The translations under genes were made by a program, and so were the position numbers. The notes beneath the pieces are model-generated. The model had not been told where the DNA came from. It was given only the letters and a program-made list of their open reading frames with translations, and ran no database searches. A DNA stretch of 62,848 nucleotides, the filler included, from Stramenopiles sp. TOSAG23-3 (Eukaryota), in NCBI GenBank assembly GCA_900128585.1. It is 35 parts of 35 records of this genome, joined end to end, with 100 filler letters (N's around TTAATTAATTAA, not from the genome) between each part and the next. Parts side by side here need not be neighbours in the genome. Positions count along the whole stretch, not along the records: positions 15,001 to 22,378 come from LT643163.1; 34 more parts are not named here. One strand, 5' to 3'. Below, in pieces: positions 1 through 62,848 of the stretch (positions within the stretch are counted from its first letter, which is position 1; every line of letters begins with the position of its first letter).

Positions 1-525
1 TGCCCGCTTCGCAGTCGGATCCTTGTTCGGGTGCCCGTACACCAGCAACTGGACTATCCCAACCTTCCGCTCCGGGTTCGTCACCACTTCCAGGTGTGGC
101 TCGTTGAAGACGAGCTTTACTCGGTCGCACCCATCTAGACTGAGCTTGATCATTTTCTGCTCCCGCAGCCGATCCCCGTTCTTTGCCTTGAGGTCTTTGA
201 ACTCGACGGCGCCCAAGTACCCTAGTCTGGTGCGCATGTCCGGGTCCTCGTCGCTGTGAAAGCTCGCGAAAACGTCCATGGACGACGGGATCCAATGCTC
301 GTGCGCCAACACCCTAATCTCATCAATGTGGGACCCGGCCCGGGTCAGCTCTATCAAAATGTGCTGCGGGTACGTCGGGTTCGCCCCCGTCGCCCACCCT
401 TTCGTCGTCTCATGCTCTGGAATGGTAAAGCCCAGCAAACCACCCTGGTGCGTCGGAGAGTGCGACGAGGTGTCAATCACATTGTACCGCAAAACCCGGG
501 GCGGGTGATGGGACCGAAGGCTCAT
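1..525 (-). CDS. CEP104-like N-terminal jelly-roll domain protein (ciliary/centriolar), runs off the window edge
   Basis: Not in the ORF track. Manual translation from the ATG at 525: MSLRSHHPPRVLRYNVIDTSSHSPTHQ...KGWATGANPTYPQHILIEL...IDEIRVLAHEHWIPSSMDVF...RLGYLGAVEF...REQKMIKL...VKLVFNEPH...NPERKVGIVQLLVYG. This follows the CEP104 N-domain pattern GW..P(F/Y)PQ / LAHQY.I.S / RLGY / RELK / LKL.F..H / V.LV.I.I.G. Open for 175 codons. Confidence 0.72.
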   Translation of the reverse strand, partial: MSLRSHHPPRVLRYNVIDTSSHSPTHQGGLLGFTIPEHETTKGWATGANPTYPQHILIELTRAGSHIDEIRVLAHEHWIPSSMDVFASFHSDEDPDMRTRLGYLGAVEFKDLKAKNGDRLREQKMIKLSLDGCDRVKLVFNEPHLEVVTNPERKVGIVQLLVYGHPNKDPTAKRA

Positions 526-1446
526 CGTTCCTCGCAAGCCTTCAACGCGCACACCACTGCCACTCCAACATTTACCCGTGCGTGCGTACAGTATATAACT
601 CGATCAACAATACGGAATAATTAGATGATGATAACGTGGTGCGTGTGTAGGGGGGGGGGGGATAAAAGAAATGAAATATAATGAAACAATGTGAGTGAGA
701 TACATCTAAAAAATATGATCATCTTTTTTGAAATCATACTTGTGTTATTATTATTATAAAAAATGGACGGAAGAAAGAGAAAAGGTGAAGATTTATTAGG
801 GAAGTAAGGATATGTGTTTTATAGGAATAACAATGAAAGTCACTTTGAAATAATAATCCCATTTTAAATATAAGAATTTAGATGAAATCATTTATTATTT
901 TTTGATTAAAACTAAATAGAATTAAAAAAGTGATAACATATTATTAGATTATATAAACATAGGATAGATAATTAGTTATAAATACATTTCCTTAATCGTG
1001 GATTATTTTGTCTCTCTAGCCCTAGCTATATCTCTAATTCAATTACATAGGATTATTACGAAAGACGTTTTTCTATACTCTGTATACGAAAGTAAATAAT
1101 AAATAAACGAGGAGATGATGAAACCAAAAAATGAAACGAAAAACGTTATTTTTAGATTTTTTGTATTTCTCCTAGAAATTCATAAATTCGTTACTCCTCC
1201 ATTCATCATCATCAATCTTTCTTCTTCTTCACTTCTTCTACCGGCGTTTTTCATTATAAAAGAGATATTGATTTAATCAATGTGTTGATCGTTTTTTTCT
1301 TTGTTTTTTTCTTTCTTTCTATTTTTGGAGGGGATGGGATTTCATAACAAACCGAATCAAAAAGAGGAGGAAGTTTGCTAGACGACTAGCTTGCACACGT
1401 CCATTGTTTGCATCTTTTTTATTATTATTATTATAGATAGCAAGGC

Positions 1447-4400
1447 ATGATAAGTGGTCCGCGGGGTCCACCTCGGGGTCCGCCAAGAGGGATGCCAAGA
1501 GGGATGCCGCGTGGAGGGGTCGGGGGAGGCGGGCCACCAAGGGGGCGAGGCCCTCCTAGGGGGCGTCCCCGTGGGCCTCCAGGGGCTCGCGGTCCCCCGA
1601 TTCCTCGAGGGTCGACAGCAGCCCGAGGGCCGCCGCCAGAGCTGTTGAAAAAAGCACAAAAAATATCGTCCGGCACGCCCCCCGCGAGTGCCTCCGCGAT
1701 TAAGGTAGCGTTTCCGAAAGGCAGCCTTGGGCTAAGCCTTGCGTCTGCCAGCGGAGCTGTCGTGGTTAAGAGTGTAAAGCCAAAAAGCTTTGCAGAGACG
1801 AGCGGGGTGACGAGTGGGAAAATCATCGTCTCCGTCGATGGGCTCGACTGCAAAGGAATGGGTGTGGATAAAGTAATGAAGCTGCTCAAAACCAACAAGC
1901 GCCCATTACACATTGTATTCGGAAATCCCGGACGGGAGCAGGCCTCTCCTGCGGCTGCTTCTGCGGCTCCTGCTGCTGGACAGGGCGGCAGCCAGGACAA
2001 CGCAAAATTGAAATCAGTTCAGCAGGAAGTGCTGTCCTTGAAGAAGAGCTTGCAGGGGAAGGAAAAGCTACTGAAGGCCGAGCAAGCCAAAAATAAAAAG
2101 ATGGTTGGGGAGAACGAGAAATTGAAAAAAGAGGTCGAAAAGTTTGCCAAGCGGGCTAAAGGGGGGAAAAAGGGGGCCGCCGTGGAAAGGGACCAGCTCG
2201 ACGCGGAGCTCACAAAGGTAAAGAAGGAGTACAAAGAGTTGAAGGGCGACCACGAAGAGTTGCAGGAAGACTTTGAGGAGCTCAGGAAAGATTTTCAAAT
2301 GGTGCGGGAAGACAAAGACGCGGCCGTGAAGAAGAGTGAGGAAGCCGCGGGCGACACGTCGTCGGTTTTAATGACCATCGATGGCCTTCGTTCGTTGAGC
2401 AGGATATCGTTTGACGGGCTGAGAAAAATAGAAAATGCAGTCTTGATTGACCAGGGAAAGGTAAAGAAACCAAAGGACTGGGATGGGGCTACGCCAATAC
2501 AGCGTATCCGGACCTTGCAGAAAGACCTGCGCCAAGGATTGCACGGAATGAACGTGGACGTTTCAACGGACGAAGAGAAGGCCGCCATGGAACTGGTGCA
2601 AGGTGCGAGCGAGGAGCACAAAGAGGCCGCGGCGAAAATTCAAAAAATACAGCGCGGTCGCCAGGCACGAAGGGAGCTAACAGAAAAGCGGCAGAAGGAA
2701 ATAGAGCTACAGAAGAGAGAGGACCAGAACGCGGCGGCGCTGAAAAAAGGAAACCTTTCCGCCAAAGACAAAGAGAAACTGGAGAAGGAAAAGACCGCCC
2801 TGTTGGCAGAGCACGAGAAATTGAAAAAAGAGATGCAGTCAGAAAGGGTTCGTTTGCAGAGGGAGCACACCACCAAGCACAAAAAATTAAAAGAAGAGCT
2901 GGAGAGCCACAAAAGTCGCCACATGGCGCTGAAGAAGCAGCACATGGAGCACCAAGCGCGCCACGAAAAGGTACTCGCCGAGCACAAGGCAATGCAGGCA
3001 AACTTGACAAAGCAGCACAGTGCGAAAAAGAGGCAAGATGGTGCCCGCGTGAGCCAAGCGAACAAGAACCTGACGGAGGTTAGGAAAGAGTTGAAGTCTG
3101 CGAAAGAGGGTTTTGAAAAATCGCAGCAAGAGGTGACAAAGCTGCAAGGAAAGATTAAAGCCATGGGGCGCCGCATTAAGGCGCAGGAAAAGAGCAACGA
3201 GGAACTGAACCGCCGTCTGAAGGAGCAAATCGCACTCAAGCGCAAGGGCGGCCCAGACAATGGACCTAGTGACGGCAAAGAAGACGTTCAAGAACGGCCC
3301 CCGTCCACCAAAGAGACCAACGCCGCAGCGACCAAAGTGCAGGCGCACGTTCGCCGTCGCCAAACCCAACAGAACTACAACAAAAAGAAAGAGAGGCTGC
3401 GTTTCGAGAAGGACCGCAATAGCCTGGTGAAAAAAGCCCGTCGCTGCGACCAACTAGAGCAAGAAGTAAAACGGCTTCGAGACCGCGTGCTGACATTGCA
3501 AAAAGAGGGCGCCACCAGCTTCGCCCAAAAAACGTCCAGGCAGTCGAAGCAGCAGCAGCGCAGAAAAAAGCGGTACGCCGACCGCAACGATCTGATTGAG
3601 CCCGACAGCGACTACGACGATGAGGCGGAGGCCTTGCGGGACGCTCGAAACGAGGACCCCCCTAAAGCAAACCGCGGCAGAGGGGCGAAAGTTACTCGCC
3701 CGGAGAAGGAAATGATCGACCTAGAAACGTTTGATGCGATCGTTCAGGAGCTGGAGATGCTCCAAGCGGCGTACAACAGCGTGAAGAAAGACATGGGACA
3801 GGAGAAGAAAAAGTGCGTGCGTCTGCAAAGGCTCCGGGCCGCCGCAGAGGAGGAAGCCTCTGCGGTCCGGGACACCAACCATCAGCTGCAGCGTGACCTT
3901 GATGAAGAAAGGATGGCTGCTGCGGTGGCGGAGGAGGAACGCAAGATTCAAGACGAGGAGGACGAAGCGAGCGGGCGGAGAAGGTTCCGATCGAACGGCC
4001 CCATGCTGCCCGACATGAGTGAGCACTTGCACATGCAACTCAGGGCATCTGAAGACGGTCGGATGGCCGCCCTTCTGGAGCTTCAGCGCTTGAAGGCCCA
4101 GCTCGACTACCACAGAGACTCGGATGCTGAACAAAAGCTGAAGATATCGCAGTTGGAAGACCGGCTGAACGCGTTGCGGGAAGCAAAGCGAAGGACGGAA
4201 ATGCACACGTTGAAAGTGGAAGAGGCGTTGGAAGAGCAGGCCATCAACATCAGGTCAAGAAAGCGAGAAGTGGAATCGTTGAAGCGGCAGGTAGGGACCA
4301 TTCGGGAAACAACGCAGAGGGAGTCGAACAACCTCTTCGCAAACCTGAACATGCTGACCCAGCAGCAGCAAATGATCGCGGGAACGAGCAGCATGAGCCC

Positions 4401-4794
4401 TCGAATGGAGGTCGTACCGTACGCCACCTCGCCAAAAAACTACGGGCAACGTGCCCCTCCCCTGTCCAGCCCGGACATCCGTGTTCTAAACGAAGCCGAA
4501 GTTGGGACGTTGAGCGGCGGGGTTCAACGGTCTGGGTACGCCAGAATTCACATGAAACCAACCCAACCAACTTTAATTAGACAGTCCCCTGCCCCAAGGC
4601 GGGGAGGAAGGCGGCGAGGGGCGGGCCCAAAAGCAAACGTCAGCCCTTTGAGAAGCGGCGGCTACGGTCCAACTAGTCCAACTGCTGGCCTGCAAAAGAA
4701 TATACAGAACCATAAACGCGCTGGGAAAACAAAAGAAAGACCAAGCCCAACGAACCCACGGTCGAAAGGAATGCGGGGCGGAAAGAGACGGTAA
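1447..4794 (+). CDS. PDZ domain + IQ motifs + long coiled-coil protein with a Pro/Gly/Arg-rich N-terminus
   Basis: 1115-aa ORF. PDZ-like segment KVAFPKGSLGLSL...VVVKSV...AETSGVTSGKIIVSVDG...RPLHIVF. IQ motifs AAAKIQKIQRGRQARR and AATKVQAHVRRRQTQQ. E/K-rich heptads. Confidence 0.85.
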   Translation: MISGPRGPPRGPPRGMPRGMPRGGVGGGGPPRGRGPPRGRPRGPPGARGPPIPRGSTAARGPPPELLKKAQKISSGTPPASASAIKVAFPKGSLGLSLASASGAVVVKSVKPKSFAETSGVTSGKIIVSVDGLDCKGMGVDKVMKLLKTNKRPLHIVFGNPGREQASPAAASAAPAAGQGGSQDNAKLKSVQQEVLSLKKSLQGKEKLLKAEQAKNKKMVGENEKLKKEVEKFAKRAKGGKKGAAVERDQLDAELTKVKKEYKELKGDHEELQEDFEELRKDFQMVREDKDAAVKKSEEAAGDTSSVLMTIDGLRSLSRISFDGLRKIENAVLIDQGKVKKPKDWDGATPIQRIRTLQKDLRQGLHGMNVDVSTDEEKAAMELVQGASEEHKEAAAKIQKIQRGRQARRELTEKRQKEIELQKREDQNAAALKKGNLSAKDKEKLEKEKTALLAEHEKLKKEMQSERVRLQREHTTKHKKLKEELESHKSRHMALKKQHMEHQARHEKVLAEHKAMQANLTKQHSAKKRQDGARVSQANKNLTEVRKELKSAKEGFEKSQQEVTKLQGKIKAMGRRIKAQEKSNEELNRRLKEQIALKRKGGPDNGPSDGKEDVQERPPSTKETNAAATKVQAHVRRRQTQQNYNKKKERLRFEKDRNSLVKKARRCDQLEQEVKRLRDRVLTLQKEGATSFAQKTSRQSKQQQRRKKRYADRNDLIEPDSDYDDEAEALRDARNEDPPKANRGRGAKVTRPEKEMIDLETFDAIVQELEMLQAAYNSVKKDMGQEKKKCVRLQRLRAAAEEEASAVRDTNHQLQRDLDEERMAAAVAEEERKIQDEEDEASGRRRFRSNGPMLPDMSEHLHMQLRASEDGRMAALLELQRLKAQLDYHRDSDAEQKLKISQLEDRLNALREAKRRTEMHTLKVEEALEEQAINIRSRKREVESLKRQVGTIRETTQRESNNLFANLNMLTQQQQMIAGTSSMSPRMEVVPYATSPKNYGQRAPPLSSPDIRVLNEAEVGTLSGGVQRSGYARIHMKPTQPTLIRQSPAPRRGGRRRGAGPKANVSPLRSGGYGPTSPTAGLQKNIQNHKRAGKTKERPSPTNPRSKGMRGGKRR

Positions 4795-4919
4795 AAAATT
4801 TAATATTTCCTGTTGAGATACGTACGAAGTACAAATTAAAATACCATAAAGAATTAACCTAAACTTCATTTTGTACAGATATCATATGTTATTACATATC
4901 GTTTGGTGTGCCGAAACAT

Positions 4920-5792
4920 TCATGTCTTTGGGGTTGGCACCGGCTCTGGTTGAGGGACAAAGTTCTCGGGAAGACCGGTACAAGATACAACTCCACTCCG
5001 ACAATATTTTGTGGCACACGTTATACAAGCGGGGGACGAGGTGTCTTTCAAGCAAGGCTCCCCGTGTGACAACGCGCATTTGTCGACAGTACAGCTTGTA
5101 AGAGCCCCGAAACAATTCGCACATCCCTGCGAAATTTTGAAAGCCTTTTGGATGCAATCTGCTGTGCAACTTCCAACACCGAGGCAAGACGCGCCGCATT
5201 TACCAGTCACTGGAACCCATTGCGAGCGATAATGTGACATGAGGCCAGCGTCGATATCGCTGCACGCACCCTTTCCGTGGTCTCGTCGCCTTTCTAAGTA
5301 CACCGGCCTTCCCATCGTTTTCTTAAACTCTGCATCAACCCCAAAAACCGCGACTTTCAGAACGTTTGCTTTTGCCGCCAGCGGGGAAGGAAAGGTGTAC
5401 GCATTTCCAAACACAGGAACGATCTCTAACGGCGCAGCTTTGGCTAGTTTCAACGTGCTGTTCAAAAACGTGTATGCAACTCCGTACCACAAAAACAAAG
5501 AATCGTTCTTACTCTCCCATTGCAGGCTGAGCTGTCCTGCTTCCAACGGAACCCACGCGGATACCGAAGGGGCGGCCCTTGCCGTCGCCGAAGAGGAGCT
5601 TTCACTCGGGTACTCGGCAAAGTCCATCTGAAAGTACAAAAGTATCCCTAAAGCGAGTGAACAAAGTAGAAGAACCACGTTAAAGAAAATGGACACCTTG
5701 TACGAGCATATATTGTTTCTTCGCGTCTTCCCCGCGGACGTAATGTTTCCACCCTCACCATCATCGTCCACTAGTTCATACCGCCGTTCCAT
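4920..5792 (-). CDS. Single-pass membrane protein with a C-terminal CxxxC-repeat cysteine-rich domain
   Basis: First ATG at 5792 (MERRYELV). TM segment IFFNVVLLLCSLALGILLYF. C-terminal CGASCLGVGSCTADCIQK...GCANCFGALTSCTVDKC...CITCATKYC...SCTGLP. Confidence 0.75.
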   Translation of the reverse strand: MERRYELVDDDGEGGNITSAGKTRRNNICSYKVSIFFNVVLLLCSLALGILLYFQMDFAEYPSESSSSATARAAPSVSAWVPLEAGQLSLQWESKNDSLFLWYGVAYTFLNSTLKLAKAAPLEIVPVFGNAYTFPSPLAAKANVLKVAVFGVDAEFKKTMGRPVYLERRRDHGKGACSDIDAGLMSHYRSQWVPVTGKCGASCLGVGSCTADCIQKAFKISQGCANCFGALTSCTVDKCALSHGEPCLKDTSSPACITCATKYCRSGVVSCTGLPENFVPQPEPVPTPKT

Positions 5793-6453
5793 CTTGCCAA
5801 CAAACAACCTTCTCTTGAGACGCGTTACGATTCACAACTCATAACCCTTCCTTGGTTCTTGAAACGAATGAAAAATAAATGAACTAATGAAAACGTCAAA
5901 CTGTTCATCGCGAGGGGAAATACTACAGTTTACACCACAGTCCTCCATCGTCTATCTTTATATTATTATTACATTATTAGTCGCGTCCGTTTTCTTCTTC
6001 TATTTTAAAAAATTTTATTTTTTATTATAATTATATTTATACCCTTGTTTTGGTAGAGGAGGAGGAGGAGTAGTAAAAAAGAAGAAAGAAGAAGAAGAAG
6101 ACGACGGCCTCTTCTTCTCTCTTCTCTCTCGCGGATCTTCTCGCTCCTCGGCGGCGGCTCGGCGGCTCGGCGGGCGCTCGCGGGGGGCGGAGAGCGGAGA
6201 GCGGAGGAGAGAAGAGGACGATATATGGTGGAGGAAGCTTGTTGTTGTTGTTGAGGAGAGATATTTTAATAAACAACTCGCTTTATATAATCCATCTGTG
6301 TATCTGTGTAGAGTGATTATAAAAAACTTGAGAAAGAAAGTTAAAGAAATTAACAGTTATATCTGGTGATTTTCAGTAGACTTGTTTTCATTTGTTTGAA
6401 GTTTGTGGTTTATTTTACCTACGTATATATACGACGACGACGTACACATATAC

Positions 6454-7389
6454 ATGGCGACGTTTGTAACAGAGGATAAGGAGGATGGTGAGGTAGAAAA
6501 GGTTGCTGCAGTGACCTCGCTAAAGGTGGCTTCGGGTGATTCTGCGCCAGGGCCGGGCAGCACGCCGTCGGTAGCCGGGCAAGTGTTTAGTTCTGCAACG
6601 CTTGCTAACATCAAAGAAAAGATTTTAGAAGTGCAGCAACAAGTAGGAAAAGAGGAACAGCAAATAGCTGCGGACGAACGAAAAAGAACTTTCGACGACA
6701 CCCCGCCCAACAGAGGTTACTTGCTTGAACCGGAGCCCTACGAGGCCGACTCTGAAGAGGACGAAGAGTCCCTTAAGCAAGCAAACTATTTCGACAACTG
6801 GGACTCGTACGAAGCGTTCAAGTGTGTGAACGTTCTAAAGCAGAACGTCGGCGTTATTAGAGACGAAATGAACGCTGTAAAGGACTGGCGGCCGTGGCCA
6901 GAAAAGAACCTGTACGGGCGTCGGAAAAAGTGGAACGTGTTCCCTTTCCTGCACACTTTTCCAGCGACAGACCCAGAAAAATCGACGTGGGTGGAGCGTT
7001 TCTGTGATCAGTGTCCCAAAACTGTACAATTGTTGAAGGGTTTGCCCGGCATTCGCACGGCGTTACTATCGCGCATGGGGCCGGGCACGGTCCTTGCCCC
7101 TCACCGGGGATGGGCGGACCTGGCAAACCACGTCTTGCGCTTCCATTTGGCTTTAGAGGTGCCAGGAAAAAAAGGTTGTGGGCTCTGGGTTAGGGGAGAA
7201 AAACGGTTCCATGCCGAAGGCGAAATCATATGCTTTGACGATAGCAAGCTCCACAAAGCTTTTAACCTGGCCGAGCAGGAGCGCACGGTGCTTATTTTTG
7301 ATATGATGAGGCCCGAGGGGATCCCTCTCGGAACGGCCAAGAAAGGCCACACCGATCAACTGGACGACTTTATTGCTTGGTTTCAGTGA
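6454..7389 (+). CDS. Aspartyl/asparaginyl beta-hydroxylase domain protein (2OG-Fe(II) oxygenase)
   Basis: Motifs ALLSRMGPGTVLAPHRG...LRFHLALEVP...FDDSKLHKAFN...RTVLIFD. First ATG at 6454. Confidence 0.88.
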   Translation: MATFVTEDKEDGEVEKVAAVTSLKVASGDSAPGPGSTPSVAGQVFSSATLANIKEKILEVQQQVGKEEQQIAADERKRTFDDTPPNRGYLLEPEPYEADSEEDEESLKQANYFDNWDSYEAFKCVNVLKQNVGVIRDEMNAVKDWRPWPEKNLYGRRKKWNVFPFLHTFPATDPEKSTWVERFCDQCPKTVQLLKGLPGIRTALLSRMGPGTVLAPHRGWADLANHVLRFHLALEVPGKKGCGLWVRGEKRFHAEGEIICFDDSKLHKAFNLAEQERTVLIFDMMRPEGIPLGTAKKGHTDQLDDFIAWFQ

Positions 7390-7413
7390 GTAAAATAATA
7401 TCATATGGTCTCT

Positions 7414-7513
7414 NNNNNNNNNNNNNNNNNNNNNNNNNNNNNNNNNNNNNNNNNNNNTTAATTAATTAANNNNNNNNNNNNNNNNNNNNNNNNNNNNNNN
7501 NNNNNNNNNNNNN
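7414..7513. other. Artificial contig-joining linker N44-TTAATTAATTAA-N44 (first of 34)
   Basis: Identical 100-bp blocks start at 7414, 14901, 22379, 23649, 24918, 26187, 27456, 28725, 29994, 31263, 32531, 33798, 35065, 36332, 37599, 38864, 40129, 41394, 42658, 43922, 45186, 46449, 47712, 48975, 50238, 51501, 52763, 54025, 55287, 56548, 57809, 59070, 60330 and 61590. The palindromic core gives stops in all six frames. Confidence 0.98.
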
Positions 7514-7616
7514 CTTCTTTCTTCTTCTTTCTTCTTCTTTCTTCTTCTTCTTCCTTCTTCATCTTCTTCTTCTTCTTCTTCTTCTTCTTCTTTTCTTCTT
7601 CTTTTCTTCTTTTTTT
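7514..7616. repeat. (CTT)n/(CTTT)n microsatellite at contig start
   Basis: Direct reading. Confidence 0.9.
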
Positions 7617-7843
7617 GGTATAAGACTCTCAATAATACACATTAAAATCATGAAACATTTCGTATGATGTTTGAAATGGTAGAAGCGGACGGACGGGAGA
7701 AGAGCGAAATGAGACGAAGTATTTATATCAACTCTGAGTATTTGGCGACGGCAGAATTTAACGGATATATATATTTAGTGTATTTGCGCGCTGAATTTTT
7801 GTGCACGAACTGGAACTGTTAAAACAAATATTGTTAAAAAGTA

Positions 7844-8137
7844 ATGGAAACCACTGTGCGCTCTGCGCTCCGGGTTATTTTGAGGAATAGAAAATTGTCC
7901 GTACCGAAGCGTGCGGCTGTAGTACAACAGTTCCGGGCATCAGGGGAGGAGATGAATGAAGCAAAGCTGCTTCAAATGAGGCAGGTTGCATTAGATTATG
8001 CAGAGCTTTTGAGTGCTGTTGATGAGAAAGAAAGGCACATAAACTTGGATATGGGGGCAGAAAGACAACTCGATGGGAAAGAGCTAGTCCGCCGTGCGGC
8101 GAGAAGGGTAGGGTTGAACCCTGCGGAAGATGTTTGA
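7844..8137 (+). CDS. FMC1: FMC1-like mitochondrial ATP synthase assembly factor (LYR family)
   Basis: 97 aa. Contains QQFR, ALDYAELLSAV and C-terminal ELVRRAARRVGLNP, matching the FMC1 'V...ARRVGL.LP' ending. Confidence 0.65.
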   Translation: METTVRSALRVILRNRKLSVPKRAAVVQQFRASGEEMNEAKLLQMRQVALDYAELLSAVDEKERHINLDMGAERQLDGKELVRRAARRVGLNPAEDV

Positions 8138-8257
8138 GGAGAATTCCAGCAGTTGAAAAAATGTTGTATAAGGTCTTGTGCGAAGAGTAAGAATACTAAT
8201 ATAAAATCTGAATTAAGCTTACTATTACTCCGTACGTACATTTGTTCTAAAAGCAAT

Positions 8258-11200
8258 TTACACGCTATGATGAAGGTTTAAAGATTTCTCTGCTCCTCCT
8301 CCTTCACTCTCGTCCGGGTCCAGCAATCCGTTGCTTCGAGCAATCTCCTCAGGCAGAAACGTCTCGACAGCAAGATGGATCGAACCATCCAAAATAGCGG
8401 CACTACAAAATAAATCTAGGATACTGTCATTTTCCAATGAAATTGTTCTACAAAACATAAACAAAGCATGGTGTAAGTCCTCACATACAGTCCCTGCTTC
8501 CAGATCATCCATTAGTATCCCTCTATTCTCTTTCAGCAAACATGAGAGAAGACTCCCAACGTTGGGGTTGGTCAATGGTTCCATTGACCCAACAATCCGC
8601 CTAGCACGCTTGTCGGAGTACTTGTCTTCAATTCTAAGGATATTCCATAGCAATAAGAAAGACCCAATAACTGAGGAGGCAATGTCCAAACCCTCTATAG
8701 TGTGCAACAAACGACAGATAATATATTCGCCCGCATTCAAGTCCCAGTAGTACCCATCCTCGCTCAAAGCTACGGCCATCTGAATCAAACAGTTTTGGTT
8801 CCATGCAGGGTCAAATACAAAGCGCATGTTTTCATTCATAAAATAATGTAAATATATTTCTTCGGCAGCCATGTCGGAAAAAATAATTAAAAATGTCCCG
8901 ATCTTCAACCACTCCAAGCTGTCGGGGGGATACTCTATTTCTGGCAAGCGCATCTTTCGCGTAAGGACGGAGATTAGCTCGAAGATGGGAACAAGGTTTG
9001 CCTCCATATCATGGACACGCGATTCCATACGGGGCAACTTGACTAAGTTTGAACCTTCATCAACATCCGGAGCTTCTTCATTTAATGTAATGTTGATACA
9101 ACGAATCAGTACATGCTGAGAATTAACTATGTTGAGAAGCTCAATCTGTTTCATTACAGGCACCTCAGGGGATTGCAATATATACGCTAGACATTCAAAG
9201 TACTCATCGAAATTCTTCCAGCAATGCTGGCTTGCGAATTCCAAGCAAGTAACGTATTGTGCGACGAAATTTCCAACAACGGACCGGCTCTGTTTTAATT
9301 TTTCAATATCTTCAGGAGCCCGTTTAAATGTTTTGTCCGCTGCACTTGCGTTTGAATCTTCACCGTCGCCCCCTTTGCTTTGCGAGTCGTCCTCGGTCAC
9401 CCGGCCTGCAGAAGGTTCTTCTACCGCAGACTCGTCTGAAGCAGAGTCGCTCGCAGCCGAATCATCAACCGCACAGTCACTCGCAGCCGAATCATCAAGT
9501 TCGGGCTCATCACCATTTTCACGAGGAGCAGACTTGCCCACATCCCCAGCGATTTTCGGTTTTGAGACCTCAGAATTTCCCTCCTCTACCCCCTCGTCAT
9601 ATGCGTTTTGCGTGTCCTCCCAAGAGTCGTTCTCATCGGAGTAATTCGCACCTAGAACGAACTCTTCATCACTACCGTTGTCCGAGAATTCAGCACTATC
9701 GTCATTTTCAGCGTTATTAAACCTCGCGTCTACAAAATTAATCAAAGGTATTGATTCATGCTCTTCTCCAGGTGGTCGCCTTACTGTGTCAGCAGGCAAA
9801 AACGCGTAGTTTGGGTAACTTAAATACGTCACTACAGAGCATGCTATTAACTTTGCAAGGAGTTGCCGTGATGCCCTAACCGAGCAACGCAACAAATGAA
9901 TCTCTATGTACCGTTCTTCGCACAGCAGCCCCATGAGATATTCGTTGCACTCTCTGCTCTCTTTTATCGTCTCGCGAAGGCTTTTCATCAGCACTGCTCC
10001 TAAATTCGAATCCTCATTGTGTTTAGCATGCAAAAATATATTAAAAAAGTAATTCACCGCAGCTTTAAACATTTCAAGGGTAGAGGTGCCTCTTCCCTTA
10101 CAGTGAGACATGAAATGGCCAAATTGTTCGTCGAACAAAGTGCATAACTTACAAAACTCAACGTTGTCCAGGTTCACTTCGCCCAGCACTGCCGTAGAAA
10201 TGTTTGGTTCCGGGGCTTGATCGTTCGAGAGGGCGGCAGCCAAAGGTTTCTGGTGCATTCTCTTTTTTTTTAACCGTTGCTCAGTTGCAAACGCAGACCG
10301 TGCGTCTCTGGTCGCTCCTTCGTTGGTAATGTTATCAACCCTTTCGTAGAACAGCATGAATGCGTTTTTTTCAATAGGTAGCCGAATATTCTGTTTGCCC
10401 CCACTACCTTTGAACGACTGGACGAAATATCCACCGTAACACTCTTCTGCTAAACGAGACAACTCAAACGGCTCTACAATATCATCGTTGAACTCGTACC
10501 AAGAATTCTGAGCGGACCTGTCCTTGGAAAAGGAATAGTAATGTCCAGCATTTGCAGTGCCAGAGTGGACGATGACGCCACACAGTCTATAATTTGTTAC
10601 CATGCTCTCGTCTTGCGTATTTGTCATGTAGGGGCGCATATCCAACTCGATCGGAAATTTATAGTAGTCGTTCAATTTTACTTTCTGGAAGGTGTCGTAA
10701 TTCAATTCGAACCGCTTGAGGTGCAAGATCAATGTCGGTGGCAGCGACTTGATCCTCAAGCGCTTAATTGCACGGACCTTTGATTCACTGTCTTCATCAT
10801 AGTACGCATTTTCCCCTTCCAGCATTTCGTCCACTATCATATGCTCAAAGGACCCCTGCAAATGCTCTTGGCCTTTTACAGTAAGTTGAAGGTGATAAAA
10901 CGCTTCCGTTCTTTCTTTTATTCGTTGTTCAGGGCCATCCAACAAAACAATCTGGTGTGCAAATTCACCAGCGAAACATTCACGAACCAAGTTGAAGTCG
11001 GTCCCTACAGTTTTCTTCTTCTTTTCGGGATCCGAAATCTTCTGCTGTTCAATAGTGACGCCAGCATACTTCAGGGCGCACTCTATTTTGTCAGCAAAGA
11101 TACTAAAAAATTCACACGCATCGTTCTGGTCAAAAACTGGGCTGTCCAGCATAAAAAATCCGTCTGGTTTGTTTCGACACGCATTAACGAATGATACAGG

Positions 11201-14200
11201 GTCGTATGATTTTCGTTTAGTCGACATCAAAAACCAAAACATCTTCTTCAATTCAAACAGGAGGCTCTGAAGTTGAGTGCCGTACTTGACACCATCAACA
11301 TCTTCATTTGATATCGGCTGCGATAGCAAAACGCCATCCCGGAATTTCTTTACCATGAAAAACTGCTGAATCAGGGAATTTATGTAACAAGTAAGCCCTT
11401 GGTTGTCCAAACCGGCAAATTCGGCACCGGACGCCCCACGTTTGTCTTGCCCTACCGTATATGCCCACTGAGTCACAGGGGCATTTTCTAGTCCCTGCGG
11501 GACCAGCGACGAAGCGGTTAAACAAATTTTCTGCTTCAGGCGCATCAGGTTTTCTCCATTTGGCGATTCCGATATCAAAATTTGGTGAAGCAACCTGTAC
11601 GCAATACTTCTGCTGCCAGAAGTCCGGCAAAGATTCCCCCCAGAAAAGTCAAAAAGACACTTCTGTAGCAAAGTTTCTGTTAATCTGTTTAGCATATCGT
11701 ATTCACATAGCAAATGGAAGGATTTGTCTTTGACCATGGTGATAAACGCTTGGATGACCAACAACATTCCATGTACATACTGTGGGGAACATGCACTTGC
11801 CCGCAAAGTTTCTAAAGAGTATATGAATTTCCTCAGCGAATTCGCATTTTCAGTTCTAAAACTTGTATTATGAATTTCTTTTAGCGCCAAGAAGAAATGC
11901 AGGCACGACGGCGATTTCTTATCCACATTCTCAAATTCAGACATTAACATTTCATACAACTGTTTTTTCCCACCAAGATCTGATTTTTCACCAATGATTT
12001 TCACGCAGAGAAAAACGTTATTTTGTATGCGAGGTGACGTCCCATTTTGCAAGACCTTTAAGAATTCGACGAATTCTTTTCGGCCGCAGGCTTTGTTAAG
12101 CTTGCCCAGGTCAATTGCAGAAACACAAAATATTTGCTTCATTCCTTTCATACAGTTAATGACAATTTTTTCACAATTTGCGGAAAATTTTTCCTCTACA
12201 CCGTAAACTCTCACACAACGCACATACTGCTGCACCAAACCGAGCAAGTGCTTTTCTTCATAATATTCTGGTTTCACACGCTGAAATTTCTGCATATCCC
12301 GAATATAAATCACGAATATATGAGCAGATAGCCACAACACGTACTGGTGGAACTTCGATGATCTATTTTTCGATAGACAAAATATTTTTTCCAGCATCTC
12401 AATTCCACCTTCGGCAAGAAACTCAGCCTTCCAGCGGTCTATTGCAGCCAAATCTAATTGCCCCGATTGCTTCAAAAATATTGAAGGTACGTTTGGTGTA
12501 TTGTATTCAGCAGTTGATATAAAACGCCAGATGCCAAGAAGCCTGTAGTGCAATTGAGAAGGGACCATTTCGTTAAAATCAAGAAATGCGCTCCAGTCAA
12601 CCGTTTTGGGCGAACGAAGCTGTTTCAACACACCACTCCCTGTGGGGAGCAACCCAATGAGATCCGAACATGATTCCGCCACTCGTTGACTACAATGACC
12701 TAGCATTTTGTAGAGACAACCGAAAAATGGAGATCTGGACATGATTGTACCAGGTTGGTGCTCCATATTGGACGAGTCCTCGACATGATCATGGCCCTCC
12801 TTCGTGCTTTCTGTGGCAATCACGGAGGGGTACACAGGGGATTTTTCGCAAAGAAAAAGGCTGACAAGAAAGTGGTTCCCGTCACTGCTCATTCTATTAC
12901 GCTGAACAACATCTTGCACTAAGTGATTGCTCGACGCTGTCTTATCGTTGTTACCGTATCTCACAACGGCATCCACGTTGTCAAGTTGCCCGTACTTCTC
13001 GGGATTTTTTCGCAAAAGCTCTAATGACCTTTGCACAAATGATCCGATTAATTCAAGGTTGAGGGCGTCTATGGGCACAAACTGCCACGACATTGTGTCG
13101 CCAGAAGGCACGAAATCATTTTCAAACTTCAGAACAAGCTTGATTTTGATTGGAAACCACTTTTGGTAAACGCCGTGGGCATATCTCGTAGTGCCACACT
13201 CTTTCGCTACAGATTTGACATATTGTCGCAATAGGCTTAGCAAGCGGACAACTTTTGATTCGTCTTCTACAGTATTCTTCCCACTGAAGGTTTCAATCTG
13301 CTCAAAAGCAGCTGAAATCAGACTTTTCCGCGAAGATAAATAGCCTACACGACTACGACAGTTGTACAGCTGAATTAAAAAAAATTTGGTTTCCCTTACA
13401 AGATCATCGTCAACGGCCAGAAGGTATATTTCCCAAACTTTGTCAATGCCTACCACGTCATTGACGTTCAACACAAATGTCATAAAGGGTCGATTCCCTT
13501 GCTTATCATCGGACTGCACAGTTATCACAGTGTTGTTACGTTCGAAAAACAAGCACCGAAAGGATTTGAACGCTTGAACCGTAAAACCGTTAACCGGTAA
13601 TTTTGAAACGAGAGTGTCAAAAACATAGGCGATCGTTTCGTCTGTAGGCTGTTCAATATAAACGTCCTTGTTGAGCACGAACGATTGTAAATATTTCATT
13701 AGGTAGTCAAGGTCTTTGGCTGAAAGGTACGCCCACAGGTCTGCCAAATTTTGTCTCGACAATGTATAATCACTACGCTCCATGAAAGTGTGTATCCCGT
13801 GCAAAAAAGCACGCGCGACTTCTTCAGGGTATTTTGCCCGGCCAGACGCTTTTTTTATGCCATTGAAAGCAATTTGGAACAGATTCATGGCGGTGTTTAT
13901 TGTCCTAATAATTTCTGAAGATGCTGCTCGCAATTCCACCGTTGTAGGATTATCACTAGAGCAAAGCGAATAGGACCCTTCTTGAAGCAACGCCTCCAAA
14001 ATTTTCATGCCAGAATCTGGGGCAATAGTCTCCTCCTCCAACGCAACAAGGGTGCGCTTCATGTGTTGGTAAAGATTGCCCATGTCAACAAAGCCTGCCG
14101 CAATTAATTGAACCATAGTGTCGTCGAACACTTCGTTCAACCGCGCGTCATTTTGTTCAAGAAAATACCACACTAGGTTCAAAAACAACGCCCTGCACTT

Positions 14201-14900
14201 AAACCCTTGGTTTGATAGCGAAACGTTTTTTGTGGTAACAACTAGAGTCTCGAGATCACCAATAAATTTCAAAAACGAGCTCTTGACGAAGCGTGAGTGG
14301 TCCCCGCGCATTATCAAATTTTCAACGAGGAAAGACAAAAGACGGAAAGAGAACGTTGATTGCACCGACAGCGGGACACGGAGTGATATTGCAATTAGCC
14401 TGTACATGAGCGCAATTTCGTCATCTCGCTTACCATCTATGGCGCCCCACATCATTTCTAGGTCTCGTGGAGCTATTCCACCATTAAAAGCTATGTACTG
14501 GACTAAATCGTTGCTTTTTTTCAAAATTTCAGTATGCATACTTTCTCCAAAAATGGATGACAGGATGTGTTCGTCCTTCACATACTGGACGATCTCTTGG
14601 GCCTGAATTTGGACCCCCTGACAGTACCCGTCGGCTTCTCTATACGAATCTAACACGCAATATCTGCTCAGATATTTTATTGCAAACAGTCGCTTTTCGA
14701 GGACAGCTGAGTTTAAACACTTACGGACAAAAGCGACATGCTTTTTAAGAAAATTAACGTTTGGGAATAATTTCGTTCCCATCTTGGCAGAACTCCACAG
14801 CAGGGTGGTAAGCGTTTCGTTGTCCTCTGATTTCAACTCGTCGTCACTTAAATTTAAGAGGCGGTCACATATAATATCGTTCACGGGTTCCAACTCTCTA
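8258..14900 (-). CDS. Ubiquitin carboxyl-terminal hydrolase, USP9/USP24/USP34 type, 5'-truncated
   Basis: More than 2200 uninterrupted codons. Cys box GLDNQGLTCYINSLIQQFF, QNDACEFF, LPPTLILHLKRFE, His box GVIVHSGTANAGHYYSF, WYEFNDDIV, NAFMLFYER. The N-terminal LEKRLFAI...IFGESMHTEILKKS segment is typical of this subfamily. Confidence 0.93.
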
Positions 14901-15317
14901 NNNNNNNNNNNNNNNNNNNNNNNNNNNNNNNNNNNNNNNNNNNNTTAATTAATTAANNNNNNNNNNNNNNNNNNNNNNNNNNNNNNNNNNNNNNNNNNNN
15001 ACAGCCCAAGGAAGACGCACACAAAAAGGTACACCACAGCCAACCTTCTCTTCATCACTATCGTCTATACCAAACAAGACATTGTTTGCATACGAACGTG
15101 GAAATGTTCTGACTCACTTTACTGCATATTATCTGCGATATACCGGATTGGTTGCAATTGATCGACCATAGTAGTAGAGTAAGCGTAAAGGTTCCTTTCT
15201 CACATTCCTTGCTTGAATAAAAAGCGATATATATATAGTCACACTGGTATTATATTAGTTGTTGTTCTTATTATAATTTTAGTCTCTCTCTGGTGCGGTA
15301 CTGTGCCACTGTAGAGC

Positions 15318-15382
15318 ATACAATTTAACTGACTCCCCCCTTTTTTCAGGATACAATTTAACTGGCTCCCCCCTTTTTTCAG
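15318..15382. repeat. 33-bp tandem duplication
   Basis: ATACAATTTAACTGACTCCCCCCTTTTTTCAGG followed by ATACAATTTAACTGGCTCCCCCCTTTTTTCAG (1 mismatch). Confidence 0.9.
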
Positions 15383-15489
15383 TTTCTTTCTTCTTTACAC
15401 TTATTTGGCGCCCTGTTTTAACATGATTAGTCTACCTTCCTCCTATCACATATATATTATAGATGATTATTATTTTCACCAAAAGAAGA

Positions 15490-15507
15490 CCTAACCCTAA
15501 CCCTAAC
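15490..15507. repeat. Short interstitial (CCCTAA)n telomere-like tract
   Basis: CCTAACCCTAACCCTAAC; TTAGGGTTTAG lies nearby at ~15639. Confidence 0.5.
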
Positions 15508-15738
15508 TAAGAGAAACAACAACAAAAATTGAAAAAAATGCAATCACAACTCATCTCCCACTTTTTACATTTAAACGATAAATTATTTTTCTTATCATTT
15601 AAAAAAAGAACGTAAGCTAAAACATTTTTACCACCAAGTTAGGGTTTAGCGACATCTTCGCAGGTTTATGTATGATATTACGACTTGAAAACAATTCATC
15701 ATTATGATCATCATAATACGTTTTGGGATAGATCCAGG

Positions 15739-15772
15739 CATCTACAAAACAATAATGGCCGCTGTCTCAAAC
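15739..15772 (+). repeat. Dispersed motif B, copy 1
   Basis: CATCTACAAAACAATAATGGCCGCTGTCTCAAAC; matches 46378-46408. Confidence 0.7.
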
Positions 15773-15866
15773 GTTCGTCCTGGTATAAAATTTATCAGGT
15801 TTCAAATGTTTCCCAGGTTTCACCAGCTCCAGATAAAACTATGTTCGTAAAAATAAAATATTTTAT

Positions 15867-15890
15867 AAAACAAGAAAATTGGCTGTTATT
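15867..15890 (+). repeat. Dispersed 24-bp motif A, copy 1
   Basis: AAAACAAGAAAATTGGCTGTTATT, 25 bp beyond the stop of the 15916-18279 gene. Confidence 0.9.
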
Positions 15891-15915
15891 CTTACAATTT
15901 ATTAGTGAAAGATGT

Positions 15916-18279
15916 TCAAACTTTGCAATTACCATAACCACAGTCCTTTGTATCGCAAGATGGTTCGCAAGAGGGAAAGTCTACCAACCATTTGTCGACG
16001 CAATAGTAAGAGCATTGACGGGCACACCCAGTTTCTTTCAAGTTCATCATTTTTCGCAGGTTGCTGCTGCATTCCTCGGAGTCGATCCACCCATTGCTGC
16101 ATACGGGATTGTCCGATGCGGTAAGGGACCAGTCTGCACCAACAACGTTTTCCACCCACGGCGGCATTGCTGCGAGAGAGTTGTTGCGCACATCTAAATA
16201 CACCAACCTAAACTCTCCCATCCCGTCTGGGAACGAATCGACGGTCAATCTATTCCTCGCAATGTAGAAGTAACGGAGGTGCTTCAATGTCCCAATGCTG
16301 GCCGGTAGCGAGGTCAGGTTATTCCCAGAAATACTCAAGAGGGAGAGAGATGGAGATGTCTCGTGCCCCAGATTGGGCAATATCGAAATGGAATTGTTCG
16401 ACATTTCAAGGTAATGAAGGTTCTCCAGGTCCACCTCGGTGCCACCAAGTGAACCTGAGATTTGGTTCGACCCTGCGAACAATGCATACAATTCTTTCCT
16501 TCTCCAAAGTGCAGAGGGGAGTTCTTTTACGTTGTTGAACGCCACATCCAGTGTGTGCAAAAGGGGCAGTGTCGCGACGGCATCGGGAATCAAGGACAGT
16601 TGGTTGTTTCTAACGCTTAGTAATGACAAGTAATCCATCTTTTTCCCAAACTCTTGGCTCAATTCCTTCAGACCTACGTTCATGATTTCGGCACGGCGCA
16701 GCCCATCCATCGTGTTCACCACGTCCGGCAGGGCGCTCATGTTGAGATCTGACATCTTCAGCACAGCACAATTACAGCGCGGCGAAAACAAATTCCTACA
16801 GAGTGGAACCTTGACCCTGCAGTTTCCCCATACGGCTCGCTCCGGGGCCTGAGCCCCGCACAGCGCCGTGAAGCCTGGGTTGGCTACGGTAGCGGCCAAA
16901 AACACTACCATGGCAGACATGAAAGCCACGAATGTTCCCAGAACGAGGCGGACTACAAAAAGTGTGGACGGCGGCACATTGTCCCCTTGGATTTCTGCAA
17001 TCATATCAAACGCGAGCTGTGCATGGTTTATGTTCAGAGTTCTGCGCACGTTGCGGAACTGTTTCGCTACATTCTCGCGCAAAGTTTCATTTAGCAGAGA
17101 TTTAAGCTTTATCATGACCAGAATAGAATCTATCAAGACGATCTGAATCATCTCGGAAAGCGTTACTTTCACATCATACATCATATAAACCATATACGGT
17201 GGCAGCCAGGTCTCCAAAATCCTGGCCACAATTGCCACTTTCAGCCGCAGGCCCCGCAGCGCAACCGTGTTTACCCGGAAAGTGCTCCAGAGGATAAATA
17301 TCCTTTGCAAAGTAATCGCTACGCAGTAGATCGTCAGCACGACCGTATCCAACGTGCAGGAGAAGATTGAGATGAAGTTTACGATGGAGATGGCAGTAGA
17401 GGCAATCTGAAACCCATAGACTTTCATCATGTAATAAGGGCCTGTAATCGAAAACAATTTCTTTACCCTGCTGATCGATTTGTACGACAAGACCAGTTTT
17501 TTCCGTTCCGAGCTGTCGCCGACGTGTGTTATCGCGCGCACGAGAGCTCGCCGCATGATATTGTACGGTCGGTGTACAGCCTGCCTCTCTGCATCTTTAG
17601 GTGTTAGTTGGCGCACAAGTTGCATTTTCCTCGAACTTGGACGATGCCGTTGCATTGCATGCTCCACGTTCACTATCCCCATCATGCTGTCCTCTATAAA
17701 ATGTTTGATGATGTGCTTGTGCGATGTTGCAGTTCCCCTCTTAGCCCGGGAGCTGCCAATATGTCTCAAACTCTTTGACGTGTTCTGATGAACTTGTAGT
17801 TTGATTTCCTTTATCACATTGTATTTTGCCGTGAGGGCGGAGTGGACCCCAAGATAAAGGTATCCTACTCCTAACATCACGAAAATGATGATCCCCATAC
17901 GTCTGAAATTAGCGAAATGTGCCGTGTACTCCCAAATTAAAATGACCTGAGGGCCTGCAAGAAGGATCATAGACAGGATAATAATGACGCCTTTGACCTG
18001 CACGGCATGAAAAAAAGAAAAACTTTCAACGTCATCTTGCATCTGCGTCAGTCTCCCTTTGGTTTCGCTACTACGACTAATCACCCGTCCAATAGGCGTA
18101 TCCGCCATTGACAGTTCCAAGTTTTTAATGACCACTGGTGCATCATCCTCACTAGTGTCGCTATCACTGATTTCAACGATAGGCCGCGGAGGAGACTGCA
18201 GGGAAGGGTCTCCTTTTCTCATGGGATTACTCGTAAATAGACCATCCATTTTATATAACACAGTGCAATCAAAATGCAA
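15916..18279 (-). CDS. Multi-pass membrane protein with C-terminal leucine-rich repeats and an LNR-like Cys module
   Basis: Several hydrophobic helices in the N-terminal two thirds. LRRs LSLLSVRNNQL, LHTLDVAFNNV, LHYLEMSNNSI, LSLLSISGNNL, LVYLDVRNNSL. Ends in CSYYCVDKWLVDFPSCEPSCDTKDCGY. Confidence 0.85.
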   Translation of the reverse strand: MHFDCTVLYKMDGLFTSNPMRKGDPSLQSPPRPIVEISDSDTSEDDAPVVIKNLELSMADTPIGRVISRSSETKGRLTQMQDDVESFSFFHAVQVKGVIIILSMILLAGPQVILIWEYTAHFANFRRMGIIIFVMLGVGYLYLGVHSALTAKYNVIKEIKLQVHQNTSKSLRHIGSSRAKRGTATSHKHIIKHFIEDSMMGIVNVEHAMQRHRPSSRKMQLVRQLTPKDAERQAVHRPYNIMRRALVRAITHVGDSSERKKLVLSYKSISRVKKLFSITGPYYMMKVYGFQIASTAISIVNFISIFSCTLDTVVLTIYCVAITLQRIFILWSTFRVNTVALRGLRLKVAIVARILETWLPPYMVYMMYDVKVTLSEMIQIVLIDSILVMIKLKSLLNETLRENVAKQFRNVRRTLNINHAQLAFDMIAEIQGDNVPPSTLFVVRLVLGTFVAFMSAMVVFLAATVANPGFTALCGAQAPERAVWGNCRVKVPLCRNLFSPRCNCAVLKMSDLNMSALPDVVNTMDGLRRAEIMNVGLKELSQEFGKKMDYLSLLSVRNNQLSLIPDAVATLPLLHTLDVAFNNVKELPSALWRRKELYALFAGSNQISGSLGGTEVDLENLHYLEMSNNSISILPNLGHETSPSLSLLSISGNNLTSLPASIGTLKHLRYFYIARNRLTVDSFPDGMGEFRLVYLDVRNNSLAAMPPWVENVVGADWSLTASDNPVCSNGWIDSEECSSNLRKMMNLKETGCARQCSYYCVDKWLVDFPSCEPSCDTKDCGYGNCKV

Positions 18280-19386
18280 TCAATACAATCGATCAAAACG
18301 GGATGAATAAATCAAGGTCTGTCTAACTGATCAATTTCTATTTCATTTTATTTTTTATAAAATTAATATAAGAAAAAGACCACCAAAAAGCCAGTTTCTT
18401 CCTTTTTTGTTGTAGAGGAGGAGTGGTGGTGTGAGGAGGAGTGTGAGGGAAGGAAGGTAGATGAAAAGAAGAAGTGAAAAGTGAAAAGCGAGAAAATCAT
18501 TCAAAAACAAAAAAGAGTCATCCTTCTATCTCCTATATAAATACTATAAATAATTACTACATATTTTATACTATAGGTGTATACCATTCATAACGGTAGT
18601 TACGTATATTACACAAAAAGCAATAGTGAGTCGTTAGTCTTCATTCTTTCCTCACCATCCTTTCGTTTAACATATTCAGTATAACTTATTCCTATCAATA
18701 GTATATACTAATATACAAATACATCTAGGTAGCATAGAAGAAACGATTCTACATAACAATAGCATCACTTCAGAATGAGGAATCAAAGAAGAAAAGGAAA
18801 AGAAAAAAGTCAACAAAATGGGGGAACACCACAATCCATACTATGTTGATGTTCCTACCATCAATTCTATCCACCACATGATTCATCTTAATATTTAGAT
18901 CATTTTCATCCTACTTTTTACCGTTTGTACTAATAAAGTTTACAACGTCCCTCTGCAATATATCTGTATTGTTGAAGAATATAGACACACCATTGATATT
19001 ATCAATTATGAGTGAAATAGCACCGATATGAATAATACACTTTTTATGACACTTTCGTTACTGAATCAATTAAGGAATATGAGACAGATAGAAATGGCTC
19101 ATTGCGTTGCACAAATTGAATTATAGGTTGAATAAAGTCAAACACCAATTTGGTTTGATTTCATACGATTACTAGTAGTTCCTTAATATCTGGATCGTTC
19201 AGAAAAGTTTGGAAAAACAATTTCCAAGTTTTGTATGTGTGAAATGTACCAAACGATTAAGCCAACTGGCTTGGATTGAAAAGAAAAGGATCTCCTTTGA
19301 GGGCGATGAGAAAAGTTGTTAGAGAGAGAGTAAACGATTGCGAGAGATTGTTGGTTCGTATTTGTTTTTGTTGTTCGGAATTAATT

Positions 19387-22194
19387 ATGAAGCATAGTAT
19401 AATATTGTTGCTTGGAATCCTGTTGGGGTTCCTCGCTTTGAGCGGTTTTGCAGCGGAGTTGAAGGATGCGATGCAGCAGCGATCGATGCGCGGTAGTGAT
19501 GGCGAGGAGGATTCTCCCATGGGTTCTACGATGCAGAAGAAACTAGCAGCCCAGCGGATGATGGCGAAGAAGGTAAAAGCGAAGACAGAAACGGTTTCCG
19601 AGTCTGTTGCGGACGTTGCGCCGGAAGCCGAAGGGGCGTCTGGCCCAGCTCCGACTGGCGCCACTGGCTCGACGGAATTAGACTCGGTGAAGAGTGGCGA
19701 CGAGGAAGAACTACTTGCGGACGATGCATTTCAGATTGCCCCGACCGGCAAAGAAGAAAGTTCAGCCACGGCCAGCGAAGACTCCGCACCAAAGGAACAA
19801 GAGGCGACCGGTGTCGAGGACGCCGACAAAAGTGCCGAACCAGCGGAGGCTACTGGTGCGACCGATGATGAGACTGGCGCGGAGACCGAAGCAAAGACTG
19901 GTGCAGAGACCGAAGCAAAGACTGGTGCAGAGACTGGTGCAGAGACTGGTGCAGAGACTGGTGCAGAGACTGGCGCAGAGACTGGCGCAGACCAAGCGCA
20001 GGAGAGTGCAAAACCGACCTGCGATGACTACAACAAACATTGTGTTTCAAAATGCAACAACGAGAGGGATCCAAAGCCATGCAAATCCCAATGCCGGACG
20101 CTGTTTGATATTTGCTCGATGTCCTATACTAAAAAACAGGGAGCAGAAAAGACGGAGCAGAGTGCCGAGACAGGTACTGAGACCCCGACTGCGGCTACGG
20201 GCGCAGAACAAACGGAGCAGAGCGCCACAGCAACCGAGGCGACCGGTGCAGCAGAAGAGAGCGCTACTGCAACCGATGCCACCGGTGCCGAGGAAAAGGC
20301 CGCAACAGGAGCCACCGGGGCTGAGAAAGAAGACGCCACTGCAAGCGAGACGGGAAGTGAGACGGGAACCGAAACGGGCACCGAAGAGGCAGGCGAGCCC
20401 GAAGAACTAGCACCAACCCGAAAATATGACGCAACCGTGTCCATGTACCAACTGAGCGACAAGACCCAAATGGACCTCGAGGTGTCCAAAAGTGTTTTCA
20501 AATGTTGGGCAAACAGTTCATGGAACGAAAATAAGTGCGACGGCTACAACTATATGTGCCCAACCTTTACGGGTGACGCAAAAGACCCTCGAACCAAAAT
20601 TTCAACCAGCTCTTTCCTTAAAACTGTCGGTAAGAATGCGTTCGACATGGCCAGCAATGACTACCATATTGACAACAATATTGACAGGAAAGCCAAAATT
20701 GCGATTCTGCAGCAGAACAGTCAGCCAGCTGAGGTTACTGAGAAAGACAAGGTAGTAAAAAAGCACAAGACCATTTACCACTATCAACATTTAATCGAAG
20801 AGGGCGAGTTTGGGGAAAAAGTTGAGCGTAAAAAACTATGCACGAACGCGCAAGATATGGCTCTAGAGACGAAAGAGATTAGGAAACTGTGCAGGACAGT
20901 TGAACAGGAGGAGGCGTTGCTAAAAGAGTTTACGAAAGTTGCGATGGACAATTTCGTAACGGACAAAGACCATGCGAGGCGTCCCCAAAAGGCGATTACC
21001 CAAAAGGCGATTGCGACAAAGAAGTGCGACTGTCGGGATGAATGGCTACTCAACAAGAAAATTTATTTTGGATGCGATAAGCGCCACCCTAGATTCCATA
21101 GGACCTGGTGTTATACCATCGGAAAATGTCCAATGAATAAAAAGGGGGGCTGGAGATTTTGCACGGAGCCGACCAAAAAGCAAACCGCTAAGGTCGCCAA
21201 GACATCGGAAAAGCACCATTCCGATGACATTTCAAAATACTTGAACACTGATGCGCTTCGAATAGATTCAAGCTGGCTAACATTTGCGCAGGTTGCGGAA
21301 GAATACTCCGTGTCCGACGAATCAACACAACACAGCAAAATCATGATGTGGCAAGCACGTTTAAAAGACGCTGGGTTCTACGACGGCCCCATTGATGGGG
21401 CGGTGTCCGAAGATCTGAAAGTCGCCCTGAAAAAAGAAATCAAACACCTGAAAAACCAAATTATCACGCTAATGTTTCAAAACCTGAAGCACAAGTCGGT
21501 CGAGCTGGCAAAAAAAGGTGTCCTTCACGGCAACAGCATAATCTCCAAGGAAGACTTTGGGCAGATGAATGCGGCCTTGTGTCTGTGCGGCAAGCAACTG
21601 AAAGCTTACGAACGGTTTAAGTGCAAGTCGGTCCTTGATGGACGGTTTAAACCGTCTCACCATTCCACAAAGGACTACAACAGTTGCTACGAACACTACC
21701 GCAAACTCAACCAGAAGGACGCCGCCTGCCTGTGCCCAGTGAACCCATCGATCGGGCCATGTGGCGTCCCGGTCCATCTTGATCTATACAGTGGGAAAAA
21801 GCTAAATGCGATAGACATTGAAATCCCCAAGGCATGCCAAAACTTAAATGTTTCCACGGAAAACGTTGAGATCAAGGGCTTGAAAAAATTCCGACAGTTT
21901 GAAGACTACATTCGTACGACCGTGAAGAGCCACGTGCGAGTAGCAGACATGACCGTTGCATGGGAAGATAAAATTCCCAGAGCTCTGGGAAAAATTGCCC
22001 GAGACAATTGCGAGGATCTAGCCTGGTCCGTAGACATTGGCCACGGCGCGTTGGTCATTAATTTCAAAGGCCTTGGGATGAGCGTTGCTGGTACATGCAA
22101 ATCAAAGGAAAAGAAAAATAGAGGTCGCGCATTGCTAGAGAGTAGCCGTAGAAATCGACGATTGTTGCAGTACGCCCAAGTGAAAGGATGTTAA
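19387..22194 (+). CDS. Large secreted protein: ATGA/ETGA mucin-like repeats, FN2/kringle-like Cys module, putative peptidoglycan-binding domain
   Basis: The ATG at 19387 starts a signal peptide, MKHSIILLLGILLGFLALSGFA. Also CDCRDEW...YFGC...TWCYTIGKC...GWRFC, WQARLKDAGFYDGPIDGAVSEDLKVALKK, and C-terminal RRNRRLLQYAQVKGC. Confidence 0.85.
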   Translation: MKHSIILLLGILLGFLALSGFAAELKDAMQQRSMRGSDGEEDSPMGSTMQKKLAAQRMMAKKVKAKTETVSESVADVAPEAEGASGPAPTGATGSTELDSVKSGDEEELLADDAFQIAPTGKEESSATASEDSAPKEQEATGVEDADKSAEPAEATGATDDETGAETEAKTGAETEAKTGAETGAETGAETGAETGAETGADQAQESAKPTCDDYNKHCVSKCNNERDPKPCKSQCRTLFDICSMSYTKKQGAEKTEQSAETGTETPTAATGAEQTEQSATATEATGAAEESATATDATGAEEKAATGATGAEKEDATASETGSETGTETGTEEAGEPEELAPTRKYDATVSMYQLSDKTQMDLEVSKSVFKCWANSSWNENKCDGYNYMCPTFTGDAKDPRTKISTSSFLKTVGKNAFDMASNDYHIDNNIDRKAKIAILQQNSQPAEVTEKDKVVKKHKTIYHYQHLIEEGEFGEKVERKKLCTNAQDMALETKEIRKLCRTVEQEEALLKEFTKVAMDNFVTDKDHARRPQKAITQKAIATKKCDCRDEWLLNKKIYFGCDKRHPRFHRTWCYTIGKCPMNKKGGWRFCTEPTKKQTAKVAKTSEKHHSDDISKYLNTDALRIDSSWLTFAQVAEEYSVSDESTQHSKIMMWQARLKDAGFYDGPIDGAVSEDLKVALKKEIKHLKNQIITLMFQNLKHKSVELAKKGVLHGNSIISKEDFGQMNAALCLCGKQLKAYERFKCKSVLDGRFKPSHHSTKDYNSCYEHYRKLNQKDAACLCPVNPSIGPCGVPVHLDLYSGKKLNAIDIEIPKACQNLNVSTENVEIKGLKKFRQFEDYIRTTVKSHVRVADMTVAWEDKIPRALGKIARDNCEDLAWSVDIGHGALVINFKGLGMSVAGTCKSKEKKNRGRALLESSRRNRRLLQYAQVKGC
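19870..19992 (+). repeat. 12-bp coding tandem repeat (GAGACTGGTGCA)n, encoding ETGA
   Basis: About 10 units, read directly. Confidence 0.92.
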
Positions 22195-22478
22195 AAAAGC
22201 AAATTATATAGGATGTTAAATTGCGTAATAATCAAATCTAGATCTTTAGGATATTTTCAGCCATTACACGTAATATTTACAACCAGCGCGATCAGCTCCT
22301 CACCAACCAACTGGAACCTGATTTCATGTACCTTCCATTTGGTGCAGAAAGTTGTCCTTTTCGCGTTGCATCCCCTCCNNNNNNNNNNNNNNNNNNNNNN
22401 NNNNNNNNNNNNNNNNNNNNNNTTAATTAATTAANNNNNNNNNNNNNNNNNNNNNNNNNNNNNNNNNNNNNNNNNNNN

Positions 22479-23648
22479 CACCAGTCTCAGGAACACAAAT
22501 ACCGATAGTAGCCCGTAAGCGCCGTTCGTTGCAGCAAAAAAGATTGTAAAATGCCCCTGCTGCTGCTGCACAGTCCCTAGCCTTGGATACATCATCGCAC
22601 CAATGGAATGTATCAAAATAATAAATGCGCCAGTTTGACAAAGCCACAATGCAGCCCAGTCTTTGTGAGGCTGTAAATAGTTCAGCGTGCTGGCAAAAAA
22701 CGCGCAGAGAAGCACTGTTAGGCCACCTTGCATCACAGGATACTGCTGCAGCAGCAAGATGGTGCTGAACAATGCCGTCTTACGAATCATTTCGTGAATG
22801 GGCCACAGCTCAGCGCCTTTTCGCAAGTGAGCGTACATTCCATTGCACCGAAAGTAAATTGTACCGGTGTATAATCGTTTCTTTTGACACAATAAAAACA
22901 AGAACATACCCAACGGGAAGCCAATAACAAACACAGCAGCAGTGGTGAAAACAAAAGGTAAGAACGACGCCCATTCTGAAGTTTCATAACACTCTGTACT
23001 GAAGTCTGCACTCAAGTATGACCGCCCCGGCACAATTTCGTGGCAGTTAAAATATTGGAACACTTTTCGAGCAACTGCTAAATGCACCAGTGCCAAGACA
23101 TCCATACTCACTCCCACTAGCTGCGACAGTTGCAACGATGCCCACCACCAGCGTAGCAAAGCATTTTGATGCCGTTCTGCTGCGGCAGCAAAGTTCTGTC
23201 TTTTAATGATCAAGTTGTTGTCGCTGTCAATCGCGATCTCTATTTCTTTTAGCCCAGACCGTGCAAAAAATGCCTGGGCATCTTTACGCTTCACAGTCCC
23301 CAACGAAGAGGCAGTCAAGGAATCGAAAATTGCAGAAGAAGCGAGTTTCGCAAATTTTGATCGTTTCTTTTGGCTCATTGTCTTTAAACTTATTTCTATA
23401 CGGCATCGGCCACAAAGATACATGCATAGGGAAACCAAGATGACTACCACAGGCAAAGCAGCAACAAAAATAAAAGTTGCGCGAAAATTGATCCCTGGTA
23501 AGACACAGCCCATGCCTGTGTGCTGTAGAAAATCCAAGTTTGCCACTTCAAAGTACCCAACCATCTTTTCAGTAGTGTTAGATAGTGCAGAGGTGTATAG
23601 AGCAGGAAGCACTGACATTACTTGCACGTAATCAACAACAATTTTTAG
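22479..23648 (-). CDS. Internal fragment of a multi-pass membrane domain of the Cys-repeat modular (CRMP-like) receptor type, with a degenerate EF-hand loop
   Basis: Open across the whole contig: LKIVVDYVQVMS, FQYFNCHE...YLSADFSTECY, FVIGFPLGMFLFL, ELWPIHEMIRKTALF, LQPHKD. Confidence 0.78.
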
Positions 23649-23748
23649 NNNNNNNNNNNNNNNNNNNNNNNNNNNNNNNNNNNNNNNNNNNNTTAATTAA
23701 TTAANNNNNNNNNNNNNNNNNNNNNNNNNNNNNNNNNNNNNNNNNNNN

Positions 23749-24917
23749 AACCCGACGTTTGCCCTTCCCATTCATGGTAGTACCCTTTCTCGCAAGTGTA
23801 AGGGCACGCTGTGGACTCGTTGCTTTGTCCTGTCACATTCCCGTACTTTCCCGCAGGGCAAGGATTGACTTTACTAATGGCGCAGTAATGTCCTGGCGGA
23901 CATTCTTCCAATGTGAGACATGTTGTGCCAAGACCATACTCGCCAAGATTACAAATCGAAAGCGTTGTAAATACCGGAGAGATGCCGTCCTGATAAGTGG
24001 GTCCCGTCCATGCATCCAAATATTTGTTCCCAGTTTCGTCAGTGACGGTGAGGCTTCCTTTATTCCAAGAATCGCCATATGAATCTTGACCTTTTGCTGT
24101 GAACAATCCGATGAAAAGGCAGGCATTTCTTGAATCACCGCCCTGACCAGATACAACATCCAAACCGTTGTGCTGTATTGCCCACGTAATTTCTGAAGGG
24201 TAATCTCCCTTTTCACAGGTTACAATAACCCAAACACACGGCTGGCAAGTCTGGCTCGGTGAATTTCCTGACGTTGTAGTCCCATTCAAGCAATCCAAGC
24301 AATCCACTTGTGCGGTTTCGTTCCCAAACTTTCCGGGAGGGCAGACAAGACACCCTGAACCTGATCGATCTCCGAACATTGTGCCATATTTTCCGCGCTC
24401 ACACTGGCCGGGACACCCTTCCGTCACGTTGTACGTCCCACTGACATTGCCGTACCTCCCTTTGGGGCAACTTAGTACGACCCCGCCTACGCAGTACGTG
24501 CCTCCTTGGCAATCTTCGCAGTTCGTCGAGGTTTGGCCCGGCGGCAGCCCCGTAAATCGTCCAGCAGGACAAACAAACGGGCACCCCACCGTCAAGTTGT
24601 GTGCTTTGGATGCGTTGCCAAATCGCCCTACGGGGCACATGACCTTCACACCTTGTTCACAGTAGGCACCTCGAGGGCAGTCTTGGCACGCGGATGCATG
24701 GACTTGGCCCTCCTCGGTTCCATATGTTCCTGCAGGGCACTTGGTGCACGTGGACGCATTCGTTCCTCCTATCGTGGTTCCATATGTGCCACTTGGGCAA
24801 ACGCCTTCGCAAACAGTGGCTCCAATGACAGGGCCGTACCGACCAGCAGGGCATTTTTGGCAGTCGGATACATTCGAACCCCCAGTGCTCTCCTTTGCGG
24901 TTCCTTCTGGGCAGGGA
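23749..24917 (-). CDS. Internal fragment of a Cys-rich (GCC2/GCC3, ephrin-receptor-like CPxGxY/F) repeat surface protein
   Basis: Open across the contig. CPAGRY, CPSGTY, CPVGRF, CPKGRY, CPPGKF repeats, plus a YPSEITW...DSYGDSWN module. Confidence 0.85.
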
Positions 24918-25017
24918 NNNNNNNNNNNNNNNNNNNNNNNNNNNNNNNNNNNNNNNNNNNNTTAATTAATTAANNNNNNNNNNNNNNNNNNNNNNNNNNN
25001 NNNNNNNNNNNNNNNNN

Positions 25018-25380
25018 AGCGATGACCACGATACATTGGCATTTTTAGATAAATTGAGACATTATTATGATGTTACTGGAAAAGTCGTACGTTTACGATC
25101 ATTAACTTTAGGTGGTCGAGAATTGAGTTTGTACCGTCTATACAATGAAGTACAAGCACGTGGTGGTTGTGCACAAGTCATGTCAGAAAAAGGTACGTGG
25201 GCAAAGATATTTCGCGCCCTTGAAAATTATTCCAAAACAGAAACTAGTGCAAGTTTTCGTTTGAAAAATATATATCGCAAATATTTATTGGAATATGAAA
25301 ATCATCAACGTGCATTAGCAACTGCTAATAACGAACCATTACCAAGTGAATGTGCTGCACCTATTACTATGATGACGTGA
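25018..25380 (+). CDS. ARID/BRIGHT DNA-binding domain protein, C-terminal fragment
   Basis: FLDKL...LGGRELSLYRLYNEVQARGG...W..IFRAL...TSASFRLKNIYRKYLLEYE. Confidence 0.9.
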   Translation, partial: SDDHDTLAFLDKLRHYYDVTGKVVRLRSLTLGGRELSLYRLYNEVQARGGCAQVMSEKGTWAKIFRALENYSKTETSASFRLKNIYRKYLLEYENHQRALATANNEPLPSECAAPITMMT

Positions 25381-25970
25381 AGAGAATATATATATAAAAT
25401 GTACGTAAAAAAATATGTGGTGGCGTGTTTGTGTGTGTACAAACATACTGAAATATATTTTATGCTCATGTGTAGTAGATTGTAGAAAAGAAGAAAGGAA
25501 CGCGCAAGGGGCTCTTGTTATGTGTTAAATATACAGTATATATAATATGAAGTGTACTAGACGGTTAATAAAAAAATATTCATATTATTAGATTATTTTT
25601 TATTTTATTTTTATTTTACCCCTTCATTGGTAGTAATTCGTAATCATCTTTATTTGATAGGTGATCTGCATATACTATAATTTCCCTTCCAAGTATAAAT
25701 AAAGGGAAGAGACCCTCACATATTTATTTTTTAAAATTACAAAAGGCACACAAAATGAATAAATAGAATATATATATGTATATAATTTAAATTGAAACAA
25801 TACAATCAAGGTACATTGAATATATAATATATAATATATATAAGATCAATCTTCCGTTGTATTTTGTATTCATCTAATTGAATTTTTTTTAGTGTTGAAA
25901 TATTAGTATTTATATATATATATATTTGTTATTTTTTTTGTAAATTGGAAAAAAATTTATAATCAACATC

Positions 25971-26186
25971 ATGTTTAGGAATATTGTAAAAATAGCAAGA
26001 CAGCAAAATAATCGTCAAATTAGTAATTATTTTTCTACGTATACTAAACAAACGACAGGTTTGGTGGGTCTACCAGTGCAATCAGAACCTAGGGAAAAGC
26101 TTATGGCTGCATGCGAAAACATTTTAACAGAGGTGCAAGGAATACCAGAAGATGCTACTTACCGACAAAATGTGGAAGCAATCTAT
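25971..26186 (+). CDS. NDUFA5: NADH:ubiquinone oxidoreductase subunit A5 (B13), 3'-truncated
   Basis: Mitochondrial presequence MFRNIVKIAR, then KQTTGLVGLPV...PREKL...IPEDATYRQNVEAI. Confidence 0.9.
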
Positions 26187-26289
26187 NNNNNNNNNNNNNN
26201 NNNNNNNNNNNNNNNNNNNNNNNNNNNNNNTTAATTAATTAANNNNNNNNNNNNNNNNNNNNNNNNNNNNNNNNNNNNNNNNNNNNACT

Positions 26290-27455
26290 ATGGGGATCCT
26301 GACTGCCAAATGGTTGCCCTTGATACTGGCCTTTTTGTTGGCGGTCGATGATACTGACGGTCGCCAAATACAAGGACGCTACGTCTCCGTTGAGATCAAT
26401 AATGATAATGAATGCTCTGTAACAGACGCACCATATAATGCAAAGGGTGATGGTAAAACTTTAGTGACAGACGCAATTCAAAAGGCTCTTGACGACCCGT
26501 CCTGCGGACGAGTTGTCATTCCGAAACCAGGCACCTTTCTGACCTTCCCGCTCCGGCTCACTCGGAGCAATATGGAGTTGCATATTGAACAGGGTGCCAC
26601 TCTTCTGGTCTCTAACGACAGAAAAATGTGGCCAGAAACAGCCAATATTATATCTGCCAATAGCATTAGCCATATCGCCATCACAGGCGGGGGTACAATC
26701 GATGGGCAAGGTCTTGTGTGGTGGCAAAATAGGGACGATTTTCGACCTCACATGGTGCAGTTCGAGGATGTGCAGCATGGTATTCTCTCAGAGACACTGT
26801 ACTTGAACTCACCAAACCATGTATTGGAACTGTTCTGCGATGACTGCGAGCTTGCGTACGTCAAAGTGCTGGCTCCCCCTTCTACAGGTGATTGCGAAAG
26901 GGACAACAAGTGCAGCCACAACACTGATGCCGTGGATGTTCACGGCAGTCCGTTCTACATACACAACGTGAATTTTACGACAGGGGACGACAACGTTGCA
27001 GTGCATGCCAATCATACCATCGTTGAAAACTCCTACTTCGGGACCGGCCACGGCGCTAGTATCGGCTCGCTCTGCCATGATTACTTGGCAAACATTACAT
27101 TCCGTATCATCTCGTTCCACAGGACCACTCATGGGGCAAGGATAAAAACTGACTCCAATTGCTCTGGTCATGTAACGGACGTGTTCTACGAAGATCTCTC
27201 AATGTATGACGTTGCTCAAGCAATTGATGTGTCAGAGTTTTACCATACTCCTGATAAGTCCCAAGAACGTTCCAAGTTCTTGATCGACAATATTGTTTTC
27301 AAAAACATCATAGTAACACAATCGTCTGAAAGGATGAAGGAATTGGCAGAAGCTGGCATGAGAAGTGGTGATGATGATGATGCAATGGTCGATTTTGATT
27401 GTGACACTTACTACAAGGGAGCCAATTGTTATGTCGAAGTGGACAAATTACATTT
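26290..27455 (+). CDS. Secreted glycoside hydrolase family 28 (polygalacturonase-like), 3'-truncated
   Basis: Signal peptide, AKGDGKT, GGGTIDGQG..WW, and the catalytic motifs NTD, GDD, GHG.SIGS, RIKT. Confidence 0.92.
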
Positions 27456-27977
27456 NNNNNNNNNNNNNNNNNNNNNNNNNNNNNNNNNNNNNNNNNNNNT
27501 TAATTAATTAANNNNNNNNNNNNNNNNNNNNNNNNNNNNNNNNNNNNNNNNNNNNACCGGTACCGGTACCCCGTAGTAATTAATTGGTAGAACGAGGAGG
27601 AATAATACCTGGTACGGTACAGGTAAACAGCAGGATTATTTATATGATAGTCCTACTCGTACTCCTATATCTTCGTACACGACCAAAATGAGTTGTTGTT
27701 GTTGCGGTCTTTTTTTGTCCGTTGTGTTGTTGTTGTTGATTTTTTTTTTTTAACAAAAAAACTACTACCAACTACAACAACTAACTACGGAACTGCGGGC
27801 ATGCCGCTCTTTTTTGTTGTTGCTGTTTGTTTGTTACGCGAAGTAAATGTTTGTCAAATCGAAAGACGTTGAAGTATGTATTTATAGCTGATGAAACGGC
27901 AAAGGTTTACTAAATAGACAGAACGAGGACATTTATCAGGCGATAGACGGGTTCGTTCGTTTCGAAAATACAGAGCT

Positions 27978-28583
27978 ATGTCAAGTGCAAGATTAAGTGG
28001 ACGGAGTGCAACTGCGCGGTCAGCAGTTAGATTTAGTGGCAGGCCAGGGGCTAGCTCGAACAGGCGTCCCACCAATACTAGGGTGCAAGAGGGGGGCGCC
28101 TCACCGGGCTTTGCAAACTTGCAGGCAGACATTAACGAAAAAAAAAAGCTAGAGCAGAAAATGCTGCGTATTGAAAGACGGTTGAAGAAGGCAAATCGGG
28201 CTCTTCGGCGAAAGCACGGTCTGTCTTCTACAAGGACATCAGAAATAGATGTTGCAAACTTACCCCCGCCGTCCTGGAGACCATTGGATCCAGAATATGT
28301 GATGAACTCGCCTGGGGTAAGCCCTCTTTTATCATCAGGGTACGGAAACACAGCCAGGTTTAGAACACAGACGGACGCCTCCATAGCGTATTCTGCTAAT
28401 GCTCCTGAGAGAGTCAGATTTGCCGAGATAGAAGAAATTATAGACAACAGCATGAGTAATAACATAGTGGGGCCTCATAAAAAAAAGGCAGCAGAATTCA
28501 CCGTATTTGCAGAAGCTGCGAGCCGGCTAGGTATAAATTTAAGCGCAACCGGACACGGTACCGACGCATACGAATTGCACTAA
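27978..28583 (+). CDS. Hypothetical protein (201 aa)
   Basis: ATG-to-TAA ORF with coding-like composition between AT-rich flanks; no recognised domain. Confidence 0.6.
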   Translation: MSSARLSGRSATARSAVRFSGRPGASSNRRPTNTRVQEGGASPGFANLQADINEKKKLEQKMLRIERRLKKANRALRRKHGLSSTRTSEIDVANLPPPSWRPLDPEYVMNSPGVSPLLSSGYGNTARFRTQTDASIAYSANAPERVRFAEIEEIIDNSMSNNIVGPHKKKAAEFTVFAEAASRLGINLSATGHGTDAYELH

Positions 28584-28658
28584 ACGCGTTAAAGGTACAA
28601 AATGTAAAATTTAAAGTTACTTTAGTAATTTACAGAAATAAATTGAGAATTAAATTTT

Positions 28659-28724
28659 AAAACAAGAAAATTGGCTGTTATTTAAGTAATTAAAATTAAT
28701 GTACACTGCGAACTGAACTCTAGA
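28659..28724 (+). repeat. Motif A copy 2 with ~40-bp extension shared with 62043-62111
   Basis: AAAACAAGAAAATTGGCTGTTATTTAAGTAATTAAAATTAATGTACACTGCGAACTGAACTCTA; the contig ends here. Confidence 0.9.
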
Positions 28725-29781
28725 NNNNNNNNNNNNNNNNNNNNNNNNNNNNNNNNNNNNNNNNNNNNTTAATTAATTAANNNNNNNNNNNNNNNNNNNN
28801 NNNNNNNNNNNNNNNNNNNNNNNNGCAAATACTACTACCGGTACCACGTCCGGTCCGGGTACTTTCCCCAAATCAATCTATTCTACGAGGTCGTAGTCTC
28901 TATCGATTACGTATAAGTTGGGACGCGGACGCATCTATCTAGATGGTACAGTATTAATATAATAGCGGTACCTATGTGGTGCAGTCCAAGCAGCCTATCT
29001 TCCTCGGCTGGAGATAGGTCTACTCGCAAGAGGACGGACTTTCTACAGGTAGGAGTATCACCTGTGCACCTGTGCCTGGTCTAAATATTATCTAATACCG
29101 CACCTGGTACCTGTACCAGGTCCCGAACCGGTATAATACCTGTATTAGTAAGCAGAAAAAAAGAAAATAAATAAACAATAAAATGTCTATATAAGTCGTC
29201 GAAAATGACGACGCGTGTGTCGTTGCTGTGTGTTTTAGATTAGAGGTTATAGATAGTCGTCTATTAAACACTGCAGTGCAGTAGTAGAAAGCAGTAATTT
29301 AGCAGTAGCAGTATTAAAAAAAGTAATTAGAGAAAAATATCGAAAATGCCGCGTCTTGGTTGTTTAAATTATTAATTTAATATATAAGCACACACTATAC
29401 TATAAACTTCCTTAGAATTGAGATAGATCTCAAGAAAAAATAGCTACGGTACATGTAGACGACTATGAAAAAAATATCTAGGAAACAACAAACAGAGTAT
29501 GCTGCAAAAAGAAAATGAATTTAGGACCACCAAACCAAAGAGGACGAATAACGACAAGCAGCTCCAATTGCAGTTTTATGTACATTGAAATAGCACTGGA
29601 TTAAGTGTATTTCCGACGTAAAGATCCAATCAGCTAATTCTCAAGTGCTAAATGTCGCATTTTAAATTATTTTGGAAATATGCATGTTTGTATTCTAATG
29701 TGTTTTGATAGGAATATAAAATTTGGGGATTCAAATGCCAATAAGTTTCAAAAATCAGTTTCAAAATTTTTCAGTTTCCTC

Positions 29782-29991
29782 CTAGGCTGAGTAATCTGAG
29801 TAATAATGTTCGTTGTCATCGTCTAAATCATCTGTATAAATCGCTTCAACTTCGGTAACTATCAGTTTCCTGCGTTTCCTGCGACGAGACGCACTCGGTT
29901 CTGCAACCATCCGTTTCCTGCGACGAGACGCACTCCCCAAATCTTTGTCATCCCCGCACACGTTAAATAATCTGTTGTCCGGCGGCGGGGC
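29782..29991 (-). CDS. C-terminal fragment of a protein with a duplicated basic NLS-like motif and an acidic tail
   Basis: Manual translation APPPDNRLFNVCGDDKDLGSASRRRKRMVAEPSASRRRKRRKLIVTEVEAIYTDDLDDDNEHYYSDYSA*. A 24-bp direct repeat lies at 29873 and 29912. Confidence 0.5.
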   Translation of the reverse strand, partial: APPPDNRLFNVCGDDKDLGSASRRRKRMVAEPSASRRRKRRKLIVTEVEAIYTDDLDDDNEHYYSDYSA

Positions 29992-30784
29992 ACNNNNNNN
30001 NNNNNNNNNNNNNNNNNNNNNNNNNNNNNNNNNNNNNTTAATTAATTAANNNNNNNNNNNNNNNNNNNNNNNNNNNNNNNNNNNNNNNNNNNNCCGGTAC
30101 AAGTGGAACAAGGAGATCTGTTTCGTATATCTAAAGGTATTTTTTTCCTCGTAGTTAATAGTCTAGTTGTTGTGTTAAACTGTGGAAAATTTGTACGTAC
30201 GGAACAAGGTTCGTACCAAATCGACCCAAGATTATTATTACAAGCGCGTGATCTCCAATCCAAGCAAACGTGTGCATACTCCTTAAAGGAGTCGCAATAA
30301 AAGTGACGCAACCGGGTTCAATTTTTGTGCAAGACGCCCGTCAATAAATGGACGTACCATTGCGAAGCAAACACGGACCAAGTGTACAAAACAAGCGACT
30401 ACAGGTACACACCATTTATTAGGAGACTCGTCCTCTGCACTAATTCACGAAGAGAATATTGCCACACCATGAGATGAAAGATAAACGAAAGCTACAAGGA
30501 AAAAGTCACAAAGATTGCGTTTATAATATTATGAACAATATTGTTCAGCGAGGGAAAACGAAACAACGGATCTATTTCCAGTGCGCGGACAACCATTCAT
30601 TCGGGAAACTTTTCCTCCTTAAAAAGAAAGCGAATGCAAAAGATAAACAAGACGCGTGGCGCTTTACATGTGAATAGGCTTTAAAGGAAGAATTCGCGAA
30701 CAAAGAAAGATATGTTTTGTAGGTCCCCCAGGCTAGGTTGCCCGGACGGTTCTGTACCGAACGGGCGACACGGTCCGGCTGGAC

Positions 30785-31183
30785 CTAGTTTTGTTTGGTG
30801 CGTGGCTCCCCTGGAGCGTACCCGGTTTGCTCGTAGGCTTCGCTTTCCTTTGGGGTCATCTTACGGTTGTATCCGGCGGGGGCCATGTCACAACTCATGT
30901 TGAGGTTCCTCATTTCTTCGTGCTTCGGCCCTGACAGTGGTTTGGTGAAAAAATCGGCTTTCTGGGCGTCCGTGGGAACCCACTGGACTTCGATAATTCC
31001 TTCACTGATGTAATCGCGAATGAAATGCATACGGATGTCAATATGCTTGGTTCGAGCCTGGGTCTTGCCATCTGAATACGCCAGAGCAATCGTGCCCTGA
31101 TTGTCTTCATATATTTTGGTTGGTTTGTCCAGATCGAATTGGTCGTCGATGAAGCTGAGGACTCGCCTGAGGTGGATGGCGTC
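30785..31183 (-). mobile_element. Ty1/copia LTR retrotransposon pol, RNase H C-terminus
   Basis: IHLRRVL...PTKIYEDNQGTIALA...RTKHIDIRMHFIRD...VQWVPTDAQKADFFTKPL is the copia RNase H signature. Confidence 0.93.
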
Positions 31184-31262
31184 TGCGCGGACAACCATTC
31201 ATTCGGGAAACTTTTCCTCCTTAAAAAGAAAGCGAATGCAAAAGATAAACAAGACGCGTGGC
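31184..31262 (+). repeat. 79-bp exact direct repeat of 30582-30660 at contig end
   Basis: TGCGCGGACAACC...GACGCGTGGC is identical in both places and interrupts the copia frame. Confidence 0.92.
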
Positions 31263-31408
31263 NNNNNNNNNNNNNNNNNNNNNNNNNNNNNNNNNNNNNN
31301 NNNNNNTTAATTAATTAANNNNNNNNNNNNNNNNNNNNNNNNNNNNNNNNNNNNNNNNNNNNTCAATGTCATGAGATGTAATACCGGAAGCATCAAGTGC
31401 AAGATCCG

Positions 31409-32530
31409 TTAATTCCACATCCCCAACAAATTCACTGAACGCGCCCAGCTGTGTACTGACAGAGTGTTTAGCGGCAGTAATTTGAAGTGCCAAACCTTCC
31501 GCGCTATCAGTAGCGCCAGCGCGAACAGCCGATTATTGGAAAGCGATAAAATAGTCAAGTTGAAAAATTCTTTTATATCAATCTCTCTAAGGCCGTGCCC
31601 GGAGACGTCCAGGGAAACAAGCTGCGCCGGGAGTTTGTTCCCCAGTGCTCGACGACGCACTACTTTGTAACGAAACAATTCCTTTTCGACCTTGTTTCCC
31701 GTGTTCCCCCAGTTTTGGAGGATTTCGTCAACTTTAATCTCTGTTTCGTCAAGGTACCGAAGCTCACAATAGGGATTTCTAAGCCTATGCAAAAGTGAGA
31801 TGCGTCTTTTGCTTCCCATACTTCCAAATTTACCTTTTCCAGTCACAAAACTCATCGCCCGCACCTTCTCCTCTATGTTTGAGCGGTGCCCGTCCAAATA
31901 CATTAGGCCCACATGGGATGATGCTTTCCCACGAACATATCGACACGCATAAATCACACGATTCCGAAATTTTGAATCTAAACGATTGTCATGGAAAGGG
32001 TTTTGGGATAGGTAGAGTGCTTGTAAAGAAACTATCGAACCAAAAACATTGAAATCATCTTCTTCACTGAGTAAATTTTTAGTCAAGTTTACCGCCCACA
32101 ATTTGGTCGCATTTTCTAAACCGCAATTTTTTACTGTCGTCAACCAATTGTTAGATAGATCTAGGGTTTCTAAATTGTAAAAGGCGCCCACATGAAAAGC
32201 GACAAGTTTTTGTCCAGTTATGCAAATGTTTCTAAGATTTTTGAAGGACAGCAGCGTTTTCGCTGTTAGTAAAGGTGGATAGGCCTCGCAAATAAGCTGG
32301 TCCCATCGTCGCAATCCTAGCCTCCGTCTATCAACATCAGTCCCAAGCTGCATAGTTGCTTTGTTTTGGAGTTTATATTCGATAACGTTTCCATTCAGTA
32401 CAACCAGATCAGGCAATTTGACGATCAATTCCCAGTCCCGGCTGAACACAACTCGGTCCCCACCACCATCACCTTCATTGTTTCTTGGCAAAATCTTAAC
32501 AGGCGGTAATCCACTTGGCCAATAGGAACA
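31409..32530 (-). CDS. Leucine-rich repeat protein fragment (SDS22/U2A'-like LRRs with LRR-cap); 3' end doubtful
   Basis: LETLDLSNNWL, LWAVNLTKNLL, LQALYLSQNPF...FRNRVI...LMYLDG, LVSLDVSGHGL, LTILSLSNNRL. Confidence 0.78.
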   Translation of the reverse strand, partial: CSYWPSGLPPVKILPRNNEGDGGGDRVVFSRDWELIVKLPDLVVLNGNVIEYKLQNKATMQLGTDVDRRRLGLRRWDQLICEAYPPLLTAKTLLSFKNLRNICITGQKLVAFHVGAFYNLETLDLSNNWLTTVKNCGLENATKLWAVNLTKNLLSEEDDFNVFGSIVSLQALYLSQNPFHDNRLDSKFRNRVIYACRYVRGKASSHVGLMYLDGHRSNIEEKVRAMSFVTGKGKFGSMGSKRRISLLHRLRNPYCELRYLDETEIKVDEILQNWGNTGNKVEKELFRYKVVRRRALGNKLPAQLVSLDVSGHGLREIDIKEFFNLTILSLSNNRLFALALLIARKVWHFKLLPLNTLSVHSWARSVNLLGMWN

Positions 32531-32630
32531 NNNNNNNNNNNNNNNNNNNNNNNNNNNNNNNNNNNNNNNNNNNNTTAATTAATTAANNNNNNNNNNNNNN
32601 NNNNNNNNNNNNNNNNNNNNNNNNNNNNNN

Positions 32631-33327
32631 AATCAATCTTTTCCTCAGTAAATACAACGTTAATTGGAGTAAGCAGTTGGATCAAAGCTTTACGGAACAG
32701 CGACACCTCAAATTGAACGGAATACGGCATTTGATGTAGAACAGCATGAACAACAGAATGTCTCATTGCTCTATCTTCCTTTGACCTCTTAAAATGTATT
32801 GTCCAGTCTCCGCTTTTAAAAGTGTCAATATATTTATTAAACCAGTTCAAGCAGTGTTGTTTTATTGCAGGGTGATTACCCCAAAATTGCTCTACCTCAT
32901 TGGGAAACAGAATTGTATTTATATTCGTTTCGGCTTGTTCTGCAGTAACGTTAGGAAGCCTTCCTTTTTCTTTGGCATTTATTACTTCCTTTAGCCAGAG
33001 AGCTGCTACTTTTTTTTTATACTCAGGGGTCTCTCTGAATGTCTCCCACATATATTTGTATAAATTAACATCTTTCGTTTGGTTACGACACATACAAATA
33101 CCATTTTCTTCCCAAAACTTAAGTATTCTTTCAAGCAATGTTGAATTCTTATGAAACTTTGGATCAATTTTTTTTTTTGCTACTTCTTCTTCCTGTTTAA
33201 CTTCTTGAACTTCTCCCACTTTCTGCCCTTCTGCTCCTAGTTGGTTATTGATCTCAACTTCTTCAGCGTTATTGACTTGAACTTCTTCAATATGAAGTTG
33301 AATATTAACTTCCTCTTCTTGTGCCAT
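32631..33327 (-). CDS. Hypothetical protein on an AT-rich, probably viral contig, 3'-truncated
   Basis: ATG at 33327, E/Q/V-rich N-terminus, A/T-ending codons, divergent from the recombinase-like ORF with only 94 bp between them. Confidence 0.7.
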
Positions 33328-33421
33328 ATTTTGTTTTGAATCGTTGTCAAAAAAGTTGTGATTGTATTGTTTGGATCAAAACGTTGCAACTTTGCTTGGT
33401 TTATTATCTTTGTTTATATAA

Positions 33422-44690: not shown

Positions 44691-45286
44691 GGACTCTGGA
44701 CTGCCCGTTATATTTTTTGTATTTGTTTTATTATTTAGTTAATACTATAATTGTTACATTTAAATAGGTAAACATATTTATTTTATAATACAATAACAGA
44801 ACAGGAAAACATTACTCAAAATCTCTTTATTTAAGTATGTACCGTACCATACTACTACAGCCTTGAATATAAATGTTGATTGAAATAAAGAAATAAAAAC
44901 AAATACGAGGAGGAGAAGAGCCTGTACGTACATCAAGACAGCAGGAGGTAAAAAATATTATAGATATAATGAATGCATACTGAATGCTTACCAATGGTAT
45001 GACGCTATAAAGTAGCGGTTGAAATTAAATACTTCTTCTTCATCATTCATTAATTATTTATTATTGACATTTGACAACGTTTACTTTTTTGTTTTCCTTC
45101 TGGTTAATTCATTCGATATGTAAAGTTAAAAAAAATTTGGGTGAGTGGAGCGGGGTGGATAAGTATTTACAGATTTAATACATCCNNNNNNNNNNNNNNN
45201 NNNNNNNNNNNNNNNNNNNNNNNNNNNNNTTAATTAATTAANNNNNNNNNNNNNNNNNNNNNNNNNNNNNNNNNNNNNNNNNNNNT

Positions 45287-46300
45287 GCAGTTGTATGGAT
45301 CGTGGTGTTGTGTTTGTCGTGCGGGTTCATTGGCGGTTCGGCGCTGCTGTCCAAGAAAGGGACGTTGCAGCATGGCGCTTCTTTGCTGATGGCCAACGAG
45401 GCCCAACACGAAGAGAACAAGAACGTCGATGATGGCGAGACTCCCTCCATCGGTGCCTTGGAGCATGTACTAGACATGTTGACGGGGATGAAACGTAGAC
45501 TGAGGGAGGAGCAGACGGCAGACGAAGGTAGCAATTTGGGGCGCGCCAAGCGTTGCAAGAAGGAGCGGGTGAAGAAAGAAAAGGCAGTTAAAGAAGCGAC
45601 GGACGAGATTTCGTCCCTTGTCGACGACCACAAATACATGGAATTAATTAAAAGCATAGGCGCAGCCACGAAAGTTGCCATGAAGCACTACGACGCTGCG
45701 AACGAGAGAGCGAAAGCCGTTTCCCCAACCGTCGCGACGGAGAAGCAAGTCGTGGACGCATTGAACGCCAAGATTCGGGCAAAGCAGGAAAAGAGCAGCA
45801 TTATGGACGACCACCTGAAAACGTTTGCAAACAAGGTTGGTTCGCCATCCGTGGGAAAGCTTCTGAGCCAGTTCAAGGGAGACTTGAAAACGACCGAAGA
45901 GGGCGACGTGGTCGCGTTAAAGGCGGAATTGAAGAAGGCCGCCCAAGCCTACAACAAATCCCGAACCGAACTAGATTCTCACGAACACACGATGAAGGTC
46001 GCGTTGAAGGCAGTCGAAGAAGCCAACCGAGCCTCCAAGCTGATGAAGAACAGGCACGACACGTCCATCCCTCGCCGCCACGAATTGTTAGACATTGTGA
46101 GGGATAACTCGGACGATTTAAAGCTCCTAAACGGCGAGTGCGAGTCCAAAAAGATCGAGTTCCTTCAACGCCACCAGTCAAGAAAGGAAGAGCTTCAGAC
46201 GATGGGGTCATTGGTACAGTTTCTGCACCAGCAACTGAGCGTGCAAAGGCAAAACATGGCCGACGCGGTGGAAATGATGAAATCTGGTAACATAAACTGA
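45287..46300 (+). CDS. Coiled-coil protein with N-terminal signal/anchor, 5'-truncated
   Basis: Hydrophobic AVVWIVVLCLSCGFIGG followed by ~300 aa of heptads to TGA. Confidence 0.75.
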   Translation, partial: AVVWIVVLCLSCGFIGGSALLSKKGTLQHGASLLMANEAQHEENKNVDDGETPSIGALEHVLDMLTGMKRRLREEQTADEGSNLGRAKRCKKERVKKEKAVKEATDEISSLVDDHKYMELIKSIGAATKVAMKHYDAANERAKAVSPTVATEKQVVDALNAKIRAKQEKSSIMDDHLKTFANKVGSPSVGKLLSQFKGDLKTTEEGDVVALKAELKKAAQAYNKSRTELDSHEHTMKVALKAVEEANRASKLMKNRHDTSIPRRHELLDIVRDNSDDLKLLNGECESKKIEFLQRHQSRKEELQTMGSLVQFLHQQLSVQRQNMADAVEMMKSGNIN

Positions 46301-46377
46301 TATACAAATATTAAGATTTTTATAAACAATTTTAGAGTCTTGAAGCAGATGATTACTATCTTATCATATGACACGGA

Positions 46378-46408
46378 CATCTAAAAAACAATAGTCGCTG
46401 TCTCAAAC
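46378..46408 (+). repeat. Dispersed motif B, copy 2
   Basis: CATCTAAAAAACAATAGTCGCTGTCTCAAAC, 77 bp after a stop codon. Confidence 0.7.
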
Positions 46409-46548
46409 AATTTTATGATAGTTTGAATGATGAATACCAGAAGTTTTANNNNNNNNNNNNNNNNNNNNNNNNNNNNNNNNNNNNNNNNNNNNTTAATTAA
46501 TTAANNNNNNNNNNNNNNNNNNNNNNNNNNNNNNNNNNNNNNNNNNNN

Positions 46549-47711
46549 ATGACACTGTACCGGCATTACTTTGACGAAAAAGCAAATGCATGGGATGACA
46601 TTGTGATTGACCGCTACGCCGCAGTTCTCCAGCTGTTGTCCGTGGGTGAATTTTACTACGTTTGCGTGATGTACTTTCGATGCGAACAAGCGACACGCCC
46701 GAATTCTGGCTGGACGTATCCCAACGACCCGCCGCCTCGGGCTGTTTACATTTGTCCACAGTGGTACTCATTACCCGAAATTGACGGAGTCGACTCAAAC
46801 CACAAGGCAGCTACAATTGTACACGAGCTGCTGCACTTTTTCGGAGCACAGGACTATCCCAATGATCCCCTTGACTCTTTTGAAAACACGCGTCGTTATG
46901 CTCAACACGAGCCATGGATTGCGAAATCACGCGCAGAAAATTACGAGGACCTACTTGTTGATCCCTACACCAAAAATGAACAGTGGCCACGGGGCACGGA
47001 CGAGTTTGTACCGGCTCCGTTCCATGGTAACTGCATTCGGCGCAGCACTCCAGCAAAGCGAATGGGACAACACTACATATACTTGGACCGACACAGGCCC
47101 ACGTGTCCTCGTGGCTATGGTATGACCCGTGTGCAGTTGAAGCGTGCAGGTAGAACGCAGATGAGCTTCTACGAGCTTGAATGTTGTCAACCGTTGCCAG
47201 TACAAGATGGCATTCTTGACGAAAACCCTACAACACACTTTACCGATTGGACGTCAGGACCTGTGTCATGGCTACCCGAGCCGTTGGAACTCCCACGTGA
47301 CCCTTGGGCAAAAGAGCTGTCGCCTCGAGAAATGTCATGTCGACGGGACGGAAACGGTGTACTGCACTCATTTCAGCTCCAGCGGCATGAGTCTGGAAAT
47401 AAGTTTCGATACTATTTTACGTGTCAAAAAACGGCACAAGAGCCTCTCACGAGGTGCCTAAGTCGCTCTACACCAGCAAACTATGGAGCAGGTTCCGGAC
47501 CGTTTTCTCATCAATTGGGATTTGGGCATAATCTTGGATTTCCGACTCACTTAGAGTATGGTGCTCCCGCAGGAGTTCCCTCTTACATGCTCCTCGGCTT
47601 GCATAACATCCGGTGCTCACCTGGCAGTTTTCTTACCGAGTGAGTGACCCTTGCGCTTATTGTACGTGACACAAACCCTTACATTGCGCGCAATCCACAG
47701 GATACGCTTAG
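46549..47711 (+). CDS. M35 (aspzincin/deuterolysin-like) zinc metalloprotease with C-terminal Cys repeats; fragment, spliced
   Basis: VYICPQW...KAATIVHELLHFFGAQDY...AQHEP..AKSRAENYE (HExxH + GxxD + NA(D/E)NYE-like). Repeats YLDRHRPTCP.GYGMTRVQL and LGLHNIRCSPGSFLTEIRL. Confidence 0.8.
47640..47700 (+). other. 61-bp GT-AG spliceosomal intron
   Basis: GA|GTGAGT...CCACAG|G. Removing it deletes the TGA and restores FLTEIRL, which parallels the earlier repeat MTRVQL. Confidence 0.72.
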
Positions 47712-48224
47712 NNNNNNNNNNNNNNNNNNNNNNNNNNNNNNNNNNNNNNNNNNNNTTAATTAATTAANNNNNNNNNNNNNNNNNNNNNNNNNNNNNNNNN
47801 NNNNNNNNNNNAGGGGTGTCAGATGTGGAAATATAATACCCTGGCATGTTCAGAGAATAATTTTTCTTACACACACGAAATATAAACTCTTACAAGAAAA
47901 AATCTCTATATAGAGTACGTTTTCAACCAGTACACTTCGTAATTTATTGCATCTTTTAGGACGTTCGCCCGCACACGTATTTAAAGTTAATCGAATAAGG
48001 ACCGGCGGTACGAACGCCCACAGTTTGTTAAAAAAAAAACTTATCATGATATTATATCATATGGCATAAAGAATGAAAATATATTTACAACACACCTCTG
48101 TTTTTTTTTTTAATTCTTATATTTTTCTAAAAGAAGGCGAGAGGGGCAACGCGCCGCAATGCCTCTCAAATCATTTACATATTACACTACCATGAAAATA
48201 GAGTATGCCAAGACCTCCGGCGAT

Positions 48225-48974
48225 TCAACAGGACACCAAGATGGCCTCTGGTACTTGGTCGAACGGGGTCTGGTACTCAAAGTAATGCTTTGCCATGTTT
48301 CGTCGTCGTCGCCGGACCATCCGTTTCCTGTATGGGTAGTTGATTATTTTAACCAAGAGCTCGAGGGAGCGGCGATCTACGTACCCGGCTCGGCCCAGGG
48401 CGGGAGAGGTCGCCACGACATGCTGTTTCTGCCTGTCGGCGACGACCACCGCGCTCTTCACGGGCTCCCTCCTCCTCCCGCAGCCCTTGCTCCGCCCCCA
48501 GATGTACTGCCCCACCTTCAGAAAGGCCTCCCGGGGGATCCCGTTGTTCCCGTGCTCCCGCTGCTTCCTGGTGTTCGCTATCTCCTCCGCAACGTTGATT
48601 TTGCACAACGGGCACGTGTTGGTCTGTATGAAGGGGTACCCGGTGGTCCCGAGGAGCCAGGTGTCGGCGCATCCTTTGTGAAAGACGTGGCCGCAGGGAA
48701 GGAGGCGCAGGCTCTCGCCCTCCTCGTAGTCCGACTTGCAGATGGCGCAGCACGTCTGGCCCTCCTGGACCGTCGTCGTTCGCATGAGGAGGCTGAGGAT
48801 GCCGGCGCTCGCCTGCTTGGTCCTGGTGTAACTAATGAGCGGCAGCTCGTTCAGCAGGCTGTGGGACAGGTGCCGCTTCTTCCATATTTCGTTTATGACC
48901 CCGATCCGGGTGACGGCGGCGTGGGCAGGGGTGTCGCGGAGAAGGTCAAAGAGGCCACTGTTGTACCGCCCCCC
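48225..48974 (-). CDS. RING-H2 E3 ubiquitin ligase, 5'-truncated
   Basis: CAICKSDYEEGESLRLLPCGHVFHKGCADTWL...CPLCK; frame open to the contig end. Confidence 0.9.
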   Translation of the reverse strand, partial: GGRYNSGLFDLLRDTPAHAAVTRIGVINEIWKKRHLSHSLLNELPLISYTRTKQASAGILSLLMRTTTVQEGQTCCAICKSDYEEGESLRLLPCGHVFHKGCADTWLLGTTGYPFIQTNTCPLCKINVAEEIANTRKQREHGNNGIPREAFLKVGQYIWGRSKGCGRRREPVKSAVVVADRQKQHVVATSPALGRAGYVDRRSLELLVKIINYPYRKRMVRRRRRNMAKHYFEYQTPFDQVPEAILVSC

Positions 48975-49076
48975 NNNNNNNNNNNNNNNNNNNNNNNNNN
49001 NNNNNNNNNNNNNNNNNNTTAATTAATTAANNNNNNNNNNNNNNNNNNNNNNNNNNNNNNNNNNNNNNNNNNNNAA

Positions 49077-49352
49077 TGGCCTATTCCCGCTTTTCTCAGC
49101 GCTACCTTCAGTTGTGTCTTTGTGAAACACTCCGTCTGCCTGTCTTCCATATTGGAGAACGCGCAAAATGGAATGTATGGAAACCACCTGGACAAATGCG
49201 TTTCGGATCAATTTTACCGAGATTTGAACCTTGTTTGGTATAATTGCATGCTTTACAACAAAGATGGATCGTTCATTTGCCAGCTTGCGAAGCGCATGAA
49301 AATCAAATGTGACTTGTTGCTAAAATCATACGACAAGATGAACGCTAAATGA
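49077..49352 (+). CDS. Bromodomain C-terminal fragment (possibly degenerate)
   Basis: VKHSVCLSSI...Y...FYRDLNLVWYNCMLYNKDGSFICQLAKRM. Confidence 0.7.
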   Translation, partial: WPIPAFLSATFSCVFVKHSVCLSSILENAQNGMYGNHLDKCVSDQFYRDLNLVWYNCMLYNKDGSFICQLAKRMKIKCDLLLKSYDKMNAK

Positions 49353-49753
49353 TAATTGTGCAAGTCATAAATGTTTTAAATACCTTAAAACGTCACAATT
49401 TCCCTTCCTCATGTTTTTGAATTTGCTATTCAATGCTATTCCTATATAATTATTAATACAAATAATTACTTTACTAAATCTGATGATGATGATGATATAT
49501 TACACCACCCCACCACATACAACACGAAGAAAGAAAAAAAAAGAAGAGAAGAAAAAACGTTGTAACTTATTAATTCAAACAACAAAGAAAGAAGAAAAGG
49601 TTGGTTCAATCTTTTCGATAGAAGATTTAATGATTGCAATCATTTAAAATCGTTCAAGTTTGCGGTTGGACTAGGACATATCAACAAAATTTGCCCGAAG
49701 AATATTGTATTGTTGGAGATTTCGCTTCAACCAATCTCAACCCAACCGTCAAA

Positions 49754-50237
49754 ATGACAACGAGAAACGTATTAAGAACTTTAGGGGAGCCAGTGAATAG
49801 TATCACGAACGCACCGGTGTCGCAGCCAAAAGTAATTGTTCGCGACTCGGCCGATTTGCACACCCTGCGGAGGGCTTTCCAAGGCGTGTACAATGGGATA
49901 TTAAACCGATTGGGCAGCGAAGAATTAAATAGCAGAACTAGGACCGCTTTGTTGCTTCGCTTTTCCCAGTTGGAAAATAGTGTATTTGAAAATGTCCGTA
50001 GGCATACTATCGTCCAAACGGAAGACGAGCGGATTGCACAAGAGCGTGCCCAAAGAGACTCGCAAAGCGACGAAGGTCCAGTAAAAGTAGAGCCGTTCGA
50101 TGTCGCGTTACAAAAGAACGTAGACATAATGGAGGCTAAGCTGCAAGCTTTGGTGAAAGAAGTAGATGATATGCGGAAAAGCATCCCGGGCACGGCGACG
50201 TCAGTGCGGAGTTTTGCTGACGAGTTAGAAAAAGAGG
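49754..50237 (+). CDS. NSL1: Kinetochore MIS12-complex subunit NSL1/Mis14-like, 3'-truncated
   Basis: PKVIVRDSADLHTL at the N-terminus, and VEPFDVALQKNVDIMEAKLQALVKEVDDMRKSIP matching the Mis14 'EPFD..L...V..L......V...R...P' pattern. Confidence 0.6.
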
Positions 50238-50541
50238 NNNNNNNNNNNNNNNNNNNNNNNNNNNNNNNNNNNNNNNNNNNNTTAATTAATTAANNNNNNN
50301 NNNNNNNNNNNNNNNNNNNNNNNNNNNNNNNNNNNNNTACTACTTCTTGATAAAAAAAAGAGACGATAAGAAGTATTGGTAAGTAGGAGGAGGTTCGTTC
50401 TGTTGATCAATGAAGAAAAGAACTGAAATGGGAAGAAAGAAACTATTCACCACATTTACTAATACTAATTTTACCATTAAATATTTCAATGCAATTGTAA
50501 ATTATAAAAGGCTTGTAAAATTCTCATCAAAAATATACGAC

Positions 50542-51087
50542 ATGAAGTGCGTTCAAACAATCATAGGCCTTGCAATAACCCTTTCCATCGTATCCTTGAA
50601 AAATGTTGAAGGGCGACGGTCCTTCCGAACTGGTATTTCAGGAAGCATAGTCACGGACGACAAAAACGAACACTCCGTCATGTGCCCAACCACAATTAAC
50701 GGGTGCCGACAAAAATGCCTTCACAACCCTTGCTTTTTTCAGTATCAGCGGGAAAACATAAAAAAATACAGCACTCTTACACTTGTACCGTCTTCTGTGC
50801 ATTTTGAGAGGAAACCTCTAGTTACAAAATGCAAATGTATCTGTGAAAGCGTTGAGGCAGACGGTACCCCTTTCACCGAAGATTTTCGTCCAGTCACCAA
50901 CCCTATCCCTTACCAATGCAGTGAGGAACACTCTTACAGGGGGAATCCTATGAAATTCTTCGAGAGGCCAAGGGGTAAGACTCGGAAGGGTGAGGAGGAT
51001 ATGGTTTTACCAAAGAAATATTGCAAGAACATACTTCCACGAGAGGGTGAAGATTTGAACGCCCTGGCGTGTACGATACCCCGTTGA
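50542..51087 (+). CDS. Secreted cysteine-rich protein, possibly continuing by frameshift into 51137-51376
   Basis: Signal peptide MKCVQTIIGLAITLSIVSLKNVEG; about 10 Cys. Confidence 0.68.
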   Translation: MKCVQTIIGLAITLSIVSLKNVEGRRSFRTGISGSIVTDDKNEHSVMCPTTINGCRQKCLHNPCFFQYQRENIKKYSTLTLVPSSVHFERKPLVTKCKCICESVEADGTPFTEDFRPVTNPIPYQCSEEHSYRGNPMKFFERPRGKTRKGEEDMVLPKKYCKNILPREGEDLNALACTIPR

Positions 51088-51136
51088 CAAAAAAACAATT
51101 CTCTGTACGGACCACATTCAAAACCCTTCTTTTAAT

Positions 51137-51376
51137 TTGATGATGGAAAAAAGAAAGGGATTCCTCGATTCGATTCCTCGTACGAGCCCTGAGGTGTTTC
51201 AACGAATGGTTGATGAAACATATGAGTTGGAAGAACGAATAGATAAACTAAAAGAAGAGTTAAATAATCCAAAAACGCTTTATGGAAAGGACGTGCTCGT
51301 AGAAGAACTACAACTGTTGAAAAAACAATTGGCTGGAATAGAAGATGTCCTGTATACTTCAAGACAAGTAGAATAG
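51137..51376 (+). CDS. Short coiled-coil ORF, probably the out-of-frame 3' part of the upstream gene
   Basis: Frame open upstream to ~51059; heptad pattern ELEERIDKLKEEL. Confidence 0.5.
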   Translation: MMMEKRKGFLDSIPRTSPEVFQRMVDETYELEERIDKLKEELNNPKTLYGKDVLVEELQLLKKQLAGIEDVLYTSRQVE

Positions 51377-51421
51377 GTTTTTGGATAATTTTACACTCAA
51401 TAATAGCTAATGATGTTTCAT

Positions 51422-51500
51422 ACTCGGAAGGGTGAGGAGGATATGGTTTTACCAAAGAAATATTGCAAGAACATACTTCCACGAGAGGGTGAAGATTTGA
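51422..51500 (+). repeat. 79-bp exact direct repeat of 50980-51058 at contig end
   Basis: ACTCGGAAGGGTGAGG...GAAGATTTGA is identical in both places. Confidence 0.92.
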
Positions 51501-51600
51501 NNNNNNNNNNNNNNNNNNNNNNNNNNNNNNNNNNNNNNNNNNNNTTAATTAATTAANNNNNNNNNNNNNNNNNNNNNNNNNNNNNNNNNNNNNNNNNNNN

Positions 51601-52762
51601 AAAGTGAAATACATTTCTCTTGAGCAACAGCTCTACTGCCTTTTCGACATCCCCGTCACTTTTCGTCAGGGCAGCAAAAGCGTCTTCTTCATCGCGAAAC
51701 CCCATGCCTCTTAGCTGAGCCAGTTCGGCACCATATTGCTTTATGCCTGGCATTTCGATCTTCAAATCTTGAAATAATTGTCTAACAGAGTTGTTCTTTG
51801 ACAGTTGGGTTTTCATATTTTCTGAAAAGGAGTTCCACGGCGCTCTTAGTTTTACGCGGTTTTGCTTGCCAACTATTTTTTTCCATAATGATTCTGTCAC
51901 CCAAACGTCTTTAGATGGGTTTAAGTCACAATTGGCAACGTGGGCATGGGCGTCAGTCCCGCAATCAACCTGGCAAAGCGCGCAAAAATGAGCACCGCAC
52001 CTGCATGTGAGAGCAGCGCAACCATTGTAGTCGACAAAGGCCGCATGACACTTCGGGCATCGCAGGTTCAAAACATCTTCCAACTCTTTTCGTTTCGCCA
52101 TTATTTGGAGCTCTTCGTAAGATTTCTTCATCAGCCGCTTTAAATCCTCTTCGTGGGTAGCGTTCAGTTCCTGGGCAACTTCAGCTTCGATAATATTTCG
52201 CCACTTTGATACGTACTTTTCATATACATCAGTGGAGACAAGATTCGCGATAAACTGAGGTGTGTAGGGCTCGCAACTACACCTATTCTTGTTGAAACAC
52301 CTAATTTGGCGGTTCTTCAACGTCAATTTTTCGTTTGCAACGTAAAGCTCGAAGCAGACGCTACAAAGACAACCACTACCCGAGGGCGCGGATTCACATA
52401 TCACCATTTTATTTGAGAATTGTTCCATGCACGAGTTGCATTCTCGAGCATTTAGAATGTTGACTAGTTCCTGCATCTCCGCAAAGACTTGCCTTGCTGT
52501 TGGACGATTTTCAGGACTTGGATCTACCATGCAGTGGATTAGGCTGTGAACACGTGGAAGGCAGCCTTCTCGTGATTTAAGCATTTCAAGCGCTGCTTTG
52601 GAGTCTACTCTGCCACTTTGGCAAAGTATTGGGATATTGGCAGGCTCCCCGCCGCAGCCCAGAATATCCAACATAGTGATTCCCAAAGAGAAAACGTCCC
52701 TTTCGTTTGTTGATGCACTTTCTGGAGGCATGTACAGCCATGAGCCCGCGTTCCCTTTAGTC
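51601..52762 (-). CDS. Protein kinase C-lobe + RING + Rcat/IBR-type zinc finger + UBA fusion, fragment
   Basis: GSWLYMPPE, DVFSLGI, DPSPENRPTA (kinase subdomains VIII-XI). CNSC...CLCSVC...IRC. RCPKCHAAFVDYNGCAALTCRCGAHFCALC. QLRGMGF...AALTKSDGDVEKAVELL. Confidence 0.85.
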
Positions 52763-52862
52763 NNNNNNNNNNNNNNNNNNNNNNNNNNNNNNNNNNNNNN
52801 NNNNNNTTAATTAATTAANNNNNNNNNNNNNNNNNNNNNNNNNNNNNNNNNNNNNNNNNNNN

Positions 52863-54024
52863 AAGGCCGACGAGTACGTTGCAAGCGGTGGGCTTAAGCG
52901 GGCTGGGGAAGAGACTAACCCCCGCTTGGAAAAGGCAACCCAACTTTGCACTGTTTCTCAATTTCCGACTTGGCTTTGTGAACGAGCTTTGGAGCTGAAT
53001 GAAGATGAACCCGAACGTGCTTACGAGTGGCTCAGCCAAGAAGACAATGGAAAACGTTACCAGGCATTGTATAAACAGAACGAGGGCTCTCATCGTGAGG
53101 ACGCCCGCAAAGTTGCAGCTTTCGATGACTCCGCCGCTATCGATGATATGGCAGAGAATGAAGCGCCTATTGCCAATTCAAGCTCCGTTGGTTCGGAGCG
53201 AACTTATGCAGATGCACAGCGATCCGAACTAGAGAAGAAACGTAGACGGGGGGCCCCTTGCGTCGAGTTGAAAAGCTGGGAAAAGAGTCTTCGAAAGGAC
53301 AACATAATCGTGACATTAAATCATACTTGTCCTCGTCTGAAAAGCATGGAGGGGAAAACGGGCACAATTATAGGTAGTAAAGGCAAAGACCAGATTGTTA
53401 AGTTTTTGGATACAGAAACTGGGCACTCCATGTTACGAAAAATTCCTTCTGCTGATTTAAAATTCCATGAAAAATTGTATGGTAGTGTAGTAGAGAATCC
53501 TGCTAATTTGAATAAGTTACTGATGGAGACTGTCAACCTTTTGTGTGTGCGCTACACGAGAAATGCGTTGGTTCACTTGTTGGACAAGCAGCCTGGGGCA
53601 ATATCTTTAACAGCGTTGGGCATCAGCGACCGAACAACATCTGAATTATCCAGTATGCGGAGCACATTTAGAGAGCGAAACGATTCTAGTAATAATAGTG
53701 AAGATCCATCGTCCAGCCAGAGGCAGGGCTCATCCCCGAGCAGCAAAAAAAACGAAAATGAAAGCAGTGACGCACAATCGCCACCAGAGGTTGAACCGGA
53801 TGATATGATGATAGCGATTTTACAGTCAATGGGCTATCCTGATAATGCGGTCCGGCGAGCTTTAAAAGAAACAAAGAACGACGTCCAACGCGCAGCCGAA
53901 TTGTTGATGAACCCAGAGTTTACTAACGCAGCAGAATTGGCAGCTGGCGAAGATGTGTCGGCATCTACCTCAGGTGGCACAGATGAAGGCAAAGCCGGCG
54001 AGGAGGACGAGGAGGCAATGTTGT
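52863..54024 (+). CDS. UBA-domain protein, internal fragment
   Basis: FPTWLCERALELNEDEPERAYEWL and ILQSMGYPDNAVRRALKETKNDVQRAAELL; open across the contig. Confidence 0.8.
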
Positions 54025-54124
54025 NNNNNNNNNNNNNNNNNNNNNNNNNNNNNNNNNNNNNNNNNNNNTTAATTAATTAANNNNNNNNNNNNNNNNNNNN
54101 NNNNNNNNNNNNNNNNNNNNNNNN

Positions 54125-55285
54125 GGCAAATATGCCAGCAAAGGTCGTGACAATAATTACGGAAAAGGGGATCACGGCGTTGCCCCACCATTCGGACGGT
54201 GCCGGAGCGTTCGTGTCCACGGGAATGGCATCGTCCCCGTCTTTTTTCACGTTTCCGTTCAATTCAATCATTGAATCGCCGGATGCGTCGTCTAGGTTGC
54301 CCGTCTCCGCGTCGCTGGACGCGCCAGTGGATTCTAATTCTTCCAAAAACTCTTTCTCCGCAGTAAGGAGAGGTCCAAAATCTCGAGAAGTCGCGATCGA
54401 AATCAAGGGGACCAGAATGGCGAGTACCGGGAAGAAGCGGTACGGAAGTGTCCGGAGAAAGACACTGAAAGGGCCATCGCTCAGCCCAAGTTCCGAGTAC
54501 TGGTCTTTTATGTACCCCAGCTCTACCCCCACCCAACTAGATATGGGACAAATCGACGGCAGGTTTACCCCCACGATGTGAATGATAAACGCCAACTTGG
54601 CAGAGCTGACCCGAACCTCCTTCAGCGACGATTTCAACGTCGACCCGACAATCAATATGCAGGAATAGTCGTCGAAAAAAATGAACATCGACATTGCCCA
54701 CGCGCACATAAGTGCCCGCATTCTCGTAGATGCGAACCCGCGCGCCACTCGAGCGAGCCCTTTCGCCCCCCCACTCTTGTCGACGAGCTCCAAGACCCCT
54801 CCGAGGACCAGCGCAAACAGCACCACTGGGGCATGGCCCCCTTGCGAGACGGCGTTGGAAAAGTACACACTAAACGTGCTGCAGAACGACGTGATCGGGT
54901 TGTACTGGTTTGCAAAGAACGCCCCGCACCAGATTCCAACAAGTAGTGACGGAACCACCTGCTTGGACCACACGGCAAGGACCAGCGTGATCGCAGGGGG
55001 GAGTACGGACAAAAACGGGGGAATCGAAAAGGTCTTGGTCGACACCGTGGCGCTCTCGGTTGGTCCCACGACCTGAACGGACACTACCTGGGCGCCCAGC
55101 GCGTCCGTCGCCAGGTCCGAAACAGTGAAGGACAGGCCGTTTCCAAATCCCGACCCGGGGCTCGTCGCGTTCAAAAAGGCGCCGTGAAAAACCGTGGATT
55201 TCCCCCTGTCCCCTCCATCCTCCTGCGTAGACACCTTGAAACTTACTCTTTCCGGCCAGGATAGGCAAGTGTCCTTGCACTGTAT
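54125..55285 (-). CDS. Na+/H+ antiporter NhaC-family transporter, internal fragment
   Basis: SVLPPAITLVLA..SKQV..SLLVGIW.G, LVDKSGG, IFFDDY..ILIVG, S.AKLAFI, PISSWVGVELGYI, LPYRFFP, RDFGP. Confidence 0.87.
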
Positions 55286-55386
55286 CNNNNNNNNNNNNNN
55301 NNNNNNNNNNNNNNNNNNNNNNNNNNNNNNTTAATTAATTAANNNNNNNNNNNNNNNNNNNNNNNNNNNNNNNNNNNNNNNNNNNN

Positions 55387-56547
55387 CTTTCACGCATGGC
55401 GATGGCTGGAACGAATTCTTAGGGCATGAATGGCCTGTAGGGCATGAAATTAAGACGGTCGCATTTGGGCTATAGGATCCTGCCGGGACTTCAATGCATT
55501 TTGTGGCACCAGCTTCTGAGTATTCACCTTCATTGCATGCGATAGGATGTGATGACCTTTCTGGGCAATAATGGCCTGTAGGGCAGGGCAAGGTGCCGTT
55601 GCATGCCGTATTATTGCTACAACCGAAGGAATAAGCGCCGGCTGGAACTTCAATACATTTTGTGGCACCAGCTTCTGAGTATTCACCTTCATTGCATGCA
55701 ATAGGATGTGATGACCTTTCCGGGCAATAATGGCCTGTAGGGCAGGGCAAAGTACCGTTGCATGCCGTATTATTACTACAACCAGAGGAATAAGCGCCGG
55801 CCGGAACTTCAATGCATTTTGTGGAGCCTGTCGTATCGGAATATTTACCCTTCTCACAATCGGTACATTCAATAGCATTCGCGAAAGATTTTTTTCCTAC
55901 CGGGCATAATTTGCAGGAGGAAAAACCGGCACTGCCGTCCACGCTGGTAAATCGACCGGGCGGGCAGGGCTCACAGCCTACATTTTCTGTCAAGGAACCT
56001 TTCCCAGTGCCAAATTTTCCAGCAGTACAATTTCTGCATACATATAGTGGATTATTACGGTTTAGGGGTGGTTCGGATCGGTTGCTCCAGCGGCCGACCG
56101 GGCATAGTTTGCACGGGGCTATATTTAATGCAGTTGTAACTGGCCGTACAGAAAGTGATTCATAGGCACCAGCGGCGCACAATTCACACTGTGAACCACC
56201 ACGTGTGTCTTGGCATGAACATGCTGGGTAAGTTTCGGCTCTAATATTGCAGTCCGCAAACCCAGAACATGGAGAGGGTTGGGTACAGATTCCAGCGGTA
56301 AAATAGTTCAAGGTCCCACTGCTTTCCCCCACGACCAGATCCATATTCCCGTCCTTATTTACGTCAATGAAAGTGGGGGCGCTGTAACTATCCACACCGA
56401 TAGAGTTAAAGGGGTTACTGGCACCGGTTCGTTCGGTAAAGGACATACTACCAGTGTTTTCGTAATAGTTCAAGTTCCCATTCATTTCCCCCACGACCAG
56501 ATCCATATTCCCGTCCTTATTTACGTCAATGAAAGTGGGTTTGCTCT
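55387..56547 (-). CDS. Surface protein fragment: FG-GAP/VCBS repeats + EGF-like + CPxG Cys repeats
   Basis: APTFIDVNKDGNMDLVVGE..G.LNY repeats (162-bp period), CSGFADC..CSC...C, CPVGRW/CPPGRF/CPTGHY. Confidence 0.88.
55482..55825. repeat. 159-bp (53-aa) near-identical coding tandem repeat, ~2.2 copies
   Basis: ACTTCAAT anchors at 55488, 55647 and 55806. Confidence 0.9.
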
Positions 56548-56647
56548 NNNNNNNNNNNNNNNNNNNNNNNNNNNNNNNNNNNNNNNNNNNNTTAATTAAT
56601 TAANNNNNNNNNNNNNNNNNNNNNNNNNNNNNNNNNNNNNNNNNNNN

Positions 56648-57808
56648 TCTGCCACCTTGTCCGCGCCCACAATAATAGACTGGACATTCATAAGCCACCC
56701 CGATTGCCCTATATTGCTGTAGAAGTTAGTAGTAGCTTTCTCCATGGAGCGTTTACATGCACCGAAGAGGGATTGCCAAGATGCTCTCTGAACATGGATG
56801 TTTCCGATGTCCAAGTATTGGAGGTTGACCACGGTTTTGCCTCCCAGGTCTTTCGTGTTCTCTGTCCCTTTCCCTATCAGCGCGTTGCTCTTGGCATTTT
56901 TCCACGGGCGGCAATCAAATATTTGCAGCACCTTGCTGTTCTGACCCACCGAAGCTTTTATCGCTGTCAACATGGCTCGGTCTGCAGACGAGTGCGTTCC
57001 CGTCATGCCGGTTAAGGGTTGTGCGCAACGACACAGCGGGGCATTGTTTACAGGGTTGAGCCACGTCAACGCGGGCAAACGGGATTTGCTGCGAAACTTG
57101 GCACAATCTCGCAAAGTTGCAAGGGAAAGGCCTTTGGGGAACACCAAATGTCGAGTATACGAGGGACATAATTTGAAGTCTTCGTTGTGCAGCGTTAGTT
57201 TCCATTTATCACTACCATCTATGCCTTGACGATCAAAGTCGTTCTTTAAAGTGTGGTACATGTAATCTTCGGACAGTTTCGGAACGACAGCAAAAACGAC
57301 GGTGACGTTCTTCTCGATGTATTTCTCCCTGCAAGGGTCAAACCGGTGCTTGGTCAAGTCACTATTTTGGGGCCTTCCTTGCACCCCCTCCTGGACTTCC
57401 GTTGACCACCCCCTTTCGTGAATTTGCCATTCAACCTCTTCAACAAAGCGTTGCGCAGACGCGCAGATCGCCGTCACCCATACCAACGGGTCCAACGCAA
57501 GGGATTCGCGCCGTCGAAACTCGCGCGAAATGTGATGGCCTCCATTTTTGTGCTCTTCAAGGTTCCTTTTCTGAATGTCGAATTGGAACAGCTGGACGTC
57601 TTTGCAATAGATGATGATTGACTTTATAGTTTTGTTCTTTCGTTTGTCGCTGCTTCGACGGTACCGGCCCATGGACCCATCCGCATCGTTCACTGCACTG
57701 CTGACTTCCAAATCTGTGGTCACTTTATAAATCGACCCTAACCAAACCACAATAGGGTTCCCCCTCGGCCTGCCGCCTATACTACTATCGTTGCTGGCAT
57801 CATCGTCC
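56648..57808 (-). CDS. Myotubularin-family phosphoinositide phosphatase, internal fragment
   Basis: NEDFKLCPSY, AKFRSKSRLPALTW, RCAQPLTG, IFDCRP..NA..N...GKGTEN, IGNIHVQRAS, SGWL. Confidence 0.92.
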
Positions 57809-57908
57809 NNNNNNNNNNNNNNNNNNNNNNNNNNNNNNNNNNNNNNNNNNNNTTAATTAATTAANNNNNNNNNNNNNNNNNNNNNNNNNNNNNNNNNNNN
57901 NNNNNNNN

Positions 57909-59069
57909 CCGGGCATAAACGACTCGTTCGCGTCGAAGTCTGCCGGGAAGAGAAAGCGCAGGGCGAGCGGCCGAATGTCGCCAAAGTCCCCGAAACCACA
58001 GGTCGATTCCTCCACCGCGGTCGAGCTCAACTTAGAAGAGCAGGGGATCTCGCACGTTACGGAGATCCGCAACATGAAAATAGCCACGACCCGCCTGGAC
58101 ATGCAAATCAAGAAAACCAAGAAGACCATCGAGAAGTGCCGCAACCAGCGAACCAAGTACGGGGGGCAGAAGGCGTACAAGCAGGCCCTGAAAAAGGAAC
58201 GGGCGGAGCTGAACAACATGGAAGCGTCCGTCCTCATGTGGACGACGCGAAAGAACGAGTGCGAGCAGGTCAACATGGACAAGCGGAGCAAAATAAACGA
58301 ACTGAGGCGGATGAAGATGATCTTGGACAAGTCCTTCTATGCGACCAAAGTCAAGCTAGAGGAGTACGACGATTCGATCAAGAAGGTGATGAAGCAGGCC
58401 GACCAGGCCAACCGTACCCGGCACCAGGCAAAGCAGCGGTTGCAAATCGTATGGGAGGACCATGCGCACCAACTGGAGCAAATAGAGAAAGGGATCCAGC
58501 ACGTGGACGAAATCGGGAACAGCTCGAGGGAACAGTCCCTTGCGATCATGAAGGCCATCGAGAACCAAAAGTTTGAAGACATCGACGAAGAATCGAAGAA
58601 GATTGCAGAGATGCAGGAGAAGGAAGCGTTGAAGGAGGATGCCCTTGCGATGAGCCAGCAGAAGAAGCGGCACGTGAAAAAGTTCACCCCGGAAGAGTAC
58701 GAGGAGGCCTTCTCCGTCCTGCGAGAGCATTCTGGCCTCGACGATTTGAACATGTGCATCTCCCACTTCCTGCACGAGAACGAGCAACAGTACATACTGT
58801 ACCGCCAAATACAGACGGTAAACGAAGAGGCGGAAGAGGTTGGGGACCAGAAAGATGCCATCCTGAAGAAGTTCGTCGAAGAGCAGGAGGAGGAGGAGGG
58901 CAGGAACGCGGCGTTCCACACCAAGCTGAAAGCGTTCCAAGACAAGCTGCATCGCATAAGGTCGAACAACAAAATCTACACCGACAAGCTCTCCGCAATG
59001 AACGGCCAGTTTCAGCAAATCTCCGAGGCGCTGTCCAACGTTTTCACCGGCATCGGGTGTGACGTCATT
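57909..59069 (+). CDS. Outer dynein arm docking complex subunit (ODA-DC2/CCDC114/CCDC63-like) coiled-coil fragment
   Basis: INELRRMK..LD, YEEAFSVLREHSGLDDL....HF...EQQYILY..IQ.VN.E.E, and terminal VFTGIGCD. Confidence 0.7.
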
Positions 59070-59169
59070 NNNNNNNNNNNNNNNNNNNNNNNNNNNNNNN
59101 NNNNNNNNNNNNNTTAATTAATTAANNNNNNNNNNNNNNNNNNNNNNNNNNNNNNNNNNNNNNNNNNNN

Positions 59170-60134
59170 GGTGTGCTTAAACTAAGGTACAAGCGCATCA
59201 AAGAGTTGTACACCCACCGTTTCCTCGCCGTACATTCTTGGGCCCCACGGCGGGCGTACGCAACGACCTGTTGCAATTCAAATCGATCGCATTCTTCCCT
59301 TTTCGCTTTCAACAATATGCCACGAACAATGGCGTGAAAAAACTTCTTTTGGTAAGCCGAGAGCGATTGAAAATAACCGACCAAACCTTGGTACATGTTC
59401 CCCGAGGCAATCCCATGAACATCTGCGTGCAATCGTACCGCAGCTCTGTCGGAGTTTTGGGAAAACCCAAATCGAATAGCACTAATCGCTGTCTCTTCAA
59501 AATTCCTCGATAAAGGGTTCGCAGCGATTTCGGCCTTTATTAATGTGCTTGCTTCCTCCATCGAACTGGCACCCATTATATCTTGCCGCACTGCCATTGT
59601 GTTGTAGGCAGCTTCGTACTCTGGCAAGAGGCTAAAATCTCGGGGGCCAGTCTGGCCAGCGTCCGCCCACGCCTCCACAATGTCTGTCGACTCCATCCGT
59701 TGAAGAAGAGGCAAATGAGCGATGGTTCCAACCGTGATACCTTGAAAATGGGAAGACGCGTATATTGACGCGTTGTTTACGTCCCCGCCTTCCCGTTCAA
59801 GCGCGTACTTTGCAACTGCAGGGGCGAAGCCCATCCCAAGCATTGTTTCCAAGGCAGCACCATCGTTGGTTTCTTCCTTAAAATGGCCCATGCAACGGAA
59901 CTCTTTGACCCCATTGTTGTGGGTGCCTACATACGTCGAGTGGGAACAAAAGGCTGACGCATTGTGCGTATCCCACTGCGCTGTTACCAAACGTGCGTGC
60001 CGGGGGTATTCCCAAAACTTATGCCCACGACCAGGGTCGCCATGATAACAATTTGTTAAATGTCCAATACCAGAAGAAGACGGCGGGTGGTTTTGTTGTT
60101 GGGGGGCACTCTTCGTACCGTTTGCTTGGCTCAT
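59170..60134 (-). CDS. UBA-domain protein, 3'-truncated
   Basis: ALETMLGMGFAPAVAKYALEREGGDVNNA. First ATG at 60134. Confidence 0.72.
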
Positions 60135-60429
60135 CTGCACGTTTCCTCCTTCGTTTCTTTCACACCACGCATGATGCTAGCAGCGAGGCCAATCGGTAAC
60201 TTGCAATAAGTTCTTTATAGAATTAACAGAAGAGTCCAGCAAACCAACTCAAAATACCGCTTCGACAACGCGCTTTCATTTTAGTTATTTTCATTCATTT
60301 CAACAAAAAGAGAATTTAAGACAACAAACNNNNNNNNNNNNNNNNNNNNNNNNNNNNNNNNNNNNNNNNNNNNTTAATTAATTAANNNNNNNNNNNNNNN
60401 NNNNNNNNNNNNNNNNNNNNNNNNNNNNN

Positions 60430-61544
60430 ACAAGGTCCAAAGACTCCCCCCAATATATCCCACTAGAATAGGTTTGTTTATCCTCCATTTCTTCAAGCAT
60501 CCCAGGCGCTTCTGCTGAAACAAAATGGCTCGCCTTTGATTGCCGCAAAAATCCGATGCTATCATGATCGTCCAGCACGCTAGCTGCAGCTTTCCCCGAC
60601 GAATCAAAAACAATTCGAGGTCTATGTCTAATTCGATGCTTTTGAGTTTTTCGGACTATTGCTTCGTTTTTATGATCTCTTTCTTTTAACACCGAAGACT
60701 TACCATGCAACGAATTCACTTGTGATCCATTCTTTTTCTTTCGGCCTTTTACACCGCTTTTTCTATGGCTGTTATTTACAATTAATAGAAAAGGCTTACT
60801 CTCTTGCAACATGCTCTCTTGCTCTACCATCTCGATATCGTTTAAGTATGGTGCAAGACGACTGGTATTGTCAACCAATTCTTCTCTGAATTTGACTCCG
60901 CGATACTTCTCGCTTCTTTGAGCCCGATGTTCTGGTTCTTTCGGATCGGATTCACGTGGGCTTAGGGTCGAGGTAGCCATCAAAGTAGACGCGTCCTGAT
61001 TCTCCTGGTTGGCATTGTCAGTTTGGTCATCAAAAAAACTACCTAAAATATTTTCTACTGAGGAGGTAAGCAGGTCAGGCACGCTTGTAAATTCCTCTTC
61101 GTCACTAAATTTTACCGCCCCATCGTCGCGTTCTGGTACAGGGAGTACCGGCGGTACGACTGGCCCACTTTTCGCGGCGCTGGGAAACCCGGAAGACAAA
61201 AGCATGATTCGATTTGCGGCAGCTGCACGCTCTTGGTCAAAAATTTGGGCAAGTTCTTCCTTTTCTGCCATCGACCTTGCCTGGGTAGTATCGCTCCACC
61301 AAAACGCTTCCCGCTCCCTTTCTCGCTCTTGCTCTTCTTCTAAAATGACAAGCAAACGTTGACGCATGGCGGCTTTTCGAACCGAGTCGGCAGAAAACGC
61401 ATGGCTCGATTTTTCCCTGCTTTGAAAAACCATGGCATCTGCCTGATCCAGTATATTTACACCGTTGCTCAGAACCTGGTTCTCTTGAAAACGGTATACT
61501 TCAGAAACAATAGACAAAGATTTTTTACTACATCCTTTCATCAT
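60430..61544 (-). CDS. Hypothetical protein fragment with a short coiled-coil
   Basis: About 370 open codons; RQRLLVILEEEQERERERE...FDQERAAAANRI. Confidence 0.65.
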
Positions 61545-62042
61545 TGCGCGTAATTTCGATTGAGACTTTATGACACAAGTTGGGTCTGTNNNNNNNNNNN
61601 NNNNNNNNNNNNNNNNNNNNNNNNNNNNNNNNNTTAATTAATTAANNNNNNNNNNNNNNNNNNNNNNNNNNNNNNNNNNNNNNNNNNNNGAGTAACGATC
61701 TTTATAGAATTTAAATAGAGGGAGTAACTAGTCTAGATACTATATAAAGTATGCTAGAAGTATTAATAGTTATTTTATATCTTGACACAGCACTTCTCTT
61801 ATTGGACTTATAGCCCAGCCCGTGCGCCCGTGCTCGATAGTACATAGACGACTAGCCTCTGCTTAACTCCGCCTCTAATAAAGAAAATAAAAAGTTAGAT
61901 TTCCGATGCTGTACCATGCTAAACGTTTTAAAATTTCAACCGCGTGAAATTCCAATACAATATACAATTAGACTATTAGTAAGGGGAATACAAGTACAAA
62001 CTTTCCAAAATACAAAAACTCAACAATATATTATTCCATTAA

Positions 62043-62111
62043 AAAACAAGAAAATTGGCTGTTATTTAAGTAAGTAAAATTAATGTACTGCGAACTGCGA
62101 ACTGAAATCTA
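62043..62111 (+). repeat. Motif A copy 5 with extension shared with 28659-28724
   Basis: AAAACAAGAAAATTGGCTGTTATTTAAGTAAGTAAAATTAATGTACTGCGAACTGCGAACTGAAATCTA. Confidence 0.9.
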
Positions 62112-62503
62112 TCTTTGCTCTTTTGGTCTGACTAATCGATATTCCCTTGTCACTCTACTTACATTATAATAGTCAGTCCTCCAACCACAAATAACACCTC
62201 CTCAAAATATATAAAAATAAATGGAGAGAAGGCTAAATAGATTATCACCAAGTTGAATGAATGATGACGACACGCCATGCGACCAACGCGAGAGGGAAAA
62301 AACGTATGAATTTGAAATTTTTTTAAGTGTTCGCAGAATTTGTTAGGCCTTCCAGATTATTTTATAAAGTCTCAGAACTTTTACCCAGCCTCTCAAGTGT
62401 GGTATTAGACTTAAATGTCATTACAAAATGTCGCACTTACTTGTTTGATTAGGCGTTAGTCGTGCATGCGGCTGTGCCGGAACGGGAGTTTAGGTTCTTT
62501 AAT

Positions 62504-62809
62504 AAAAACAAGAAAATTGGCTGTTATTTAGGTAATTAAAATTAAATACAAAAATTTGGCTTTGTTATTTAAAAAAAAGTCAGTGATTGACAATCAACGA
62601 AACGAAATTAAAAAATGAAAATTAAAAAATCAAATTAAATCATCAAGATAGGACTACGGTTGGAACTGAAATCGTAATTGATAATATAAAAAATGAGAGT
62701 CTTTTAAAGCATACACTATTATATATATATATTTTTTTTTTAAAGTAATTAAAATTTATCTTCCTCAATAATATATTACTTATAAATAACAGCCAATTTT
62801 TTGATTTTT
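62504..62809. repeat. Motif A copies 6 (+, 62505-62528) and 7 (-, 62785-62809) forming an inverted pair ~305 bp across (MITE-like)
   Basis: AAAAACAAGAAAATTGGCTGTTATTTA ... TAAATAACAGCCAATTTTTTGATTTTT; a decayed tandem copy lies at 62548-62571. Confidence 0.7.
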
Positions 62810-62848
62810 AAATATCTGGTTGATCAGAGAAATGCCACACCAGTTTTT

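What the first reader, a model, noticed from the sequence alone, without database searches (positions are those of the whole stretch)
15867..15890. Conserved 24-bp non-coding element AAAACAAGAAAATTGGCTGTTATT recurring just 3' of unrelated genes
Seen: exact copies at 15867(+), 28659(+), 39343(-), 62043(+) and 62505(+), and variants at 36981(-) and 62785(-). That is 7 copies on 5 independent contigs in ~59 kb of real sequence. On all 4 contigs with genes it lies 25-160 bp from a stop codon, twice between convergent genes, and it is absent from the long divergent promoter regions (526-1446, 5793-6453, 18280-19386). Flanks of most copies are unrelated and each copy is preceded by a T-rich run. Inference: if this density holds genome-wide there are very many copies. 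It could be a lineage-specific, orientation-independent termination/insulator or protein-binding site, a 3'UTR element, or the terminus of a small mobile element that targets gene 3' ends. I recognise no described motif like it.
Basis: partly seen in the sequence, partly recalled or inferred. Interest (0 to 1): 0.78.

Follow-up and report, generated by a model that had tools for sequence, protein, structure and literature searches.

The report
Tail end of a jumping gene
The repeated 24-letter motif is the fixed tail end of a retrotransposon that has scattered very many short, head-truncated copies of itself just behind the genes of an uncultured marine protist; it is a mobile-element scar, not a new kind of regulatory signal.

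Summary
The window holds 5 exact copies and 1 copy with 3 mismatches, against 0 expected, plus a degenerate copy at 36981.

The motif is one fixed end of inserts 24 to 336 nt long. These are flanked by 10-15 bp target-site duplications: 48 of 132 sites against 6 of 130 in an offset control.

Read on the opposite strand, the longer copies carry the C-terminus of an ORF, a stop codon and a 3'UTR of about 110-170 nt that ends exactly in the 24-mer. One contig shows a 1191-aa open frame, a stop, a 113-nt 3'UTR and then the motif.

By eye, that ORF has reverse-transcriptase-like QGDP and FADD motifs, then a Cys/His motif and a nuclease domain. The best structural matches of that domain are R2 retrotransposon proteins (Z 7.1).

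I read this as the 3' terminus of a LINE (non-LTR retrotransposon) that encodes a restriction-like endonuclease and is copied in by target-primed reverse transcription with heavy 5' truncation.

Depth in three metagenomes is 3,000-4,700 times that of the flanks. Sites are 40 convergent, 15 tandem and 1 divergent spacer.

This is a new member of a known kind. Whether the 3'-of-gene bias comes from targeting or from selection is open.

The parts
15867..15890 (-). Minimal insert, about 24 nt. The 24-mer as written lies on +, so the element's sense strand is -. It lies 25 nt behind the stop (15916-15918) of the LRR gene 15916..18279(-), in the same orientation as that gene.
   Evidence: Exact match. 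Stop and spacing. No clear target-site duplication was found here (one search lists none for this copy).
28659..28724 (-). The 24-mer plus 42 nt of family-A 3'UTR-derived sequence, cut off by the contig end.
   Evidence: It is 74-89% alike to family-A copies in the loci over 66-85 nt.
36885..37004 (+). Older, degenerate 5'-truncated copy of about 120 nt. The 24-mer variant (5 mismatches) is at 36981-37004. It lies between convergent ORFs that end at 36852(+) and 37090(-).
   Evidence: It is 75-82% alike to 3'UTR parts in other loci.
39339..39366 (+). 28-nt insert: the 24-mer at 39343-39366 plus 4 nt.
   Evidence: Contigs of three DNA metagenomes break or pile up exactly here.
39326..39338 (.). 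Target-site duplication, left copy (13 bp, 1 mismatch to the right copy).
39367..39379 (.). Target-site duplication, right copy.
62043..62153 (-). 111-nt 5'-truncated copy: the 24-mer plus family-A 3'UTR, reaching to just behind the element's stop codon.
   Evidence: It is 80% alike to L089 over 115 nt and 93% alike to L122 over 68 nt.
62505..62546 (-). The 24-mer plus about 18 nt of the common extension. A degenerate partial second copy follows at about 62548-62571.
62741..62808 (+). Variant copy (3 mismatches in the 24-mer at 62785-62808) with about 45 nt of 3'UTR-derived sequence, inside a nest of other repeats.

Best explanation
The 24-mer, read on its opposite strand, is the last 24 nt of the RNA of a family of non-LTR retrotransposons (LINEs). 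Their single long ORF carries a reverse transcriptase, a Cys/His motif and a restriction-like (PD-(D/E)XK) endonuclease.

Proposed mechanism:
- The endonuclease nicks A/T-rich DNA, with a weak consensus of W W | W A W.
- The freed 3' end primes reverse transcription from the very 3' end of the element RNA (target-primed reverse transcription).
- Copying usually aborts early, so inserts always keep the 3' terminus but lose a variable amount of the 5' side, down to 24-30 nt.
- A second nick about 11 bp away gives the 10-15 bp target-site duplications.

Shown: the fixed end and variable other end, the duplications, ORF then stop then 3'UTR then motif in one contig, high copy number, and placement behind genes.

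Inferred: the enzyme activities (from motifs and fold), that the exact conservation of the terminus reflects recognition by the element's own reverse transcriptase, and the cause of the 3'-of-gene bias (selection against promoter hits or active targeting).
For: 2. Target-site duplications score >=9 at 48 of 132 sites against 6 of 130 in a control offset by 40 nt, and >=11 at 29 against 2. Insert lengths run from 24 to 336 nt, always from the same end. The 25 exact duplications of >=10 bp are 10-13 bp long, with one of 15 bp.
3. Longer inserts contain the C-terminus of an ORF, a stop and a 3'UTR ending in the motif, in two or more families with different 3'UTRs but the same last ~40 nt.
4. L132 has a 1191-aa frame without stops running off the contig start, a stop at 3575-3577, a 113-nt 3'UTR and the motif at 3667-3690, followed by unrelated DNA.
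5. ORF-derived pieces occur in 18 of 129 loci, mostly only the last ~100 residues. This is a 5'-truncation gradient.
6. ORF content:
   - ..GTQQGDPIG.. and, about 50 residues on..AFADDL.. (read by eye as reverse-transcriptase motifs B and C).
   - A Cys/His cluster and a nuclease-like region that are 36% identical (E 3e-71) to a second element, which has QPD where this one has QAD.
   - The motif names CCHC, RH, PD..D, K..KY and RG.W come from passages of PMC4838377. This ORF shows K-G-Q-K-Y.
7. The predicted structure of P0004 (region 410-560 at pLDDT 67-94) has R2 retrotransposon proteins as its best matches, on their C-terminal CCHC/endonuclease part.
   - Foldseek ranks 1-3 are R2 proteins, at E 0.03-0.14.
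   - VIA second look: the top 7 of 582 chains are R2 proteins, Z 6.5-7.1.
   - Foldseek-independent search of 48,161 chains: ranks 1-2 are R2 proteins, Z 7.1 and 6.6.
8. Summed contig depth at the motif is about 27,000, 15,000 and 18,000, against 6.5, 4.6 and 3.8-5.8 in the flanks, in three DNA metagenomes. In those runs 1023, 661 and 734 contigs were laid.
9. The 24-mer is exact, while adjoining 3'UTR-derived parts are only 71-93% alike between copies.
Against: - No Pfam RVT_1 hit on any piece, and no sequence match to solved structures.
- My hhalign of the N-terminal 150 residues against four LTR-type reverse transcriptases gave probability 0.07.
- Only the C-terminal part of the presumed reverse transcriptase is in hand, because L132 is cut at the contig start.
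- All structural scores are middling: no Foldseek match at E<=0.001 and Z below 8. The model's overall pLDDT is 52.6.
- No empty-site allele was found (one search shows no joints; searches found none among 45 locus pairs).
- In the window itself only 1 of the copies has a clear duplication.
- The 3' tail shows no significant RNA fold, so recognition by structure is unsupported.
- L132 comes from a bin titled as a bacterial MAG. I read it as a mis-binned eukaryotic repeat contig.
Confidence: 0.87

Rival explanations
1. The 24-mer is a host cis-element, such as an orientation-independent terminator or insulator, a protein-binding site or a 3'UTR signal, kept behind genes by selection.
For: Placement is strongly behind genes: 40 convergent, 15 tandem and 1 divergent spacer, at a median of 133 nt from a stop. 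The motif is exact while neighbouring sequence varies. It is present in poly(A)-selected RNA contigs, with summed depth 383 against 3.6.
Against: - The copies are bounded by target-site duplications and continue into the 3'UTR and ORF of a mobile element.
- There is no orientation bias to the upstream gene, at 43 same and 57 opposite.
- Copies cluster and nest next to each other at irregular spacing.
- There is no significant fold and no Rfam family.
- Secondary co-option of some copies is not excluded.
Confidence: 0.05
2. The motif is the terminal inverted repeat of a MITE or other DNA transposon.
For: Some copies lie in inverted pairs, for example 62505(+) and 62785(-) in the window. There are 9 facing pairs within 600 bp in the loci.
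Against: - Of 42 neighbouring pairs, 25 are direct and 17 inverted, with spacings from 27 to 583 bp and no preferred distance. Most copies are solitary.
- Duplications vary in length from 10 to 15 bp.
- One end is fixed and the other variable.
- The motif sits at the 3' end of a sense-oriented ORF and 3'UTR.
Confidence: 0.02
3. The motif is the promoter or first exon of dispersed small-RNA or spliced-leader genes. This was my first idea, from the GT after ..TTATTTAAG and the shared sequence about 45 nt on.
For: In several copies the motif is followed by TAAG|GTAA-like letters and an A/T-rich box, then ACTGCGAAC.
Against: - The shared sequence is the antisense of the element's 3'UTR.
- No Rfam match at gathering score, nor any match at E<=10 near a copy, and no tRNA-like gene.
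- Many copies stop after 24-30 nt at a duplication.
Confidence: 0.01
4. The motif is an artefact: a library adapter or an amplification chimera of a single-cell genome.
For: The window is a very fragmented assembly of short contigs.
Against: - The motif stands in contigs of several independent metagenome assemblies and in three DNA metagenome runs of different studies.
- It always sits inside ordinary flanking DNA, with duplications.
- The viral collection has 0 matches and the prokaryote genome collection has 1, which is a mis-binned contig.
Confidence: 0.01

Closest known systems
[quoted passage not shown]
   Same: - One long ORF with a reverse-transcriptase region, then a Cys/His motif, then a PD-(D/E)XK-type nuclease at the C-terminus.
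- Best structural matches are R2 proteins.
- A defined 3' end without a poly(A) run, 5' truncation and target-site duplications.
   Different: - Most of those clades insert into one repeated target such as rRNA, spliced-leader or U2 genes, or microsatellites (PMC4640811 passage). Here the flanks are unrelated A/T-rich DNA with only a weak W W | W A W consensus, as that paper says for many HERO families.
- The spacing from FADD to the Cys/His motif is about 650 residues, and the ORF has a Ser/Asp/Glu-rich tail.
- No Pfam model recognises any part.
- The clade is not assigned, because the N-terminal half of the reverse transcriptase is missing and no tree was built.
R2 3' untranslated-region protein-binding motif, and 'stringent' LINEs whose reverse transcriptase recognises its own 3' tail
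   Same: PMC4838377 (passages) states that RNA motifs in the R2 3'UTR bind the R2 protein. Here at least two families with different 3'UTRs share the same last ~40 nt, and the last 24 nt are exact where the rest is 71-93% alike.
   Different: No stable hairpin is predicted in this tail, and binding was not tested. The comparison with 'stringent' LINEs is from recall, not from a call.
Leishmania SIDER1/SIDER2 short degenerate retroposons
   Same: Large families of truncated retroposon remnants lying mostly in 3'UTRs behind genes of an intron-poor protist (abstracts of PMC2323293, PMC5689007 and PMC2943621 in the listing).
   Different: SIDERs are extinct, and those abstracts say they control mRNA decay. 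Here the element family still has an intact 1191-aa frame, the copies are 3'-end tags of 24-340 nt in either orientation, and no function is shown.
Dong (R4 clade), a LINE that inserts into (TAA)n repeats
   Same: The first bases after the element's 3' end are T/A, A, A.
   Different: The targets here are not microsatellites. The Dong target is recalled; I saw only its entry in the reference list of PMC4640811.

Membership tests
Non-LTR retrotransposon (LINE) inserted by target-primed reverse transcription | Constant 3' end with variable 5' truncation | tested here: met
   Inserts of 24-336 nt all start at the same end. ORF-derived pieces in 18 of 129 loci are mostly only the last ~100 residues.
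Non-LTR retrotransposon (LINE) inserted by target-primed reverse transcription | Target-site duplications of variable length flanking each insert | tested here: met
   48 of 132 sites against 6 of 130 in the control. Exact duplications are 10-15 bp.
Non-LTR retrotransposon (LINE) inserted by target-primed reverse transcription | Encodes a reverse transcriptase | tested here: inconclusive
   QGDP and FADD motifs about 50 residues apart were read by eye in L132. The best named Atlas cluster carries RVT_1 in 20% of its members, score 0.92 (a lead only). There is no Pfam hit. hhalign against LTR-type reverse transcriptases gave probability 0.07. The N-terminal half is missing.
LINEs encoding a restriction-like endonuclease (R2, R4, CRE, NeSL, HERO) | Cys/His (CCHC) motif downstream of the reverse transcriptase | tested here: met
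   A C.C..C..H..C..H cluster is visible in L132 and P0004 and is conserved in the 36%-identical relative L139. The model aligns to the R2 region that begins at its CCHC part (R2 of Bombyx, residues 917-1107).
LINEs encoding a restriction-like endonuclease (R2, R4, CRE, NeSL, HERO) | PD-(D/E)XK nuclease fold and residues at the C-terminus | tested here: inconclusive
   R2 proteins are the top matches in three searches, but Z is 6.5-7.1 and Foldseek E is >=0.03. The residues QAD (QPD in the relative), DVHF and K..KY were read by eye. There is no residue-level alignment to R2.
LINEs encoding a restriction-like endonuclease (R2, R4, CRE, NeSL, HERO) | Insertion into one specific repeated target (true of most clades, not of HERO) | tested here: not met
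   The flanks are unrelated and only a weak A/T consensus is seen.
LINEs encoding a restriction-like endonuclease (R2, R4, CRE, NeSL, HERO) | Placement in a clade by reverse-transcriptase phylogeny | not tested
MITE / terminal-inverted-repeat DNA transposon | Two inverted termini at a constant distance and a fixed-length duplication | tested here: not met
   Only 9 facing pairs, at spacings of 42-583 bp. Duplications are 10-15 bp.
SINE (pol III-derived head) | tRNA-, 7SL- or 5S-related 5' part | tested here: inconclusive
   No tRNA-like sequence and no Rfam match in the window. The longer copies continue into the LINE ORF rather than into a head, so I read the short copies as truncated LINE ends.
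Described RNA families or intrinsic-terminator-like structure | Match to a curated model, or a stable stem-loop | tested here: not met
   0 matches at gathering score. None near a copy at E<=10. Fold z-scores are 0.6-1.3, no better than shuffles.

The most novel reading that the evidence does not exclude
This endonuclease-bearing LINE is actively directed to the termination zones behind protein-coding genes, rather than merely surviving there. Its abortive copying has tagged a large share of the host's 3' intergenic regions and 3'UTRs with an identical 24-40-nt sequence, which the host may now use, for example as a common binding site. That would be a gene-3'-end-targeting LINE, a targeting mode I know for no LINE (recall, not searched beyond).
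Probability: 0.2. Interest if true: 0.65.

Novelty: new member of a known kind. Interest (0 to 1): 0.4.

Why it matters
This explains a striking, exactly conserved motif as the scar of a mobile element and stops it being mistaken for a regulatory signal.

It also brings to light a very abundant, probably still active LINE family in a widespread uncultured marine protist with a compact, intron-poor genome. The family encodes a restriction-like endonuclease and no Pfam model recognises it.

Three features could interest transposon biologists:
- Extreme truncation, down to 24-30 nt.
- A copy number probably in the thousands.
- A 40:1 preference for the spacers behind genes over promoter spacers, at equal base composition.

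Practically, the motif breaks metagenome assemblies at every copy. Its contigs also get binned into bacterial MAGs.

Tried and rejected
Checks that gave nothing or were closed:
- Whole genome of the window: none is held.
- Rfam at gathering score and at E<=10: nothing near the copies. tRNA scan: none.
- Literature search for the motif letters: 9 papers, all unrelated primers or sequences, judged from the listing only.
- Spliced-leader or snRNA-promoter idea: dropped.
- RNA folds of the tail on both strands: not better than shuffles.

Attempts to characterise the ORF:
- Pfam on all ORF pieces: only a sub-threshold zf-primase hit on the Cys/His cluster.
- Sequence searches of solved structures, by single sequences and by profile: none relevant.
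- Search for longer proteins with the N-terminal part of P0004: none.
- The all-library HMMER search gave 265 hits, and the 150 listed are all short fragments.
- The model of P0158 was poor (pLDDT 53.7) and its Foldseek list was meaningless.
- hhalign against LTR-type reverse transcriptases: no match.
- My guess of a Ulp1-like protease in the second element (L139) got no Pfam support.

Attempts to reach a full-length copy:
The alignment was not usable for a locus search. The viral collection has 0 motif matches.
- Other RVT_1 contigs of G001 are LTR-type elements, not the missing 5' half. C54 has no overlap with C157.

Search for empty-site alleles:
- No joints in the three DNA runs on contig 17.
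- No presence/absence difference among 45 locus pairs that share long stretches.

Other points:
- Base composition as the cause of the placement bias: GC is 0.327 in divergent and 0.318 in convergent spacers, so it was rejected as the sole cause.

Full report
**What the window is.** The 62,848 bases are 35 contigs joined by N spacers, three of about 7.4 kb and 32 of about 1.16 kb. Long uninterrupted ORFs carry eukaryotic domains: PDZ/IQ, ubiquitin hydrolase, LRR, Spo11, myotubularin and an outer-dynein-arm docking coiled coil. About 20 of the short contigs are one open frame from end to end. Coding DNA is about 45-55% G+C, and the mostly non-coding contigs are about 25-31%. I read the host as an intron-poor, flagellated eukaryote. 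One of its contigs is held by many marine metagenomes (20 runs of 15 studies). No whole genome is held.

**The observation.** The 24-mer is exact at 15867(+), 28659(+), 39343(-), 62043(+) and 62505(+). It has 3 mismatches at 62785(-). None of 100 shuffles gave a match. The 36981(-) variant has 5 mismatches.

**It is one end of an insert.**
- After removing duplicates, 134 instances were listed side by side. The DNA on one side of the motif is unrelated from copy to copy. On the other side many copies continue into shared sequence and then break off at different points.
- In many copies, the 10-13 bases before the motif recur right where the shared sequence stops.
- A systematic test gave such duplications (score >=9) at 48 of 132 testable sites, against 6 of 130 when the probe was taken 40 nt further out. 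At score >=11 the counts were 29 against 2.
- The inserts so defined are 24-336 nt long. Sixteen of the 48 are 36 nt or shorter.
- The 25 exact duplications of >=10 bp measure 10 (8 cases), 11 (9), 12 (5), 13 (2) and 15 bp (1).
- In the window, the 39343 copy is a 28-nt insert between 13-bp duplications that differ at one base.

**Which strand is the sense strand.**
- Reverse-complemented, the longer inserts read as the end of an ORF (…DEEVDYGS…W S x L, stop), followed by a 3'UTR that ends exactly in the reverse complement of the 24-mer.
- At least two families have different 3'UTRs but share the last ~40 nt.
- The cleanest case is L132. It has a 1191-residue frame without stops that runs off the contig start, a stop codon at 3575-3577 and a 113-nt 3'UTR. 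The motif is at 3667-3690, followed by unrelated DNA.
- ORF-derived pieces occur in 18 of the 129 loci and in none of the window's contigs. Most hold only the last ~100 residues.
- A fixed 3' end, variable 5' truncation and duplications of variable length are the marks of target-primed reverse transcription. I take this from established knowledge of LINEs; the mechanism is also named in the PMC4838377 passages.

**What the ORF encodes.**
- Database proteins P0004 (776 aa) and P0001 (744 aa) end with the same C-terminus.
- An exhaustive HMMER search found 265 relatives; the 150 listed are all short fragments.
- Walking upstream through P0006 and P0158, and then L132, gives the order below.
- First come ..GTQQGDPIG.. 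and, about 50 residues later, ..AFADDL.., which I read as reverse-transcriptase motifs B and C. The motif definitions are from recall.
- About 650 residues with no recognisable family follow.
- Next is a Cys/His cluster, and then a region with QAD, DVHF and K-G-Q-K-Y.
- The ORF ends in a Ser/Asp/Glu-rich tail.
- A second element in the same bin (L139) is 36% identical over this nuclease region (E 3e-71) and has QPD at the first site.
- Passages of PMC4838377 name the R2 endonuclease motifs as CCHC, RH, PD..D, K..KY and RG.W.
- The AlphaFold model of P0004 is poor overall (pLDDT 52.6) but good for residues about 410-560.
- Its best matches are R2 retrotransposon proteins, on their C-terminal CCHC/endonuclease part. 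Foldseek ranks 1-3 are R2 proteins at E 0.03-0.14, with none at E<=0.001.
- In the VIA second look, the top 7 of 582 chains are R2 proteins (Z 6.5-7.1, 163-196 residues aligned, rmsd 4.7-5.5).
- In a Foldseek-independent search of 48,161 chains, ranks 1-2 are R2 proteins (Z 7.1 and 6.6). The endonuclease-like domain of Prp8 and influenza PA endonucleases come next.
- These Z values are in the range where chance arrangements occur, so the fold evidence is supportive, not decisive.

**Against the enzyme assignment.** No Pfam family is found on any piece. There is no sequence match to solved structures. hhalign gave no similarity to four LTR-type reverse transcriptases. The reverse-transcriptase assignment therefore rests on two short motifs, an Atlas lead (RVT_1 in 20% of the best named cluster, score 0.92) and the genomic marks of retroposition.

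**Abundance.**
- On contig 17, the summed contig depth over the motif is about 27,000, 15,000 and 18,000. The flanks are at 6.5, 4.6 and 3.8-5.8 in three DNA metagenomes of different studies.
- In those runs, 1023, 661 and 734 contigs were laid on the motif.
- The tool warns that summed depth is not a copy number. The ratio of 3,000-4,700 in all three runs, and the window's density of about one copy per 8-10 kb, both point to thousands of copies.
- Assemblies break at the motif (table 8).
- A poly(A)-selected RNA run holds it in 43 contigs, at depth 383 against 3.6. This fits copies inside host 3'UTRs, element transcripts, or both.

**Placement.**
- Among sites with an ORF of >=150 aa on both sides, 40 lie between convergent genes, 15 between tandem genes and 1 between divergent genes. 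None lies inside a long ORF.
- The median distance to a stop is 133 nt, against 703 nt to the start side of an ORF.
- A genome has as many divergent as convergent spacers. Their G+C here is alike, at 0.327 and 0.318. Composition therefore does not explain the bias.
- Orientation relative to the upstream gene is 43 same and 57 opposite.
- Around the first nick, the target is W W | W A W with almost no G/C.
- Copies cluster: there are 42 neighbouring pairs within 600 bp, in any orientation and at any spacing. This argues against a two-ended DNA transposon.
- Whether the bias is due to targeting or to selection against promoter insertions cannot be told here. I found no empty sites.

**Why the motif is exact.** The 3'UTR-derived parts of the window's longer copies are only 71-93% alike to other copies, while their 24-mer is identical. 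Families with different 3'UTRs keep the same terminus. I infer constraint on the terminus in the active elements, most simply because their reverse transcriptase must start there. R2's 3'UTR binds its protein (PMC4838377 passage). No stable hairpin is predicted, and this step is untested.

**Verdict.** The finding is real and abundant, and it is explained as the 3' terminus of a new family of LINEs encoding a restriction-like endonuclease. It is a new member of a known kind. The 3'-of-gene bias, the pile-up of 24-36-nt inserts and the long unassigned stretch in the ORF remain unexplained (note 109).

Supplements of the papers were not read; the Utopia paper's PDF supplements could not have been seen here. 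No search was made for a prior description of this family beyond. It may exist in repeat libraries that I could not consult.

Noticed in passing
window 62694-62714; L139 (G001:C21) 3'UTR: A second short repeat (..GTATGTTTTAAGACTCTCA..) recurs in the same A/T-rich spacers: 19 hits in 17 of 129 loci and 1 in the window, against 1 for the reversed control. It lies in the 3'UTR of a second ORF whose Cys/His and nuclease region is 36% identical to this element's. A second retroposon family is probably leaving 3' tags.
   Followed up: partly
G001 contigs C157, C21, C116, C12, C17, C97, C54 (L132, L139-L144): A bin titled as a Dehalococcoidia MAG holds at least 7 contigs of eukaryote-type retroelements with open frames of 816-2055 aa. 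Five have RVT_1 hits above the cut-off. C54 shows protease-like and YMDD motifs. High-copy repeat contigs appear to have been mis-binned into a bacterial genome.
   Followed up: partly
window 62505-62848 (contig 35): This is a nest of at least four repeat pieces in both orientations, with no ORF. Nearly every base from 62505 to about 62816 recurs in other loci.
   Followed up: partly
window 39377: All three DNA metagenomes lack 3 nt here relative to the window, right beside the 39343 copy, inside the right-hand duplication (table 4).
   Followed up: no
window 27854-28583: Two overlapping ORFs of about 200 aa on opposite strands, neither with a Pfam family. Which one is the gene next to the 28659 copy is unclear.
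   Followed up: no
L022 385-2434: Two partial copies of the element's C-terminal ORF region lie in tandem on one metagenome contig, about 69% identical to each other. This is either a nested or tandem insertion or an assembly collapse.
   Followed up: no
L132 ORF, residues about 90-720: About 650 residues lie between the FADD motif and the Cys/His cluster, with no family match and low model confidence. This is much longer than I recall for R2.
   Followed up: partly
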